Shown one piece after another: positions 1-64,000 of a stretch of DNA of 64,000 nt. The notes under the pieces were generated by a model, which was given only the letters and a program-made list of their open reading frames with translations, ran no database searches and was not told where the DNA came from. The position numbers and the translations under genes were made by a program. Numbering within the stretch: the first letter of the stretch is position 1; the number at the start of each line of letters is the position of its first letter. The DNA is from Alphaproteobacteria bacterium (GTDB taxonomy: Bacteria > Pseudomonadota > Alphaproteobacteria > MPNO01 > UBA830). The stretch covers positions 96,001-160,000 of the forward strand of contig OZ219790.1 in NCBI GenBank assembly GCA_964291215.2, read 5' to 3'.

Positions 1-771
1 TCTCGGATGGCCGGGTGTTGGGCCTGCTCCGGCAGATGCTCACGGCCAGCGTGGTGGCTGAAGGAAAAAGGCTGCCGGGGTACTCCACAGGGCGGTGTTG
101 TATCAGCGCTGCTCAGTAACATCTTGCTGACACCGTTTGATTGGGAAATGCGGCGGCTATCGATTGACTGCTGATGACTGGCTGGTGACGTGCGCGAGGA
201 AGCTCACGCGGCATTGGCCAGACGGATCCTGGCCAAGTGACCCTGAATGCCGGGAAGACCCGGACCGTTCACATCAGGCACGGGTTCGAGTTCCTCGGCT
301 ACAAGATCAAGCAGGGCAAGAAGCCACTCCGGTTGCACGCCTCGAAGATCAAGAGCGGGGTGAGCGGGAGGACACGCTATGCGGTTCCCCGTGCGAAATC
401 GATCCAGCACTTCAAGGACCAGATCCGCCAGCGCACCCGGCGCAAAGCTCCTGTCAGTACGCAGGAGTTGATCGATGAGATCAATCCAGTCATTCGGGGT
501 TGGGGCCAATACTACTGCAAGGCCCACATCCGCAAGCTCTTCCACCAGCTTGACGGCTGGATCGTTCGGCGGCTTTGGTCGCATCGTCGCAAGCGCTGGC
601 GCAACGCCGGCTGGAAACAGCTGCCGGAGCGCAAGCTGAGTACGGGCTTGTTCGCTTGTGGTCTCTTCCTTGAACCTTCGACGAGACACCTCTGTGAAAG
701 CGGCTTACGGGAAAGGGCCGTTTGAGCGGCGGACGGAGGCCAGCCCTTCGGGGCGCCTCCTCCGACCCGAC
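1..771 (+). mobile_element. Group II intron A, 3' part (decayed RT/maturase plus domains V-VI)
   Basis: Frameshifted RT motifs GTPQGGVVSALLSNILL, ADDWLV, FEFLGY and maturase domain X (INPVIRGWGQYY). DV-like GAAAGCGGCTTACGGGAAA..GGGCCGTTTGAGCGG at ~696-732, DVI hairpin ending CCGAC at 771. 5' end lies outside the window. Confidence 0.85.
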
Positions 772-1932
772 ACCGCTGAAGGCGGCGAACAAGGGCTCTC
801 CGGAGCCTGCGGAGTTGCTGGAGGGAAGGGCAATGCGGTTGGCCCGCGCCGCGCGCAGAAGCGGGTCACAGGCGGCTGAACGCAGGTAGCGAAGAGGAAC
901 CCGGAAGAGCGTCTTGTGGCGCTACTCCACCACGTGATGTTCTGCGTTCCATTCCTTGAGGAAGGATGCGGCGGCGGGGCGTTGTGTGGCAAACGTACGG
1001 GGTGGAACTGCCTGCACGCCCGTGTGCACAGGGGCGGGCGCCTCCGGGGTCTGCATTCCCAAGGAGGGGCAACTTGCCTCGGACAAGATTCTTCAGCGGG
1101 CGGTGTGATTCTGGTGCCGCGAAACGGAGTTCCTCGGTTCCGGCCGGGGCGCATCATGCGCCGTCACGGTGGAACGGCGGAAGGTCAACTGGATCGTTGA
1201 CGCCCGTGGGTTCTTCGACAACCGCGACCATCTGGTTGCGATGCTCGGGAAACGGATCGGGGGGTCTGATCATCAAGTGACCCCGGCGTCATGGAAGGGA
1301 CCGACTGGCAAGGGAACACCGCAAGGGGCGACGCCCTGCCTTGCGAACCTGCACTACGTGCGACTGGTTCCAGAACCACTGGCGCAAGCGGGACACGATC
1401 ATTATGCGGACGACTTCGTGTGCGGCTTTCAGAATCTGGGCGACGCTGGGACCTTGGGGAGAGACTGGCCCACTTGAACTGCACCCGGAAAATCATCGAG
1501 TTCGGTCGGTTTGCCAGAGCGAACCGCCGGAAGCGTGGACAAGACGTTCGACTTCCTCGGCATGACGCACTTCTGCGAACAGACGAGGAAAGGCAGGTTC
1601 AGGGTCGGTCGCAAACGGGCACCCTGCGGCGGATCAAGGAGGCCTTGCGCAAGCGGTGGCACGATAACCGGCACGAAACGGCCAAGTGGTGAGTTATCAA
1701 CGGCTGGCTCAACTACTACGTTGTTCCGGGAAGCAGCCTGCAGAAGTTCATACACCAATGCAAACGGCTGCGTGCCCTTCGGCGACGCCCCCAAAAAGAC
1801 TTCACCGGGGACACAGACACCCTCACCGCTGCCCACTGAGCCCGTGGCCAAACCAGCGCCTTGTCGTCAGGGGAGGAGCGAACAGCGCACGTCCGGTTCT
1901 GTGCGGGGGGTAACCCGGTTCCCTACCGCGAT
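772..1932 (+). mobile_element. Group II intron B, 3' part (decayed RT), interrupted by intron A
   Basis: 772-830 reads ACCGCTGAAGGCGGCGAAC...GCGGAG...TGGAGGGAAGGG (DII/DIII-like). Then fragments ERLVALLHHV, FRPGR, ERRKVNWIVDA-RGFFD, GTPQGA, YADDFVCGFQ, TFDFLGMTH in several frames. DV/DVI-like end GAGGAGCG..GCACGTCCGGTTCTGTGCGGGGGG..CCCTACCGCGAT at ~1873-1932. Confidence 0.8.
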
Positions 1933-3190
1933 GGTCGTCTGTGAAGCGCAGGTTTTCGTGTTTCACGAGACGTTCGTGCAGGTTGTGCGCGTTTGCGATG
2001 CGTTTTCCTTTCGCGGGATGTCGGGCAGTTCCCTGGCGCCCTGATGGTGCGGTTGCGGTCGGCCTCGTTCAGGGTCCTGGATGCGCTCTTGTTGATCTTG
2101 TGGCAAACCTCGCGGAGCAGGCTCTTCATCAGTCGCGCGGCAGCCTCGACGACGAAGGTCAGTTCGCGCAGCAGGTGGCTGCCGCTGGTGGCTACACTGC
2201 CATGTACGAGGCCCAGGACGCCCTTGTAGCACGGGCCGATCTCTTGCCCGCGCTTGCGATGTGGGAACTTGCACGTTCCGACGACATGGAGCCACTTGCT
2301 GTTGATCCGAAATCGTCGACATCGGGCGTTGCAGGAGGTGCGCCACGGCGGCCTCCTCCCATGACGCATCGTGAAAGCATGGCCGAGGCCTCGGAGAGCT
2401 TGATATCGCCTGCACGAGCGCGACGGCGCAGGGACAGAATTTGGGCGACCAGCAGGTTGATGACGAGGGCCTGGATGCCGTACTGCACGGGATGTTGTCG
2501 AGGAACCGGCCCTTGGTCCGGGCCTTGCACTTCGGGCATTCCTCGGCGTCGACGCGGCGCGACCTCGAACACGATGTCGTGCGGCGCTCGACGGGGCCGT
2601 CGGCGCCGCAGGCGTCGCAGGCCGCGACCGTTTCCTCGACGATGGTCTTGCGCAAGTTGTCGCCATCTGCTGGTTCGGCTTCGGGCCGTTGCTCCCGGCA
2701 CGCTCTCGTCCGTCTGTGACGGCGGCAGACCGGAGTTCCGGCTCGTGCGTGGCCTTCTCCAGAAGGACGACGATGAGGATGTCGAGCAGGATGACGAAGA
2801 CGCGGATCACGGCCTCTTCCGCCACCTTGCCGGCAGCGCCGCGGTCCTGGCCGCTTCGAACTCCTCGCGCGCCGCCCGTCGCCATCACCCGGCCTCGCCG
2901 CGAGCATCGCCTGACGCTCACCCGGCGGCATCTTCCGGTACTCCGCCTTGCGCTTCATCAGCGCGCCGCCTCCGAGATGCGTTTCCATATACAGATCATG
3001 CGGGGGCTGAAGCCCCGGAAGCAGCTGGCACAGCCCGCTCGTCGCCTTCGATCCAAAGTAGCCCACTGGCGGTCCCCATCGTTCTCGATTACCACCACTA
3101 AACGAATCGGCCTGCAGTGTCAAATCTCCACGAAAACCCGTTCGTTACTCTACCCCGACATCAAGCCGGAACCAAGGGGTGAGCAGTTAC
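1933..3190 (-). mobile_element. IS66-family element remnant with internally deleted DNA adenine methyltransferase
   Basis: Terminal GTAACTGCTC (reverse complement of 3181-3190). MTase fragments GYFGSKATSGLCQ..METHLGGGALMKRK joined to YRKMPPGERQAMLAA. TnpC fragments (CDACG, CPKC, VQYG, WLHVV, HRKRG, HNLHERLVKH) cut by intron B at 1932/1933. Confidence 0.8.
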
Positions 3191-3361
3191 ATGGAAACTA
3201 CGTTTAAGACTAGCAAATCGTCGCGGTTCGCCGCCGGGGTTCCCTAGTGTTGGACTCAGGGCAGCCACCCTTCCTCCAACTCGGCGATAATCCCCGGTAA
3301 TGTCGTCGTAAAGGTTCGTGCGCAAGTCGCCCTTGTGGGCTACGCGATGGTGTCTGGTCAT
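3191..3361 (-). pseudogene. ardC: ArdC-like antirestriction/ssDNA-binding protein, 5' stub
   Basis: Translates as RTNLYDDITG/IIAELEEGWLP*VQH*G, resembling the ArdC N-terminus (LYxEITxKIIAELEAGxxPWVQPWG). Truncated by the IS66 end. Confidence 0.65.
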
Positions 3362-3519
3362 CTGGATGATCTCGGCGACGGGCGCCTATCTTCCGGCCCT
3401 CAGCCCGTTACGGAAAACCCACCGCACTCTCAAGGGGAGCTGCGGGGTCTCCCTGCAGAAGGGGGTGCGCCGGCAAAGCAGTGCCGGCCAGGGAGAAGGC
3501 TTTCCCCCTCCAACTCCCG

Positions 3520-3801
3520 TCAGGGACGCCGGTGTTTCTGTATTTCCTCGTCGGCGATTGTCTGCACGATGTTCATGTCCATCTCCGCAACGGGTGAGAG
3601 ACGAGCGACCTCGGAAGCCACTTTTGTCCAATGCCAGAACCCGGACCTGTCCCTTTGGGCGCGGTTGCGCGCGGCAAGACGCTGCGCCTCATAATAGGCT
3701 TGGCGCCCATGTTTCTCGATCAACGTGCGCGCGTCCTGCTGCCATCGCTGGCGGATCTGCCGTCGTTTTCGATCCACTTGGAGAACAGGTCGAACATTCA
3801 A
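3520..3801 (-). CDS. Small hypothetical protein (93 aa)
   Basis: Open frame with plausible helical composition, co-oriented upstream of the ardC stub. No family recognised. Confidence 0.5.
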   Translation of the reverse strand: MNVRPVLQVDRKRRQIRQRWQQDARTLIEKHGRQAYYEAQRLAARNRAQRDRSGFWHWTKVASEVARLSPVAEMDMNIVQTIADEEIQKHRRP

Positions 3802-4172
3802 ACTCGCTTTCCGATGCCAAAATGACCGGACGGGATGGCGATCGCCAGGCAGGGGCTATTTCCCATGCGTGAACGGCTGCTTGAGTTCTGCCAGAACGAT
3901 GATGCCGACTTCAACAGCCCGCTTTGCGCTTTCCGGGACCGCTCTACCTGCACCAACAAAGCGTGAACGTGGCGCGACGGCGATTGTGCAACGATCTGCT
4001 GCACAATTTCTGGATTGCGGGGCGCCGGGGTCTCGGCTGATTGGCCGATGAAATTGGCCTCTCTGCTTCCACGGTCGTCCCGCACGATACCATCGTGTTC
4101 GATGATCGGCCCGACATCTTGAATTTTCCGGCCATTGGCCGTACATATGTTCGATAGATAGGAGATCGAAAA

Positions 4173-4475
4173 ATGGCTGGAGCAGTAAAGAGGCCGACAT
4201 CCGGCCGCGTCCGAGGGGAGCGCCTCGAGACGCGCGTAACCACTTACCAAAAGCGTCTGATCGAATATGCCGCTGCCCTCCAAGGGCGTACTGTAACGGA
4301 TTTCGTTCTGACAAGCTTACAGGACGCGGCGCGGCGTGCCATTGAGGAACATCAACATCTGGAGCTTTCACTCCGGGACAGCCAGGCGTTCGTCCAGGCT
4401 CTGGTCGAACCGCGGCTGGTCAATGAGCGGCTGACTGACACCGTTCGCCGCTATCGTGAGAGAACGGGCGTCTGA
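4173..4475 (+). CDS. DUF1778 (TacA/AtaR-like) RHH antitoxin
   Basis: ERLETRVT..KRLIEYAAALQGRTVTDFVL..A.RAIEE..LSLRDSQAFVQAL..P pattern; AGGAG RBS upstream. Confidence 0.9.
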   Translation: MAGAVKRPTSGRVRGERLETRVTTYQKRLIEYAAALQGRTVTDFVLTSLQDAARRAIEEHQHLELSLRDSQAFVQALVEPRLVNERLTDTVRRYRERTGV

Positions 4476-4478
4476 CGC

Positions 4479-4988
4479 GTGGGGGGAGCGGATGACATTC
4501 TGCGAGTCGAGTTTCTCGGCGCGCAACACGACCGATCGGGGTTCGAAAGCGGTGTAGAGCCGCTTGATCGTTACTTTCAGACGCAAGCTGGACAGGACGC
4601 CAGAAAGAAGATGGCGGCGCCTTTTGTCCTCGTACTGAAGGATGGCAGCGTCGCCGGATATTATACGCTTTTGTCAACGACGGTGCGGCTTCCGGAGTTG
4701 CCGGAAGCCGTGGTCCGCAAGCTGCCGCGCTACCCGCTGATCCCGGCGACTTTACTGGGCCGCCTTGCTGTCGATCAGCGCTATCAGGGAAAAGGTTATG
4801 GTCGGTTCCTCCTTGCGGACGCACTCTTTCGGGCCGTGCGCAGCGAGATTGCATCCTTTGCGGTGATTGTGGACGCCAAGGGTGAGAGCGCGAAGCGCTT
4901 CTATGAGCGCGAGAGTTTTTTACCGTTCCCGGACCAGCAGATGAAGTTGTTCCGGCCAATGGCGGATATTGAAGCATTGTTCAAGTGA
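4479..4988 (+). CDS. GNAT acetyltransferase toxin (TacT/AtaT-like)
   Basis: HDRSGFESG..LDRY, GYYTL, KLPRYP.PA.LLGRLAVD..YQGKGYG, VDAK..AKRFYE; starts 3 bp after the antitoxin. Confidence 0.92.
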   Translation: MGGADDILRVEFLGAQHDRSGFESGVEPLDRYFQTQAGQDARKKMAAPFVLVLKDGSVAGYYTLLSTTVRLPELPEAVVRKLPRYPLIPATLLGRLAVDQRYQGKGYGRFLLADALFRAVRSEIASFAVIVDAKGESAKRFYERESFLPFPDQQMKLFRPMADIEALFK

Positions 4989-5040
4989 GGGGGGTGTTCG
5001 TGGCGGATGCGGATGGAGAAGAACCTGAGAAATTGACATT

Positions 5041-5250
5041 TTGACATTTAAATTTCTCCGGGGCCTCGAGGCTGATGCCGGTGAGCTTGGATGGCCAGCT
5101 GGCGCTGATTTCGTCAGGAAAGCGCTGTCGGAATCGCTCAACGCAAAGAACGTGGCGTTCCTGCTCGGGGCAGGTTGCTCGTCGAATTGCGTCAAAGAGA
5201 AAGATACTGCGGGCAAGGATGCCTGGCGAGAGCTTGGTATTCCGACCGAC
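5041..5250 (+). pseudogene. SIR2-like (sirtuin) domain protein, 5' stub
   Basis: KNVAFLLGAGCSS...GIPT is the N-terminal GAGxS motif of SIR2-like proteins; fused to a transposase remnant at ~5250. Confidence 0.6.
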
Positions 5251-5685
5251 GCAAAAAGTGCCAACTTGGGTGAAGGACGAGATCGTGACGCTCGACGCCG
5301 AGCACGAGGCGCTCAAGGTCCGGCGTTCAGAAACCCCGAAGCATGTCACGGTGGCCGAGCTCGACGAGAGACTCGACGCCCTGCCCTCCAGCGAGAAGCT
5401 GCTGCTCGACATCGTTCGCATGATCGCCTACCGCGCCGAGACCCGGATGATGTCCGCCGTCGCCGCGGCGCAGGGCGCAAAGCAGCGTCCGCGACGCCCC
5501 CTCGCCGAACTGTTCCAGTCGGACGCCGACATCGCCGGGCTGCTCGACGAACTCAACCGGACGCGCACGATCTTCCCCGGAACCGGGCTCCGCATGATCT
5601 ACGAACTGCCAGACAACGCACGCAAACCCGGCCCAGAAGCATCGCCCTGATTGGAAAAATTGAACCCGAGGTCAGGACATCTGAG
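5250..5685 (+). mobile_element. Transposase 3' remnant (family unassigned) with probable element end
   Basis: KLLLDIVRMIAYRAET...LFQSDAD...ELNRTRTIFPGTGLRMIYEL resembles a transposase C-terminus; GGTCAGGACATCTGAG end-like sequence after the stop. Confidence 0.6.
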
Positions 5686-5739
5686 CTTCCCATGGCAAGG
5701 GCCGTCTCTTCGCCCCGCATGATCAAGACATGGAAAGAT

Positions 5740-5761
5740 CGGTATAGCATTTGCTATACCG
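5740..5761. promoter_or_regulatory. Perfect inverted repeat, candidate operator
   Basis: CGGTATAGCA-TT-TGCTATACCG, 10-bp arms, ~47 bp upstream of the XRE-HTH helicase gene. Confidence 0.6.
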
Positions 5762-5807
5762 CGCGAGATGATTTAATCTCGACGCCCAATGTGATCGAGA
5801 AACGGCG

Positions 5808-8800
5808 ATGCAATCGGGAATGGGCGACATTCCGGAAGACTACCCACTCCGGGTCAGGGACTTGCGTCAGCGGTTGGGGCTCACGCAGGCACAGATGGCG
5901 GAGCGCATCGGCGTGTCGTTCGCGACAGTGAACCGCTGGGAGAACAGCCAGTCCAGGCCCGGGCGCCTAGCGTGGCGCGGGATCGTCGATCTGGAAGCCG
6001 AGGTCCGGCACTCGAGCCGGCCGGCCGAACCGCCCGCCGCTTCGGCGGCGCCAACACTCGACTTTGGTGCTGAGCCGGCAGCGGTGGCCGCCGTTGCGGC
6101 GGCGACGCGGCTCGACTACGGCCACCTGTCCAACCCGACTTTCGCCAGCGAGATATCCTCGATCGACCCGTTGCCGCACCAGCGTATCGCCGTCTACGAA
6201 CACATGACCGGCCAGTCGCCGCTGCGGTTTCTCCTTGCCGACGATGCCGGTGCGGGAAAGACGATTATGACGGGGCTGTATATCCGCGAGATGCTCGTGC
6301 GCCGGCTGATGACCCGTGTGCTTGTTGCTGCGCCGGCCGGGCTGGTGGGCAACTGGGAACGCGAGATGCGCACGCTGTTCCGCCTCTCCTTCCGCATTGT
6401 GCGCGGCGCCGACGCCCGCGCCGGGAATCCGTTCGCCGGGCCGGAGAGCGACCGCATCGTCGTCAGCATCGACACGCTTGCCGGCGAGCGCATGTTCGGG
6501 CGCCTTCGCGAGGCGGTGGAATCGGGCGCCGCGCGACCCTACGACCTCGTGGTGTTTGATGAGGCTCACAAGCTGGCCGCCGCTCGCGAGCAGGATTTCC
6601 GAGTCCGCAAGACCGATCGCTACCGCCTCGCCGAAGCGCTGGCCGGCCTGCCCGTAGACTGTGCGCGCTGGAGCCTGGGCTGGTCGGCCTCGAATATCCT
6701 GCTGCTGACCGCGACGCCGCACATGGGCAAGGACTTCCCCTATTACTGCCTGTGGCGCCTGCTCGCGCCTGACGCGCTGTCGACTTTCGAGGCGTTCGAG
6801 GACTTCCCCGAGGCGTCGCGCCGCCGCCACTTCATCCGTCGCACCAAGGAAGAGATGGTTCACGCCGACGGTCGGCACCTCTATCCGCAACGTAAGTGCG
6901 ACACCCTCAGTTACGCGCTGAACCCGGCCGAGCAAGATCTCTATGACGCGACGACGCAATACATCAAGGAAACCTACAACAGGGCGCGCGTTCTGAACCG
7001 TTCCGCGGCCCGTCTTGCGATGAGCGTGTTCCAGCGCCGGCTCGCCAGTTCGACCTACGCCCTGATGCGCTCGTTCGAGCGCCGCCTCGACCGCCTGGAC
7101 AAGGCCATTGCGCTTGTCCGGGCGGGCCGCAGCGATGAGCTGAAGAGGGGCCAGACGCGGCTCGGGAAGACACCGGATTTCTTCGAATCCCGCACCGCCG
7201 ACGAGGAGGCGGACGACAGCGGCGAACGGGAGCGCCACGAGGAGTTCGAAGAGGCCGCGCTCGGCGGTTTCGCCTCGCTCACCCTTGTGGAGTTCCGGGA
7301 GGAGCGGGCAGAGGTCGAAGCCCTTCTGTCCCGGGCGCGCCGTCTCGCCGAAGCGGGCGAGGATTCCAAGTTCGAGAAGCTGCGTGCGGTCATGTGCGAT
7401 CCGGCCTTCGCCCGGGAAAAGCTCATCGTCTTCACCGAGCATCGAGACACGGCGGAGTTTCTGGTACGCCGCTTGGAAGAGCTCGGCTTCGCCGGTCGGG
7501 TCGGCCTGATCCATGGCGGGATGGATTACCACGCGCGCGAGGCGCAGGTAACGCTGTTCCGGCGTCCGGCGGAGCGCGGCGGCGCCAGCTATCTGGTCGC
7601 GACCGACGCCGCCGGCGAAGGCATCAATCTCCAGTTCTGTTGGCTTATGGTGAATTACGACGTGCCTTGGAACCCGGCGCGGCTGGAGCAAAGAATGGGG
7701 CGCATCCACCGCTACGGGCAAACGCACGACCCGGTGGTGATCGTCAACCTGGTCGCCGGGGAGACGCGCGAAGGCCGGGTTCTCAAGGTGCTGCTCGACA
7801 AGCTCGAGGCGATCCGCAAGGAACTCCGCTCGGACAAGGTGTTTGATGTCGTCGGGCACCTGTTCGAGAATCTGCCGCTCAAGGATTATCTGGAGCAGGC
7901 GGTGACGGAGGCCGGCGCCCGCACCGCTGTCGAGGCGTTCGATGCCAATCTGACGCCGGAACGAGCGGTCGCCATTGACGCGCGGGAGCGCGGCCTCTAC
8001 GGTAGCGGCGAGGTTCGCGCCCGCCTTTCCGAGCTCAACACGACCATGGAGCGGGAACAGTATCGCCGTCTGCTTCCTGGCCATGTCCGCCACTTCGTCG
8101 AGACCGCGGCCCCCTTGATCGACCTGCGACTGGAGGGCGACGCGGGCGGCGTATTCGACTTCGCGCCCCAACGCCCGCGCGCCGCCGACGATATGCGCGC
8201 CGCGATGGATGTCTACCCCGAAGCGATGCGAGGCCGGTTGACGTTCCAGCGTCCGGAAGCCGGCGACTACACTATCTGGATGCATCCCGGCGAGCCGGTG
8301 TTCGAGTGCTTTCACGCCGCCCTGCTGGCGCGCCGCGGCGGCGAGGCGCTGCGCGGCGCGATATTCGTCGATCCCCACGCCGAGGAACCCTACCTCTTTC
8401 ACCTGGCCCGGGTCTCGGTGGTGCGTCGCGGCCGAAACCGGACGGAGACGATCGAGATACGCCCGGTCGGGCTGCGGCAGGAGAGCGACGGCGCTGTTTC
8501 GCCGTGCCCGCCGGAGCATCTGCTTTTGTTGCGCGGCGTTGGCGGCGTCGCGCCCGGTAGCATACCGCTGGCCCGCGTGGCGCACAGGCTCACGGAAGAC
8601 GCCAGGGCGTCGCTGAAGGAGACTGCGCTGTGCATGGCGGCGAAACATCGCGCGCGCCTTGAGCAGGCGCTGCCGGAACTGCGCCGTTTGACCGCGCGCG
8701 GCTATGGCTACAAGACCGCCGAGTTGATGACGAGGCGTCGGAGCATGAGCGGGGAGGCCCGCCAGGGCAATTCGCAAGCGCAAGCGGAGCTCGCCATCGT

Positions 8801-9374
8801 GAAGGAAGAGCAGAGCCGCCTGGTCGCGGAGCAGCGCTGCCGTCTGGCGGCGCTGGAGGCGAAGCCTGCTTCGATTGGCCCCGGCGAGGCAGCGATGATT
8901 GCCCATGCACTGGTCCTGCCGACCAGCGACCCGGAAGAGCGGCAGCGGCACGACGCCGAAGTCGAGACGATCGCCATGGTCCGTGCGCGCGCCCATGAGG
9001 AAGCGGCGGGGGCCTCGGTTCAAGACGTGTCGCGGCCCGCGCTGGCGCGACGCGCGGGCCTGGGCGACTGGCCCGGCTTCGACCTTCGTTCGCTGCGCCC
9101 GGCGGGAGCGGGCGGGCCGGCGGAGGACCGCGCCATTGAGGTCAAGGGCCGCGCCGGTTCCGGCGCGGTGGAAGTGAGCGAAAACGAATGGGCGGCGGCC
9201 TGCAACCTGCGCGAGCGCTACTGGCTCTATGTCGTCTTCGACTGCGCCGGGTTGCGTCCCCGCCTGGTCAAGATCCGCGACCCCTTCGGTTGTCTGCTGG
9301 CCCGGACGAAAGGCGGAGTCGTCATTTCGGCGTCGGAAATCTTGTCGGCAAGCAGGGACGAGGGGGCGGCATGA
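5808..9374 (+). CDS. XRE-HTH / SNF2-family helicase / DUF3883 fusion
   Basis: N-terminal HTH (LRQRLGLTQAQMAERIGVSFATVNRWEN); LLADDAGAGKT, DEAH, LLTATPH, GEGINLQ, WNPARLEQRMGRIHRYGQ; C-terminal GFDLRS...IEVKGR...SENEW (DUF3883). Start may be 5820. Confidence 0.93.
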   Translation: MQSGMGDIPEDYPLRVRDLRQRLGLTQAQMAERIGVSFATVNRWENSQSRPGRLAWRGIVDLEAEVRHSSRPAEPPAASAAPTLDFGAEPAAVAAVAAATRLDYGHLSNPTFASEISSIDPLPHQRIAVYEHMTGQSPLRFLLADDAGAGKTIMTGLYIREMLVRRLMTRVLVAAPAGLVGNWEREMRTLFRLSFRIVRGADARAGNPFAGPESDRIVVSIDTLAGERMFGRLREAVESGAARPYDLVVFDEAHKLAAAREQDFRVRKTDRYRLAEALAGLPVDCARWSLGWSASNILLLTATPHMGKDFPYYCLWRLLAPDALSTFEAFEDFPEASRRRHFIRRTKEEMVHADGRHLYPQRKCDTLSYALNPAEQDLYDATTQYIKETYNRARVLNRSAARLAMSVFQRRLASSTYALMRSFERRLDRLDKAIALVRAGRSDELKRGQTRLGKTPDFFESRTADEEADDSGERERHEEFEEAALGGFASLTLVEFREERAEVEALLSRARRLAEAGEDSKFEKLRAVMCDPAFAREKLIVFTEHRDTAEFLVRRLEELGFAGRVGLIHGGMDYHAREAQVTLFRRPAERGGASYLVATDAAGEGINLQFCWLMVNYDVPWNPARLEQRMGRIHRYGQTHDPVVIVNLVAGETREGRVLKVLLDKLEAIRKELRSDKVFDVVGHLFENLPLKDYLEQAVTEAGARTAVEAFDANLTPERAVAIDARERGLYGSGEVRARLSELNTTMEREQYRRLLPGHVRHFVETAAPLIDLRLEGDAGGVFDFAPQRPRAADDMRAAMDVYPEAMRGRLTFQRPEAGDYTIWMHPGEPVFECFHAALLARRGGEALRGAIFVDPHAEEPYLFHLARVSVVRRGRNRTETIEIRPVGLRQESDGAVSPCPPEHLLLLRGVGGVAPGSIPLARVAHRLTEDARASLKETALCMAAKHRARLEQALPELRRLTARGYGYKTAELMTRRRSMSGEARQGNSQAQAELAIVKEEQSRLVAEQRCRLAALEAKPASIGPGEAAMIAHALVLPTSDPEERQRHDAEVETIAMVRARAHEEAAGASVQDVSRPALARRAGLGDWPGFDLRSLRPAGAGGPAEDRAIEVKGRAGSGAVEVSENEWAAACNLRERYWLYVVFDCAGLRPRLVKIRDPFGCLLARTKGGVVISASEILSASRDEGAA

Positions 9375-9527
9375 AGGTTTGCCATGTCGATGAGAGCGGT
9401 AATACTACACAGGGTCCCTCTCCAAGAGAGGCACTCGCTCGCCGCCCGGGCGCTGGCCGGCGAATGGGCCGTCTACGACAATGCGGGGCCGGCCCCGGTA
9501 TCGCTGGCGGAGGGAGGAAACGGATGA
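9371..9527 (+). pseudogene. Deletion scar: DUF3800-like 5' stub joined to the 3' tail of a zeta-toxin-like (COG4185) ATPase
   Basis: MKVCHVDESGNT starts in ATGA overlap with the helicase stop; another frame gives LAGEWAVYDNAGPAPVSLAEGGNG* ending in ATGA overlap with the next ORF. Confidence 0.45.
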
Positions 9528-9796
9528 CGCTGACGAAGCCCGCACATGACAAACCGGACGCCCCCGGCCGCGACCCGGACATGGCCGTCCGCCGCCGGGC
9601 CGTGGAGAATGGCGCCAAAGGCATCTCCGTATTCGAAGGGGTCAGGATCGTCCGGATGGTGGTGGACGAGGAAACCTTGGCCTTGAGCAGGTGCTGGCGG
9701 GCGCGGCGGATAAAGATGTGGTGGCGCCTCGTCGGACAAGTCGAAACACTGCTCGCGACGGTGCGTCGACCATTGGCGGAACCGGAGGCCGGTTGA
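9524..9796 (+). CDS. Small hypothetical protein, possibly decayed partner of the lost ATPase
   Basis: ATG at 9524 preceded by GGAGG; ends 1 bp before the next gene. Confidence 0.4.
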   Translation: MTLTKPAHDKPDAPGRDPDMAVRRRAVENGAKGISVFEGVRIVRMVVDEETLALSRCWRARRIKMWWRLVGQVETLLATVRRPLAEPEAG

Positions 9797-9797
9797 T

Positions 9798-10820
9798 ATG
9801 GCCGATGTGAACCTGAAAATTCCGGCGATCGACAGTTTGGTCAAACACGTCGCTAGCGGCATCGGCGCGGTGGCCGGGCCGATGCTGGAGCCATGGAAAG
9901 CACGTCAGGAAACGAAGGCGAAACTCATCAGGGCAGAGGCTGAAGCTGACAGACTGAAACTCTTCGCCAATGCCCAAGCCGAGGCGTGCCGCTTGCTGCT
10001 CCCACAGGACGAGGAAGCTCATGGTGTGCTGGACATCGGCGGCCCGAACGGGATTTCGCAGCGAATCGAGTTCCAGGAACGGAAGCGGCAGGCGAACATC
10101 GCCTCGGTAGTCCGGGACGCCGCCGCCGTGCTGGATGGCAAGGAGGTCGATGACCATGAACCCGATCCGGACTGGACGGCGCGGTTTTTCAATAGCGTTC
10201 AGGACGTAACGTCGGAGGATATGCGGAAAATCTGGGCCAGGATTCTTGCAGGAGAAGTCGAAGGACCAAGCCGGACATCGTTGCGAACGCTGGATGTTCT
10301 GAGAAACATGACGACTAAGGACGCCAAGATGTTCGAGCGGATATGCAGATATGTCGTTCGTGACCCCTCCAAAGACAAGTTCTTTTTCTCAGACGAAGAA
10401 CATGATTTCGGTCATCTTGCAATACCATTTGAAGATTTAATTTATCTTCAAGAAATTGGTCTTATTAATGCAAATAATCCACTTGAATGGAGTGTGTCCT
10501 TAAGCAAACAAAACAAAACCGTGCTTTTTTTTCATGAAAAATTTCTGATTATTTTGACAGGAAGCAAGTCAAAAGACAGTCAAACAATCAAAATTCCCAT
10601 TTACCGCCTTACGAATCCTGGAAAAGAACTCCATGCCATCGCAGGGTGCGAATTTCATTGGGATTACTTGCAGCCACTTGCACGATTCCTGCGCACACAA
10701 GACATCGAAGTGTCCTGCGCTCAGATTATCGAGAGCTTTCCCGACGGCAACTACGGATATTCCGCTCCCTTCGACCCTTTCAAGATCGAGTCCGCAAAGC
10801 CGCGCGGTACCGTCTCATGA
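9798..10820 (+). CDS. DUF2806-family protein
   Basis: ERKRQANIASVV..A...PDPDWTARFF..VQDV.SEDM..IWARILAGEV..P...SLRTLDVL.NM; 3' half visibly AT-rich. Confidence 0.8.
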   Translation: MADVNLKIPAIDSLVKHVASGIGAVAGPMLEPWKARQETKAKLIRAEAEADRLKLFANAQAEACRLLLPQDEEAHGVLDIGGPNGISQRIEFQERKRQANIASVVRDAAAVLDGKEVDDHEPDPDWTARFFNSVQDVTSEDMRKIWARILAGEVEGPSRTSLRTLDVLRNMTTKDAKMFERICRYVVRDPSKDKFFFSDEEHDFGHLAIPFEDLIYLQEIGLINANNPLEWSVSLSKQNKTVLFFHEKFLIILTGSKSKDSQTIKIPIYRLTNPGKELHAIAGCEFHWDYLQPLARFLRTQDIEVSCAQIIESFPDGNYGYSAPFDPFKIESAKPRGTVS

Positions 10821-13800
10821 CCGCCGATCGCGACACCCGCCTGATCGAGGTGGATTTTCCGTTGGAGCGGGTTTCGCTCGATTCGGTGCATGAGAAGAAC
10901 GTCCGGCACGGACATATATCGACGCTGCATATTTGGCCGGCGCGACGGCCGCTGGCGGCGTGCCGGGCGGCACTGGTGGCGACGCTGCTGCCCGACCCCG
11001 GCGATGCGGCAGCGCGGCAGGCGCTCTACCGCCGGCTGGCCGGTGAGGTCGTCGAGACGGTCAGGGCGGAGCGCCGCGGCGGCCGCGCGGTGGAGCAACA
11101 CCGGCGCGAGACTGCAGGCGGCCTGCTGCACTGGGGACGCGAGGACGGCCCGGACCTGCAATGGTTCCGCGAGCGCATCCGCCAGGCCCATGGCGGGCGG
11201 GCGCCCAGGGTGCTGGACCCGTTCGCCGGCGGCGGCGCTATACCGCTGGAGGCGATGCGGCTCGGCTGCGAGGCGACCGCCGTCGATATCAACCCGGTGG
11301 CCTGGTTCATCCTCAAATGCACCCTCGACTATCCGCGCCGGATAGCGGGCAAGACCCTGCCGCTGCCCGGTTTCGCGCGCACCGACAGGGATTTCATGGC
11401 GGCCTTCCTCAAGGCGCGGGGCTTCAAGGGCAAGCCACTGGACGGCAGGCTTGCGGCGCTCGGCCTCGCGCCGGACTGCGGGGCGGGGGAACTGGCGCTG
11501 GATGCCCCGGCGCGCGAAGAGGCGCTCTGCGAAGCCGACCTCGCCTGGCATGTCCGCGCCTGGGGCCGGCGCGTGCTCACCGTAGTTCGCGCGGCGCTGG
11601 CGGCGCGCTACCCGACCTATGCTGCGTTCCAGGCGCCAGCACCTGGCGGCCCGTCGTTCGAGCCGCGGCCGCTCGCGCTGCTGGCGCCGGACGAAACGGG
11701 CGCGACCAGTGCCGGGCCGCTGAACGAGGCGTTCGACGCGGCCTGGCTCGCCGACCCGCGCAACCCGCGTTGGGTGGCGAAACCGACGGTGGCCTATCTG
11801 TGGGCGCGCACGGTGCGCTGCAAGAGCTGCCGCGCCGTACTACCGCTTCTCAAGACCCGGTGGCTGTGCAGGAAGGACAGCAAGCGCATCCTGCTCACCA
11901 TGACGCCGCGGGCGGACGGGTCCGGCGTCGCCTTCGGGGTCGAGGCCGGGGTGCCGCCGGCCACCGGCACTGCGGCGCAGCGGCGCGAGGGCGATAGGCG
12001 GCTCGGCGAAGGCACGATGAGCCGCAGCGGCGCACGCTGCCCCTGCTGCTCGGCGATCATGTCCATGGAGGACATCCGCCTCGAAGGCCGCGCCGGGCGG
12101 CTGGGCGCGGTGATGACCGCCGTGGTCGTCGACGGGCCGAAGGGCAAGGAATACCGCCCGCCGGAGGACGAGGAGCTCCGCGCTGCGGAGGTCTCCGCCG
12201 GCGAACTGGACGCGCTGTATGTCGACATTCCATTCGGGCTGCCGACGGAGGCGACGCCGCGCCAGGGACCGGGCGCTGCCCGCGCTTTCTCGGTGGAGAA
12301 TTACGGCCTCGACCGCTGGGACAAGCTGTTCACCGACCGGCAGCTTCTGGCGCTGGGCTCGGTGCTGCGGGAGATGCGCCGGTGCGCCGACGCAATGGCG
12401 GACCTCCCGCCGGAATGGCGGGAGGCGGTCCTGGCCTGTCTGGCCCCGTCGCTCGGCCGCCTCGCCGACCGGGGCAGTGCGCTTGCGACCTGGACCAATG
12501 ACCGTGAAACAACCCGCAGCACGTTCGCCCGTTTCGCACTGCCCGTCGTGTGGGACTTTGCCGAATCCTGCCCGCTGGCCGACACTACCGGCGGCTTCGT
12601 CCAGGCCGTCGAGTGGATCGCCCGCGTCGTCGAGCATCTGCAAGACGCGGCGAGGGACGCGCCCGGCGCAACGGTGCTGAGGCAGTCGGCGCTTGCACCC
12701 GTTCGCGGCGGGTTCGACGCCATCGTCACCGACCCGCCTTATTACGACGCCATTCCCTATTCGGACCTGATGGACTTCTTCCATGTCTGGCTGCGCCGCG
12801 CGCTGCACGGCGTCGTGGCGGACGCGGACCCGGCGTTCGCCGACCCTCTCGGCCCGAAATGGAATGCGGCCGGCGGCGACGGCGAGCTGATCGACGACGC
12901 CAGCCGGTTCGGCGGCGACCGGGCGGCATCGAAGCAGGCCTACGAAGACGGTATGGCCCGCGCCTTCCAGGCGTGCCACAAGGCGCTGAAGCCGGAGGGG
13001 CGGCTGGTCGTCGTCTTCGCCAACAAGTCTCCCGACGCCTGGGAGACCCTGGTCGCGGCGCTGATCCGCGCCGGGTTCGTCGTCACCGGTTCCTGGCCGA
13101 TCCAGACCGAGATGCAGAACCGGCAGCGTTCGCTGGCCTCCGCCGCCCTCGCCTCCTCGGTCTGGCTCGTCTGCCGCAAGCGCCCGCCGGGCCGGCCGGG
13201 CTGGGACAGCGCGGTGCTGGCCGAGATGCGCGAGAACATCACGCGGCGACTGCGCGGCTTCTGGGATGCCGGCATCCGCGGGCCGGACTTCGTGTGGGCC
13301 GCGACGGGGCCGGCGCTCGAAGCCTTCTCTCGGCATCCGGTGGTGAAGAAGGCCGATGCGCCCGGCGAGACCATGGCGGTCTCCGAATTCCTGCGAGAGG
13401 TGCGCCGCATGGTGGTCGATTTCGTCGTCGGCCGGGTGTTGACCCGCGACGCCGACGCGGCGGGCGGCCTCGACGATGTGACGACCTATTACCTGCTGCA
13501 TCGCGGCGATTTCGGCCTGGGCGAGGCTCCAGCCGGCGCCTGCATCCTCTATGCGCTGTCCTGCAACCTGTCCGACCGCGACCTCTCCGACCGCTTCGCC
13601 ATCCTGTCACGACCTGACCGCGTCCAATTCGACGAAGCAGATGACGACGGGACCGGCGACGAGGACGGCGGCGGTGCTGCGGGTGCCGGCGGCCGGGGCG
13701 GCAAGGCGAAGCTGCTGCCCTGGAACCGGCGCAAGGCCAGAGGGCTGGGCCTCGAAGGCCCGGGCGGTCGCCCCGCGCCGCTGATCGACCGGGCGCACAG

Positions 13801-14032
13801 GCTGATGCAGCTCTGGCGCGCGGGCGACGAGGCGAAGGTGAACGCCTATATCGACGACAGCGGCCTCGCACGCCAGACTCTGTTCGCGCGGCTGCTGCAG
13901 TCGCTGATCGAGCTGGCGCCAGCCGGCTCGGAGGAACGCGCGATCCTCGAATCCCTCTCCAACCACATCGCCGCCCGCACCGGCCTCGCCGCACCGCGCC
14001 AGGGCGCCTTGTGGCTGGAGGAAGCGCCATGA
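10817..14032 (+). CDS. DUF1156 adenine-specific DNA methyltransferase with Zn ribbon
   Basis: RLIEVDFP..HGHISTLHIWPARRPLAACRA, VLDPFAGGGAIPLEAMRLG (motif I), CKSC/CPCC, TDPPYYDAIPYSDL (motif IV); ATGA overlap at 10817. Confidence 0.93.
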   Translation: MTADRDTRLIEVDFPLERVSLDSVHEKNVRHGHISTLHIWPARRPLAACRAALVATLLPDPGDAAARQALYRRLAGEVVETVRAERRGGRAVEQHRRETAGGLLHWGREDGPDLQWFRERIRQAHGGRAPRVLDPFAGGGAIPLEAMRLGCEATAVDINPVAWFILKCTLDYPRRIAGKTLPLPGFARTDRDFMAAFLKARGFKGKPLDGRLAALGLAPDCGAGELALDAPAREEALCEADLAWHVRAWGRRVLTVVRAALAARYPTYAAFQAPAPGGPSFEPRPLALLAPDETGATSAGPLNEAFDAAWLADPRNPRWVAKPTVAYLWARTVRCKSCRAVLPLLKTRWLCRKDSKRILLTMTPRADGSGVAFGVEAGVPPATGTAAQRREGDRRLGEGTMSRSGARCPCCSAIMSMEDIRLEGRAGRLGAVMTAVVVDGPKGKEYRPPEDEELRAAEVSAGELDALYVDIPFGLPTEATPRQGPGAARAFSVENYGLDRWDKLFTDRQLLALGSVLREMRRCADAMADLPPEWREAVLACLAPSLGRLADRGSALATWTNDRETTRSTFARFALPVVWDFAESCPLADTTGGFVQAVEWIARVVEHLQDAARDAPGATVLRQSALAPVRGGFDAIVTDPPYYDAIPYSDLMDFFHVWLRRALHGVVADADPAFADPLGPKWNAAGGDGELIDDASRFGGDRAASKQAYEDGMARAFQACHKALKPEGRLVVVFANKSPDAWETLVAALIRAGFVVTGSWPIQTEMQNRQRSLASAALASSVWLVCRKRPPGRPGWDSAVLAEMRENITRRLRGFWDAGIRGPDFVWAATGPALEAFSRHPVVKKADAPGETMAVSEFLREVRRMVVDFVVGRVLTRDADAAGGLDDVTTYYLLHRGDFGLGEAPAGACILYALSCNLSDRDLSDRFAILSRPDRVQFDEADDDGTGDEDGGGAAGAGGRGGKAKLLPWNRRKARGLGLEGPGGRPAPLIDRAHRLMQLWRAGDEAKVNAYIDDSGLARQTLFARLLQSLIELAPAGSEERAILESLSNHIAARTGLAAPRQGALWLEEAP

Positions 14033-15300
14033 TCACCGAGATCCGGCTCAAGGACTTCAAGAACTTCGCCGACGAGACGCTGCGCGTCGGCCCGTTCACC
14101 GTGATCGTCGGCGCCAACGCCAGCGGCAAGAGCAACATCCGCGACGCCTTCCGCTTCCTGCACGGCATCGGGCGTGGTTATACCCTCGCGGAGACCATCG
14201 GCGGAAAATACGGCGGCGGCGGCCAGGTCGAATGGGATCCGATTCGCGGCGGCGCCAACGAACTCGTCCGCTCGGGACGACAAACCCTGACCGTCGGCCT
14301 CACCGTGAAGCTGGCGGATGGGTCGCGCGCCTCTTACTGCATCGGGATGAAGCTCGACAAAGAAGGCCGCTTTCGGGTTGAGCGCGAAGTCCTCAAGGTC
14401 AGACATCGGGAAGTATATACCAGCCATCCGGCATCGCCCGATCCCGTTCGGGAACAGAACGACGATGCCCATCTGCTGCTTCGGATGGAAAAAACCGGCA
14501 CCCAACGTAAGTATGGCCACCGAATTCCCGTGCGATGGGATCAACCCGCGCTGACCCAGATTCAAGGCGTCAAGCATGTGGTGCGTTGGCACAAAGATTG
14601 GGCCGGGGAAGTGGCGGGCCTGCTCGGCCACTGCCGTTTTCTCGACCCGACGCCGGACCTCATGCGCAAGCCCGCCTTCCCCGGCCAGGTGACGCTGGGA
14701 GACAGCGGCGAGAATCTCCCCACGGTGCTGCAGAAAATCTGTGCCGACGAAGCGAAGAAGGAGGCCCTTTTCGACTGGACCCGCGAACTCACGCCGATGG
14801 ACGTGGCAAACTTCGAGTTTCCGCGCGACCCGACGACCGGGCTGGTGCAACTCGCGATCCGCGAGAGAAGCGGAAGAAGGATTTCCGCCTACAGCGCATC
14901 GGACGGCACACTGCGTTTCCTCGCCATGCTGGCGGCGCTGCTCGATGAGGAGCCGGCGGGCCTCTATTTCTTCGAGGAGATCGACAACGGCATCCACCCG
15001 TCGCGGCTTCACCTGCTGGTCGACTTGATCGAACGCCAGACGCAGGGCGGCGCGGTGCAGGTCATCACCACGACCCATTCGCCCGAACTGCTTTCCATGG
15101 TAAGCGACGGCACTTTCCGGGATATGTCCGTCGTCTGCCGTTCGGAGGATACGGAGGACGCCGTTATCCGCCCGGTCGCCGACCTGCTCGGCGCCAAGGC
15201 GCTGCGAGAAACCCAAGGATTGGGCCGTCTGCTCGCCGGGGGCTGGATGGAGACGGCCCTTGCCTTCACCGAAGGCGGTGGCGAGGGAGACCGGGAATGA
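14029..15300 (+). CDS. ABC-type (AAA_21/AAA_15-like) ATPase
   Basis: Walker A GANASGKSN, signature ASDGTLR, Walker B FFEEIDNGIHP, H-loop ITTTHSP; ATGA overlap. Confidence 0.9.
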   Translation: MITEIRLKDFKNFADETLRVGPFTVIVGANASGKSNIRDAFRFLHGIGRGYTLAETIGGKYGGGGQVEWDPIRGGANELVRSGRQTLTVGLTVKLADGSRASYCIGMKLDKEGRFRVEREVLKVRHREVYTSHPASPDPVREQNDDAHLLLRMEKTGTQRKYGHRIPVRWDQPALTQIQGVKHVVRWHKDWAGEVAGLLGHCRFLDPTPDLMRKPAFPGQVTLGDSGENLPTVLQKICADEAKKEALFDWTRELTPMDVANFEFPRDPTTGLVQLAIRERSGRRISAYSASDGTLRFLAMLAALLDEEPAGLYFFEEIDNGIHPSRLHLLVDLIERQTQGGAVQVITTTHSPELLSMVSDGTFRDMSVVCRSEDTEDAVIRPVADLLGAKALRETQGLGRLLAGGWMETALAFTEGGGEGDRE

Positions 15301-15860
15301 ACATCCTTGTCATTCCCGAGGATTTTCGCAATGATCAATATATCCTGAAGCCCCTGTTCAAGCGGCTGTTCGCCGCCTTGGGCCGAGGGCGCGCGCGGAT
15401 CCGGGTTTGCCAGGACCCGCGGCTCGGTGGCGTCGGCGAGGCACTGAAAACCGAACGTATCCGCGAGATCGTGGACCAGCATCGCGGTATGACGGATATC
15501 TTCGTCCTTTGCGTCGACCGCGATGGCGAGACGGGGCGGCGTGCGCGGTTGACCGAGATCGAAGAAAATCTCGAAGATGATTGCCGCCTGTTCGCCGAGA
15601 ACGCCTGGGAGGAAATCGAGACCTGGGCGCTTGCCGGCCTGGACCTGCCCGACGAATGGAGCTGGGTGCAGGTTCGCACCGAAATCCAGGTCAAGGAGCG
15701 ATATTTCAAGCCGCTCGCCGAGCGACGCGGCGTTGCCGACGGCCCCGGCGGCGGCCGCAAGGCGCTTGGCGAGGAGGCCGCGCGTAAAATCGATACGATC
15801 CGGCGCAAATGCCCCGAGGATTTCGACGCGCTCGCCCGGCGCCTCGGCGACGCCGCCTGA
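15297..15860 (+). CDS. TOPRIM-like (DUF4276/RloB-like) partner protein
   Basis: ILVIPED...D, VDRD and EIETW.LA acidic motifs; ATGA-coupled to the ATPase. Exact family uncertain. Confidence 0.65.
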   Translation: MNILVIPEDFRNDQYILKPLFKRLFAALGRGRARIRVCQDPRLGGVGEALKTERIREIVDQHRGMTDIFVLCVDRDGETGRRARLTEIEENLEDDCRLFAENAWEEIETWALAGLDLPDEWSWVQVRTEIQVKERYFKPLAERRGVADGPGGGRKALGEEAARKIDTIRRKCPEDFDALARRLGDAA

Positions 15861-15880
15861 ACCCATCGAGCGAGGACGAC

Positions 15881-18800
15881 ATGACGAGAAAACTTTCCTG
15901 GACGCCCTGGCATGAGGTCGTGACGCTGCGCGAGGATGTGCGCACGGGCGCGCTCTCGCTGGCCGACTTTGCCGCCGATCTTCACGATGTAGCGATGCAG
16001 AAGGGCGCGCGGCCGGTCTATGAGGATCCGGGCCGATTCTTTGCGCTGACCTATCCGACCTTCCCGTTGCGGGAACTTGCGCGCGATGTGGCGCTGCGCC
16101 TCGCCGGCAGGAACACTAGGGCAATCCGCCAGCTCGAACTCACCTATGGCGGGGGCAAGACCCATACGCTGGTGACGCTCTACCACCTGGCGCACGATCC
16201 GCAGTCGCTGCCGGCGCTCCCCGCGGTCGAGCAGTTCCGCTCCCATGTCGGCGCGCCCCTGCCGGCGGCGCGCGTAGCGGCGCTCTGCTTCGACAAGCTC
16301 GATGTGGAAAAGGGAATGGAGGTACGCGCCCCCGGCGGCGCGCTGCGCTGGCTCAAGTATCCCTGGAGCGTACTGGCGTTTCAGCTGGCGGGCGAGGAGG
16401 GCCTGCGCGCGCTTCATCCCGACAGCGCGAACGAGGAACGGGAGACGGCGCCTGCCGAGCCGCTGCTCGCCGAGTTGCTGTCGCGGCCGCAGGCAAGTGG
16501 GCTCGCCACCCTGGTGCTGATCGACGAAGTGCTGATGTACGCCCGTGAGAAGGCGGCGATGGAGGAAGGCTGGCGCACGCGGCTGACCGACTTCTTCCAG
16601 TATCTGTGCCAGGCGGCGGTCAGGGTGGACCGCTGCGCCCTCGTCGCCTCGCTGCTCGCCTCCGACCCCGCGAAGAGCGACGCGCTCGGCAAGCAGCTTA
16701 CCCGGCAGATTTTCGACATTTTCAACCGACAGCGCGAAGAGGGGATCCAGCCGGTGCAGAAGGAGGATGTGGCCGAAGTGCTGCGCCGGCGCTTCTTCGA
16801 ATCCGGTTCGATCGCCGATCCCGACTCCTTTCGCCCCCATGTCACGGCGACGGTCGCCAATATCGCCAGGGTCGACGAAACGGTGGACAAAAACAGGGCG
16901 GGCGAGGAACAGCGTTTCCTCGACAGCTACCCCTTCCATCCGGGGCTGACCGATATTTTCTATGCCAAGTGGACTCAGCTGGATGGGTTCCAGCGTACGC
17001 GCGGCATCCTGAGGACCTTCGCCATCGCACTGCGCGATGCCGAGAAGTGGGACAGGGCGCCGCTGGTCGGCCCCAATATCCTTTTGCCCGCGCCCGGCGA
17101 AAACGCTCTCTCCGAGGCGGCGCGCGAGCTTGCCGGCACCGCCACGCGCGAGATCACGGAGGGCGCCGGCAATGTCTGGAGCGCCGTGCTGGAGGGCGAG
17201 TTTGCGAAGGCGCGGGCCGTGCAGGACGACCATCCGGCGCTGAAGTTTCGCGAAATGGAGCAGGCGGTGTGCGCCGTGTTCCTGAGTTCGCAGCCGATCG
17301 GCCAGAAGGCGCACACGCCGGAGTTGATGGCGCTTGTCGGTGCGGCAGGCCCTGACCGGATTGATGTGGAGAAGGCCCTGCGCCGCTGGACCGAACTCTC
17401 CTGGTTCCTCGACGAGGTGGAGTTCGCCGACGCCGCGACTCTGCCCCGGGCGTGGCGTCTCGGCAACAGGCCCAACCTCAAACAGATGCATGACGACGCC
17501 TGCGCCAACCGGGTCGCGGCGGAGCAGGTGGAACAGGCGCTGCTGGAGGAAGTGCGGCGGGCAAAGAGCCTCACCCAGGGTGCGGCGGCGGCAGGCGCAA
17601 GGGTGCACATGCTGCCGGAGCGGCCGCGCGACATCGGCGATGACGGGGAGTTCCATTTCGCCGTCCTGGGGCCGGGCGCGGTTTCCGATTCGGGCCGACC
17701 GAGCGCACAAGCGCGGCGCTTCATCGACGAGACGACGGGGCCGGACCGGCCGAGGATCCGACGCAACGCCGTGGTTCTGGCGGCTCCCTCGCGCGACGGC
17801 CTCGACGCCGCCCGGGCAAGCATTCGCGAATATCTCGGCTGGGAGGAGGTGCGCCGACAACTTGACGGCCAGGGAGGCGATTCGGTGCGCGAAGGGATGC
17901 TAGCCGACTCGACGGAGCGGGCGCGCAAGCGCATTCCCGACGCGATCCGCCAAGCCTGGGCCATCGTCGTCGCCGTCAACGAGCACAACGACATCCAGGC
18001 GTTCAAGACAACCATCGGCGCGGAAGCGCTGTTTGCGGTCGTCAAGGCGGACCGGCGGGCGCGCATCCAGGAGACCGCGATCAGCGCCGAAGCGATGCTG
18101 CCTAACGGCCCCTACGATCTCTGGCGCGCCAACGAGGCCTCGCGCCGCGTGAAGGATATTGCCGGCGCCTTCGCGGAGAACCCGAAACTGCCGAAAATGC
18201 TCCGCCGTAAAGACATCCTCGACACGATCGACCGGGGTGTGCGCGACGGCGTCTTCGTCGCGTCGCTGGTCAGGCCCGACGGATCGGTCAGAACCTGGTG
18301 GCGGACGCCGGTCGACGAGCAGGCCCGGTCGGAGCCGGCGCTGGAGCTGTTCCTGCCCGACAAGGCCACGTTGTCGGAGCTCGACCCGCAGGCGCTGGCG
18401 CCGGATGTGCTTCCGGAGTTGTGGACCGGCGATTCGGTCACGGTGGCGGATCTCGTCGCCTACTTTTCCGGCGGGCGAATAGCGACCGTGCAGCGAGAGG
18501 GGTATGCGGAAACAGTTGGTATTCCGGCCTGTCCCCGCGCTGCGGTCGACGCGGCGGTCTCGGAGGCCGTCGGCCAGGGCGTCCTGTGGCTCGTGAACGG
18601 CCCCGCAAGTCTCCAGGGCGAACCAGTGCCGCCCGGCATCCTGTCTGAAACCGCCCAACTGCGCGCGCCGCTATCGCCGCTTTCGGTAAACCGATTGACG
18701 AAGGACTCGGCGCCGGAGGCATGGAAAGACGGGCAGACCAGCGCCCTGGCCCTCTTGACTGTGCTCTCTGTGCAGGCCGGCGTGCCTCTGCCCTGGGCGG

Positions 18801-19198
18801 TCCTGCGCCGGGCGATCAACGACGCGCTCGACGGACAGTGGCTCGCCCTGGCGCCCGAAAGCGCCCCGTGGCCGTGCCCGGCCGCGGGTGCGGAGACCGT
18901 CATGCTGCGGGAACCCGAATCTTCGGGTGTCGCGGAGGGCGGCGGCGAAACCGCATTGCTCCGCAAGGGCCTGCATACCGGGGCGGCCGACCTTGCGCCC
19001 AACGAGTTGCAGGACCTGGTTGACGCGCTGCCGGAAGTCATCACTGCCGCTGCTGGCATCCCCTTGCGGTTCCACCTTCGCATGACGCTGGGGGACGGCA
19101 GCGAACCGCACGCCGAAACGGCGGCGTCCATCAACATTATCCTGGAAAGCGCCAACCCCGGCTTGCGCTTGAGCGGGGCCGAAAAGCCGGACGGATGA
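15881..19198 (+). CDS. DUF499 AAA+ ATPase
   Basis: PWHEVVTLREDV..G......FAADL, FFALTYPT, Walker A YGGGKTH, Walker B VLIDE, SYPFHP, FQRTRGILR. Confidence 0.92.
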   Translation: MTRKLSWTPWHEVVTLREDVRTGALSLADFAADLHDVAMQKGARPVYEDPGRFFALTYPTFPLRELARDVALRLAGRNTRAIRQLELTYGGGKTHTLVTLYHLAHDPQSLPALPAVEQFRSHVGAPLPAARVAALCFDKLDVEKGMEVRAPGGALRWLKYPWSVLAFQLAGEEGLRALHPDSANEERETAPAEPLLAELLSRPQASGLATLVLIDEVLMYAREKAAMEEGWRTRLTDFFQYLCQAAVRVDRCALVASLLASDPAKSDALGKQLTRQIFDIFNRQREEGIQPVQKEDVAEVLRRRFFESGSIADPDSFRPHVTATVANIARVDETVDKNRAGEEQRFLDSYPFHPGLTDIFYAKWTQLDGFQRTRGILRTFAIALRDAEKWDRAPLVGPNILLPAPGENALSEAARELAGTATREITEGAGNVWSAVLEGEFAKARAVQDDHPALKFREMEQAVCAVFLSSQPIGQKAHTPELMALVGAAGPDRIDVEKALRRWTELSWFLDEVEFADAATLPRAWRLGNRPNLKQMHDDACANRVAAEQVEQALLEEVRRAKSLTQGAAAAGARVHMLPERPRDIGDDGEFHFAVLGPGAVSDSGRPSAQARRFIDETTGPDRPRIRRNAVVLAAPSRDGLDAARASIREYLGWEEVRRQLDGQGGDSVREGMLADSTERARKRIPDAIRQAWAIVVAVNEHNDIQAFKTTIGAEALFAVVKADRRARIQETAISAEAMLPNGPYDLWRANEASRRVKDIAGAFAENPKLPKMLRRKDILDTIDRGVRDGVFVASLVRPDGSVRTWWRTPVDEQARSEPALELFLPDKATLSELDPQALAPDVLPELWTGDSVTVADLVAYFSGGRIATVQREGYAETVGIPACPRAAVDAAVSEAVGQGVLWLVNGPASLQGEPVPPGILSETAQLRAPLSPLSVNRLTKDSAPEAWKDGQTSALALLTVLSVQAGVPLPWAVLRRAINDALDGQWLALAPESAPWPCPAAGAETVMLREPESSGVAEGGGETALLRKGLHTGAADLAPNELQDLVDALPEVITAAAGIPLRFHLRMTLGDGSEPHAETAASINIILESANPGLRLSGAEKPDG

Positions 19199-19472
19199 AC
19201 CGAACACAATGCCTGTGCGCAGGAAAGTCGGAATTCCGCTATCCGGTGGGAGTGCGCTCATCGTGGAGACCGTTGGCATACGGGCGATTGCGCACGAGCG
19301 CCGAAGCGGATCCGGGATATCTGGCGGACACTCTGCCGACTGTGGCGGGGACGTGCGCCGCGCCGGGTTGGAAGCGGAATTGTCAGTAATCGGGTGGGAG
19401 CCTGGGGTGAACTGCTGTGTGAGAAGGGGCTGAGGCGACATCGAGTGTCCCATTCCGTCGGGCTCTGCCCGT

Positions 19473-20531
19473 TCAGGTGATCGGATCGACGGGCCAGCCG
19501 TAACTTTCGGAAAATTGTCTCCCGAATGCTGCTTCCACCAGGTATTTGGCAACGCGTGGACTTGCGGTCCTTTCATGCGCGATGCGCCAGCCTCGCTCAC
19601 CAAGCTGCCGGCGAGCATGGTCGTTGCGCCACAGATAGATCATTAACTCGACCAGATGTTCACGGCTTTCAAATTCCATCACGCCGTCATCATAGATCCC
19701 GGCCAACCCCGCACTCGTTGCGGTCAGCACGGAGACGCCTTGGCCCAACGACTGGGCAATCCTGTCGGAGGAATATAGAAGCGGAACGGGTTTGGTGTCG
19801 TCATGCGCGAGATTCGGCATACATGCCGCCTGCGCTAGGGCATCAAGGAATTCGATCGAACGGAGACGGCGCGGGCCGTGTGCGTTTGAGCGGAATCGGT
19901 AGCCGCCAGGCAACAAAGTAAGAAGCGCCACAATCTGGTCGTCGCGCGTCTTATTGGGGGTGCCGAGAAACTGGCCGTCATACGGAAGCACGTCTCGAGC
20001 CTTCTCGAATACACGTGCGACCTCGATGCTGGAGTCGACAGGGTTCGGGAAAAAATGGACAGGGCCACATCGGCGCTCGGGCAGAGAGAGACTACCAAGA
20101 CCGGCAGTCGTAATGAAGGAAATGTCGACCTCGCGCATCCGTGCGCAAAAGCGCTTCATCGAATGCGCGTTAAAGACAGCATCCACGTTGAACTGCGCGA
20201 GCACGGCCTCCGGAACTCCTTTACGAATGGCGCGCATTGTCGTCGCGTCCACCCGGTCAACATGGCCGAACAGTACGAGATCGGGTCGATAATGACTGGC
20301 TGTCTGGATCAGGCGCCGGCGCATTTTCGCGATGCCGCCGAATCTGGAGCTCAGCACCAGTGGTGAGGCCTCCCGGGAAACGTCGCGGTCCGAAAACGCA
20401 ATGACGTGATGCCCGGCTCGCAGGAGGCCCGTGTGGAGCTTGCTGTCTACATTGTAAAACGTGGCATGGAGTCGGCGACGATCGAGATTGGCGACCAGGA
20501 GAATGCGCAGCGGCTTGAGGCGGGAAGACAT
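19473..20531 (-). CDS. Glycosyltransferase (CgeB / Glyco_trans_1_2-like)
   Basis: GLLRAGHHVIAFSDRD, RPDLVLFGH, FFPNPVD, YSSDRIAQ..G.G; GT-B-like C-terminus. Confidence 0.75.
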   Translation of the reverse strand: MSSRLKPLRILLVANLDRRRLHATFYNVDSKLHTGLLRAGHHVIAFSDRDVSREASPLVLSSRFGGIAKMRRRLIQTASHYRPDLVLFGHVDRVDATTMRAIRKGVPEAVLAQFNVDAVFNAHSMKRFCARMREVDISFITTAGLGSLSLPERRCGPVHFFPNPVDSSIEVARVFEKARDVLPYDGQFLGTPNKTRDDQIVALLTLLPGGYRFRSNAHGPRRLRSIEFLDALAQAACMPNLAHDDTKPVPLLYSSDRIAQSLGQGVSVLTATSAGLAGIYDDGVMEFESREHLVELMIYLWRNDHARRQLGERGWRIAHERTASPRVAKYLVEAAFGRQFSESYGWPVDPIT

Positions 20532-20759
20532 TGGTTGATCGGACCTGTCCGCTGGGAGAGAGGAATCTGGCGAGGTCCTGCCTTAGGCAGACGAAACAGT
20601 ATCGGTAGCACGAGTGTTCGTTTTGGCAAATCCCATATCGCGTGCGGCCTGTGATGTTGGGCCTGGACGCCGAACTGCAACGCAAGAACAAGGATCACCC
20701 CGAAGCAGCAATGTAGCACGAGGATGGGGAGCAAGCGATGCTCTTCGGCCGGACGCTAT

Positions 20760-21110
20760 TGGCGCTCGGGGCCGGGCTGCGACAGCTTCCCGGCGGTCGA
20801 GCCGCCGCCGTGTTTCGGCGAGGCTCTGGCGATGGTTCATGTTTCCCACCGCCCAGTGGCCGCGGCCGCAGCAGTTCCTCTGGCGAGGCGTGTTGCGCAT
20901 CAAGCGAGGTGATGATGTACTCGGTGTGGTCGTTGCCGCTCGCTGCGCCGCTGGCGCTCTTTCCCAACGGCTCGCGGTAGCGCTTGATGCGGGCGATCTG
21001 CCGGGGTAGTTGATCAAGCCCTTGAGCGGCGTCAGGCCCCGTCGCTGCTCGAGGCGTCCGTGGGCCTTGGTCGAGCTTCTCCTTGAAGATCAAGGTTGAT
21101 GACATAGGCC
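20760..21110 (-). mobile_element. ISAs1-family transposase remnant
   Basis: EYIITSL....ASPEELL / RGHWAVGNMNH in shifted frames, resembling the ISAs1 RxHWxIEN motif. Boundaries approximate. Confidence 0.55.
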
Positions 21111-21125
21111 GGAAGCATGGCGTTA

Positions 21126-21869
21126 TCAATAGTCGGCGACCCACGGTGCCGGGCGCGTGCGGCGATGCAGTTGCCCGGCGCGGAACCCCGATAGCGCCTC
21201 ATCGGGATCGGGCCGGCCGTGAAACACCAGAATACGGGTATCTGGCGGAAGGGACGGCTGCCGCACCAGGTTGAACGGAAAGCAGGGCACCGCATGCCGC
21301 TTGAAGCTTCGCGCCCATTCATCCGGCCACCAGTACTTTTCGCCGAGGGCGTACGTCAGATAGGTCTGCTCCGGCGCAAAATTCGCCAACGCCCAGTCGC
21401 GCTCGGAGTAGAACTTGTCGATCGCAAACTGCATCGTGTTCGCGCGCCAGCGAACGATGGACGAGTTCCCGACGTTCGGACGCTTCTTGAAGATTTGCTG
21501 GCCCTGCTTCCAGTTGTGGATGATGCAGCGCTTCCCCGGCATGAAGTCGAAGAAACAGTCAATGCCTCCGATGATCAGGATGTCGAGGTCGAGGAACAGG
21601 CAATCACCCTCTATCCCCGGTTGATCGTCAGCGAAAAATCCCAGCTTTAGCCAAGCGGTCCTTTGGTGGCTTTCGGGCAGTTCGATCTCCGGCAGGGGCC
21701 GCGTTTCGATTCCGGAATCCAGCCCGGACTCATTGTCGGTGAAGCAGAAGAACTTGAACTCGCGATGGAGATTCGCGCTGACGCCGCGAAAGAGCCGGTT
21801 GACAAATTCGGGGCCGTAACGATCACCCCACTTCAAAGTGAGGACGCTGATTGGACAATTGCCGGTCAT
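21126..21869 (-). CDS. Glycosyltransferase (GT-A, DxD)
   Basis: LKWGDRYGPEFVNRL, FFCFTDN, FLDLDIL, GNSSI, EQTYL, VFHGRPDP. Confidence 0.8.
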   Translation of the reverse strand: MTGNCPISVLTLKWGDRYGPEFVNRLFRGVSANLHREFKFFCFTDNESGLDSGIETRPLPEIELPESHQRTAWLKLGFFADDQPGIEGDCLFLDLDILIIGGIDCFFDFMPGKRCIIHNWKQGQQIFKKRPNVGNSSIVRWRANTMQFAIDKFYSERDWALANFAPEQTYLTYALGEKYWWPDEWARSFKRHAVPCFPFNLVRQPSLPPDTRILVFHGRPDPDEALSGFRAGQLHRRTRPAPWVADY

Positions 21870-22758
21870 TGTCGCTTTCGCCGTGCAGTTCAGACTGGAA
21901 GTGGGGTTTGCCAAGCGCAGGGAGCTACCCCGCGCCGGGTCAAGGACTGTTCTATTCAGCGGGCGACCCGACAGAGCGGGACACGCCAGCAGTCGCAGGA
22001 ACGAGGGTAGAATAGGCTCAAGCCATAAGTCAAGAAGTTGACCTGAGGCGCGGCATAGGTTGGTAAGGTAGGTTGGGCCACCAAAAAGAGAGCAAGATAA
22101 CCAAGAACAAGGCCCCGGCGCGAGCCTAACAGGCGGATCTGAGCGTCCGGCCACCGCCCGGGGAGGCCACCACAAAGAGCTATGGGCGCGCGGGCACTCG
22201 TTCGTCAAAGGTGTGCTCGGCATGGCCGCACTCGGCTACAGCCCACTCGTCGCCATCCAGATCGTACTCGCCGAAAACGCCGTCTACATGATCAAGGTGC
22301 ACAACGCCAGACCCATCTCTACAGAGGGGTGAGCTGATACCCCCATTTTTCACGTGTTCTGGTGCAGAAGCTCCGAATCGAAGCAGGCATGAGTTGTCTC
22401 TACGTCAGCAACTCAATAAAGATTTGGAGCTAGTTCCGTGCCTACGCGAAAATGACCGTTTTGGCTGACCTTCCGACGAAATTTCGGGTTTGATCCACTC
22501 CCGGGGCCTCCGTTCCCAGGGGGGATTTCTGCCGATTTGCAGCGGCCCAGGGCCCTTCCACCGAGAATCCAGCGCAACTTGGCCCAATTCCAGCTGCGGA
22601 ACGTTTCGCGTGGCAATTCTCGCGAAGTTTTCCGAAAAGCCAGCGGCTTCCCGGTCTGATCGGTCAATTCCCGCCCCAAAGCGGGGTTCTTCGCCCCCTC
22701 TATATCACGATTTCGCGAATAGAATTGCGCAGTTGTACATTTTTAATCAGGCACTAGT

Positions 22759-24609
22759 TCAGCCAAAAGGTGCTGCAGTTTCCTTGGCTTCGACCTTTTC
22801 CGCCTCGCGTGCTGCGCGCTGTTGTTCGCGCCACATCGCAGCATAGATGCCGTCATCGGCAAGAAGGCGGGAGTGACGGCCGGATTCGACAATGCGTCCA
22901 TCGACGACGACCAGGATTCGGTCCGCATCGATGACCGTCGAAAGGCGATGGGCGATGACCAACGTGGTCTTCTCCTTTGATACAAGGCGCAGGGCCGAGA
23001 GTATCTCCCGTTCGGTATGGGTATCGAGGGACGAGGTGGCCTCGTCGAAGAGCAGAATTTGCGGCTGCTTCAGAATCGTCCGCGCTATCGCAACCCGCTG
23101 CTTCTCGCCGCCAGAAAGCTTCAGCCCGCGTTCACCGACCATGGTCTCGTAGCCGTCCGGCGAGGACATGATGAAACCGTGGATCGCGGCAAGGCGAGCG
23201 GCTTCTTCGATCTCTTCCGGCAAGGCATCGGGACGCCCGTAGGCGATGTTGTACCGGATCGTGTCGTTGAACAGTACCGCGTCCTGGGGAACGACCCCTA
23301 ACGTCCGGCGCAGGCTCTGTTGGGTAACGTCGCGGATGTCCTGTCCGTCGATCAGGATGGCCCCGGAGCCGACATCATAGAACCGGTAAAGGAGGCGTCC
23401 GATCGTCGACTTGCCGGCTCCGCTGGGTCCGACCAGCGCCAGCGTCTGTCCGGGTTCGACCCTGAAACTCACGTCGTGGAGCACCTCGCGCCGCGAATCA
23501 TAGGCGAACGAGACGTTTCTGAACTCCACGGCGCCGTCTCCAGGTACAATTGTCCCGGCCGCTGGACGGTCCCGGACCTCGGCGTTGACATCGAGGAGAT
23601 GGAACATTGCCTCCATGTCGGTCAGGGCCTGCTTGATCTCGCGGTACACGAAGCCAAGGAAGTTCAGGGGCATGTAGAGCTGGATCAGATAGGTGTTGAC
23701 CATGACGAACTCGCCAATCGTCATGGTCCCGTCAGCAACATCACCTGCGGCCATCAGCACCAGGACGGTGATCGCGATGCCGACGATGGCCGCCTGGCCG
23801 ATATTCAGGAGAGACAGGCTCGTCTTGCTGATCACCGCCGCCCGTTCATAGCGTTCGAGCGCACGGTCGTACCGGCTCGCCTCATACTCCTCGTTTCCGA
23901 AATACTTGACCGTCTCGTAATTGAGAAGGCTGTCGATCGCCCGCGTGTTCGCTCTCTGATCGGTCTCATTCATTTCGCGGCGCCATTTCAGGCGCCATTC
24001 GGTGACGATCATCGTGTAGGCGATATAAGCCGCTATCGATGCAAGGGTTATGAGTGCGTACCAGAAATTGAAGAGAGTCCAGAGGATACCGCAAACCAGG
24101 AGGATCTCGAGGAGGGTGGGCAGGATGTTGAAGAGCATGAACCGCAGAATGAAATCGATGGCCTTGGTTCCGCGCTCTATGGCGTGCGAAAGACCGCCCG
24201 TCTGCCGTTCAAGATGGTAGCGCAGGGCCAGCCCGTGGAGATGGCGGAAGGTCTGGAGAGCGGCCTCGCGAATGGCGCGCTGCGCCACCTTGGTGAAGAC
24301 AGCGTCCCGAAGTTCTGCGAAAGCGATCGACAGAATCCGCAGCGCTCCGAAGGCAATAATCAGAGCGACCGGAATGATAATCGCCGATGCCTCTTCGGGG
24401 CTCAGGCGATCGACGATCTGACCATAGACTACGGGGATATAGACCGTTGCCCCCTTCGCGGCGGCAAGGAACAGGAGCGCGACGAGCACCCGGACTTTGG
24501 CCTGCAGGCCACCGTAGGTCCAAAGGTAGGGGGCGAGAGTGCGGAGCGCCTGCCATTCAAAACCGGAATCGATGCGGCGTCCGGATAAGGTCCTGTCGGG
24601 CTCAGCCAT
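22759..24609 (-). CDS. atm1: ATM1/ABCB7-type ABC exporter (fused TMD-NBD)
   Basis: RQTGGL..AIERG, DSLLNYETVKYF, PLNFLGFVYRE, GPSGAGKST, LSGGEKQRVAIAR. Confidence 0.9.
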   Translation of the reverse strand: MAEPDRTLSGRRIDSGFEWQALRTLAPYLWTYGGLQAKVRVLVALLFLAAAKGATVYIPVVYGQIVDRLSPEEASAIIIPVALIIAFGALRILSIAFAELRDAVFTKVAQRAIREAALQTFRHLHGLALRYHLERQTGGLSHAIERGTKAIDFILRFMLFNILPTLLEILLVCGILWTLFNFWYALITLASIAAYIAYTMIVTEWRLKWRREMNETDQRANTRAIDSLLNYETVKYFGNEEYEASRYDRALERYERAAVISKTSLSLLNIGQAAIVGIAITVLVLMAAGDVADGTMTIGEFVMVNTYLIQLYMPLNFLGFVYREIKQALTDMEAMFHLLDVNAEVRDRPAAGTIVPGDGAVEFRNVSFAYDSRREVLHDVSFRVEPGQTLALVGPSGAGKSTIGRLLYRFYDVGSGAILIDGQDIRDVTQQSLRRTLGVVPQDAVLFNDTIRYNIAYGRPDALPEEIEEAARLAAIHGFIMSSPDGYETMVGERGLKLSGGEKQRVAIARTILKQPQILLFDEATSSLDTHTEREILSALRLVSKEKTTLVIAHRLSTVIDADRILVVVDGRIVESGRHSRLLADDGIYAAMWREQQRAAREAEKVEAKETAAPFG

Positions 24610-25249
24610 CGCGGCAGGGCTTGCGAAGCGGTGCGAGCTCAGGCGGCGGTCTTGCCGACCGCGCAAGACGGATTCGCTTCGCCGGTGGAGGATCGGGTCC
24701 CGAGCGACGGCCCCATCCGGTCCTGGACGGAAGAGGCTGCCGGTTCGACGGAACCGGCAGTGCGCTTCGTGACTGGCGTGGAACTGGGCCTGCGGTCCAT
24801 TTCGTCGGTCCTGTCGTTCACGAAGACCGCTTGCGACCCCGTCGGGTGCAGTCAGCATCGTGGAATGAACAGTTGCTCAGGGAGTATAGAGGAAGGCGGG
24901 ACCGACAAGAAGGGTTCCTCTTCGGCTTTCCGATGCCGCTTCCGATCGGCTGGTCCGAATCGGATAGGTAGGAGACCCTTCACCCTGCCAGCAACCTCGC
25001 ACCGATGGATCTGGCACTTTCACAGCCTATCGCAGGCGCAGATTGCTGGCAGGTGCCCCGGAAATGATGTTTTTTCCTTTGATTTTTCAACCAAAACCTG
25101 TATATGGCGGTTGGCTGCGTCCGGCTGTCAACGCAATCCCACAAACAACATGGACACGTCCGACGGAGCCCTGCCGCGCAGCGTGACGACCCATTCGAAC
25201 CTGCGCGGAGTTGCTGGCGAGTCTTGTGTAATTGTGCCAGATTCTCCCC

Positions 25250-26230
25250 ATGTACAGGATATTGATTGTTCCCGTCCTTGCGCTTGTGCTCGCACAGGGC
25301 ACAGTTGCCCGGGCATCGACCGACGGCGAGGCAAAATTCGAAGCCTGGTTGGATGTCGTGCGTACGGAAGCCGCATCACGCGGTCTGAAGGCGTCGACCA
25401 TTAGCGGGGCGTTGTCGGAAATTGAACCGATAGCACGGGTAATCGAACTCGACCGCCGACAGCCGGAGTTCACTCTGACCTTCAAGGAATATGTCAGGCG
25501 CGTCGTCCCCGACAAGCGGGTGCGCAAGGGCCGGGTACTTCTGAAGGAGAATGCCGGGCTCCTGGCCAAGGTTTCTGCCAGGTATCGGGTGCAGCCGCGC
25601 TTCATCGTTGCCCTGTGGGGAATCGAGACCGATTTTGGACGGGTTACCGGCGGTTTTCCGGTCATAGCGGCGCTCGCCACTCTTGCCTATGACGGTCGGA
25701 GATCGGCCTATTTCCGACGCGAACTCTTTGATGCGTTGCGAATCCTCGACGAAGGCCACATTACGCCACAGGAAATGATCGGATCATGGGCAGGCGCGAT
25801 GGGCCAGAACCAGTTCATGCCCTCATCGTTCAGGCGTTTTGCGGTCGACCATGACGGCGACGGCCGGCGCGATATCTGGACGACACGTGCCGACGTGTTC
25901 GCTTCGGCGGCAAACTATCTGTCGCATGCAGGGTGGAAGAACGACAGGACCTGGGGGCGGCAGATCCGCTTGCCGAAGGGGTTCGATGAAAAACTGGTCA
26001 ATGGCAAGACCCGCAAACGCCTTTCGGCCTGGCAAGCTCTCGGCGTCCGCAAGGCGGACGGTGGAAATCTGCCGAAACGCGATCTTCCTGCCGTTCTGGT
26101 CAGGCCCAGCGCTGGAATGAATCCGGTCTTCGCTGTCTACAGCAACTATGAATCTCTCCTGCGCTGGAACAGGTCCAGCTATTTCGCGATAAGCGTCGGC
26201 ATTCTGTCCGATCGCATCGCCGGCCGGTAG
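25250..26230 (+). CDS. mltB: Lytic murein transglycosylase (MltB/SLT_2)
   Basis: Signal peptide; ALWGIETDFG, GSWAGAMGQNQFMPSS, SAANYL, WNRSSYFA. Confidence 0.9.
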   Translation: MYRILIVPVLALVLAQGTVARASTDGEAKFEAWLDVVRTEAASRGLKASTISGALSEIEPIARVIELDRRQPEFTLTFKEYVRRVVPDKRVRKGRVLLKENAGLLAKVSARYRVQPRFIVALWGIETDFGRVTGGFPVIAALATLAYDGRRSAYFRRELFDALRILDEGHITPQEMIGSWAGAMGQNQFMPSSFRRFAVDHDGDGRRDIWTTRADVFASAANYLSHAGWKNDRTWGRQIRLPKGFDEKLVNGKTRKRLSAWQALGVRKADGGNLPKRDLPAVLVRPSAGMNPVFAVYSNYESLLRWNRSSYFAISVGILSDRIAGR

Positions 26231-26238
26231 CGGGCAGA

Positions 26239-27144
26239 GTGTCTCCCGTGCTTCCTGACCACATCGGGCGATGGCCCAAGACGGGAAGAGCACTGGCCTT
26301 CACCGCTTGTGTCGTCCTGTTAGCCACCGGCTGCGCCGACAGGAGGGTGGCGAGAGAGGATCCCCCACCGAACCGGGATCCGTTGCCGCACACGAGTGCA
26401 CAGGCACGCTACAAGGTGGGTAACCCCTACGAGATCGCCGGAGTTCGCTATTTTCCCGCGGAAGACTATACCTATGCGGAAACCGGCATAGCCTCCTGGT
26501 ACGGCCCCAAATTCCATGGCCGGCCCACGGCCAACGGCGAGATATTCGATATGAATACGGTATCCGCTGCACACAAGACGCTGCCGATGCCGAGTGTCGT
26601 TCGCGTCACCAATCTCCGGAACGGCAGGTCGCTGGTGGTTCGGGTCAATGACCGCGGGCCGTTCGTTGCCGACCGGATCATCGATCTCTCGCGGCGTACT
26701 GCCGATCTCCTCGACATACGCCGGCAGGGAACCGCTCCTGTCAGGGTCGAGATCCTTCCCCGGGAAAGCCGGCATCTCAAGGAGCTTGCCCTCAAGAACA
26801 GCCTGCCGCCGGTTCCAGATACCGTGGAGGTCGCCCGGTCGGACACGCTTACCTCCGATTCTGCGATTCCGGCGTGGAAAACCACAGATGGCGGCCGGCC
26901 GGTTCCCGAGAGAAACCCGCAGATATTTGTCCAGGTTGGCGCCTTCACCCAACACGGCTACGCTGTGCGTGCCCTGGCCCGTCTGCAGGGCCATGGCGCG
27001 GCCCGGATCGCGGAGGGCAGGGTAGGGGGGAGACAGTACTTCCGCGTCCGCTTCGGACCGGTCCCGGACTTTGCCAGCGCCGAAACTGCCCTGCAGACCA
27101 TCGTTTCGGCCGGTTTTCCGAAGGCCATCATCGTTGTAGACTGA
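26239..27144 (+). CDS. rlpA: RlpA septal lytic transglycosylase with SPOR domain
   Basis: Lipobox-like LATGC; GIASWYG, AAHKTLP, RVNDRGPF, IIDLS; C-terminal VQVGAF. Confidence 0.92.
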   Translation: MSPVLPDHIGRWPKTGRALAFTACVVLLATGCADRRVAREDPPPNRDPLPHTSAQARYKVGNPYEIAGVRYFPAEDYTYAETGIASWYGPKFHGRPTANGEIFDMNTVSAAHKTLPMPSVVRVTNLRNGRSLVVRVNDRGPFVADRIIDLSRRTADLLDIRRQGTAPVRVEILPRESRHLKELALKNSLPPVPDTVEVARSDTLTSDSAIPAWKTTDGGRPVPERNPQIFVQVGAFTQHGYAVRALARLQGHGAARIAEGRVGGRQYFRVRFGPVPDFASAETALQTIVSAGFPKAIIVVD

Positions 27145-27234
27145 ATCCGATCAGCAGGTGCGCGGATGGATCCGGCGCACAGTCCGCCATTGCCTTACAA
27201 TCGCTTGCGGCATGGACGGCAGGAGAGACGACCA

Positions 27235-28374
27235 ATGGGAACTCCGGCTCGGGTTGCCGCGCTTGCAGTCCTGCTTCCCCTTCTCGCCGTCTCTGGCGGC
27301 GCGGCCCAAGGTATCAGCACGCCTGCGAAGCATGCCTTCATGATCGACGTCTCCACGGATACCGTTCTTCTTGACAAGGCGTCGGATGTGCCGATGCCGC
27401 CAGCATCGATGAGCAAGCTCATGACCATCTACATGGTCTTCGATGCGATACGGCGCGGCACTCTCAAAATGGAGGATGAGCTCCTCATCAGCACGAAGGC
27501 GGCGAAGAAGGGCGGCTCCAGAATGTTCATGCGGCCCGGCGAGAGGATCCGCGTTGACGATCTTTTGCGCGGTATCATCGTGCAGTCGGGCAATGACGCC
27601 TGCATCGTGGTGGCAGAAGCTCTGGCAGGGTCGGAAGAGGAGTTTGCCAAGCTGATGACCGAACAGGGCAGGGTGCTCGGCCTGAAGCACAGCACCTTCA
27701 CGAATTCGACCGGCTGGCCGCACCCCAGGCACTTGATGTCGGCGCGCGATCTCGCACGCCTTTCCGTGATCCTGATCGAGAAGTTCCCCGACCTGTATGG
27801 GATCTTCAAGGAGAAGACTTTCACATACAACGACATAAAGCAGGGCAACCGCAATCCGTTGCTCTATATCGATCCGAGCGCAGACGGGCTGAAGACGGGC
27901 TTCACCAAGGCCTCGATGTACGGACTTACCGCATCGGCGATACGGGAGGGACGGCGAATTATCCTCGTTCTGAACGGGCTGGAGAATTCCAGGATCCGTA
28001 AGGAGGAGTCCGCCCGTCTTATGGAATGGGCCTTTCGCTCGCATCGCGTATACACGCTGTTCAAGCCCGGCGAAGAAGTCGTGAGCGCCGGCGTATGGCT
28101 GGGCGCCGAACCTGCGGTGCCGCTCGTGGTTGCCGGCGGTCTTCGGCTGTCGCTCACCCTCCCGCACTTTAGAAGGATGGAAGTAAAGGTGCGGACGATG
28201 GAACCAGTGGCTGCGCCGATCCGGAAGAATGACAGGATCGGAGCCCTGTTCGTCTCGGTCCCCGACCGCAAGATCCAGGAAATACCGCTGCTCGCCGGCA
28301 GGGATGTGGAGCGCATGAGCGTGTTTGGCCGCTTGGGAGCGACCCTGTCCTATCTCCTTTGGGGCGGAGTGTAG
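27235..28374 (+). CDS. dacA: D-alanyl-D-alanine carboxypeptidase (PBP5/6 family)
   Basis: PASMSKLM (SxxK), SGNDA (SxN), LKTGF (KTG). Confidence 0.92.
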   Translation: MGTPARVAALAVLLPLLAVSGGAAQGISTPAKHAFMIDVSTDTVLLDKASDVPMPPASMSKLMTIYMVFDAIRRGTLKMEDELLISTKAAKKGGSRMFMRPGERIRVDDLLRGIIVQSGNDACIVVAEALAGSEEEFAKLMTEQGRVLGLKHSTFTNSTGWPHPRHLMSARDLARLSVILIEKFPDLYGIFKEKTFTYNDIKQGNRNPLLYIDPSADGLKTGFTKASMYGLTASAIREGRRIILVLNGLENSRIRKEESARLMEWAFRSHRVYTLFKPGEEVVSAGVWLGAEPAVPLVVAGGLRLSLTLPHFRRMEVKVRTMEPVAAPIRKNDRIGALFVSVPDRKIQEIPLLAGRDVERMSVFGRLGATLSYLLWGGV

Positions 28375-28393
28375 GGGCGAGCCGCCCTAGTTG

Positions 28394-29032
28394 ATGACCA
28401 CGGCAAGGTTCATAACGCTCGAGGGCGGCGAAGGCGTCGGCAAGACGACACAGGTGGAATTGCTGGCAGGGACCCTGCGCGAACGCGGGCTTGGCGTAAC
28501 GACAACGAGGGAGCCCGGAGGTTCGCCCGGTGCCGAGGAAATCCGCAAAATGCTGCTAGACCCTTCGGCGAACTGGACACCGGCAAGCGAGGCGCTGCTC
28601 CATTTTGCTGCCCGGGCAAACCACTATACGATGTTGATCGCGCCGGCCCTGAAGCGAGGTGAATGGGTTATAAGCGACCGGTTCGCGGATTCGACCCTCG
28701 CCTATCAGGGTTACGGCATGGGGCTGGAGTTGTCGGCCATAGAGATGCTCTATGAGCTGGCGCTCGGGGATTTCGAACCGGATCTCACGCTGGTTCTCGA
28801 CATTCCCGCCGAACTGGCGGTGGAACGGCGCCAGAAGAGGGCATTGGCCCCGGATCGTTACGAACGGATGGACATGGCCTTTCACCGTCGTCTTCACGAC
28901 GGATTCCTGGAGATAGCGGCGCACCGGCCAGACCGCTGCGCGGTGATTCCTGCGGATGGTTCCCCGGATTGCGTTGCCGCACGGATACGGACCGTTGTGA
29001 TGGAGAGGCTGTGGGAAGAGAGTGCACAATGA
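28394..29032 (+). CDS. tmk: Thymidylate kinase
   Basis: FITLEGGEGVGKTTQ, TREPGG, SDRFADST.AYQG. Confidence 0.95.
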   Translation: MTTARFITLEGGEGVGKTTQVELLAGTLRERGLGVTTTREPGGSPGAEEIRKMLLDPSANWTPASEALLHFAARANHYTMLIAPALKRGEWVISDRFADSTLAYQGYGMGLELSAIEMLYELALGDFEPDLTLVLDIPAELAVERRQKRALAPDRYERMDMAFHRRLHDGFLEIAAHRPDRCAVIPADGSPDCVAARIRTVVMERLWEESAQ

Positions 29033-30162
29033 GCGCGAGTCCCGAGCCCTGGCAGAATTCCGGCCTGCTCGGCCATGCGGAGGCCGAGAGACACCTGCTT
29101 GACGCTTGGGCAGGCGGAAAACTCGCGCATGGCTGGCTCCTCACAGGGCCAAGAGGCATCGGCAAGATGACGCTTGCCTGCCGGTTCGCCCGTTTTCTCC
29201 TCGCCAATCCGGAGCGGGCGGGCGATGACGGTCTTTTTGCAGCAGAGCCATCGCCACCGCCCGATTCACTGGAAATCTCCGAGGAACACCCCGTCTTCCG
29301 GAGGATTGCCTCTGGTGGCCATGTCGACCTCCATATCGTCGAACGCGGCTTCGTGGACGGTGATACAGACACCGAGCGCGCAAACCGGAAACGCCACACT
29401 GTGATTTCCGTCGACGATGTCCGGGCGGCATGCCGGTCGATGGCGCTCACGGCATCGGAAGGCGGATGGCGCATCGTCATCGTCGACGGTGCCGACGAGA
29501 TGAACGCGAATGCTGCCAATGCCTTGCTCAAGCTCCTTGAGGAACCGCCGGCCCGGTCCGTGCTGATTCTTGTTGCTCATTCAGGGGGCAGACTACCTCC
29601 GACCATTGCGTCGCGGTGCTGCCGCCTGCGTCTCATGCCCTTGGACCCCGAAACGCTTTCGAAACTGATGGGCATCTACAGGCCGCAACTCGACGGCGAT
29701 GCGCGTCGCCGCCTGATCAGTCTTGCGGACGGAAGCATCAGACGTGCGCTTGCGCTGGCGGACGGTGAGGGGCTCGCCGTCCACGACGATCTGATGGCGC
29801 TCTTGGCCGGCCTTCCCGACCTCGACACCTCGGCGGCACATGAATTTACCAGGCGTTTTGGACGCCGGGAGGCAGATGTTGCATGGCAAACGGCCACCGA
29901 CCTCATTGCCCGCTGCCTGAACCGCATGATCAGCGCCGGAGCACGGCAGACCGGAGTGGCTGCAATGGGTTTCGATCCGAAGGATGCCGAATGCCTCACA
30001 CGCCTTCTCAGCATGGCGAGCCTTGATTGCTGGTTGAGTGTGTGGGAAAAGAGTTGCGGCCTGTTCGCCCAGGCACATTCTGTCCATCTGGACAGAAGGC
30101 AGGTCATGCTGGAGATCCTCGGCATTCTTCAAACTGCAGCGCGGTCGGGTACAAGACCCTGA
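29029..30162 (+). CDS. holB: DNA polymerase III subunit delta'
   Basis: HGWLLTGPRGIGK, AANALLKLLEEP, PTIASRC; position between tmk and metG. Confidence 0.93.
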   Translation: MSASPEPWQNSGLLGHAEAERHLLDAWAGGKLAHGWLLTGPRGIGKMTLACRFARFLLANPERAGDDGLFAAEPSPPPDSLEISEEHPVFRRIASGGHVDLHIVERGFVDGDTDTERANRKRHTVISVDDVRAACRSMALTASEGGWRIVIVDGADEMNANAANALLKLLEEPPARSVLILVAHSGGRLPPTIASRCCRLRLMPLDPETLSKLMGIYRPQLDGDARRRLISLADGSIRRALALADGEGLAVHDDLMALLAGLPDLDTSAAHEFTRRFGRREADVAWQTATDLIARCLNRMISAGARQTGVAAMGFDPKDAECLTRLLSMASLDCWLSVWEKSCGLFAQAHSVHLDRRQVMLEILGILQTAARSGTRP

Positions 30163-30209
30163 ACCGGCGTCCCGACGCTGGCGGAAGACCGTTCGGGAAG
30201 GGGACGAAC

Positions 30210-31757
30210 ATGCCCGATCAGAGGAATTTCTACGTCACGACGCCGATATACTACGTCAATGATTCGCCGCATATCGGCCATGCCTACACGACGTTGTCAT
30301 GCGACGTTCTTGCCCGGTTCAAGCGCCTTGACGGTTTTGACGTGTTTTTCCTTACGGGAACCGATGAACACGGCCAGAAGGTCGAGAAATCGGCAACAGC
30401 CGCGGGCAAGACTCCGCAGGCATTCACCGATGAGGTATCGGAGAACTTTCGCGACCTCGCCGGGCTCATGAAATTCAGCAATGACGCGTTTATTCGGACC
30501 ACCGAGCCGCGACACGCCCGCGCCAGCCAGGCGATCTGGAGCGCGCTCATGGAAAACGGCCATATCTATCTTGGGTCTTATTCCGGCTGGTATGCCGTTC
30601 GCGACGAGGCGTTCTATGCCGAGAGTGAACTTCAGACCGATGATCAAGGACGCAAGATTGCCCCGTCCGGCGCTGAATGCGAGTGGGTGGAAGAGCCGAG
30701 CTACTTCTTCAACCTCTCGAAATGGCAGGATAGGTTGCTCGAGTTTTACGAGCAGAATCCCGATTTCATAGCCCCGCAATCGCGTCGCAACGAAGTCATC
30801 AGTTTCGTCAAGGGCGGGCTCCAGGACCTGTCCATTTCGCGCACCAGCTTCAGCTGGGGTGTTCCGGTCCCCGACGACGACGGTCACATCATGTATGTCT
30901 GGCTCGACGCGCTGACCAACTACATCACAGCGGTCGGTTATCCCGACACCGACGCATCCGCCTATCGGCAGTACTGGCCCGCAGATCTCCATATGGTGGG
31001 AAAGGACATCCTGCGTTTCCATGCCGTGTACTGGCCCGCGTTCCTGATGGGCGCCGGGCTGGAGCCGCCGAAGCGGGTATTCGCGCATGGATGGTGGACC
31101 AATGAAGGTCAGAAGATCTCGAAATCCTTGGGCAATATCATTGATCCCTACGAGATTGTGAAAACCTACGGTCTCGATCAGATCAGGTATTTCCTGCTGC
31201 GTGAAGTGCCGTTCGGAAACGACGGGGATTTTTCCCGAAAATCAGTCCTGAACCGGATCAATGGCGATCTTGCAAATGACCTTGGCAATCTTGTTCAGCG
31301 CGTTCTTTCCATGGTTGGGCGCTATTGCGACGGCCGGATGCCGGCCCCGGCGACGATACCGACGGACGATGACCGGGCACTTCTGGAACAAGCCGCCGGC
31401 GCTATCGCGGCCATAAGAAGGAGCATGGATGCGCAAGCCTTCAACGAAGCGCTCGACACCATATGGTCGCTGGTGAGGGCTGCCAACGGGTATGTCGATC
31501 ACCAAGCGCCTTGGCGCCTTCACAAAGAGTATGTGGAACGGCGAGATAGCGTCCTCTATACCCTTGCCGAAACGATCCGCCACATCGGCCTGTATCTCCA
31601 GCCATTCGTGCCGGATGCTGCCAGGTCGATCCTCGATCAGCTCGAGATCGCCGACGATCGGAGGGATTTTTCCTGCATCGGCGGCGGGCATGCGATGAAG
31701 CCTGGTACAGTACTCCGGAAACCTACTGCAATCTTTCCACGCATCGTGGCTGAATAG
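30210..31757 (+). CDS. metG: Methionine--tRNA ligase
   Basis: TTPIYYVN..PHIGH, GTDEHGQK, GKDILRFH, KISKS. Confidence 0.97.
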   Translation: MPDQRNFYVTTPIYYVNDSPHIGHAYTTLSCDVLARFKRLDGFDVFFLTGTDEHGQKVEKSATAAGKTPQAFTDEVSENFRDLAGLMKFSNDAFIRTTEPRHARASQAIWSALMENGHIYLGSYSGWYAVRDEAFYAESELQTDDQGRKIAPSGAECEWVEEPSYFFNLSKWQDRLLEFYEQNPDFIAPQSRRNEVISFVKGGLQDLSISRTSFSWGVPVPDDDGHIMYVWLDALTNYITAVGYPDTDASAYRQYWPADLHMVGKDILRFHAVYWPAFLMGAGLEPPKRVFAHGWWTNEGQKISKSLGNIIDPYEIVKTYGLDQIRYFLLREVPFGNDGDFSRKSVLNRINGDLANDLGNLVQRVLSMVGRYCDGRMPAPATIPTDDDRALLEQAAGAIAAIRRSMDAQAFNEALDTIWSLVRAANGYVDHQAPWRLHKEYVERRDSVLYTLAETIRHIGLYLQPFVPDAARSILDQLEIADDRRDFSCIGGGHAMKPGTVLRKPTAIFPRIVAE

Positions 31758-32224
31758 CCTGGCAAATCTGGCGATGCCAGCAAGGGATGGACAAGATCTT
31801 TCAGAACAGCAGATTATGCGCTTAATCTTGAAGGATACGCTGAAGCGGCACCAGGCAGCGTGGGGGACAAGGCAACCGGCCCTGCTGCCTGAAGGCCGGA
31901 GAACTGACCCTTCAGCGATTGGATGTGCAAACCTTCCTCTTCCGGCACACCAACATCACACCGGAGCCGATCACCTGCTATGGCATCATGCCTGCCACAC
32001 GGTGGATCTGTTCCACTATCAGACCGGCGGCGAGGCGGCCGAGTGCTTCGGGCTGCAGGAGCCGCCTCACCCGGAACTCGGCATCACGATGGACATGTCC
32101 ATCGACCTGAGTGACGTGGCGATTTCGGACAACGGCAGCGAGCCCAACAGCAGTGCGGCGCAAGGATTGCCGGCCATACGCACCCCGGGCCAGATAGAAA
32201 AGTCGTTCGGCGGATAGGAGCGGC

Positions 32225-33916
32225 GTGGTGGGCGCGGTCAGGAACATACTATTCATCATGTGCGACCAGCTTCGCTGGGATTATCTGTCCTGCTACGGCC
32301 ACCCAAGACTGGACACTCCGAACATCGACGGACTCGCCGACCGCGGCGTGCGGTTCGACAGCGCCTATTGTCAGTCCCCGGTGTGCGGTGCGTCGCGCAT
32401 GAGTTTTTATACCGGCCGGTATGTGAATTCTCATGGCGCCAGTTGGAATTTCGTCCCGCTCAGGATCGGCGAACAGACCATCGGCGACCATCTGCGGCCC
32501 CACGGTATCCGCACCGCGCTGGTCGGCAAGACTCATATGCGTGCCGACTATGCCGGAATGGCGCGCCTCGGGATCGATCTGCATTCCGACGAAGGCGTGC
32601 TGGCGGCCGAATGTGGTTTCGAGCCCTTTGAGCGGGACGACGGCGTCCACCCCAGCTCTAGTCACGATCCGAACCCCAGATACAATCAGTATCTCCGCGA
32701 TCACGGCTTCGAGGCCGACAACCCGTGGGAGGATTGGGCGAACTCGGCGGAAGGTCCGGACGGAGAACTGCTGTCCGGCTGGTATCTGGAAAACTCGAAC
32801 AAACCGGCGCGGGTTCCGGCCGAGCATTCCGAGACCGCGTATATGACCGGACGCGCCATCGACTTCCTGAACGATGCGGGAGACGAGCCCTTCTGCCTCC
32901 ACCTCTCCTACATAAAACCGCACTGGCCCTACATGGCGCCGGCCCCCTATGCGACCATGTACAGCCCCGAAGACACCTACCCGGTCGTTCGCGGCGACGA
33001 AGAGAAGCAGGACCCGCATCCGGTCTTCGGCGCGTTCATCGACCAGCGCGTGTCACGGACCATGTCGCGGGATGAGGTCCGCGATGCGGTGCTTCCCGGC
33101 TACATGGGCATGATCAAGCAGATCGATGACGAAATCGGCCGCCTGCTTGAAGCACTAGAGGAACGCGGGCGGATGGACGATACGATGATCGTCTTTACCT
33201 CGGATCACGGCGACTACCTGGGCGATCACTGGATGGGTGAAAAGGACCTGTTCCACCAACCCAGCGTCCGAATTCCGCTCATCGTCCATGACCCGTCGCC
33301 GGACGCCGACGCGACCCGCGGGTCGGCAAGCGATGCGTTGGTTGAAGCAATCGACCTCGCGCCGACTTTCGTCGAAGCCATCGGCGGGTACCCCCAACCT
33401 CATGTTTTCGACGGCCGCTCCCTGACCCCGCTGCTGCACGGCGAAACGCCGGACGGCTGGCGGAGCTACGTCGTCAGCGAATACGACTACGCGTTCATGG
33501 ACCCCCGGCGCGCGCTGGGTACAAAACCCAGGGGTTGCTGGTTACGCATGGTATTTGACGGCCGGTTCAAATATGTCGACTGTGGCGAATACCCGCCGAT
33601 GCTGTTCGATCTGAAAGAAGATCCCCGGGAACTGAGAGATCTGGGAGCCGACCCGGCCTATGAGGCCGAGCGCTCGCGGTTGAAGGACCTGCTCTTTGAC
33701 TGGGCGATGAAACCCCGGCACCGGGTGACCGTAACCGACGGCATGCTGGAAACCGTCGATGTCCAGCGAAACATCACCGAAGCCGGCATTCTAATCGGCT
33801 ACTATGATCAGGATGATTTGGAGAAAGCCGCCGTGGCGTGGCAGGATCGCCCCATATTTGCGGCGTTCAACCCGGTTTGGGCCAAAGCGCAGAAGAAACT
33901 ACGCGGAGAAAACTGA
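32225..33916 (+). CDS. Sulfatase / alkaline-phosphatase superfamily hydrolase
   Basis: NILFIMCDQLR, CGASRMSFYTGRY (CxAxR formylglycine-type site), GKTH, PHWPY, SDHGDYLGDH..GEK. Confidence 0.88.
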   Translation: MVGAVRNILFIMCDQLRWDYLSCYGHPRLDTPNIDGLADRGVRFDSAYCQSPVCGASRMSFYTGRYVNSHGASWNFVPLRIGEQTIGDHLRPHGIRTALVGKTHMRADYAGMARLGIDLHSDEGVLAAECGFEPFERDDGVHPSSSHDPNPRYNQYLRDHGFEADNPWEDWANSAEGPDGELLSGWYLENSNKPARVPAEHSETAYMTGRAIDFLNDAGDEPFCLHLSYIKPHWPYMAPAPYATMYSPEDTYPVVRGDEEKQDPHPVFGAFIDQRVSRTMSRDEVRDAVLPGYMGMIKQIDDEIGRLLEALEERGRMDDTMIVFTSDHGDYLGDHWMGEKDLFHQPSVRIPLIVHDPSPDADATRGSASDALVEAIDLAPTFVEAIGGYPQPHVFDGRSLTPLLHGETPDGWRSYVVSEYDYAFMDPRRALGTKPRGCWLRMVFDGRFKYVDCGEYPPMLFDLKEDPRELRDLGADPAYEAERSRLKDLLFDWAMKPRHRVTVTDGMLETVDVQRNITEAGILIGYYDQDDLEKAAVAWQDRPIFAAFNPVWAKAQKKLRGEN

Positions 33917-33918
33917 TC

Positions 33919-34404
33919 ATGAGCGTCAGTGCGCGGGACATCGATCGGATCGTCAACGACGCGAAACCCGTCGGCGGGATGGTGTGGAACGTGATGGGAC
34001 AGATCTACATTCCCAAACAGGTGGACGAAAAGGCGATCTGGTGGGAAGCTATCATGCCCGAGGAGAGCTACATTCCGCCCCATTCCCATTCCACCCAGGA
34101 TGAATTTCTTTTCATCACCGAGGGTGAGCTCCAGATGATCCTCAATGGCAAGGAGTTTGTCGCAGGCGCAGGTGAAGTTCTTCCATTTCCCAAGTACTCG
34201 ACCCACGCCCTGTTCAACAATAGCGGCGAGACGGTAAAGGGGGTTTTCTGGGCAGAGCCGACCAACAAGCTGTTTGATCTCTTCAAGGCACTCCACAATG
34301 TCGCCGACGCACATGAGGTCATCCGTATCTCGGATGCCCACGACATCCATTTTCAGCTGCCGGGTCAAGAACCCCGAATCGAGCCCTTGGCGGCCGCGCA
34401 ATAG
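33919..34404 (+). CDS. Cupin-domain protein
   Basis: PPHSHSTQDEFLFITEG and P.YSTHALFN cupin motifs; 2 bp after the sulfatase stop. Confidence 0.85.
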   Translation: MSVSARDIDRIVNDAKPVGGMVWNVMGQIYIPKQVDEKAIWWEAIMPEESYIPPHSHSTQDEFLFITEGELQMILNGKEFVAGAGEVLPFPKYSTHALFNNSGETVKGVFWAEPTNKLFDLFKALHNVADAHEVIRISDAHDIHFQLPGQEPRIEPLAAAQ

Positions 34405-34418
34405 CCCGGCGCCGAATT

Positions 34419-34442
34419 GTAAGCGTTCGTTCATGCGGTGAT
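34419..34442 (+). repeat. Solo IS66-type terminal repeat
   Basis: GTAAGCGTTCGTTCATGCGGTGAT, identical to 44441-44464. Confidence 0.8.
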
Positions 34443-34810
34443 GCCGCTGGCGACGTGCCGCAATCGTCGTGTTGTTGTGATTCGGTCACCAGGAAGTCCC
34501 TGTACGATCGCGAGCGTATTCGAGCCGAGGCGGCGGAGGGTCGCTGTGAGGAGCTGCGCTTGCAGGAGGTGGAGGGGCGCAGCCGCACGAATTCCCCCTG
34601 AAGGCGATTTTCGAGAGCAATCGCGAGAAGCTGGCAGCTGCCCGTGCGGAGGTCAGGGAAGTTCGGCGGACGGCGAAGCAGTCTCTTGCGCTGAAGCAGG
34701 AGGTTACACGTCCGGGCCAGATTCTTGCCGAGGCCGGCGTTGATGCGCGGAAGCGCTGGATTTTTATCACGTTGATATAACCTGATTTTTTGTCGGCCGA
34801 CTTCAACATG

Positions 34811-35383
34811 GCACTACATTCCGTTGAATTCTGTCAGCTTGTGAGGCGGCTCCTCGTGCGGCGGGTTCGACATCAGCCGCCGAGGAGATTTCGGCAACCC
34901 CGGCGGTGCGTGTCTTGTCGGTTGACGATCAATCTGCCCTGGCGCAGGCGCGTGGTGACCCTGGTTCCGCATGCTCTCGCGGATTGATGTCCGGCACTTG
35001 TGGATGCCCCGCGCGGGGATCAGATGCACCGCGGCGAGCACGGCGATCAACAGGTGGGCGGCAATGCACTGGTCGAGCCAGATCGGGCGCAATCCGAGCT
35101 CGGATTTCAATGCACGGAAGGTGGCCTCGATATCCGTGATCCATGTTCCGAGGACGGTCTCGATATCCCGATCGCTGGTGCGCAGCACGCAGACACTCGC
35201 GTTGTCACCCGCCTTGTCGTATTGCGGCCTGTGGCTGAAGCGCACGGCCGTTGCGTTGGCGCCGGCCTTCTCGACAGTGATCTCGTAGTGCCGGGCGACG
35301 GTGGAGAAGCGCTGCTTGAGACCGCTCTCCGGCAAAAACACCTTGTCGTGGCGCCGGCCCTTGGCCAAGAGGTGGTGCTTTGC
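34811..35383 (-). mobile_element. IS1634-family transposase 3' remnant
   Basis: IEATFRALKSELGLRPI...IAAHLLIAVLA; ends near GTAGTGCC. Confidence 0.7.
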
Positions 35384-35435
35384 CGCCTCGAAGCGCAAAC
35401 CTCAGACAAATTTCCAGACATCAAGTTACAGTACC
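35384..35435 (-). mobile_element. IS256-family copy A (left end only)
   Basis: GCGCAAACCTCAGACAAATTTCCAGACATCAAGTTACAGTACC, same as the end of copy B at 39608. Confidence 0.85.
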
Positions 35436-36313
35436 TAAAGCTATTGCAAAATGGTGAAGAAATTGTGGTAGGTAATGTCATTGCCACCGATAACCTCGCC
35501 GATTTACCTGAACAAGATGTCGTTCTGCTTGCCCTGAAGTCCCACCAAATTATTGATGTGTTGGACAAGTTGTCAGGTATTATCGGCACAAATACTGTCA
35601 TGGTGACTCTGCAAAATGGCATCCCTTGGTGGTATTTTCAGAAGTTGCCGGGAGAATTTGAAAACCGCGTCGTCGAAACCGTTGATCCAGGGGGGGTGCT
35701 TCTCAATAGCATCAACCCTGACTGCCTGTTAGGCTGCATTGCCTATCCAGCTGCAGTAATTTCTGCACCAGGTGTTATCCAACATGTGGAAGGTGTTCGT
35801 TTTCCGGTCGGTGAACTTGATGGCAGCCTGTCTGATCGTGCCAATCAGGTTTCTGAAATACTAACAGAAGCGGGATTCAAGGCCCCAGTTCTGGATGACA
35901 TCCGTTCAGAAATCTGGCTCAAGCTGTGGGGCAACCTGACCTTTAACCCGATCAGTGCCATGACCCATTCTACTTTGGAGGCGATCTGCCAGTTTCCACT
36001 GACACGGGAACTGGCGGCTACCATGATGACCGAAGCTAAAGATGTAGCAGAGACACTTGGTGCAAGTTTCCGAGTTTCCCTTGAGCGGCGGATTGAAGGA
36101 GCAGAAAAAGTAGGTAAGCACAAAACCTCTATGTTGCAGGATGTAGAAGCTGGAAAATCGTTGGAAATTGATGGTATGCTGGGAGTCGTAATTGAACTCG
36201 CGAAAATGACTGGCACTCCAGTTCCCACTTTGAAAGCTGTTTATGCTTGTGTGGCATTGTTAAACCATACCATGGCGAAGGAAAGGATTTTCATCAAGGG
36301 TCAAGCGACCTAA
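35436..36313 (+). pseudogene. panE: 2-dehydropantoate 2-reductase (PanE/ApbA family), 5'-truncated
   Basis: LALKSHQ, LQNGIPWWYF, IWLKLWGNL.FNPISA, HKTSMLQD, EID; N-terminal GxGxxG missing, cut by the IS256 end; visibly lower GC than backbone. Confidence 0.85.
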
Positions 36314-36364
36314 CCCCATCACTATTTGTTGATCACAGTGCGACACAAGCTGATGTGGACAAAC

Positions 36365-36400
36365 AGCCATGCCCTGAAGGTTAGCCATGCCCTGAAGGTT
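36365..36400. repeat. 18-bp tandem duplication
   Basis: AGCCATGCCCTGAAGGTT repeated twice exactly. Confidence 0.9.
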
Positions 36401-36530
36401 ACTGCGTAAGTCAATAGTTGGTTGTACCCTTTCATTTTCGCTTGTCTATAAGAAAAATAAATTTATCAGAATAATCTCAAGATCGAAGTCATCACCAAGT
36501 TCTATGGGAGTCAAGGGAGTAGTTGAACAA

Positions 36531-36568
36531 TCGACTCCCCCTCAACATCACTCTTGAGGGGGAGTCGA
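36531..36568. repeat. Perfect 15-bp-stem hairpin (REP-like element or bidirectional terminator)
   Basis: TCGACTCCCCCTCAA-CATCACTC-TTGAGGGGGAGTCGA between convergent panE' and the oxidase gene. Confidence 0.7.
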
Positions 36569-36781
36569 AGAAGCCGAGCCGCAGGCGAAGATTGATTCGG
36601 TGGGGGGACGGGGCGGTTCAGACGGAGCCGCGCGCAGGGCAAGCGAGGTCCGGAGCCAACGAATCGGACTCGTCAGCTCGGGAATCGGTCGGGCCGTTCC
36701 CGCTTGCCGACTGATGCACGCATTGCTCTCTCCGGCATAAGTCGGTAGCCAACGGCATCACGCCCGGACTGTCGTGGATGG

Positions 36782-38305
36782 TCAACTCACGGTGAACTGT
36801 CCCATCATGCCACGATCCTCATGCTCCAGAATGTGACAGTGATACATATAGGGATACCGACCGCTCGCCGGATGATCGAAGCGAACGATGATTTCCGACC
36901 AGTCGTCGTCATCCACCACTACCATATCCTTCCAGCCCTGTTGATCGGCTGATACCGTCGCCCCTTCCATCTGCTCAATCAGGAACGAGCAGCCGTGCAC
37001 ATGAAACGGATGCGCGCCCTGGTTGGAGCGGATACGCCAGCGCTCCCAGACGCCGCGTTCAACCCGTTCATTGATGACATTCATATCCATCGCCACACCG
37101 TTGATGGCCATGTCCATGGCGGGATGACCACCGTCGTCGCCACCATCACCGTTATCCATGGTAAGCATGAAGTCACGAGTTAGCGCTATCTCCCGGGGTG
37201 ACGGGCGGATAATGGTGGCCAACCGCTCAGGCAGCGGCTCCGTATTTGCCTCCAGGGAGTTATCGACAATCAACCTCAGTGATGGTGACGGAAGGGCATC
37301 GTCGGAGCGGTCGAACTGGTCCCCCAAGCCGCCGAGAATGCCTTCTTCGTCATCGTCGAATTCATCTTCGAACAGGGTCAGTAATCCTGCGGGCTTGCCA
37401 TCGGCCATGTCGATAACGATTTCACATCGCTCGCCAGGTGACATTTCCATCGTCTTCAACGGTACCGGCGCTTCCAGTAAACCGCCATCACTGGCAATCT
37501 TGTGAAACGTACGGTTATCAGTAAAGGTCACGATGTAAAAACGGGCATTGGCGCCGTTGAGCAGCCGCAACCGTACCTTGCCAGCAGGCACGTTGGCAAC
37601 CGGCGCCACCGCGCCGTTGATGACTATGGTGTCACCCAGCCAGCCGTCCTCACCCGCGTCATGCAGCGAATAGACCAGATGACCTCGTTCACCGAAGGTT
37701 CGATCCTGGATGACAATGGGTAAATCATCGACGCCATATTGACGCGGTAGCGGCAGCGAGTCGGCCAATTCGTCATCAATGATGATCAGGCCGGCCAGGC
37801 CGCGATAGACTTGTTCGCCGGTCTTGCCATGGGTATGGGAGTGATACCAGCAGGTAGCTGCCGGCTGCACGATGGATAGACTAGGTTGCCAGATAGCGCC
37901 AGGTGCGATTGCCAATTGTGGACCACCATCGACCTCACCTGGCACATGCAAGCCGTGGCCATGGACAGCCACGCTTTCGGTCAGTGTGTTCTGGTAGTGC
38001 AAATTGAGCTCGCTGTGTTGCCGGGTCCGAATCGTCGGTCCCAGGTAGTTCTGGCTGAACCCCAAGGTTGGAGTTTCAACACCGAATTGGAAATTCCAGG
38101 TACCGCTGCGAATTTGCAGATTAATCGGCTTTCCCTCGCCAGCATCGACCAGAGGAGGTATCGGTAGCCGAGTCGGTGTCGTTTCGCTCCGGATGTCGGG
38201 GATGTAACCTGCGCCTAGCAAAGCGGCGCTACCGGCAAGAAACTGTCGCCGAGATAGTGTTGATGACACTTGAACGGTCCTCCTGTTTGCTAATAAATCG
38301 GACAT
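36782..38305 (-). CDS. Multicopper oxidase, CueO-like, Tat-exported
   Basis: SRRQFL Tat motif; HGHG, WYHSH, HPFHVHG, HCHILEHED..MM copper-binding motifs. Confidence 0.92.
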   Translation of the reverse strand: MSDLLANRRTVQVSSTLSRRQFLAGSAALLGAGYIPDIRSETTPTRLPIPPLVDAGEGKPINLQIRSGTWNFQFGVETPTLGFSQNYLGPTIRTRQHSELNLHYQNTLTESVAVHGHGLHVPGEVDGGPQLAIAPGAIWQPSLSIVQPAATCWYHSHTHGKTGEQVYRGLAGLIIIDDELADSLPLPRQYGVDDLPIVIQDRTFGERGHLVYSLHDAGEDGWLGDTIVINGAVAPVANVPAGKVRLRLLNGANARFYIVTFTDNRTFHKIASDGGLLEAPVPLKTMEMSPGERCEIVIDMADGKPAGLLTLFEDEFDDDEEGILGGLGDQFDRSDDALPSPSLRLIVDNSLEANTEPLPERLATIIRPSPREIALTRDFMLTMDNGDGGDDGGHPAMDMAINGVAMDMNVINERVERGVWERWRIRSNQGAHPFHVHGCSFLIEQMEGATVSADQQGWKDMVVVDDDDWSEIIVRFDHPASGRYPYMYHCHILEHEDRGMMGQFTVS

Positions 38306-38307
38306 TT

Positions 38308-39608
38308 GATTACGCAACCTGATGTCTGGAAATTGTCGTGAAGCTGTCAGTCATCGAGCTGTTCCCATTTGATGTATGCCTTGGTTTCGGTTTCCCATTT
38401 TTCGTCGATGAGGACCGCGGTTGAGAGGCGCTCCAACGAGGCGAGGTTTGGAAAGACCCTGACTTTGGAGGTGCGCCGCTTGAGCTCTTGCTGGAGCTCG
38501 ATGCCGTTCGAGGTTCGCATACGTTTGCGGTGAGCATCGGGCAAGGTGAAGACAGCGAGCCCCGCATTCTTTTCCAGCCAGTCTGCGAAGCTTGGATGCT
38601 TGTCGCGATAGCTGGCCACGAGGGCGCCCAGTTCAGCCTCGGCGGTTTGGAGTGAGGACGCATTCCAAACGGCTCCGAGCTGTTTTCCAATACGTTTCCT
38701 GATGTCGTTGTTCGGTGCGTGCTGCACGGCGTTTTGCGCCAAGTGGAACTGGCAGCGCTGCCATGTCGCCGCGCCCAGCACCGCGCGTCGTGCTGCTTTC
38801 AGCCCAGCATGGTCATCCGAGACGATGAAGGTCGTACCATGCAGGGCTAGCAAGCTTTCCAGGAAGGCTCTCCAATGGACCTCGGCCTCGGAGAGCGCCA
38901 CAGAGAGCCCCAGAACGTGCCTGCAGCCCCTATTCCGATGGCCGAGAGCACTGCAACATCGCGCACAACGCCGTCATGGCGGGCTTTTTCGTAGCGCGCA
39001 TCCAGGATCAGGTATTTCATCAGCCCAAGGGGCCGGTTGCGCCAGGCGGTGAGTTCTTCGTCGAGCAACCTGGTGGCCCGGCTGACCTGAGAAGAGGACA
39101 GGCTCCCGAACTCGCGCATTACATCTTGCCGCGTGGAAACACCCTTGATGTACATCTCGGCTACGGCCAGCATGACGGCGCGAGAAGATCGCTGGCCGCG
39201 TTCAAGCGACTGGGGATAGAACGGGTTGTCCCCGTGACCGGCCGTCTTTGGCACCTGAACGGCAACAGGGGGGTGTCGATCCGCTTGTAGCCGTTGGCAT
39301 AGCCCTGTCGCTCCGGTGTCCGTTCGTAGTGGCCCGCTTTCAAGTACTGCTCACGCTCGATTTGCATCGCAAGCTCGAAGAGCTGGCCAAAGACCCGCCC
39401 CAGATCCGTTGCTCCGTTTGCGATCAGATGTTCCAAAACGGCCTCAATCGTCGTAGTGTGTCGCAGCTCCATTCGCTTCCTCCATGAAGGTTTTTCAACT
39501 CCATGGGATAGCACGATGGCGCCGCGTTTCACTGGGGGGCTAGCCCCCCAGTGAAACGCCTCAAAGCGCAAACCTCAGACAAATTTCCAGACATCAAGTT
39601 ACAGTACC
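38308..39608 (-). mobile_element. IS256-family copy B, both ends present, frameshifted transposase
   Basis: EMYIKGVSTR, LDARYEK, SDDHAGL, QRCQFH, RTSN..E motifs; imperfect IRs GATTACGCAACCTGATGTCTGGAAATT / GGTACTGTAACTTGATGTCTGGAAATT; 8-bp TSD GGACATTT (38300-38307, 39609-39616). Confidence 0.93.
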
Positions 39609-39628
39609 GGACATTTCTATTTGCTCGT

Positions 39629-39658
39629 AATATACTCCATTTCACCATCACTTTGCAA
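39629..39658 (-). promoter_or_regulatory. Candidate sigma70 promoter of the multicopper oxidase, displaced by IS256
   Basis: TTGCAA-N18-TATATT on the minus strand just beyond the target duplication that contains the start codon. Confidence 0.5.
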
Positions 39659-39674
39659 CGCTCGAGTTTGAGGC

Positions 39675-40801
39675 AGTTAAATGGTAGCCTCATTGCGCCC
39701 ATAGGTGAAGACACCGTCATCGTCCACGGACCACGTGAAGTGCTTCGCCATCTTGTACCTGCCGATGACCTTGCCGACCCGTTCCCCGATCTTCAAGGCC
39801 CCCTCGAGGCGGCGCTTGTCGCGCCGGGTCGCCGCGGCAATCGGTTCGAGCAGGGCCTCGGTGGCCTCGAGCAGTTCCTGGCGCTTGCGAGCCCGATCTT
39901 CGGCCAGCAGCGGGTTGCGGCACACCATGAGGCGTTCGCCGGGATACGCATTGCTGGTGATCTCCACCAGGTCTCTCTCGTCGAAGAGCGACATCTCGAC
40001 GTCGCCGGCCTCCACCAGTGAACGGATGGCCGGAAGGCGCTGATCCAGTCCAGACCTGCAGGCTTGACCTCCTCGCGGATGCGCGCCTCGGCCCCCCGGT
40101 CCCCCACCAGTACCACCTTCGCAAAGGAGAACCGCTCCCGCAGCGTGGCGATCTGTGAGGACACCGTGGCCGGGTGTTGCCGGGGAACACCGACACCGGA
40201 CACCCGTCCCGGTCGCACAGAAGGCCAAACTCGATCTGCAGCTTGCCCTTCTTGCCATCCCGGGAATGACCCCGTTTGGCCAGGGGACACCCCTCCATCC
40301 ACACCGAAGTCAGGAGCACCAAGCAGCCCTCTTCGAGGTGCCGCTTTGCCAGGGACCGCTCGATCCTCTCCTGACGCTCCAAGAGCCAGGCGCCGTAGAG
40401 GGCGTCCTCGTCCAGCTCCGCATCGAGGATCTCGCCCAGGGTGCTGACCGCTGTGGCCTCGGCCAGCCCCTGTGCCGTGGCCAGCTTCGAGGCGGGCTCG
40501 AGGATGCGTGCCGCGATCATGGCCAGGACCTGATCGCGCTCATGCGAGGGCTTCGGGTCGATCAGCCTGTCGAGACCGATCTTCTTCAGGGTTCCCAGCA
40601 CTGCGGCCACATGCCCATGGGGAAGGGAGCGGACGATGTCGAAGGCGTCGTTGAGATGTCGGACTGCGGTTCCTCCCTTGAGGAGGATGCGCAATCCCTC
40701 GACGAGAGCGGGGGACCACTTGGTGAGGTTGGCGATGGTGCGCTTCTTGACCTTTCCGTCTTCGCGATAGGACTCGCGGAGCAGGATGGCGCCGCGCGGG
40801 C
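39675..40801 (-). mobile_element. IS1634-family transposase remnant
   Basis: AILLRESYREDGKVKKRTIANL, SLPHGHV, RGHSRDGKKG, YPGERL.VCRNPLL, KMAKHF; truncated at both ends. Confidence 0.85.
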
Positions 40802-42095
40802 GGTACTGTAACTTGATGTCTGGAAATTTGTCTGAGGTTTGCGCTTTGAGGCGTTTCACTGGGGGGCTAGCCCCCCAGTGAAACGCGGCGCCATCGTGCT
40901 ATCCCATGGAGCTGTAAACATTCATGGAGGAAGCGAATGGAGCTGCGACACACTACGACGATTGAGGCCGTTTTGGAACATCTGATCGCAAACGGAGCAA
41001 CGGATCTGGGGCGGGTCTTTGGCCAGCTCTTCGAGCTTGCGATGCAAATCGAGCGTGAGCAGTACTTGAAAGCGGGCCACCGGACACCGGAGCGACAGGG
41101 CTATGCCAACGGCTACAAGCGGATCGACACCCCCCTGTTGCCGTTCAGGTGCCAAAGACGGCCGGTCACGGGGACAACCCGTTCTATCCCCAGTCGCTTG
41201 AACGCGGCCAGCGATCTTCTCGCGCCGTCATGCTGGCCGTAGCCGAGATGTACATCAAGGGTGTTTCCACGCGGCAAGATGTAATGCGCGAGTTCGGGAG
41301 CCTGTCCTCTTCTCAGGTCAGCCGGGCCACCAGGTTGCTCGATGAAGAACTCGCCGCCTGGCGCAACCGGCCCCTTGAGCTGATGAAATACCTGATCCTG
41401 GATGCGCGCTACGAAAAAGCCCGCCATGACGGCGTTGTGCGCGATGTTGCAGTGCTCTCGGCCATCGGAATAGGGGCCGACGAGCGCAGGCACGTTCTGG
41501 GGCTCTCTGTGGCGCTCTCCGAGGCCGAGGTCCATTGGAGAGCCTTCCTGGAAAGCTTGCTAGCCCGTGGCCTGCATGGTACGACCTTCATCGTCTCGGA
41601 TGACCATGCTGGGCTGAAAGCAGCACGACGCGCGGTGCTGGGCGCGGCGACATGGCAGCGCTGCCAGTTCCACTTGGCGCAAAACGCCGTGCAGCACGCA
41701 CCGAACAACGACATCAGGAAACGTATTGGAAAACAGCTCGGAGCCATGCGTCCTCACTCCAAACCGCCGAGGCTGAACTGGGCGCCCTCGTGGCCAGCTA
41801 TCGCGACAAGCATCCAAGCTTCGCAGACTGGCTGGAAAACAATGCGGGGCTCGCTGTCTTCACCTTGCCCGATGCTCACCACAAACGTATGCGAACCTCG
41901 AACGGCATCGAGCTCCAGCAAGAGCTCAAGCGGCGCACCTCCAAAGTCAGGGTCTTTCCGAACCTCGCCTCGTTGGAGCGCCTCTCAACCGCGGTCCTCA
42001 TCGACGAAAAATGGGAAACCGAAACCAAGATCAAATGGGAACAGCTCGATGACTGAGAGCTTCACGACAATTTCCAGACATCAGGTTGCGTAATC
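40802..42095 (+). mobile_element. IS256-family copy C, frameshifted, no matching TSD
   Basis: Both IRs present; flanks differ (IS1634 remnant on left, Fic-like tail on right), implying adjacent deletion or recombination. Confidence 0.92.
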
Positions 42096-42260
42096 CTATC
42101 CTTGGACCGTGATCCCTGTCGAGCGTCGCAACGACTATATGGTCGCCCTCGAGCAGGCGAGCGTCTATCAGAATATCTCTCCCTTCACGAACTTTGTAGG
42201 GGGAGCTTGTCAATGACGGGCTCCGGGGCAGACCGGTGGCGAAAGTGCCAGAAGAGCACC
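42096..42260 (+). pseudogene. Fic-family protein 3' remnant
   Basis: YPWTVIPVERRNDYMVALEQAS...ISPFTNFV resembles the segment following the Fic catalytic motif. End approximate. Confidence 0.55.
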
Positions 42261-42424
42261 GGACAAAGCAGCAACGGGAGGCAGGTCCGGGGCGGGAAGG
42301 AAGGGCTCAATGATCGCGCATATCCACGATCGGTTCGTAACCTTGCTAAGCCTCCGCATGCGGGCCATCATGGCCCCGTGTCCCGGGAAGTTGCAATCCC
42401 GGTTGGTCGATCAGGAAGTAATCC

Positions 42425-43216
42425 ATGCTCGTTGATAGCCATTGCCACCTTGACTTCGAGGTCTTCGACGACGATCGTGATGTCGTGATCGACCGGGCGC
42501 GGCAGGCGGGAGTAGGGACCCTGCTTACCATTTGCACCAAGGTGAGCCGGTTCAATGACATACTCGCGATCGCGACAGGCAGCGGAGAGGACATATGGTG
42601 TTCCGTCGGCATACACCCGCACCATACGGAAGAAGAGCCTGACATCGTCGCCAACGAACTTGTCTCTCGAAGCCGCCACCCGAAGGTCGTCGGCATCGGT
42701 GAAACCGGGCTGGACTATCACTATGACAACAGCCCGAGAAATATCCAGAAAAAGAGCTTTCGCGCTCACATAGCGGCAGCCCGCGAAAGCGGACTGCCGC
42801 TGATCGTTCACAATCGTGATTCCGACGGCGACATGACGCAGATACTAGAAGAGGAAATGACCGCTGGACAGTTCTCTGCAGTGCTGCATTGCTTTTCCTC
42901 GAGTCGCAAGCTCGCCGAGGCTGCGATTGATCTCGGCTTCTACGTCTCGTTCTCCGGGATACTGACTTTCAAGAACGCGGAGGAATTGCGAGATATCGCT
43001 GCGGACCTTCCGCTTGATCGTCTTCTCGTGGAAACCGATTCACCGTTCCTGGCGCCGGTGCCCAACCGCGGGCAACGCAACGAGCCGTCTTTTGTCGTCC
43101 ATACGGCCGCGGAACTGGCGCGGATACGAAATATGGAAATGGATGGGATAACAAGAATAACTACCGATAATTTCTACAGATTATTCGATAAGGTCCAGAG
43201 ACGTGCGACAGTTTGA
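42425..43216 (+). CDS. tatD: TatD-family deoxyribonuclease
   Basis: MLVDSHCHL, VGIHPH, GIGETGLDY, LHCFS, LVETDSPFLAP. Confidence 0.95.
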   Translation: MLVDSHCHLDFEVFDDDRDVVIDRARQAGVGTLLTICTKVSRFNDILAIATGSGEDIWCSVGIHPHHTEEEPDIVANELVSRSRHPKVVGIGETGLDYHYDNSPRNIQKKSFRAHIAAARESGLPLIVHNRDSDGDMTQILEEEMTAGQFSAVLHCFSSSRKLAEAAIDLGFYVSFSGILTFKNAEELRDIAADLPLDRLLVETDSPFLAPVPNRGQRNEPSFVVHTAAELARIRNMEMDGITRITTDNFYRLFDKVQRRATV

Positions 43217-43570
43217 GCCTGGCGGTAAAAGCCCTTTTATAATTCATAATATACATTATGCGACAATCTGGTTAGGCGTACACCGATTCGCCACGACGAT
43301 CCCATGCTGAATTCCGAGACGTGAAATCCAGGAGCACAATTTCCGCTTTCTTGCCAGGTTTTCCGGCTGCCCCTGCCGCGGCGACCCGTAGACGGCCCCG
43401 CGGCCAGAAAACCCGGCACAGGGTCGGGCCGCAGTCGGCAAGATCGAACGCAGCGTGGGAAAGTCCTGGTCGATTCGCCCCGCGGTCTTGCGCCGGATCG
43501 TGTTTTCAGGCAAGAGATTCGCTGGCGAACCATCAAGCCTTCCAGCTCAGCAGCGAACGGTTATCATCAG

Positions 43571-44383
43571 ATGTCATGCCGTGATACCACCGCTCTCGAA
43601 GACCTTCTGGATATGATGGCGCGTCTTCGCGACCCGAAGAGTGGATGTCCGTGGGACTGTGAACAGACCCTTGAGAGCCTCCTCCCCTACACCATCGAGG
43701 AAGCCTATGAGGTCGCGGACGCGATCGAACAACGCAATGCGGAACAGCTTGTGGCCGAACTCGGCGATCTTCTCTTCCACATCGTGTTCTATGCGCAGAT
43801 ACTCAGCGAGCGTGGCGACGCCGATTTCCAGAAAATTGCCGACAGAATCACGCAAAAGATGCGCAAGCGGCATCCTCATGTCTTTGGAGACGTAAGACAT
43901 GCCGATGCCGCAGGCGTAGCCGGCGCATGGGAAGCAGGTAAATCCGATGAACGAAGGAAACGGGCGCGCCATGAAGGCCGCCGCGCCAGCGCGCTGGACG
44001 ATGTGGCACGGGCCCTTCCCGCCCTGCTCCGGGCACAGAAGATTCAGCAAAGAGCCGCCGGGGTGGGATTCGACTGGACAGACATCAAGCCGGTGATCGG
44101 CAAGGTCCGTGAGGAATTGGAAGAACTGGAGGCAGAGATTGATGCGGACGCTAGTTCGGCGAATACCGCAATTGAGGCCGGCGATTTGCTCTTCGCCTGC
44201 GTGAATCTTGCTCGCCACGCCGGCGTAGATGCCGAGGGCGCGCTACGGAACGCTACTGAGAAATTCGAGAACAGGTTTAGAGCGATCGAGAACATCCTGG
44301 CCGACGGGGGAAAGACGGTAGCTCAGAGCAGTCTTGAAGAAATGGATGCCCTTTGGTGCGGGATTAAGGCTGAAGAAAGTTAG
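43571..44383 (+). CDS. mazG: Nucleoside triphosphate pyrophosphohydrolase MazG
   Basis: LRDPKSGCPWD.EQT, EEAYEV.DAI, ELGDLL, RHPHVFG, GFDW. Confidence 0.95.
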   Translation: MSCRDTTALEDLLDMMARLRDPKSGCPWDCEQTLESLLPYTIEEAYEVADAIEQRNAEQLVAELGDLLFHIVFYAQILSERGDADFQKIADRITQKMRKRHPHVFGDVRHADAAGVAGAWEAGKSDERRKRARHEGRRASALDDVARALPALLRAQKIQQRAAGVGFDWTDIKPVIGKVREELEELEAEIDADASSANTAIEAGDLLFACVNLARHAGVDAEGALRNATEKFENRFRAIENILADGGKTVAQSSLEEMDALWCGIKAEES

Positions 44384-45631
44384 CTGCATTTTCTTACTTG
44401 GATATAAGGACTTTCTGTATTTCGGTATTGTCAGCTATTTGTAAGCGTTCGTTCATGCGGTGATAACGATCTGCGCTGAGGTTTTTTTGGTGATTGCAAA
44501 AAGGGAGTTAATAATTCGTGGACGCCCGGAAAAGTACATTTATTTAACTCCAATACCTAAATCGTGGTATGGGTGAGGCGAAGAATCCCGCTTTGGGGCG
44601 GGAAGTTGCTTACGACTGCGCCCTTAAACTTGGATGCATCTCTTGCCGTGCGACAGGCGGCGCTGCTAGATAAGTGCGACAAGCTCAGACATCAGAGCCA
44701 GCCAGACTGAAGGAGACGACCATTGCCGAGAAGCCGAAGCGGTCCGCGGGGCCGTCCTGTAGAGAAGCTACTGTCGGAGCCAATTGACGCCGCGCCGGAG
44801 GTGCCCTCGCGATCATGCAGCGCAAGCCGAAGGATGATTACGCCATGAATATCACTCGGCGGCGGAGCTTTTGGGATGTTCTCCTTGAAAAGCTGTTCAT
44901 CGCCCTTTTCGACGAAGGGATAAAAAATCCCGATGGATCCGTCGGCCGTTGGGTTATAAGAGTGATGGTCGCTTTGTTCAGTTTGTTTGTCGTCGTTGTC
45001 GTTTGTCTGCTCGGTTTCCTTGCCGTCATTCTCATTAAGGATTACGCAACCTGATGTCTGGAAATTGTCGTGAAGCTGATCGAGCTGTTCCCATTTGATC
45101 TTGGTTTCGGTTTCCCATTTTTCGTCGATGAGGACCGCGGTTGAGAGGCGCTCCAACGAGGCGAGGTTTGGAAAGACCCTGACTTTGGAGGTGCGCCGCT
45201 TGAGCTCTTGCTGGATCGGTCGCTCGATGCCGTTTGAGGTTCGCATACGCTTGCGGTGAGCATCGGGCAAGGTGAAGACAGCAAGCCCCGCATTCTTTTC
45301 CAGCCAGGAAGCCTGGATGCTTGTCGCTGGCCACGAGGGCGCCCAGTTCAGCCTCGGCGGTTTGGAGTGAGGAGGCATGGCTCCGAGCTGTTTTCCAATA
45401 CGTTTCCTGATGTCGTTGTTCGGTGCACGGCGTTTTGCGCCAAGTGGAACTGGCAGCGCTGCCACATCGCCGCGCCCAGCACCGCGCGTCGTGCTGCTTT
45501 CAGCCCAGCATGGTCATCCGAGACGATGAAGGTCGGTAACTGCCCAGGTCTGCTTCCGGCGATCAGCCACGGGTTATGGACTGAATCTTCCGGTCTGCTG
45601 CCGCGGACGCGGAGGCGAGCGGCGGGGGATT

Positions 45632-46970
45632 TCAGAGGCGCAGTCTCGGGATCAGCTGCATGGGATCGGGATGCGCCAGGGTTTCGAGGACATTCCAGCG
45701 TTGCTTTCGGGCTGTTGCGATGACGGAACGCAGGCTGGCGAAGTCGCGGGCGCCTTGCATTGATCGGAAGCCGCCCGAGATTTTCTGGCGCAGCTTGCCC
45801 ATGCGGAGGTCGCGCTCGGCCTGGTTGTTCGAGAAGGGGGTTCTCGGGTCGGTGAGGAAGCGCAGGCAGCCCTCCTTGTATTTCTGGAGCCGGAGGGCGA
45901 GGTTGTGACCGATGCGGCGCTTTTGTCGTCCGTGCTTTCCGCTCTGGAGGGGCGCCATCTCTTCGTGAGAGGCGATGGCCTGCTCAAGGATGCGGTCCCA
46001 GGCTCGGGAGATGCGGGCCACCAGTGAAGCGGGCAGGTCGCGGTCATTCTTGCGGGCGAAGCGGGCGGCTCTGTTGGCACGGCTGAGGAGCGGGTGCGTG
46101 GTGGCTGCCCAGTTCTCGATCTCGATCAGGGCTTGGAGTTCGCGCAGGTGATGGGCATTGCAGGCCCCGTGGCGCACGCCTTGGAGAGCGAAGTAGGTGG
46201 CGTAGTCGTCATGGATGACGATGCCGTTGAGCTTCTCGTCGATGTGGCTGCGCCCGGCGGCGATGCGCAGGATGGTCAGCAACGGGGTGCACAGTACGTG
46301 GAGCCATTGGGTCCGGGCGGCGATGCGGATGCCGGTCTCGTCGAGGTGTTTGACCGGGGCCGCGGTGCGGATGATCTCGCCGACACGGTCGAGGAAGCCC
46401 TCGAAGCGCCGGGCGGTGCGTCTGCCCATGGCGGCGATGGTGGCGGTTGAGAGCCTGACCGCGAAGAGGTCGCTCATGACTTCGGCGACGCGCTTCTCCG
46501 GAATGAACTGCGCGTGCAGCAGGTAGGTCACCCACGCGGTGATACGCGGCCCGTACTGGACCGGGGCGCCGTTCGGGAAGACGGCTGTCGTCACGGTGCC
46601 GCAGGCGGCACAGAGGCAGCGGTGCTCGGTGACCTCAAGGGGCTGCGGCACATCGAAGACCTGCCGGCAGACGGGGGCTCGGTGACGCTCAGCGGCCGAC
46701 AGCGGCGCGCCGCAGCCCGCACAGGCGCAGGGATCATGATCGACGATGTGGTCGGGCGTCGCGGTCCGCTCCAGAGTGGTTCCCTTGTGGCTGGCCGCCG
46801 CCTGTCGGACGTGCCGCTCCGGGTGCGCTGGGGTCCGCCCGCTCGCGCAAGTGGGCGTTCTCCCGCTCCAGCGCGTCGTTCTCCCTGACCAGCGCCGCGC
46901 TCAGGCGCAGCAGCCCCTGGCCCGGATGGCTTTGATGACCGTCATCGCCAGGCATTGTGGGGTGAAAAGG
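45632..46970 (-). pseudogene. IS66 TnpC transposase, 5' part frameshifted
   Basis: VQYGP, HLDETG, WLHV, CNAHHLREL, FSNNQAERDLRM.K.RQKISGGFRS; open only 45632-46651. 5' limit approximate. Confidence 0.88.
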
Positions 46971-47023
46971 TCCTGCAGGCACGCAAAAGCCTCGTCGTGG
47001 CCGGCGAGGTCCTCGCGCCACCG

Positions 47024-47683
47024 TCACGGGACCTCGACGGCCATGATCGCGGCCAGCACCGCCAGGCGTTCGCCCGCCGGCATGGCCTCGTAGAGCCGGC
47101 CCCAGTTGGCCGCCTTGCGCTTGATGCGCTGGCGGTCGGTGAAGTTCCGGCCGGCGAAGCGCGCCCAGTGCACCCGGTCGGGCGCGAAGTTGAACCACAC
47201 CACCTCGGTCCGCACCCGGGCCTGGGTCGTCACCTGCAGCGCCAGCCGGCGCCAGCCCGACAGCAGGTCGTCATAGAGCGCAGACGGGTGGCCCGAGACC
47301 ATCACCTGGCAGGGCAGACCCTTGAGCAGCTCAAGCAGCGCGACGTGGTCGGCCTCCGCATACTCGAAGCGGTAGCGCTGCGACGAACGCCGGGTCGCGT
47401 GCAGATAGGGCGGATCGCTGTAGACCAGCTCCGGGCCCAGAAACGCAAACGACGCCAGAAAGGAGTGGGCGCAGCCATGCACCAACTCCACCGGGTAGTC
47501 GCAGCCAAAGGCCTCAAGCGCCCGCTCATCGAGGTCGATCCCGATCGAGCGCACGGCAGCAGGCTTGCGCTTCATCAGCGCACCGCCCCCCAGGTGACTC
47601 TCGATATAGACAGAGTGCGGCGGCATCAGCGCAATCAGCGCCTGGCTCAGACCCGTCGTCGCCTTCGATCCGAAATACCCCAC
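47024..47683 (-). CDS. Dam-like (D12 class) DNA adenine methyltransferase
   Basis: GTG start with GGGAGGA RBS; YFGSK, ESHLGGG (motif I variant), GIDLD, YSDPPY (motif IV), VMVSG, RTEVVWFN; uninterrupted frame. Confidence 0.88.
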   Translation of the reverse strand: MGYFGSKATTGLSQALIALMPPHSVYIESHLGGGALMKRKPAAVRSIGIDLDERALEAFGCDYPVELVHGCAHSFLASFAFLGPELVYSDPPYLHATRRSSQRYRFEYAEADHVALLELLKGLPCQVMVSGHPSALYDDLLSGWRRLALQVTTQARVRTEVVWFNFAPDRVHWARFAGRNFTDRQRIKRKAANWGRLYEAMPAGERLAVLAAIMAVEVP

Positions 47684-48437
47684 CAGCCGCTCCTCCCATG
47701 CGAGAGGGCAACCCATAGGCGCGCGCGCCTATGCAGTCAAGGCCGAGAGCAGCGACACGGCGAACAAAATCAGCAAGCTCTCACACTTGGCAGGGTACCT
47801 GGGTAGTTACGAAGGTCGTACCATGCAGGGCTAGTAAGCTTTCCAGGAAGGCTCTCCAAATGGACCAGAGAGCCCCAGAACGTGCCTGCAGCCCCTATTC
47901 CGATGGCCGAGAGCACTGCGACATCGCGCACAACGCCGTCATGGCGGGCTTTTTCGTAGCGCGCATCCAGGATGTTGCGCCAGCTGGTGGCCCGGCTGAC
48001 CTGAGAAGAGGACAGGCTCCCGAACTCGCGCATTACATCCTGCCGCGTGGAAACACCCTTGATGTACATCTCGGCTACGGCGCGAGAAGATCGCTGGCCG
48101 CGTTCAAGCGACTGGGGATAGAACGGGTCGTCCCCGTGACCGGCCGTCTTTGGCACCTGAACGGTAACAGTGGGGGTGTCCGATCCGCTTGTAGCCGTTG
48201 GCATAGACCTGTCGCTCCGGTGTCCGGTGGCCCGCTTTCAAGTACTGCTCGCGCTCGATTTGCATCGCAAGCTCGAAGAGCTGGCCAAAGACCCGCCCCA
48301 GATCCGTTGCTCCGTTTGCGATCAGATGTTCCAAAACAGTCCCGATACATCAAGTTACAGTACCCCCCCCCCCCCCCCCGCCAGCGATCGTGCAGACGCT
48401 GCTTGATGCAGGCGCACGGCTCGACGCGCGGACTAAA

Positions 48438-51255
48438 CCGAAGTTCCAGATCCGATCAGACGTAAGTGCCTGATAGAAGTGACATTCGATACATTTCAGC
48501 GGTCTCGGTACACTATGGCTTCACGCCCAGGAGCTTGAATGCCCTTCTCTGGAGCGGCGTGGGCCATGTGGTGACCTGGAAGGGCTCGGCGCCCGCAAGG
48601 CGGGGCGCCACGGTGTTGCGGGTGGCAAGATCGCCGATGAGGGTGCGGAAGCTGTGCCCCCTCCGGGCGTCCTCTTCGTTGTCGCCTTGGCCCGGGCGCT
48701 CGCCGAGACTTCTGCCGGCGCCACGACGGAAGACCGCCTTCGGCATCCTCGTCGTCGAACAGCATGGGCTTCAGTCGCATGTGCCATGTAGTAGGCGAGC
48801 ATGCACAGGAAGACGCGGACTCGGGGTTCGGGTAGACGGGACGGACCTTCAGGTCCTTGAGGCTGCGGAAGGCCCGTTCCACGGAGCTCAGCCGCTTGTA
48901 GGCGCGCGGGACCGTCGAGCTCGCTCTGCGGCAGGCGGACCACGTAGAGGAGCCTCGGCGGCGATGGCAGCCTCATCACGCCCATAGGTGAAGACACCGT
49001 CATCGTCGATGGACCACGTGAAGTGCTTCGCCATCCTGCCGATGACCTTCCGCTCCCCGATCTTCCCGGCACCCTTGAGGCGACGCTTGTCGCGTCGCTG
49101 CGGCAATCGGTGCGAGCCTCGGTGGCCTCGAGCAGTTCCTGGCGCTTGCGGGCCCGATCCAGCAGCGGGTTGCGGCAGAGGCGTTCGCCGGGATACGCAT
49201 CGCTGGTGATCTCCACCAGGTCTCTCTCGTCGAAGAGCGACATCGTCGCCGGCCTCCACCAGTGAACGGATGCCCCTCAAGGCGCTGGCCCGCAGGCTTG
49301 ACCTCCTCGCGGGCCTCGGTCCCCCACCACCTTCGCAAAGGAGAACCGCTCCCGCAGCGTGGCGATCTGTGAGGACACCGTGGCCGGGTGTTGCCGGGGA
49401 ACACCCGCACCGACACCCGTCCCGGTCGCACAGAAGGCCGACTGCAGCTTGCCCTTCTTGCCATCCCGGGAATGACCCCGTTGGGCCAAGGGGCATGCTC
49501 TCCCCTCCATCCACACGGAAGTCAGGAGCACCAGGCAGCCCTCTTCGAGGTGCCGCCAGGGGATCCTCTCCTGACGTTCCAGGAGCCGTAGAGGGCATTC
49601 TCGTCCAACTCCGCATCTCACCCAAGGTGCTGACCGCTGTCGCCAGCCCCCTGGCCAGCTTCGAGGCGGGCTCAAGGATGCGTGCCACGATCATGGCGAG
49701 AACCTGATCGCGCTCGGGAGAAGGCTTCGGGTCGATCCGCCGGTCCAGTTTCTTCAGGGTTTCCAGCACCGCGGCGACATGGGGAAGAGAGCGGACGAGG
49801 CGTCGTTGAGACCTGCGGTTCCTCCCTTGAGCAGAATGCGCAATTCCTCGATGGAGAGCGGTACTGTAACTTGATGTCTGGAAATTTGTCTGAGGTTTGC
49901 GCTTTAAGGCGTTTCACTGGGGGGCTAGCCCCCCAGTGAAACGCGGCGCCATCGTGCTATCCCATGGAGTTGCAAAACATTCATGGAGGAAGCGAATGGA
50001 CCTGCGACACACTACGACGATCGGGACTGTTTTGGAACATCTGATCGCAAACGGAGCAACGGATCTGGGGCGGGTCTTTGGCCAGCTCTTCGAGCTTGCG
50101 ATGCAAATCGAGCGCGAGCAGTACTTGAAAGCGGGCCACCGGATACCGGAGCGACAGGGCTATGCCAACGGCTACAAGCGGATCGACACCCCCACTGTTA
50201 CCGTTCAGGTGCCAAACGGTCACGGGGACGACCCCCCAGTCGCTTGAACGCGGCCAGCGATCTTCTCGCGCCGTGGCCGTAGCCGAGATGTACATCAAGG
50301 GTGTTTCCACGCGGCAAGCCGATCCTCTTCTCAGGTCAGCCGGGCCACCAGGACGGCGTTGTGCGCGATGTTGCAGTGCTCTCGGCCATCGGAATAGGGG
50401 CTGCAGGCACGTTCTGGGGCTCTCTGTGGCGCTCTCCGAGGCCGAGGTCCATTAGAGAGCCTTCCTGGAAAGCTTGCTAGCCCTGCATGGTACGACCTTC
50501 ATCGTCTCGGATGACCATGCCGGGTTGAAAGCGGCACGACGCGCGGTGCTGGGCGCGGCGACATGGCAGCGCTACCAATTCCACCTGGCGCAAAACGCCG
50601 TGCACCGAACAACGACATCAGGAAACGTATTGGAAAACAGCTCGGAGCCATGCGTCATCACTCCAAACCGCCGAGGCCGAACTGGGCGCCCTCGTGGCCA
50701 GCGACAAGCATCCAGGCTTCCTGGATGGAAAAGAATGCGGGGCTCGCTGTCTTCACCTTGCCCGATGCTCACCGCAAGCGCATGCGAACCTCGAACGGCA
50801 TCGAGCGACCGATCCAGCAAGAACTCAAGCGGCGCACCTCCAAAATCAGGGTCTTTCCGAACCTCGCCTCGTTGGAGCGCCTCTCAACCGCGGTCCTCAT
50901 CGACGAAAAATGGGAAACCGAAACCAAGATCAAATGGGAACAGCTCGATGACTGAGAGCTTCACGACAATTTCCAGACATCAGGTTGCGTAATCATGAGA
51001 GCGGGCTTGGAAAGGTTGGCGAGGGTGCGCTTCTTGACCGTTCCGGCTTCGCGGCAGGACTCGCGGAGCAGGATGGCGGGCGGGGACGAGCGGTTGGGGA
51101 TGGATTCGATATACATGGCTATAGGCGGCAAATCCATGGATGTCAAGCATCTAACACAATATTACATGGGTACAATCTGACGCACGAAAAATCCGATAAC
51201 CACGCTGCATCAATGACTTGGCGTGCATTTCAACCGGAATTTTCTGGAACTTCGG
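48438..51255 (-). mobile_element. IS1634-family element (decayed), split by IS256 copy E
   Basis: IRs CCGAAGTTCCAGA / TCTGGAACTTCGG; 6-bp TSD ACTAAA (48432-48437, 51256-51261); N-terminus MYIESIPNRSSPPAILLRES, C-terminus ERAFRSLK...LQRRAFKLLGV. Confidence 0.9.
49860..50994 (+). mobile_element. IS256-family copy E (heavily deleted)
   Basis: Both IRs; near-perfect TSD ATGGAGAGC / ATGAGAGC. Confidence 0.9.
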
Positions 51256-51447
51256 ACTAAATCGGGGGGCCCCCTGCACTCGGCGGCGGGGCGCAGCAAG
51301 ACGCCTGCGGTCGTACAGACGCTGCTCGACGCAGGCGCACGGCTCGACGCGCGAGATAAAATCGGGCGGACACCCCTGCACTGGAACGATGGCCGATTCA
51401 AGTAGGCCGGAAGTCGGACATCAAGACGACGAACGCTTACAGCTATT

Positions 51448-52350
51448 TTAGGCCTCGTCCAGAGAATCGCCGGAATCCCCCGCCAGATTGAGGATCAAGC
51501 TTGACGTGTCGAAACGGTTGCCCCCCTTTTCCTGCACATCCGCATAGAACCGGTCCACCATTTCCGCCACTGGCAACCGCGCTCCGTTGCGCTCGGCCTC
51601 GTCCAGGCAGATTCCGAGGTCCTTTCGCATCCAGTCGACGGCAAAACCAAAACCGAACTTTCCGTCGACCATGGTCACAGCACGGTTATCCATTTGCCAG
51701 GACTGTGCCGCGCCGCCCGACATCACCTCCGCCGCGCGCTTGGCGTCGAGTCCGGCCTTCATCGCAAAGTTCAGCCCTTCTGCAAGCCCCTGCACGAGTC
51801 CGGCAATACATATCTGGTTGACCATCTTGGTGAGCTGGCCCGACCCGGCCTCGCCCATCCGCACCACAGTCTTGCCGTAACTTCGCAGAACCGGTTCCAC
51901 GGAGTTGAAAACCTCTTCATCGCCGCCTGCCATGATGGTCAGCACCCCGTTCTCCGCACCCGCCTGGCCGCCGGAGACCGGCGCGTCGACAAACCCGAAC
52001 CCACGCCGTGCGGCTTCCGCTGCAAGCTCCCGGGCAACGATTGCGGAGGTCGTGGTGTGGTCGATCAGTGTCGCCCCCACCTTCATGCCGGCGAACACGC
52101 CCTCCTCGCCGAGGACAACGGCGCGAAGGTCGTCATCGTTGCCTACACAAGTCATGATCCAGTCGGCCCCCCGCGCCGCGTCGGCGGGGCTCGGCTGCGT
52201 TTCTCCGCCGTACTCCCGTGCCCAGCGGTCGGCCTTCTTCTGCGTGCGGTTATAAACCTGCGTCCGGAAGCTGGCGTTCGCCAGATGGCCCGCCATCGGA
52301 TACCCCATCACACCGAGACCCACGAATGCCGCCAAACCTCGATCAGTCAT
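51448..52350 (-). CDS. NAD(P)-dependent 3-hydroxyisobutyrate dehydrogenase family protein
   Basis: FVGLGVMGYPMAGHL, DAPVSGGQAGAENG, GSGQLTKMVNQ, WMRKDL. Confidence 0.92.
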   Translation of the reverse strand: MTDRGLAAFVGLGVMGYPMAGHLANASFRTQVYNRTQKKADRWAREYGGETQPSPADAARGADWIMTCVGNDDDLRAVVLGEEGVFAGMKVGATLIDHTTTSAIVARELAAEAARRGFGFVDAPVSGGQAGAENGVLTIMAGGDEEVFNSVEPVLRSYGKTVVRMGEAGSGQLTKMVNQICIAGLVQGLAEGLNFAMKAGLDAKRAAEVMSGGAAQSWQMDNRAVTMVDGKFGFGFAVDWMRKDLGICLDEAERNGARLPVAEMVDRFYADVQEKGGNRFDTSSLILNLAGDSGDSLDEA

Positions 52351-52412
52351 GATTCTTTACTCCACGAATCTGTACGTTCACGCTCCCCGGAAACCCCGGC
52401 GGCCTGTCAGGA

Positions 52413-53231
52413 TCACGCCGCCGGACGCTTTGCAATGGCTTCGGCAATCGGACGCTGAAGATTTTCCCATGTTGCCGGATCGGGCGCCAGCAGAATTCCG
52501 CCTTCGCCCGGTGCACCGACGAGATAGGGCGTACGATCAAGGGAGCGACAGAAGCCTCCCGCCTCGGCGTGGATCAACACCCCTGCGGCGTGATCCCAGG
52601 CCGACACTCCGCGATAATGCGCGAATTGGATCTCGCCGTCGGCAAGCGCACAGTAATCGACACCGATACATCGGCTCGCGGTGATTCGCGCGAATCGCTC
52701 GGGGAGATCCGTCCGTCTGCGAAGGAAACCGCCCAACGAGCCGGTAAGTGCGCCGAGGCTGCCGCCGCCCGGAGCGATCTGGAGCCGAATGCCATCGCGA
52801 AAGGCCCCTGCGCCCACCTCGGCGATGTACATGGCATCCTCTACTGGCCTGTAGATCCATCCTGCAATCGCCTGGCGCTGGACGACAAGCGCGACCATGA
52901 CGGCAAAACCCTGTCTTCCATCGACGAAATTCCTGGTCCCGTCCACCGGATCAACGAGCCACACCGGCGCATCTTCGTCGAGGGTATCGAGAAGGGTCGG
53001 GCTGTTTTCGCTCATTTCCTCGCCCACGACCACTGACGACGCCACCAGGTCCGGTAACCGGCGTGAAAGGAATTCCTCGGCCGCGACATCGGCCGCCGTC
53101 ACCACGGATCCGTGGCGCTTCTGCCACTGGTCAGCCGCCTTGAGCCTGCCGAAGCGGGGCATGATCTCGGCGGTGGAGACTTCGCGAATGAGGCTGCTGA
53201 CTTTGTCGAGAGCGGGCATGGGGAGTACCAT
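52413..53231 (-). CDS. Inositol monophosphatase family protein
   Basis: VTAAD, VGEE, WLVDPVDGTRNF, WDHAAG.LI..EAGG. Confidence 0.92.
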   Translation of the reverse strand: MVLPMPALDKVSSLIREVSTAEIMPRFGRLKAADQWQKRHGSVVTAADVAAEEFLSRRLPDLVASSVVVGEEMSENSPTLLDTLDEDAPVWLVDPVDGTRNFVDGRQGFAVMVALVVQRQAIAGWIYRPVEDAMYIAEVGAGAFRDGIRLQIAPGGGSLGALTGSLGGFLRRRTDLPERFARITASRCIGVDYCALADGEIQFAHYRGVSAWDHAAGVLIHAEAGGFCRSLDRTPYLVGAPGEGGILLAPDPATWENLQRPIAEAIAKRPAA

Positions 53232-53337
53232 GGCGGAAGAGTAACAGGAAACCGTTGCAGAATCCCGTTGCCTGAACTTGCTGCATCGGGGAACCGACTC
53301 CGGCGGACGCGGGAATCTGCGGCGGCGTGACGCCCCC

Positions 53338-53379
53338 ACAAAGAAAGGGAGCCGCCACAATCCCTTGCGGCGGCTCCCT
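53338..53379 (-). terminator. Rho-independent terminator after groEL
   Basis: AGGGAGCCGCC..GGCGGCTCCCT stem followed on the minus strand by TTCTTT. Confidence 0.75.
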
Positions 53380-53404
53380 GAATTTCGGGAACTGGACCGG
53401 GTGG

Positions 53405-55051
<1,647 letters not shown>

Positions 55052-55339
55052 TTAGTCGATTATGGCCATGATGTCGGACTCCTTCATGATCAGGAGATCC
55101 TTGCCATCGAGTTTCACTTCTGTGCCGGACCACTTGCCGTACAGGATCTTGTCGCCCTTCTTGACGTCCATTGCCTGTGTCGTGCCGTCATCGTTGCGGG
55201 CTCCGTTGCCCACTGCGATGATCTTGCCTTCCTGCGGCTTTTCCTGGGCGGTGTCAGGGATGATGATGCCCCCGGCCGTCTTCTCCTCGGCGGTAAGCGG
55301 TTCGACCAGCACGCGATCGTGCAGGGGTCTGATTGCCAT
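55052..55339 (-). CDS. groES: Co-chaperonin GroES
   Basis: [30 protein letters not shown]. Confidence 0.99.
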
Positions 55340-55387
55340 CAGCGATCCTCCTAATGAAGTTTGTCGTTGTACAAAAAGATGGAGTTG

Positions 55388-55445
55388 CTAGCACTCAAGG
55401 CTAGCGAGTGATAACTATGTAAGTCCGGTTTTCGAAATCTTCAAG
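55388..55445 (-). promoter_or_regulatory. CIRCE operator (55388-55414) and probable RpoH promoter
   Basis: CTAGCACTC-N9-GAGTGATAA versus consensus TTAGCACTC-N9-GAGTGCTAA; CTTGAA -35 on the minus strand at 55440-55445. Confidence 0.88.
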
Positions 55446-55490
55446 AGGCCGCGCCGACTTTTTTTGTCTCGCGTCCGCTGCCCCGGGCAG

Positions 55491-56765
55491 CTAGGCCCCG
55501 GCGTTCCGGTCCAGACCCATCGCGGCGACATAGGCGGCGCGAACGGCGGCAGGCTGGCCGGCCTGAAACACGAAGTTCAGAATCGAACGCATGCGCTGGT
55601 AATTCGGGTTCCGCAATTCCTCCCGCGTCGGTCCGTTACGGAAGTACTCGCGGTCAAAGATCGGAAGCGTAACGCAGTTGTTGGCCCGCGGATCGCGTAC
55701 CAGCCCCTTCGGGTCTCCGCCCTCGGCAACGACTTCGATGTCGTCGAGAAATCTCCGGCGCATCATGATCACGCCGCGGTCGCTGCGCCCGAGATGTTCC
55801 TGGGACCGGTCGGCAAGCGCCCCCTGCCCGACCCAGGCAGCAAAATCCTGATTCATGACATGGCTGGTGATCCACTCGCCCGTGTCGGCGTCGCGAATCG
55901 GGCCGCGCCAGGCCGGAATGCCATCCTGGCGGAAGGGCCTCATGTCTTGCGGTACCGGATTGAAAAACCAGCCGACGCTCAGCGTGTTGCTATCGTCGAT
56001 CGGGACCCGCCACTCGAAATGGTCTCCGGTAAACAGCGCGTTGGGCCACAAGCAATTGCGTCCGACCGTCCATAGCGGATGGTTCTCGTCCGTATTTTCA
56101 CGGACGCGCCTGTAGGAGATCCCGAACTCGAACTCGTCGAACCCGAGCTTGAGATGCTTCGGTGCATAGGGGCCACAGGCCCCGGATGCCCGCACCCGCC
56201 AGTTGTCATGCTGCCACTCGAAATGTACCGGGTCGATCGAATTCTCCTGGCACTGGAACCAGTTGCAGGGAATTTCGGAAATCACGATCTGGCAAAAACC
56301 GTTCTCCCAAGTAAAGGGCTCCCACGTAGGCACCAGCGGCGCCGGTTCGGGACCGAGATAGGCCCAGAGAAGGCCGGCCTTGGCCTCGACGGGGTAGGAC
56401 GTGATCCGAATCTTGTCGCGGAAACGCGAATCCGGGTCGGCGGTGTCCTCGAACGGCTGCTCGAGGCAGGCCCCGGTGCGATCGAAGTACCAGCCATGAT
56501 AGCTGCAGCGCAGCCCGCATTCCTCGACATAGCCGAACCCGAGATCGGCGCGCCGGTGCGGACAGTGGCGCTCGAGCAGGCCGTAACCGCCTGAAAGATC
56601 GCGATAGAGGACGAGGTCCTCGCCCATGATCCTGATTCGCCTCGTCGGCTGCTCCGCCATCTCGGACACGGCGCCGACCGGATGCCAATATCTCCTGAGA
56701 AGCTCGCCCATCGGCGTGCCGGGTCCGGTTTCACACAGCTGGCGGTTGGTCGCGTGGTCAAGCAT
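55491..56765 (-). CDS. Rieske non-heme iron oxygenase (phthalate 4,5-dioxygenase-like)
   Basis: TGPGTPMGELLRRYW, CPHR..CSYHGW, ENSIDPVHFEWQH, EHLGRSD.G. Confidence 0.88.
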   Translation of the reverse strand: MLDHATNRQLCETGPGTPMGELLRRYWHPVGAVSEMAEQPTRRIRIMGEDLVLYRDLSGGYGLLERHCPHRRADLGFGYVEECGLRCSYHGWYFDRTGACLEQPFEDTADPDSRFRDKIRITSYPVEAKAGLLWAYLGPEPAPLVPTWEPFTWENGFCQIVISEIPCNWFQCQENSIDPVHFEWQHDNWRVRASGACGPYAPKHLKLGFDEFEFGISYRRVRENTDENHPLWTVGRNCLWPNALFTGDHFEWRVPIDDSNTLSVGWFFNPVPQDMRPFRQDGIPAWRGPIRDADTGEWITSHVMNQDFAAWVGQGALADRSQEHLGRSDRGVIMMRRRFLDDIEVVAEGGDPKGLVRDPRANNCVTLPIFDREYFRNGPTREELRNPNYQRMRSILNFVFQAGQPAAVRAAYVAAMGLDRNAGA

Positions 56766-56868
56766 GGCCCAGACATATCTCCGTGCAGGCGCAGGAACCG
56801 ACGGGCTCCTCGCCACAACAACCGAACCGTGCCACAATGGCCCCAGCTCGACAAACGGGAGAGGGTTC

Positions 56869-57777
56869 ATGGCACGGTTTGTCATCCAGTCCCACGGCAG
56901 ACTCCAGGAATGGGTTGCCGAGGAACATGGCTACTTCGCTGCGGAAGGCCTTGAATATGATCTGGCGCTGGGCCGGCCGGCGCGATGGTCGACCAGTGTG
57001 GCCAGCGCAGAGGAGGCGCCGCCCGAAGTCCGCTACGGCGCATTCGAATCCTACGAAGAAGGGCGCGCCTGCAATATCTCGGCGGCATGTCACTGGACCG
57101 TAAACATGGCCGCGTCCGCCGGACATGGCCGGATGTGGGGCGATGCCTATTCGGTCACGCCCTCGGCCATCTTCGTGCCGCCCGATTCGCCGGTTGCGAG
57201 GCCCGAGGACCTGGCGGGCGTTCCCGTCGAGGTCGGCTACCATTCGGGGAGTCACTACTCCACGCTCCAGGCCCTCCGCCGCTTCCTCGACCCCGATGAT
57301 ATCAGACTCGACTTTGGCGGCGTGCTCTGGGACCGGCTTGCGCTGCTCGTCGAGGGTCGTGCCCAGGCCGGCAATGCCTTCGGTGCGCCCTACTACCTTC
57401 TCGAACAGCTCGGTTTCCGCAAGATCGTCGACACGACCTTCATGATCGGCTCTCTCGTTGCCGGCGATTCTGACCTCGATGACGTGCGCCGCTATTTCCG
57501 TGCGCTGCGCCGGGCTCAGCGGGACATCGACGCCGAGCCCGAATGCTACACCCACTATTTTCTGCGTGAACTGCCCGCACGCTACCATGCGATGGTCGAT
57601 GTCCGGCGCATGGGGCCCGGAGAACGCCTCGTCTTCGAACCATACACGCAGGAACTGTTCGAGCGGACCCACAGATGGATGACTGATCTCGACCTGTTCC
57701 CGGACGACCAGAGAGGATCCGGCACCTATCATGAGGCGGTGCTGACGGGAATCGCCGCAGCTCCTATTTCCAGCTGA
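56869..57777 (+). CDS. Periplasmic-binding-fold protein (SsuA/THI5-like), no obvious signal peptide
   Basis: WVAEEHGYFAAEGL, PEDLAG..V.VG, GFRKI patterns. Confidence 0.65.
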   Translation: MARFVIQSHGRLQEWVAEEHGYFAAEGLEYDLALGRPARWSTSVASAEEAPPEVRYGAFESYEEGRACNISAACHWTVNMAASAGHGRMWGDAYSVTPSAIFVPPDSPVARPEDLAGVPVEVGYHSGSHYSTLQALRRFLDPDDIRLDFGGVLWDRLALLVEGRAQAGNAFGAPYYLLEQLGFRKIVDTTFMIGSLVAGDSDLDDVRRYFRALRRAQRDIDAEPECYTHYFLRELPARYHAMVDVRRMGPGERLVFEPYTQELFERTHRWMTDLDLFPDDQRGSGTYHEAVLTGIAAAPISS

Positions 57778-59293
57778 TCCTGCCCATCTGGGCGCCGAAG
57801 GGATTGATGATCCCCTTTTCGATCACCAGGTCCTTGTTGTGGACGAACACGGACGACAGGCTTGCGATCGGAATGATGTAGGCCTGTTCGTTAATGCGGT
57901 TAAAGACCTGCCGGTAGAGCTTTTCGCGCTCGCCGGTATCGAAGGTCGCACCCGCCTTCTTCATCCACCCCTTGATCTGCTGGTCCCCGTAATAGTCCCG
58001 GGCCTTGCTTCCGAAATAAAAGGTGACCAGCGCATCAACATCTGGAACGCCGCCTGAACTGAACTGGTGAACCAGGCTCTGGATCTTGCCGCTCCTCTGC
58101 AGCTTGCGGTAGGCGCCAAAGGTCACGCTCCTGATCGAGGCCTTGACGCCGACCGCGCGAAAATATCCGGCGATCGCCTCCGCAACCTTGCGGCTCTCCC
58201 CGAGCGTGGTGATCTGCAGTGCGAGATTCGATTTGCCCGCCTCGGCCAGCATTTTCTTCGCGGCCGCCGGATCGTAGGGTGGCGGCTTCCGGTCGAAGAC
58301 GCATCCGATCTGGAGAGGCTTGCAGATCGAATCCATGCGCGCCACGGCATCGCCGCCAGCGAAAATGTTGCGGCGGATCGATTCTCTGTCGATGGCATGG
58401 ATCAGCGCGCGGCGCACGCGGGCATCCTTGAGATCGTCCTTGCCGCTCCGTCCCAGCGCATCGAAAGCGATGTAGCGGAACAGGATGCCGTTGCTGACCG
58501 TCATGCCGAGCGCCGGATTGAGCGCCAGATTGTCGGCCTGGTCCTTCGGCACGTTGTGGATCATGTCGAGCCCCCCCGTGATCAGCTGTGCCACCTGGGT
58601 CTGGATATCGGGGATCGGCAGGACATGCAGGTTCGCGATCTTTCCGGCCGGCTTCGATGGCGCGCCATGGGCGTAGGCCTCGTTCCGCACCATCCGGACG
58701 CCCTTGTCCGGACTGTAGGCGACGACCTTGTAGGGGCCTGTGCCGATGGGTTTCTTGCCGAACGTCACCTTTTTCTCGAGCTTGCCGTGAACATCGGATG
58801 GCAGGATCGGAATGCTGACGGCGAATCTCGCCATGGCAACCGCGCGCGCTCCCTTGGTTGTCACGCGGACCGTGTAGCGGTCAACCCTGGTAGCCTTCTT
58901 GATCCACAAGAACCGTGTCTTGATGCGGAACTTGACCTTGGGGTCGCTGACCCAGTTCAGGGTATAGACCACATCGTCGGCATCCATCGGCGATCCGTCA
59001 TGGAACCGCACATCGTCGCGCAGCACAAATTCGTAGGTCGTCGGATCGATCTGCTTCCAGGCCTTCGCGAGCAGCGGTTCGAACGCCTTCGTTTTCTCAT
59101 TGTAGGTGATCAGCGTGTCGAACACCGCGCGCGCGGTGAACGCTGTCTCTCCCTTGGGATCATAGATCAAGTCGACGCCCGGGATGGGATCGTAGAACCC
59201 GACCCTGAGCGTGTCTGCAGACTTTTGCCCTGCTGCTGGCGCCGTCGCCATTACCCCGGCCGCTGCCGCAGCGATGAGGAGTTTGCGCGTCAT
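57764..59293 (-). CDS. ABC transporter substrate-binding protein, family 5 (Dpp/Opp)
   Basis: Signal peptide; PLLAKAW, LRDDVRFHDG, PIGTGPYK, DARVRRAL.HAIDR. Confidence 0.9.
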   Translation of the reverse strand: MTRKLLIAAAAAGVMATAPAAGQKSADTLRVGFYDPIPGVDLIYDPKGETAFTARAVFDTLITYNEKTKAFEPLLAKAWKQIDPTTYEFVLRDDVRFHDGSPMDADDVVYTLNWVSDPKVKFRIKTRFLWIKKATRVDRYTVRVTTKGARAVAMARFAVSIPILPSDVHGKLEKKVTFGKKPIGTGPYKVVAYSPDKGVRMVRNEAYAHGAPSKPAGKIANLHVLPIPDIQTQVAQLITGGLDMIHNVPKDQADNLALNPALGMTVSNGILFRYIAFDALGRSGKDDLKDARVRRALIHAIDRESIRRNIFAGGDAVARMDSICKPLQIGCVFDRKPPPYDPAAAKKMLAEAGKSNLALQITTLGESRKVAEAIAGYFRAVGVKASIRSVTFGAYRKLQRSGKIQSLVHQFSSGGVPDVDALVTFYFGSKARDYYGDQQIKGWMKKAGATFDTGEREKLYRQVFNRINEQAYIIPIASLSSVFVHNKDLVIEKGIINPFGAQMGRISWK

Positions 59294-59385
59294 AACCTGG
59301 CTCCCTATTCTTGGTGCGAAATGCAACGGGTCTGCGCACCCGCCGCTTCATCCTGACTGTACCAGACTTCCATGGAGGCGAGGAA

Positions 59386-60399
59386 ATGATTATCGACTGC
59401 CATGCCCACGTCAGCGCACCAGCCGAACTGTGGGCTTACAAGGCGAGTCTGGTTTCGCACCGCGGCTCCCACGGTCGCGGCCGCGTCAACGTCAGCGACG
59501 ACGACATTCGCCATGCCGTTGAAGAACAGCATTTCCCCGGTTCCGGCCACAGCCACATGGACTATATCGACACCCTCGGCACCGACATGCAATTGCTCTC
59601 GCCGCGGCCCTTCCAGCTCATGCATTCCGAAAAGCCGGCAAGGCTCGTCCAGTGGTTTCACGAGGAATGCAACAACATGATCCACCGCCAGATGGGGCTC
59701 TATCCGGATCGATTCGTCGGCGTCGCCGGCCTGCCCCAGCCCTGTGGCGAGCCCCTTGACATGGCGATCGCCGAACTCGGGCGCTGCGTCAGCGAACTCG
59801 GCTTCAGGGGCTGCCTGCTCAACCCCGACCCCTACGAGAACACCGGCATCCACCCGCCGCCGCTTGGCGACCGCTACTGGTATCCGCTCTACGAGAAGTT
59901 GTGCGAACTCGACGTGCCGGCCCACATCCACGGTACCGGGTCGAGGTCGGAGCGCGAGCCCTACTCCCTGCGCTTCATCAACGAGGAGACGACGGCAGTG
60001 TACGGCCTTGTCAATTCGACAGTGCTCGACGACTTCCCCGATCTGAGAATTGTTGTCAGCCACGGCGGCGGCGCCGTTCCCTATCAGCTGGGACGCTTCG
60101 AATCAGGGACTCTCCGCCGCCCTGGCGCCGAACGGTTCAGCCAACGCATGCGCCGGCTGTTCTACGACACGGTGCTCTACACCCGAGAGGCGGTCGAGCT
60201 CCTGATCAGGGTCGCCGGTGTAAACCAGTGCCTCTTCGGCGCCGAGTGCCCGGGCGTCGGCTCGTCCGTCAATCCCGACACCGGGCGGCACATGGACGAT
60301 GTCGCGTACCACATTCGGGAAATCGAGTGGATGTCGGACGACGACAGGGAGAGGATTTTCGTCGGCAACGCGAGGCGCGTGTTCGGGCTTGCACCGTAA
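59386..60399 (+). CDS. Amidohydrolase_2 family, LigJ (4-oxalomesaconate hydratase)-like
   Basis: MIIDCHAH, SPR, LPQ, LNPDP, YWYPLYEK.CELDVPA.IH, HGGGAVPY, FGAE.PG. Confidence 0.8.
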   Translation: MIIDCHAHVSAPAELWAYKASLVSHRGSHGRGRVNVSDDDIRHAVEEQHFPGSGHSHMDYIDTLGTDMQLLSPRPFQLMHSEKPARLVQWFHEECNNMIHRQMGLYPDRFVGVAGLPQPCGEPLDMAIAELGRCVSELGFRGCLLNPDPYENTGIHPPPLGDRYWYPLYEKLCELDVPAHIHGTGSRSEREPYSLRFINEETTAVYGLVNSTVLDDFPDLRIVVSHGGGAVPYQLGRFESGTLRRPGAERFSQRMRRLFYDTVLYTREAVELLIRVAGVNQCLFGAECPGVGSSVNPDTGRHMDDVAYHIREIEWMSDDDRERIFVGNARRVFGLAP

Positions 60400-60430
60400 G
60401 GCCGCGCGGCGCGGAACGGGGAAGGCCGCC

Positions 60431-61348
60431 ATGGGGCGCTTCCTGTTGCAGCGGAGCGGTGTGGCACTGCTCGTCGCGGTCACCGTCTCGATCATCGGCT
60501 TTGCGCTGCTGCGTCTTTCGGGCGATCTGGCAGCCGACCTCGCCGGCGAGGACGCGACACCGGAAGAAATTGCCGAGATCGCGAGGCTCTACGGCCTCGA
60601 TCTTCCGATTCACGAGCAGTATCTCGACTGGGCGGGACGTGCGCTCGGCGGCGATCTTGGCCAGTCCCTGTTCACCAGCGAGCCGGTTCTCGAACTCATC
60701 CTCGACCGCATCGGAGTTACCGTCAGCCTGTCGGTCTACTCCCTTCTCCTCGCTCTCGCCCTCGCCATTCCGCTCGGCGTTGCCGCGGCGATCAGGGTGA
60801 ACAGCTGGATCGACCGGACAGCACTCGCGGTTGCGGTTTTTGGCCAGGCGATCCCGAATTTCTGGTTCGGACTGATCCTGATCTACCTGTTTGGCGTCGT
60901 GCTGGGCTGGTTGCCAATCTCCGGCTCGGACAGTTTCGCGCATTTCGTGCTGCCCACGGTGGCGCTCGGGACCGCGGTCATGCCGGCCTTGATGCGGCTG
61001 ACCCGAGCCGGCATGCTCGAGGTACTCGATTCCGATTATGTCCGCACCGCCTGGGCCAAGGGCCTCCGCTCCCCGACGGTATTCTTCAAGCACGCACTGC
61101 GCAACGCGGTTCTGCCCGTCGTGTCGCTGTCCGCAGTTTCTCTTGGTTTCCTTCTCGGCGGTTCCGTCATCGTCGAGACCGTGTTCGCGCTCAACGGGAT
61201 CGGCCTCCTCGCCTACCAATCGATCCTGCGTAGCGACTTTCCGGTGGTGCAGTCGATCCTGGTCTTCGTCTCGTTCGCTTACATCCTGCTCACGCTTGCC
61301 TCCGACCTGATCAACGCGCGGCTGGATCCTCGCATCCGCCTGGATTGA
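60431..61348 (+). CDS. Dpp/Opp ABC permease (DppB-like)
   Basis: GDLGQS, IPNFWFG, DYVRTA.AKG, KHALRN, DPRIR. Confidence 0.92.
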   Translation: MGRFLLQRSGVALLVAVTVSIIGFALLRLSGDLAADLAGEDATPEEIAEIARLYGLDLPIHEQYLDWAGRALGGDLGQSLFTSEPVLELILDRIGVTVSLSVYSLLLALALAIPLGVAAAIRVNSWIDRTALAVAVFGQAIPNFWFGLILIYLFGVVLGWLPISGSDSFAHFVLPTVALGTAVMPALMRLTRAGMLEVLDSDYVRTAWAKGLRSPTVFFKHALRNAVLPVVSLSAVSLGFLLGGSVIVETVFALNGIGLLAYQSILRSDFPVVQSILVFVSFAYILLTLASDLINARLDPRIRLD

Positions 61349-62254
61349 ATGATGGCAACTGACATGTTCCAGGACGAGTTTGCGACCGCAGCGCCAACGC
61401 CGGGCGAGATCATGAGGCGGCGGGCCCGCTCGCATCTCGGCTTCCTCGCCGGCGGCGGCTTCGTAGCGCTGGTCGTGCTGCTTGCCGTGCTTGCGCCCTA
61501 CGTGACGCCCTACGACCCCTACAGCCAGAACCTCGAGGCGCGGCTGGTCGGTCCGGTCTGGGCGGCAGACGGAAGCTGGGCCCATCTTCTCGGAACCGAT
61601 TCGCTGGGCCGGGACTATCTGACCCGCATCCTTTACGGCGCTCGGGTCTCACTGATCGTCGGCCTCGGAGCGGCGCTGATATCGGGCACCGTCGGCTCCT
61701 TGATCGGCGTTGTAGGGGGGTATTTTGGAGGACGAATCGACGCCTTCGTGATGTACCTGATCAACGTGAAACTCGCCCTGCCCGGCATTCTCGTCGCGCT
61801 ATCGCTGGTGTCGATCTTCGGCGGCTCGCTGCTTGCGCTGGTCTGCATCCTCGGCTTCCTGTTCTGGGACCGCTTCGCGGTCGTCGTCCGCAGCGTCACC
61901 CAGCAGGTCAGGAGTCATGATTTCATCACCGCGGCCGAAGCTGTAGGCGCCTCCCGGCCACGCATCATCTTCCGAGAGGTGCTGCCCAACGTGACCAGCC
62001 AGATCATCGTCATCGCCAGCCTCGAGATGGCGATCGCAATCCTCGTCGAGGCCGTTCTCTCCTTCCTCGGTCTCGGCATTCAGCCGCCGACACCTTCCTG
62101 GGGCCTGCTGGTTTCCGAAGGACGCAACTTCATGTTCTTCAAACCCTATCTGATCACCCTGCCCGGCCTCGCCATCTTCCTGCTGGTGATCGCAATAAAC
62201 CTGATGGGCGACGGTATTCGCGACATCACGGCACCCGAGGGCCGCAACCGATGA
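61349..62254 (+). CDS. Dpp/Opp ABC permease (DppC-like)
   Basis: LGTDSLGRD, YGARVSL, EA.LSFLGLG..PP.PSWG, NLMGDG.RD. Confidence 0.92.
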   Translation: MMATDMFQDEFATAAPTPGEIMRRRARSHLGFLAGGGFVALVVLLAVLAPYVTPYDPYSQNLEARLVGPVWAADGSWAHLLGTDSLGRDYLTRILYGARVSLIVGLGAALISGTVGSLIGVVGGYFGGRIDAFVMYLINVKLALPGILVALSLVSIFGGSLLALVCILGFLFWDRFAVVVRSVTQQVRSHDFITAAEAVGASRPRIIFREVLPNVTSQIIVIASLEMAIAILVEAVLSFLGLGIQPPTPSWGLLVSEGRNFMFFKPYLITLPGLAIFLLVIAINLMGDGIRDITAPEGRNR

Positions 62255-63255
62255 GTGCCGCCGACACTCCGGTTCTTGCCGTCCAGGGCCTCAGCGTCGA
62301 CATTGCGGTGCCTTCGGGTGTCCTCCATGCCGTCGACGATGTCGATTTCTCGGTGCGCCGGGGCGAGACGCTCGCGATCGTCGGCGAATCCGGATGCGGC
62401 AAGACGATGACGGCGCTTGCGGTCATGCGCCTGCTGCCTCGCGAGGCAAGGCTGCGCGCGCGCCGCCTCCTGCTCGACGGCGAGGAACTGCGCAACATTC
62501 CGGATCGCGAAATTGCCGACCTCCGCGGCAACCGCATGGGAATGATCTTCCAGGATCCCATGACCTCCCTCAACCCGGTATATACGATCGGCAACCAGAT
62601 CGAGGAGATATTCCTTCGCCACCGGCGCGGCAGCCGCGCGGAGGCCCGCGACCGCGCTTCCTACCTGCTCCAACGCGTCGGAATTCCCAACGCCGCCGTC
62701 CGGCTCGGCCAGTTCCCGCATCATCTCTCCGGCGGCCTCCGCCAGCGCGCGATGATCGCCATGGCGCTCATGTGCGAGCCCTCGCTGATCATCGCTGATG
62801 AACCGACGACGGCGCTCGACGTTACCGTCCAGGCGCAGATCTTGCGCCTGCTCGCCGAATTGCAATCCGAGTTCAACATGGCGTTGATCCTGATCACGCA
62901 CGACCTCGGCGTGGTCGCCCGAACCGCCGACCGGGTCGCGGTCATGTATGCGGGCAGGATCGTGGAGAGCGGCAGTTCCGGGCAGATATTCGCCTCTCCC
63001 ACCCATCCCTATACGCGCGGACTGATCGAGTGCATACCGCATCCCGACGGGTCCGGGATCAGGCTCGGTGCAATTCCCGGCATCGTTCCCTCCCTGATCG
63101 GCGACCTGACGGGCTGCATGTTCCGCAATCGTTGTGCTCTTGCCGAAGACCGCTGCCGACAGGAAGGAAACTCGGAGCGCGAGCTCGCGGATGGTCACCA
63201 TTACCGCTGCATCCATCCCCCGCACCGTCTGCTGCCCGGCGCGGTAGCGCGATGA
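62251..63255 (+). CDS. Dpp/Opp ABC ATPase (DppD-like)
   Basis: GESGCGKT, FQDPMTSLNP, LSGG.RQR, ADEPTTALD, HPYT, C-terminal Cys motif. Confidence 0.93.
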   Translation: MSAADTPVLAVQGLSVDIAVPSGVLHAVDDVDFSVRRGETLAIVGESGCGKTMTALAVMRLLPREARLRARRLLLDGEELRNIPDREIADLRGNRMGMIFQDPMTSLNPVYTIGNQIEEIFLRHRRGSRAEARDRASYLLQRVGIPNAAVRLGQFPHHLSGGLRQRAMIAMALMCEPSLIIADEPTTALDVTVQAQILRLLAELQSEFNMALILITHDLGVVARTADRVAVMYAGRIVESGSSGQIFASPTHPYTRGLIECIPHPDGSGIRLGAIPGIVPSLIGDLTGCMFRNRCALAEDRCRQEGNSERELADGHHYRCIHPPHRLLPGAVAR

Positions 63256-64000
63256 TGGAGCCGCGGCACAATGGCGGCACGGAGCCTCCGGCGCTTGAAT
63301 GCACCGGCGTCACGCGCGCGTTCACGGTCAAGGGACGCCTGTTCAGGCCCGCCCGCACCCTCTGTGCTGTCGATACGGTCTCGTTCTCGGTGAGGCGTGG
63401 AGAAGTCTTTGCCATCGTCGGCGAAAGCGGCGCCGGCAAGACGACGCTGGCGAAGATACTCCTCGGGCTCCAGGTCCCGTCGTCCGGCGTCATCCGGCTT
63501 GCCGGACGGCCGCTCCGCGAGGTCGGGAGGGTTGCGATTGCGCGCCGGGTTCAGCCGGTGTTCCAGGATCCCTATTCCTCGCTCAACCCGAGAAAGACCC
63601 TGGGCCAGATCATAGGCCTGCCGCTCGCCGTGCACCGCATCGGTAGCGAAGCCGACAGGCGGGCACGGGTCGACGAGATCATGGCGATGGTCGGGCTTCC
63701 CGAGCATCTGCTCCATGCCTATCCCAACCAGCTTTCCGGAGGTCAGCGCCAGCGTGTTGCGATCGCGCGCGCCCTGGCGATGAAGCCCGACATCCTCGTC
63801 TGCGACGAACCGACTTCCGCCCTTGACGTTTCGGTACAGGCCCAGATCATCAATCTTCTCAGGGAACTGCAACAGGAGCTTGGCCTGACATACGTGCTGG
63901 TGAGCCACGATCTTGGCGTCGTCCGGCACATGGCGGACCGCGTCGCGGTGATGTATCTTGGACGCATGGTGGAAATCGGACGCACCGCGCAAATTTTTCG
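63252..64000 (+). CDS. Dpp/Opp ABC ATPase (DppF-like), runs off the window end
   Basis: Read directly from sequence: GESGAGKTT, FQDPYSSLNP, LSGGQRQR, CDEPTSALD; absent from the ORF track because there is no stop in the window. Confidence 0.9.
   Translation, partial: MMEPRHNGGTEPPALECTGVTRAFTVKGRLFRPARTLCAVDTVSFSVRRGEVFAIVGESGAGKTTLAKILLGLQVPSSGVIRLAGRPLREVGRVAIARRVQPVFQDPYSSLNPRKTLGQIIGLPLAVHRIGSEADRRARVDEIMAMVGLPEHLLHAYPNQLSGGQRQRVAIARALAMKPDILVCDEPTSALDVSVQAQIINLLRELQQELGLTYVLVSHDLGVVRHMADRVAVMYLGRMVEIGRTAQIF

Follow-up and report, generated by a model that had tools for sequence, protein, structure and literature searches.

The IS66-family element at positions 45,536-47,810 (minus strand) of our window, the 64,000-nucleotide stretch of alphaproteobacterial DNA analysed here, carries a gene for a methylase-fold protein resembling Upf31 of IncP-1beta plasmids. 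In the explanation that we favour, with a probability of roughly 60%, the Upf31-type protein of this single-transposase IS66 element binds a 20-bp site in its own promoter and represses both itself and the overlapping tnpC. Because gene and promoter closely match those of Upf31, a tested plasmid self-repressor, the element probably uses this gene to hold its own jumping in check, not to methylate DNA genome-wide. Among the functions considered in the original prediction, the tuning of transposition is the one that the Upf31 homology and the conserved promoter site best support.

Structure and copies of the element

The element was bounded by 14-bp inverted repeats, GTAACTACCCAGGT at the left end (47,797-47,810, minus strand) and GTAACTGCCCAGGT at the right end (45,536-45,549, plus strand), which were identical at 13 of 14 positions when the ends were compared. 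An exact 8-bp target duplication, GAAGGTCG, flanked it at 45,528-45,535 (right-end copy) and 47,811-47,818 (left-end copy, both on the plus strand), confirming the first observation that the methylase-like gene lies within an IS66 element. The insertion split a decayed IS256-family copy (45,040-48,364, minus strand, right boundary approximate). Throughout the 6.15 Mb genome we found 12 near-identical copies with both ends, hereafter family A, differing from one another by 0-16 substitutions; an 8-bp duplication was present at 11 of them, each with a different sequence. The family-A element is a genuine insertion sequence that multiplied recently, and both its ends, which start with GTAA, and its 8-bp duplication place it in IS66. 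The window copy was 82 bp shorter than the usual 2,357 bp.

Inspection of the ORFs within the family-A element revealed neither tnpA nor tnpB, and all five PF05717 matches in the genome fell outside it. With a single transposase ORF and GTAACT-type ends, the element corresponded to the ISBst12 group as defined in PMC12898284, where such single-ORF IS66 elements are described as transposing without accessory genes. Since members of this group naturally have one ORF, no tnpA/tnpB needed replacing, and the view that the methylase gene had taken their place has to be abandoned. As had been noted, the methylase-like gene was located upstream of tnpC in the same orientation, and the ORFs of the element included no nuclease. 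In most related loci the ORF downstream of the methylase-like gene was a transposase, and not the cognate nuclease that defines a restriction-modification system.

The transposase gene

A 4-bp overlap (GTGA) joins the stop codon of the methylase-like gene to the GTG start of tnpC. The 5′ part of tnpC (46,734-47,027, minus strand) carried small deletions common to 12/12 copies and, at 46,838/46,839, an 82-bp deletion private to the window copy. The gene was frameshifted in all 12 family-A copies and intact in relatives, one of which (L035) scored 283 bits against the TnpC-type transposase profile. The reported decay of tnpC thus applied to its reading frame but not to its catalytic core (45,632-46,651, minus strand), which remained open over 339 aa and matched PF03050 (E 1.4e-38) and NF033517 (235.7 bits, cut-off 180). 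A sequence-quality artefact was ruled out as the source of the broken gene, since the 12 copies shared the same deletions; contigs of sequencing runs X1 and X2, which come from different samples of one study and of which one may be the source, spanned several of these without gaps. The private deletion was absent from the X1 and X2 contigs and may be either real or an assembly error.

As their own transposases are broken, the copies were likely mobilised by a transposase acting in trans. No intact helper was found in the genome, in which stop-to-stop frames covered at most residues 94-513 of the 513-aa TnpC of the relative; such a helper could have disappeared since, or a shortened or frameshifted product could be functional. 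No slippery site in tnpC was obvious by eye. In RNA run X23 the element was covered by contigs of a relative (mostly <95% alike), which give neither strand nor level and therefore provide no evidence for its expression.

Promoter and candidate operator

Upstream of the methylase-like gene we predicted a sigma70-type promoter (47,712-47,740, minus strand) consisting of TTGACT (47,740-47,735), a 17-bp spacer and TATGGG (47,717-47,712); the consensus of the family was TTGACA-17-TATGCT. The predicted operator, CATAG-N10-CTATG (20 bp, 47,714-47,733), was located between the -35 and -10 boxes and overlapped the latter. Among 68 unique promoters the IS consensus was TTGACA-N-CATAG-N10-CTATG-CT. The core TAG-N10-CTA was present upstream of the gene in 65 out of 73 metagenomic loci versus 15 out of 1,548 background windows, while a looser pattern with spacers of 8, 9, 11 or 12 was found in 4-8 of the 73, near the 7-9% background.

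The -10 box and the right half-site coincide, which accounts for part of the conservation of the latter without any protein; the left half-site falls outside the promoter consensus, and the inner 10 bp were unconstrained. The perfect 20-bp palindrome of the window copy was incidental, its inner 10 bp being non-complementary across the family. One symmetric operator pair covaried (G-C in 7/8, A-C in 9/59; Fisher p 9e-5, calculated on sequences that are not independent). In loci with called ends the site occurred at the promoter, one per element (of 43 loci for which an end pair was called, 37 had a single core site), and was not found at the element ends. The full 20-bp site occurred 13 times in the 6.15 Mb genome, 12 of them inside family-A copies.

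An Upf31-like protein with a methylase fold

The gene (47,024-47,683, minus strand) encodes a 219-aa Upf31-like protein with a predicted Dam-type catalytic fold (ExHLGGG; DPPY at residues 90-93) and a C-terminal two-helix domain. Its likely start is the GTG at 47,683 and not the ATG at 47,716, because the ATG frame of L035 meets a stop and a ribosome-binding site, GGAGGAG (47,690-47,696, minus strand), precedes the GTG. The description as a Dam-like methyltransferase proved only partly apt. The protein carries the SAM-binding motif I and a DPPY motif IV, arranged in alpha order, and matched the Dam family TIGR00571 weakly (E 1.6e-5), but its scores were below the cut-offs (24.8 versus 114.85 for TIGR00571; 14.1 versus 22 for PF02086), and no target-recognition domain separated motifs III and IV, residues 62-81 spanning about 73-183 of DpnM. 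Profile matches were to DpnM and Dam, and E. coli Dam gave the best Foldseek matches (TM ~0.5).

Over its full length (221 aligned residues) the protein was 43% identical to Upf31 of pBP136. In PMC11997246, whose evidence is repression and not direct DNA binding, Upf31 brought a reporter under its own promoter down about 50-fold (4.76 to 0.09 units); the C-terminal helices are needed for this, and mutations of Y180, F185 and W198 abolish it. These residues align to F176, F181 and W194 of the IS protein; among homologues, W194 was conserved in 93/101, G178 and R184 in 101/101, and position 176 varied (Y, H, F or C). The upf31 reporter promoter reads TTGACA-G-CATCG-N10-CGATG-CT (PMC11997246). 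We found no reference to insertion sequences in the main text of that paper, whose survey covers plasmids only.

Purifying selection was apparent on both genes of the element (dN/dS 0.14-0.26 for the methylase-like gene versus 0.15-0.35 for tnpC). The suggestion that the former was retained after transposase decay is a weak one: its core was hit by none of 11 lineage-specific deletions (p ~0.03), but the gene was disrupted in 2 of the 12 family-A copies and lost from most family-B copies (see below).

Distribution and mobility of the cassette

The frequency of the gene beside IS66 tnpC, proposed earlier as a check, was high: tnpC lay directly downstream in 55 out of 63 metagenomic homologues with at least 58% identity, which supports the view that IS66 elements carry the methylase-like gene as an integral component. 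Homologues with <58% identity showed no IS66 linkage (0/6 metagenomic and 0/59 viral loci). Cassette proteins were 62-75% identical (medians) between lineages whose transposases were 20-37% alike, and one cassette copy preceded an IS4 transposase within 16-bp repeats with a 9-bp duplication. Judged from these sequences, the cassette has spread as a unit among IS66 lineages and has also entered an IS4 element. Homologues were also present in P2-like prophages and conjugative plasmids. A link to Mu-like phages was ruled out, as a P2-type replication A gene lay upstream in the 7 viral loci inspected.

What had been taken for a second divergent example at 1,933-3,190 (minus strand) is indeed an IS66 copy, of a family that we call B, but it comprises the first 1,280 bp, in which about 40 codons of the methylase-like gene remain. 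Position 1,933 marks where a foreign insert breaks the copy (1,932/1,933), not the element end; the remainder extends beyond the window. An Rfam scan of window positions 1-4,000 gave no match. Family B has about 200 copies (221 left ends versus 12 for family A), in most of which the gene is deleted, and it is older (median identity between copies 92%). In short paired copies, at least 67 of 114 deletions still end the short frame on the native stop overlapping the tnpC start. Since family-B copy number is confounded by age, we treat it as an anecdote. Even with a full-length gene the promoter site of family B was degenerate (TGCAG-N10-TTAGT).

Proposed autorepression and competing explanations

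In the proposed mechanism, the methylase-fold protein made from the first gene would bind the 20-bp promoter site, probably as a dimer on the two half-sites, and cover the -10 box. The methylase-like gene and tnpC would share a single transcript, and repression would act in trans on every copy with the shared site. A newly arrived element could thereby transpose in an initial burst and restrain itself once copies accumulate. Homology, the conserved site, dN/dS and cassette mobility all point to autorepression, with Upf31 as the one tested homologue. The larger copy number of family B, which has mostly lost the gene, points the same way, subject to its greater age. Several observations argue against it: the catalytic motif is kept as well as the C-terminal helices, though a pure repressor would not need it, the family-B site is degenerate even beside a full-length gene, position 176 varies, and the overlap with the -10 box weakens the conserved right half-site as evidence.

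The catalytic motif would suit an active methylase of very narrow site specificity whose target is its own operator, a reading that we consider rather unlikely but the strongest competitor. The adenine of the right half-site is the -11 A of the -10 box; its methylation would silence the promoter, which replication would briefly reopen. The IS10 promoter is silenced in this manner by host Dam methylation and briefly reopened by replication; here the methylase would be encoded by the element itself. Conservation of the catalytic residues agrees with such an activity: among 101 homologues, the motif X lysine K7 was present in 99, E28, G32 and G34 of motif I in 100, 101 and 98, DPPY in 98 and DPP in all (searches partly selected on DPP). 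Site positions 10 and 25, which form a symmetric pair, read T-A in 65 out of 68 promoters, placing an adenine on each strand, although A25 is predicted by the -10 consensus alone. Against methylation, Upf31 modified neither GATC nor any detectable motif in restriction and SMRT tests, and its repression was lost through C-terminal mutations; we found no catalytic mutant reported in PMC11997246. The SMRT strain, however, contained the expression vector only and not pBP136 and its sites, and motifs were sought with default settings (PMC11997246). By our calculation 4.6 Mb should contain only about 4 occurrences of a 10-base site, so SMRT motif finding could have missed it.

Binding and methylation could also be joined in an epigenetic timer, which we regard as speculative. 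A methylase-fold dimer would bind the 5-N10-5 site and methylate its own -11 A, thereby confining transposase synthesis to the time of arrival in a new host and the moments after replication. Promoter, operator and gene would form a portable module common to IS66 and IS4 elements, IncP-1beta plasmids and P2-like prophages; where the module is lost, runaway amplification would follow, as in family B (~200 copies).

An adenine methylase of broad action, shielding element or host from restriction or remodelling the host methylome, was the main idea of the original prediction and appears improbable. In its favour are the Dam-family fold and the occurrence of homologues in P2-like prophages and conjugative plasmids, which commonly encode anti-restriction methylases. 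The missing target-recognition region, the lack of detectable methylation by Upf31 in PMC11997246 and the 13 occurrences of the candidate site in the genome speak against a role in shielding DNA or altering the host methylome. Moreover, among the prophages inspected, several (L197, L203, L219, L225) have a further, separate methylase gene upstream, and intracellular IS movement would profit little from such a shield.

It is more doubtful still that the protein is an accessory factor with a TnpA/TnpB-like role, acting on the transposase protein via its C-terminal helices. The overlap with the tnpC start suggests co-production, and a Upf31-KorB contact through the C-terminal domain is predicted in PMC11997246, but partner transposases that are 20-37% alike, and an IS4 transposase without detectable similarity, argue against a specific contact, as does the fact that single-ORF IS66 elements need no accessory genes for transposition (PMC12898284). 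The least credible reading is that a plasmid or prophage gene was picked up a single time as neutral cargo: the more distant homologues are not linked to IS66 and family B multiplied without the gene, but the low dN/dS, the conserved site and spacing and the repeated pairing with different transposases all speak against it.

Significance and comparison with known systems

If autorepression is correct, IS self-control would take a new form here, exerted by a dedicated methylase-fold repressor that acts on a defined 20-bp site. The so far unexplained IncP-1beta repeats would gain a precise form, CATCG-N10-CGATG, and CATAG-N10-CTATG would be a natural specificity variant, useful for locating the DNA-reading residues. 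The protein family gave 3,761 matches in our search, some labelled 'DNA adenine methylase', which may be regulators. No description of an IS class with an Upf31-like cassette was found in the papers searched, and the IS66 transposition mechanism is described as poorly characterised (PMC12898284).

The closest relative is Upf31 (upf31.0; pBP136, R751; Elg et al. 2025, PMC11997246), which shares the catalytic motifs, the C-terminal helical domain and the promoter layout, with an inverted 5-N10-5 site lying between -35 and -10. The half-sites differ by one base each (CATAG/CTATG in the IS, CATCG/CGATG for Upf31). Upf31 belongs to a plasmid backbone with site clusters (7 near-matches in 3.7 kb) and affects the KorB circuit, whereas the IS usually has one site per element and its gene, unlike upf31, overlaps a transposase start. 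ISDge4 of the ISBst12 group likewise has a lone TnpC-type transposase, GTAACT-type ends (GTAACTGCTCAGCA) and an 8-bp duplication, but encodes only the 449-aa transposase (PMC12898284), to which family A adds the upstream gene and promoter cassette (~2.3-2.5 kb). Transporter IS (tIS, PMC9330008) also carry an extra gene between IS ends; that of family A appears to be wired into transposase expression and not a passenger. With Dam and DpnM (alpha-group, D12 class) the protein shares the catalytic fold and the motif order X-I-II...IV (DPPY), and differs in lacking the target-recognition domain, in its extra C-terminal helices, in its Pfam and NCBIfam scores below cut-off and in an activity that is putative. 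IS10 and IS50 control their transposase through host Dam and GATC sites, and IS1 encodes the repressor InsA, a helix-turn-helix-type part of its transposase. As in these systems, transposase expression in family A would be damped at the element's own promoter, but by a separate methylase-fold protein with its own predicted site.

The methylase-like gene lies within a recently expanded IS66 element

Delimited by its ends and flanking duplication, the element spanned 47810 to 45536 (minus strand) and split a decayed IS256-family copy. Its terminal repeats were identical at 13 of 14 bases and GAAGGTCG flanked it at both sides, bearing out the original prediction that the methylase-like gene is inside an IS66 element. 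The gene was also said to stand in place of tnpA/tnpB. This did not hold, since the element belongs to the single-ORF IS66 type, a group described in PMC12898284. The genome under study (G000) contained 12 copies of this family (family A) with both ends, 11 of them with their own 8-bp duplication. Because the copies differed by just 0-16 substitutions and the duplications were each their own, we consider the expansion recent. Most copies measured 2354-2357 bp. The window copy alone lacked 82 bp within the 5′ part of tnpC, while the methylase-like gene was disrupted in two others, by a 55-bp deletion and a 1330-bp insertion, respectively.

An intact relative (L035, 2456 bp, 88% alike) encodes a first gene of 222 aa with a GTG start, followed by a 513-aa TnpC whose GTG overlaps the upstream stop by 4 bp. 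Given this GTG, the window first gene likely starts at 47683, behind GGAGGAG. The tnpC gene was frameshifted in its 5′ part in all 12 family A copies, and a search of G000 revealed no IS66 transposase frame of full length. The family A lineage of G000 had accumulated 11 private deletions of 5-28 bp (one upstream, one at the gene junction and nine in tnpC), compared to 0-4 in each of six relatives. An assembly artefact was ruled out because contigs from two sequencing runs, X1 and X2, carried the same deletions. None of the 11 fell within the 651-bp core of the first gene when compared with the six relatives (p ~0.03 if uniform); likewise, the tnpC core presented just one after position 1330. 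For the proposed retention of the first gene after transposase decay, the deletion pattern is therefore a weak argument: its core was spared, but the tnpC core nearly so.

IS copies in G000 (families A and B, IS256 and IS1634; 39717-42095, 48496-51150) were rich in 5-14 bp deletions, with microhomology slightly above chance (mean 2.0 vs 0.84 bp, n = 13), in contrast to mazG, groEL and other ordinary genes, which were intact. A perfect 36-bp palindrome (40851-40886 and 49909-49944) occupied the 5′ leader of IS256-family copies. Adjoining an IS256 end, a 79-aa ORF whose C-terminal stretch is hydrophobic (44815-45054) had no convincing family match. Elsewhere, 5808-9374 encoded a 1188-aa protein combining HTH, SNF2 helicase and NOV_C (PF13020), a kind frequent in defence loci.

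Promoter, site and first gene are exchanged between transposases

The first gene was frequent beside IS66 tnpC. Among 80 metagenomic loci carrying it, 69 had at least 300 bp of downstream sequence and 55 of these presented tnpC, all within the 63 at ≥58% identity; IS66 tnpC was absent downstream of the six more distant metagenomic homologues and in the 59 viral loci. The eight exceptions among the close loci included two IS66-type N-terminal Pfam matches, one IS4 transposase, one locus before a glycosylase and two without promoter. In genome contigs the linkage applied to 78 out of 80, but many copies came from few genomes. All three sets comprised best-scoring loci and were thus biased to the near clade; the gene family was uncommon, as only 2 of the 400 further genomes examined from the phylum had a match (each ~45%). 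At L131:4001-5527, cassette and operator lay immediately ahead of an 8-oxoguanine glycosylase-like gene, with no transposase there.

The transposases of 41 gene pairs formed six groups, five IS66 (20-37% alike) and one IS4, while the first genes were 62-75% alike between groups (medians). In the midpoint-rooted first-gene tree, where exchange was read from topology with no formal test, the clade of the window element nested within first genes whose partners belong to a different transposase group (97/90). Loci L173 and L175 likewise grouped together (branch of four, 100/99) despite different transposase groups. Since the first gene stays alike and regroups across transposase groups, promoter, site and gene move as a single cassette. 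An IS4-family element (L152:88-2415), whose 16-bp inverted repeats are perfect and which has a 9-bp duplication, carried all three ahead of its transposase. In P2-like prophages (viral contigs L195, L197, L203, L206, L214, L219 and L225), an Upf31-like gene was located just 3′ of the replication A gene, in some cases behind two to four tandem CATAG-N10-CT(A/G)TG sites; there, the cassette may regulate a phage locus.

A second IS66 family has lost most of its first genes

The stretch 1933-3190, previously regarded as a second example, indeed belonged to a distinct IS66 lineage with a related first gene (family B), but only the first 1280 bp were present. The full-length family B first gene was 74% identical to that of L035, while transposase remnants were only ~30% alike. 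G000 contained 221 left and 179 right ends, 114 of them paired within 2.6 kb (median 1524 bp), with an 8-bp duplication in 80. The first gene was matched at 181 left ends, covering fewer than 80 residues in 166 and at least 200 in four. At least 67 of these 114 paired copies carried a deletion fusing codon 41 to the native stop overlapping the tnpC start. These deletions fit the loss of a brake, though family B is older than family A, its predicted site is degenerate even in copies with a full-length first gene and its transposases are now broken as well.

The window copy was interrupted at 1932/1933 by an insert of ~1.1 kb (800-1932; ~60 copies in G000), and 43 junctions placed this insert at the same site within family B. 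At 237-722 there was a maturase domain of the group II intron type (PF08388), and the insert end looked intron-like by eye, but Rfam gave no match. A degenerate intron that homes into the IS, or that travels with it, is one possible identity of the insert. Other elements, such as that at G000:C2:342895 (1640 bp), had ~90 bp of the family B left end inverted at both ends and an 8-bp duplication, and were composites of two left ends with a short neighbouring ORF captured.

The first gene as a candidate self-repressor

The window protein scored weakly against known families (PF02086, E 0.04; TIGR00571, E 1.6e-5). A 101-homologue profile aligned to two separate stretches of DpnM and E. coli Dam, skipping the intervening part, which holds their target-recognition domain. 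The structure model (pLDDT 86.6) predicted a methyltransferase fold with two C-terminal helices; its top Foldseek match was Dam (TM ~0.5), with RNA methylases close behind. Catalytic motifs were conserved among homologues, though the searches partly selected for them, and dN/dS was 0.14-0.26 across seven close elements.

The consensus of 68 unique promoters was TTGACA-N-CATAG-N10-CTATG-CT (80 metagenomic loci minus three too short, seven without a TTGA[C/G] box and two duplicates). The right half-site of the predicted operator overlaps the -10 box and the left one falls in the -35/-10 spacer, which requires no fixed sequence. TAG-N10-CTA preceded the first gene in 65 of 73 metagenomic loci with enough sequence versus 15 of 1548 background windows; alternative spacings in these 73 loci did not exceed background. 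Upstream of viral homologues, a looser pattern occurred in 16 of 59 loci (background 11%). Of 43 loci in which an end pair was called (some calls being spurious), 37 had a single core site, one had two and five had none. The full 20-bp site occurred 13 times in the 6.15 Mb of G000, 12 of them in family A copies.

From these analyses, we propose, with a probability of about 0.62, that the IS-borne protein is a self-repressor limiting itself and its coupled transposase. It would bind both half-sites, probably as a dimer, and block the element promoter, limiting both genes in cis and across copies. A plasmid relative is informative here: 196 plasmid records matched the window protein, every one below 60% identity, among them pBP136, whose upf31 product is 43% identical over 221 residues. 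PMC11997246 reports that Upf31 left GATC unmethylated and that SMRT sequencing of a methylase-free strain, which carried the expression vector only, showed no signal. A negative of this kind is compatible with so rare a target, and additional methylation of the predicted operator, at the -11 adenine, is a possible but rather unlikely activity. A broad protective methylase fits worse and is improbable; a partner of the transposase is slightly less credible, and neutral cargo least of all.

The self-repressor reading agrees with the tested relative. According to PMC11997246, the activity of a 68-bp promoter fragment fell from 4.76 to 0.09 units under repression by a full-length hybrid, and Y180A, F185A and W198A abolished repression; these residues align with F176, F181 and W194 of the window protein. 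The examined pBP136 stretch held seven near-matches to CATCG-N10-CGATG, grouped in two clusters. In the paper listings and abstract openings searched, we found no description of an IS66 carrying this gene, which is no proof of novelty as subscription papers, ISfinder and REBASE lay outside the search. Our analysis adds a mapping of the repression-critical residues, the finding that the site is rare, a 200-copy deletion family that shares the genome with family A, and a base-for-base match of operator layout to the tested promoter. The upf31 reporter promoter reads TTGACA-G-CATCG-N10-CGATG-CT (PMC11997246): its layout is identical to that of the IS promoter and one symmetric base differs, CATCG/CGATG in Upf31 and CATAG/CTATG in the IS.
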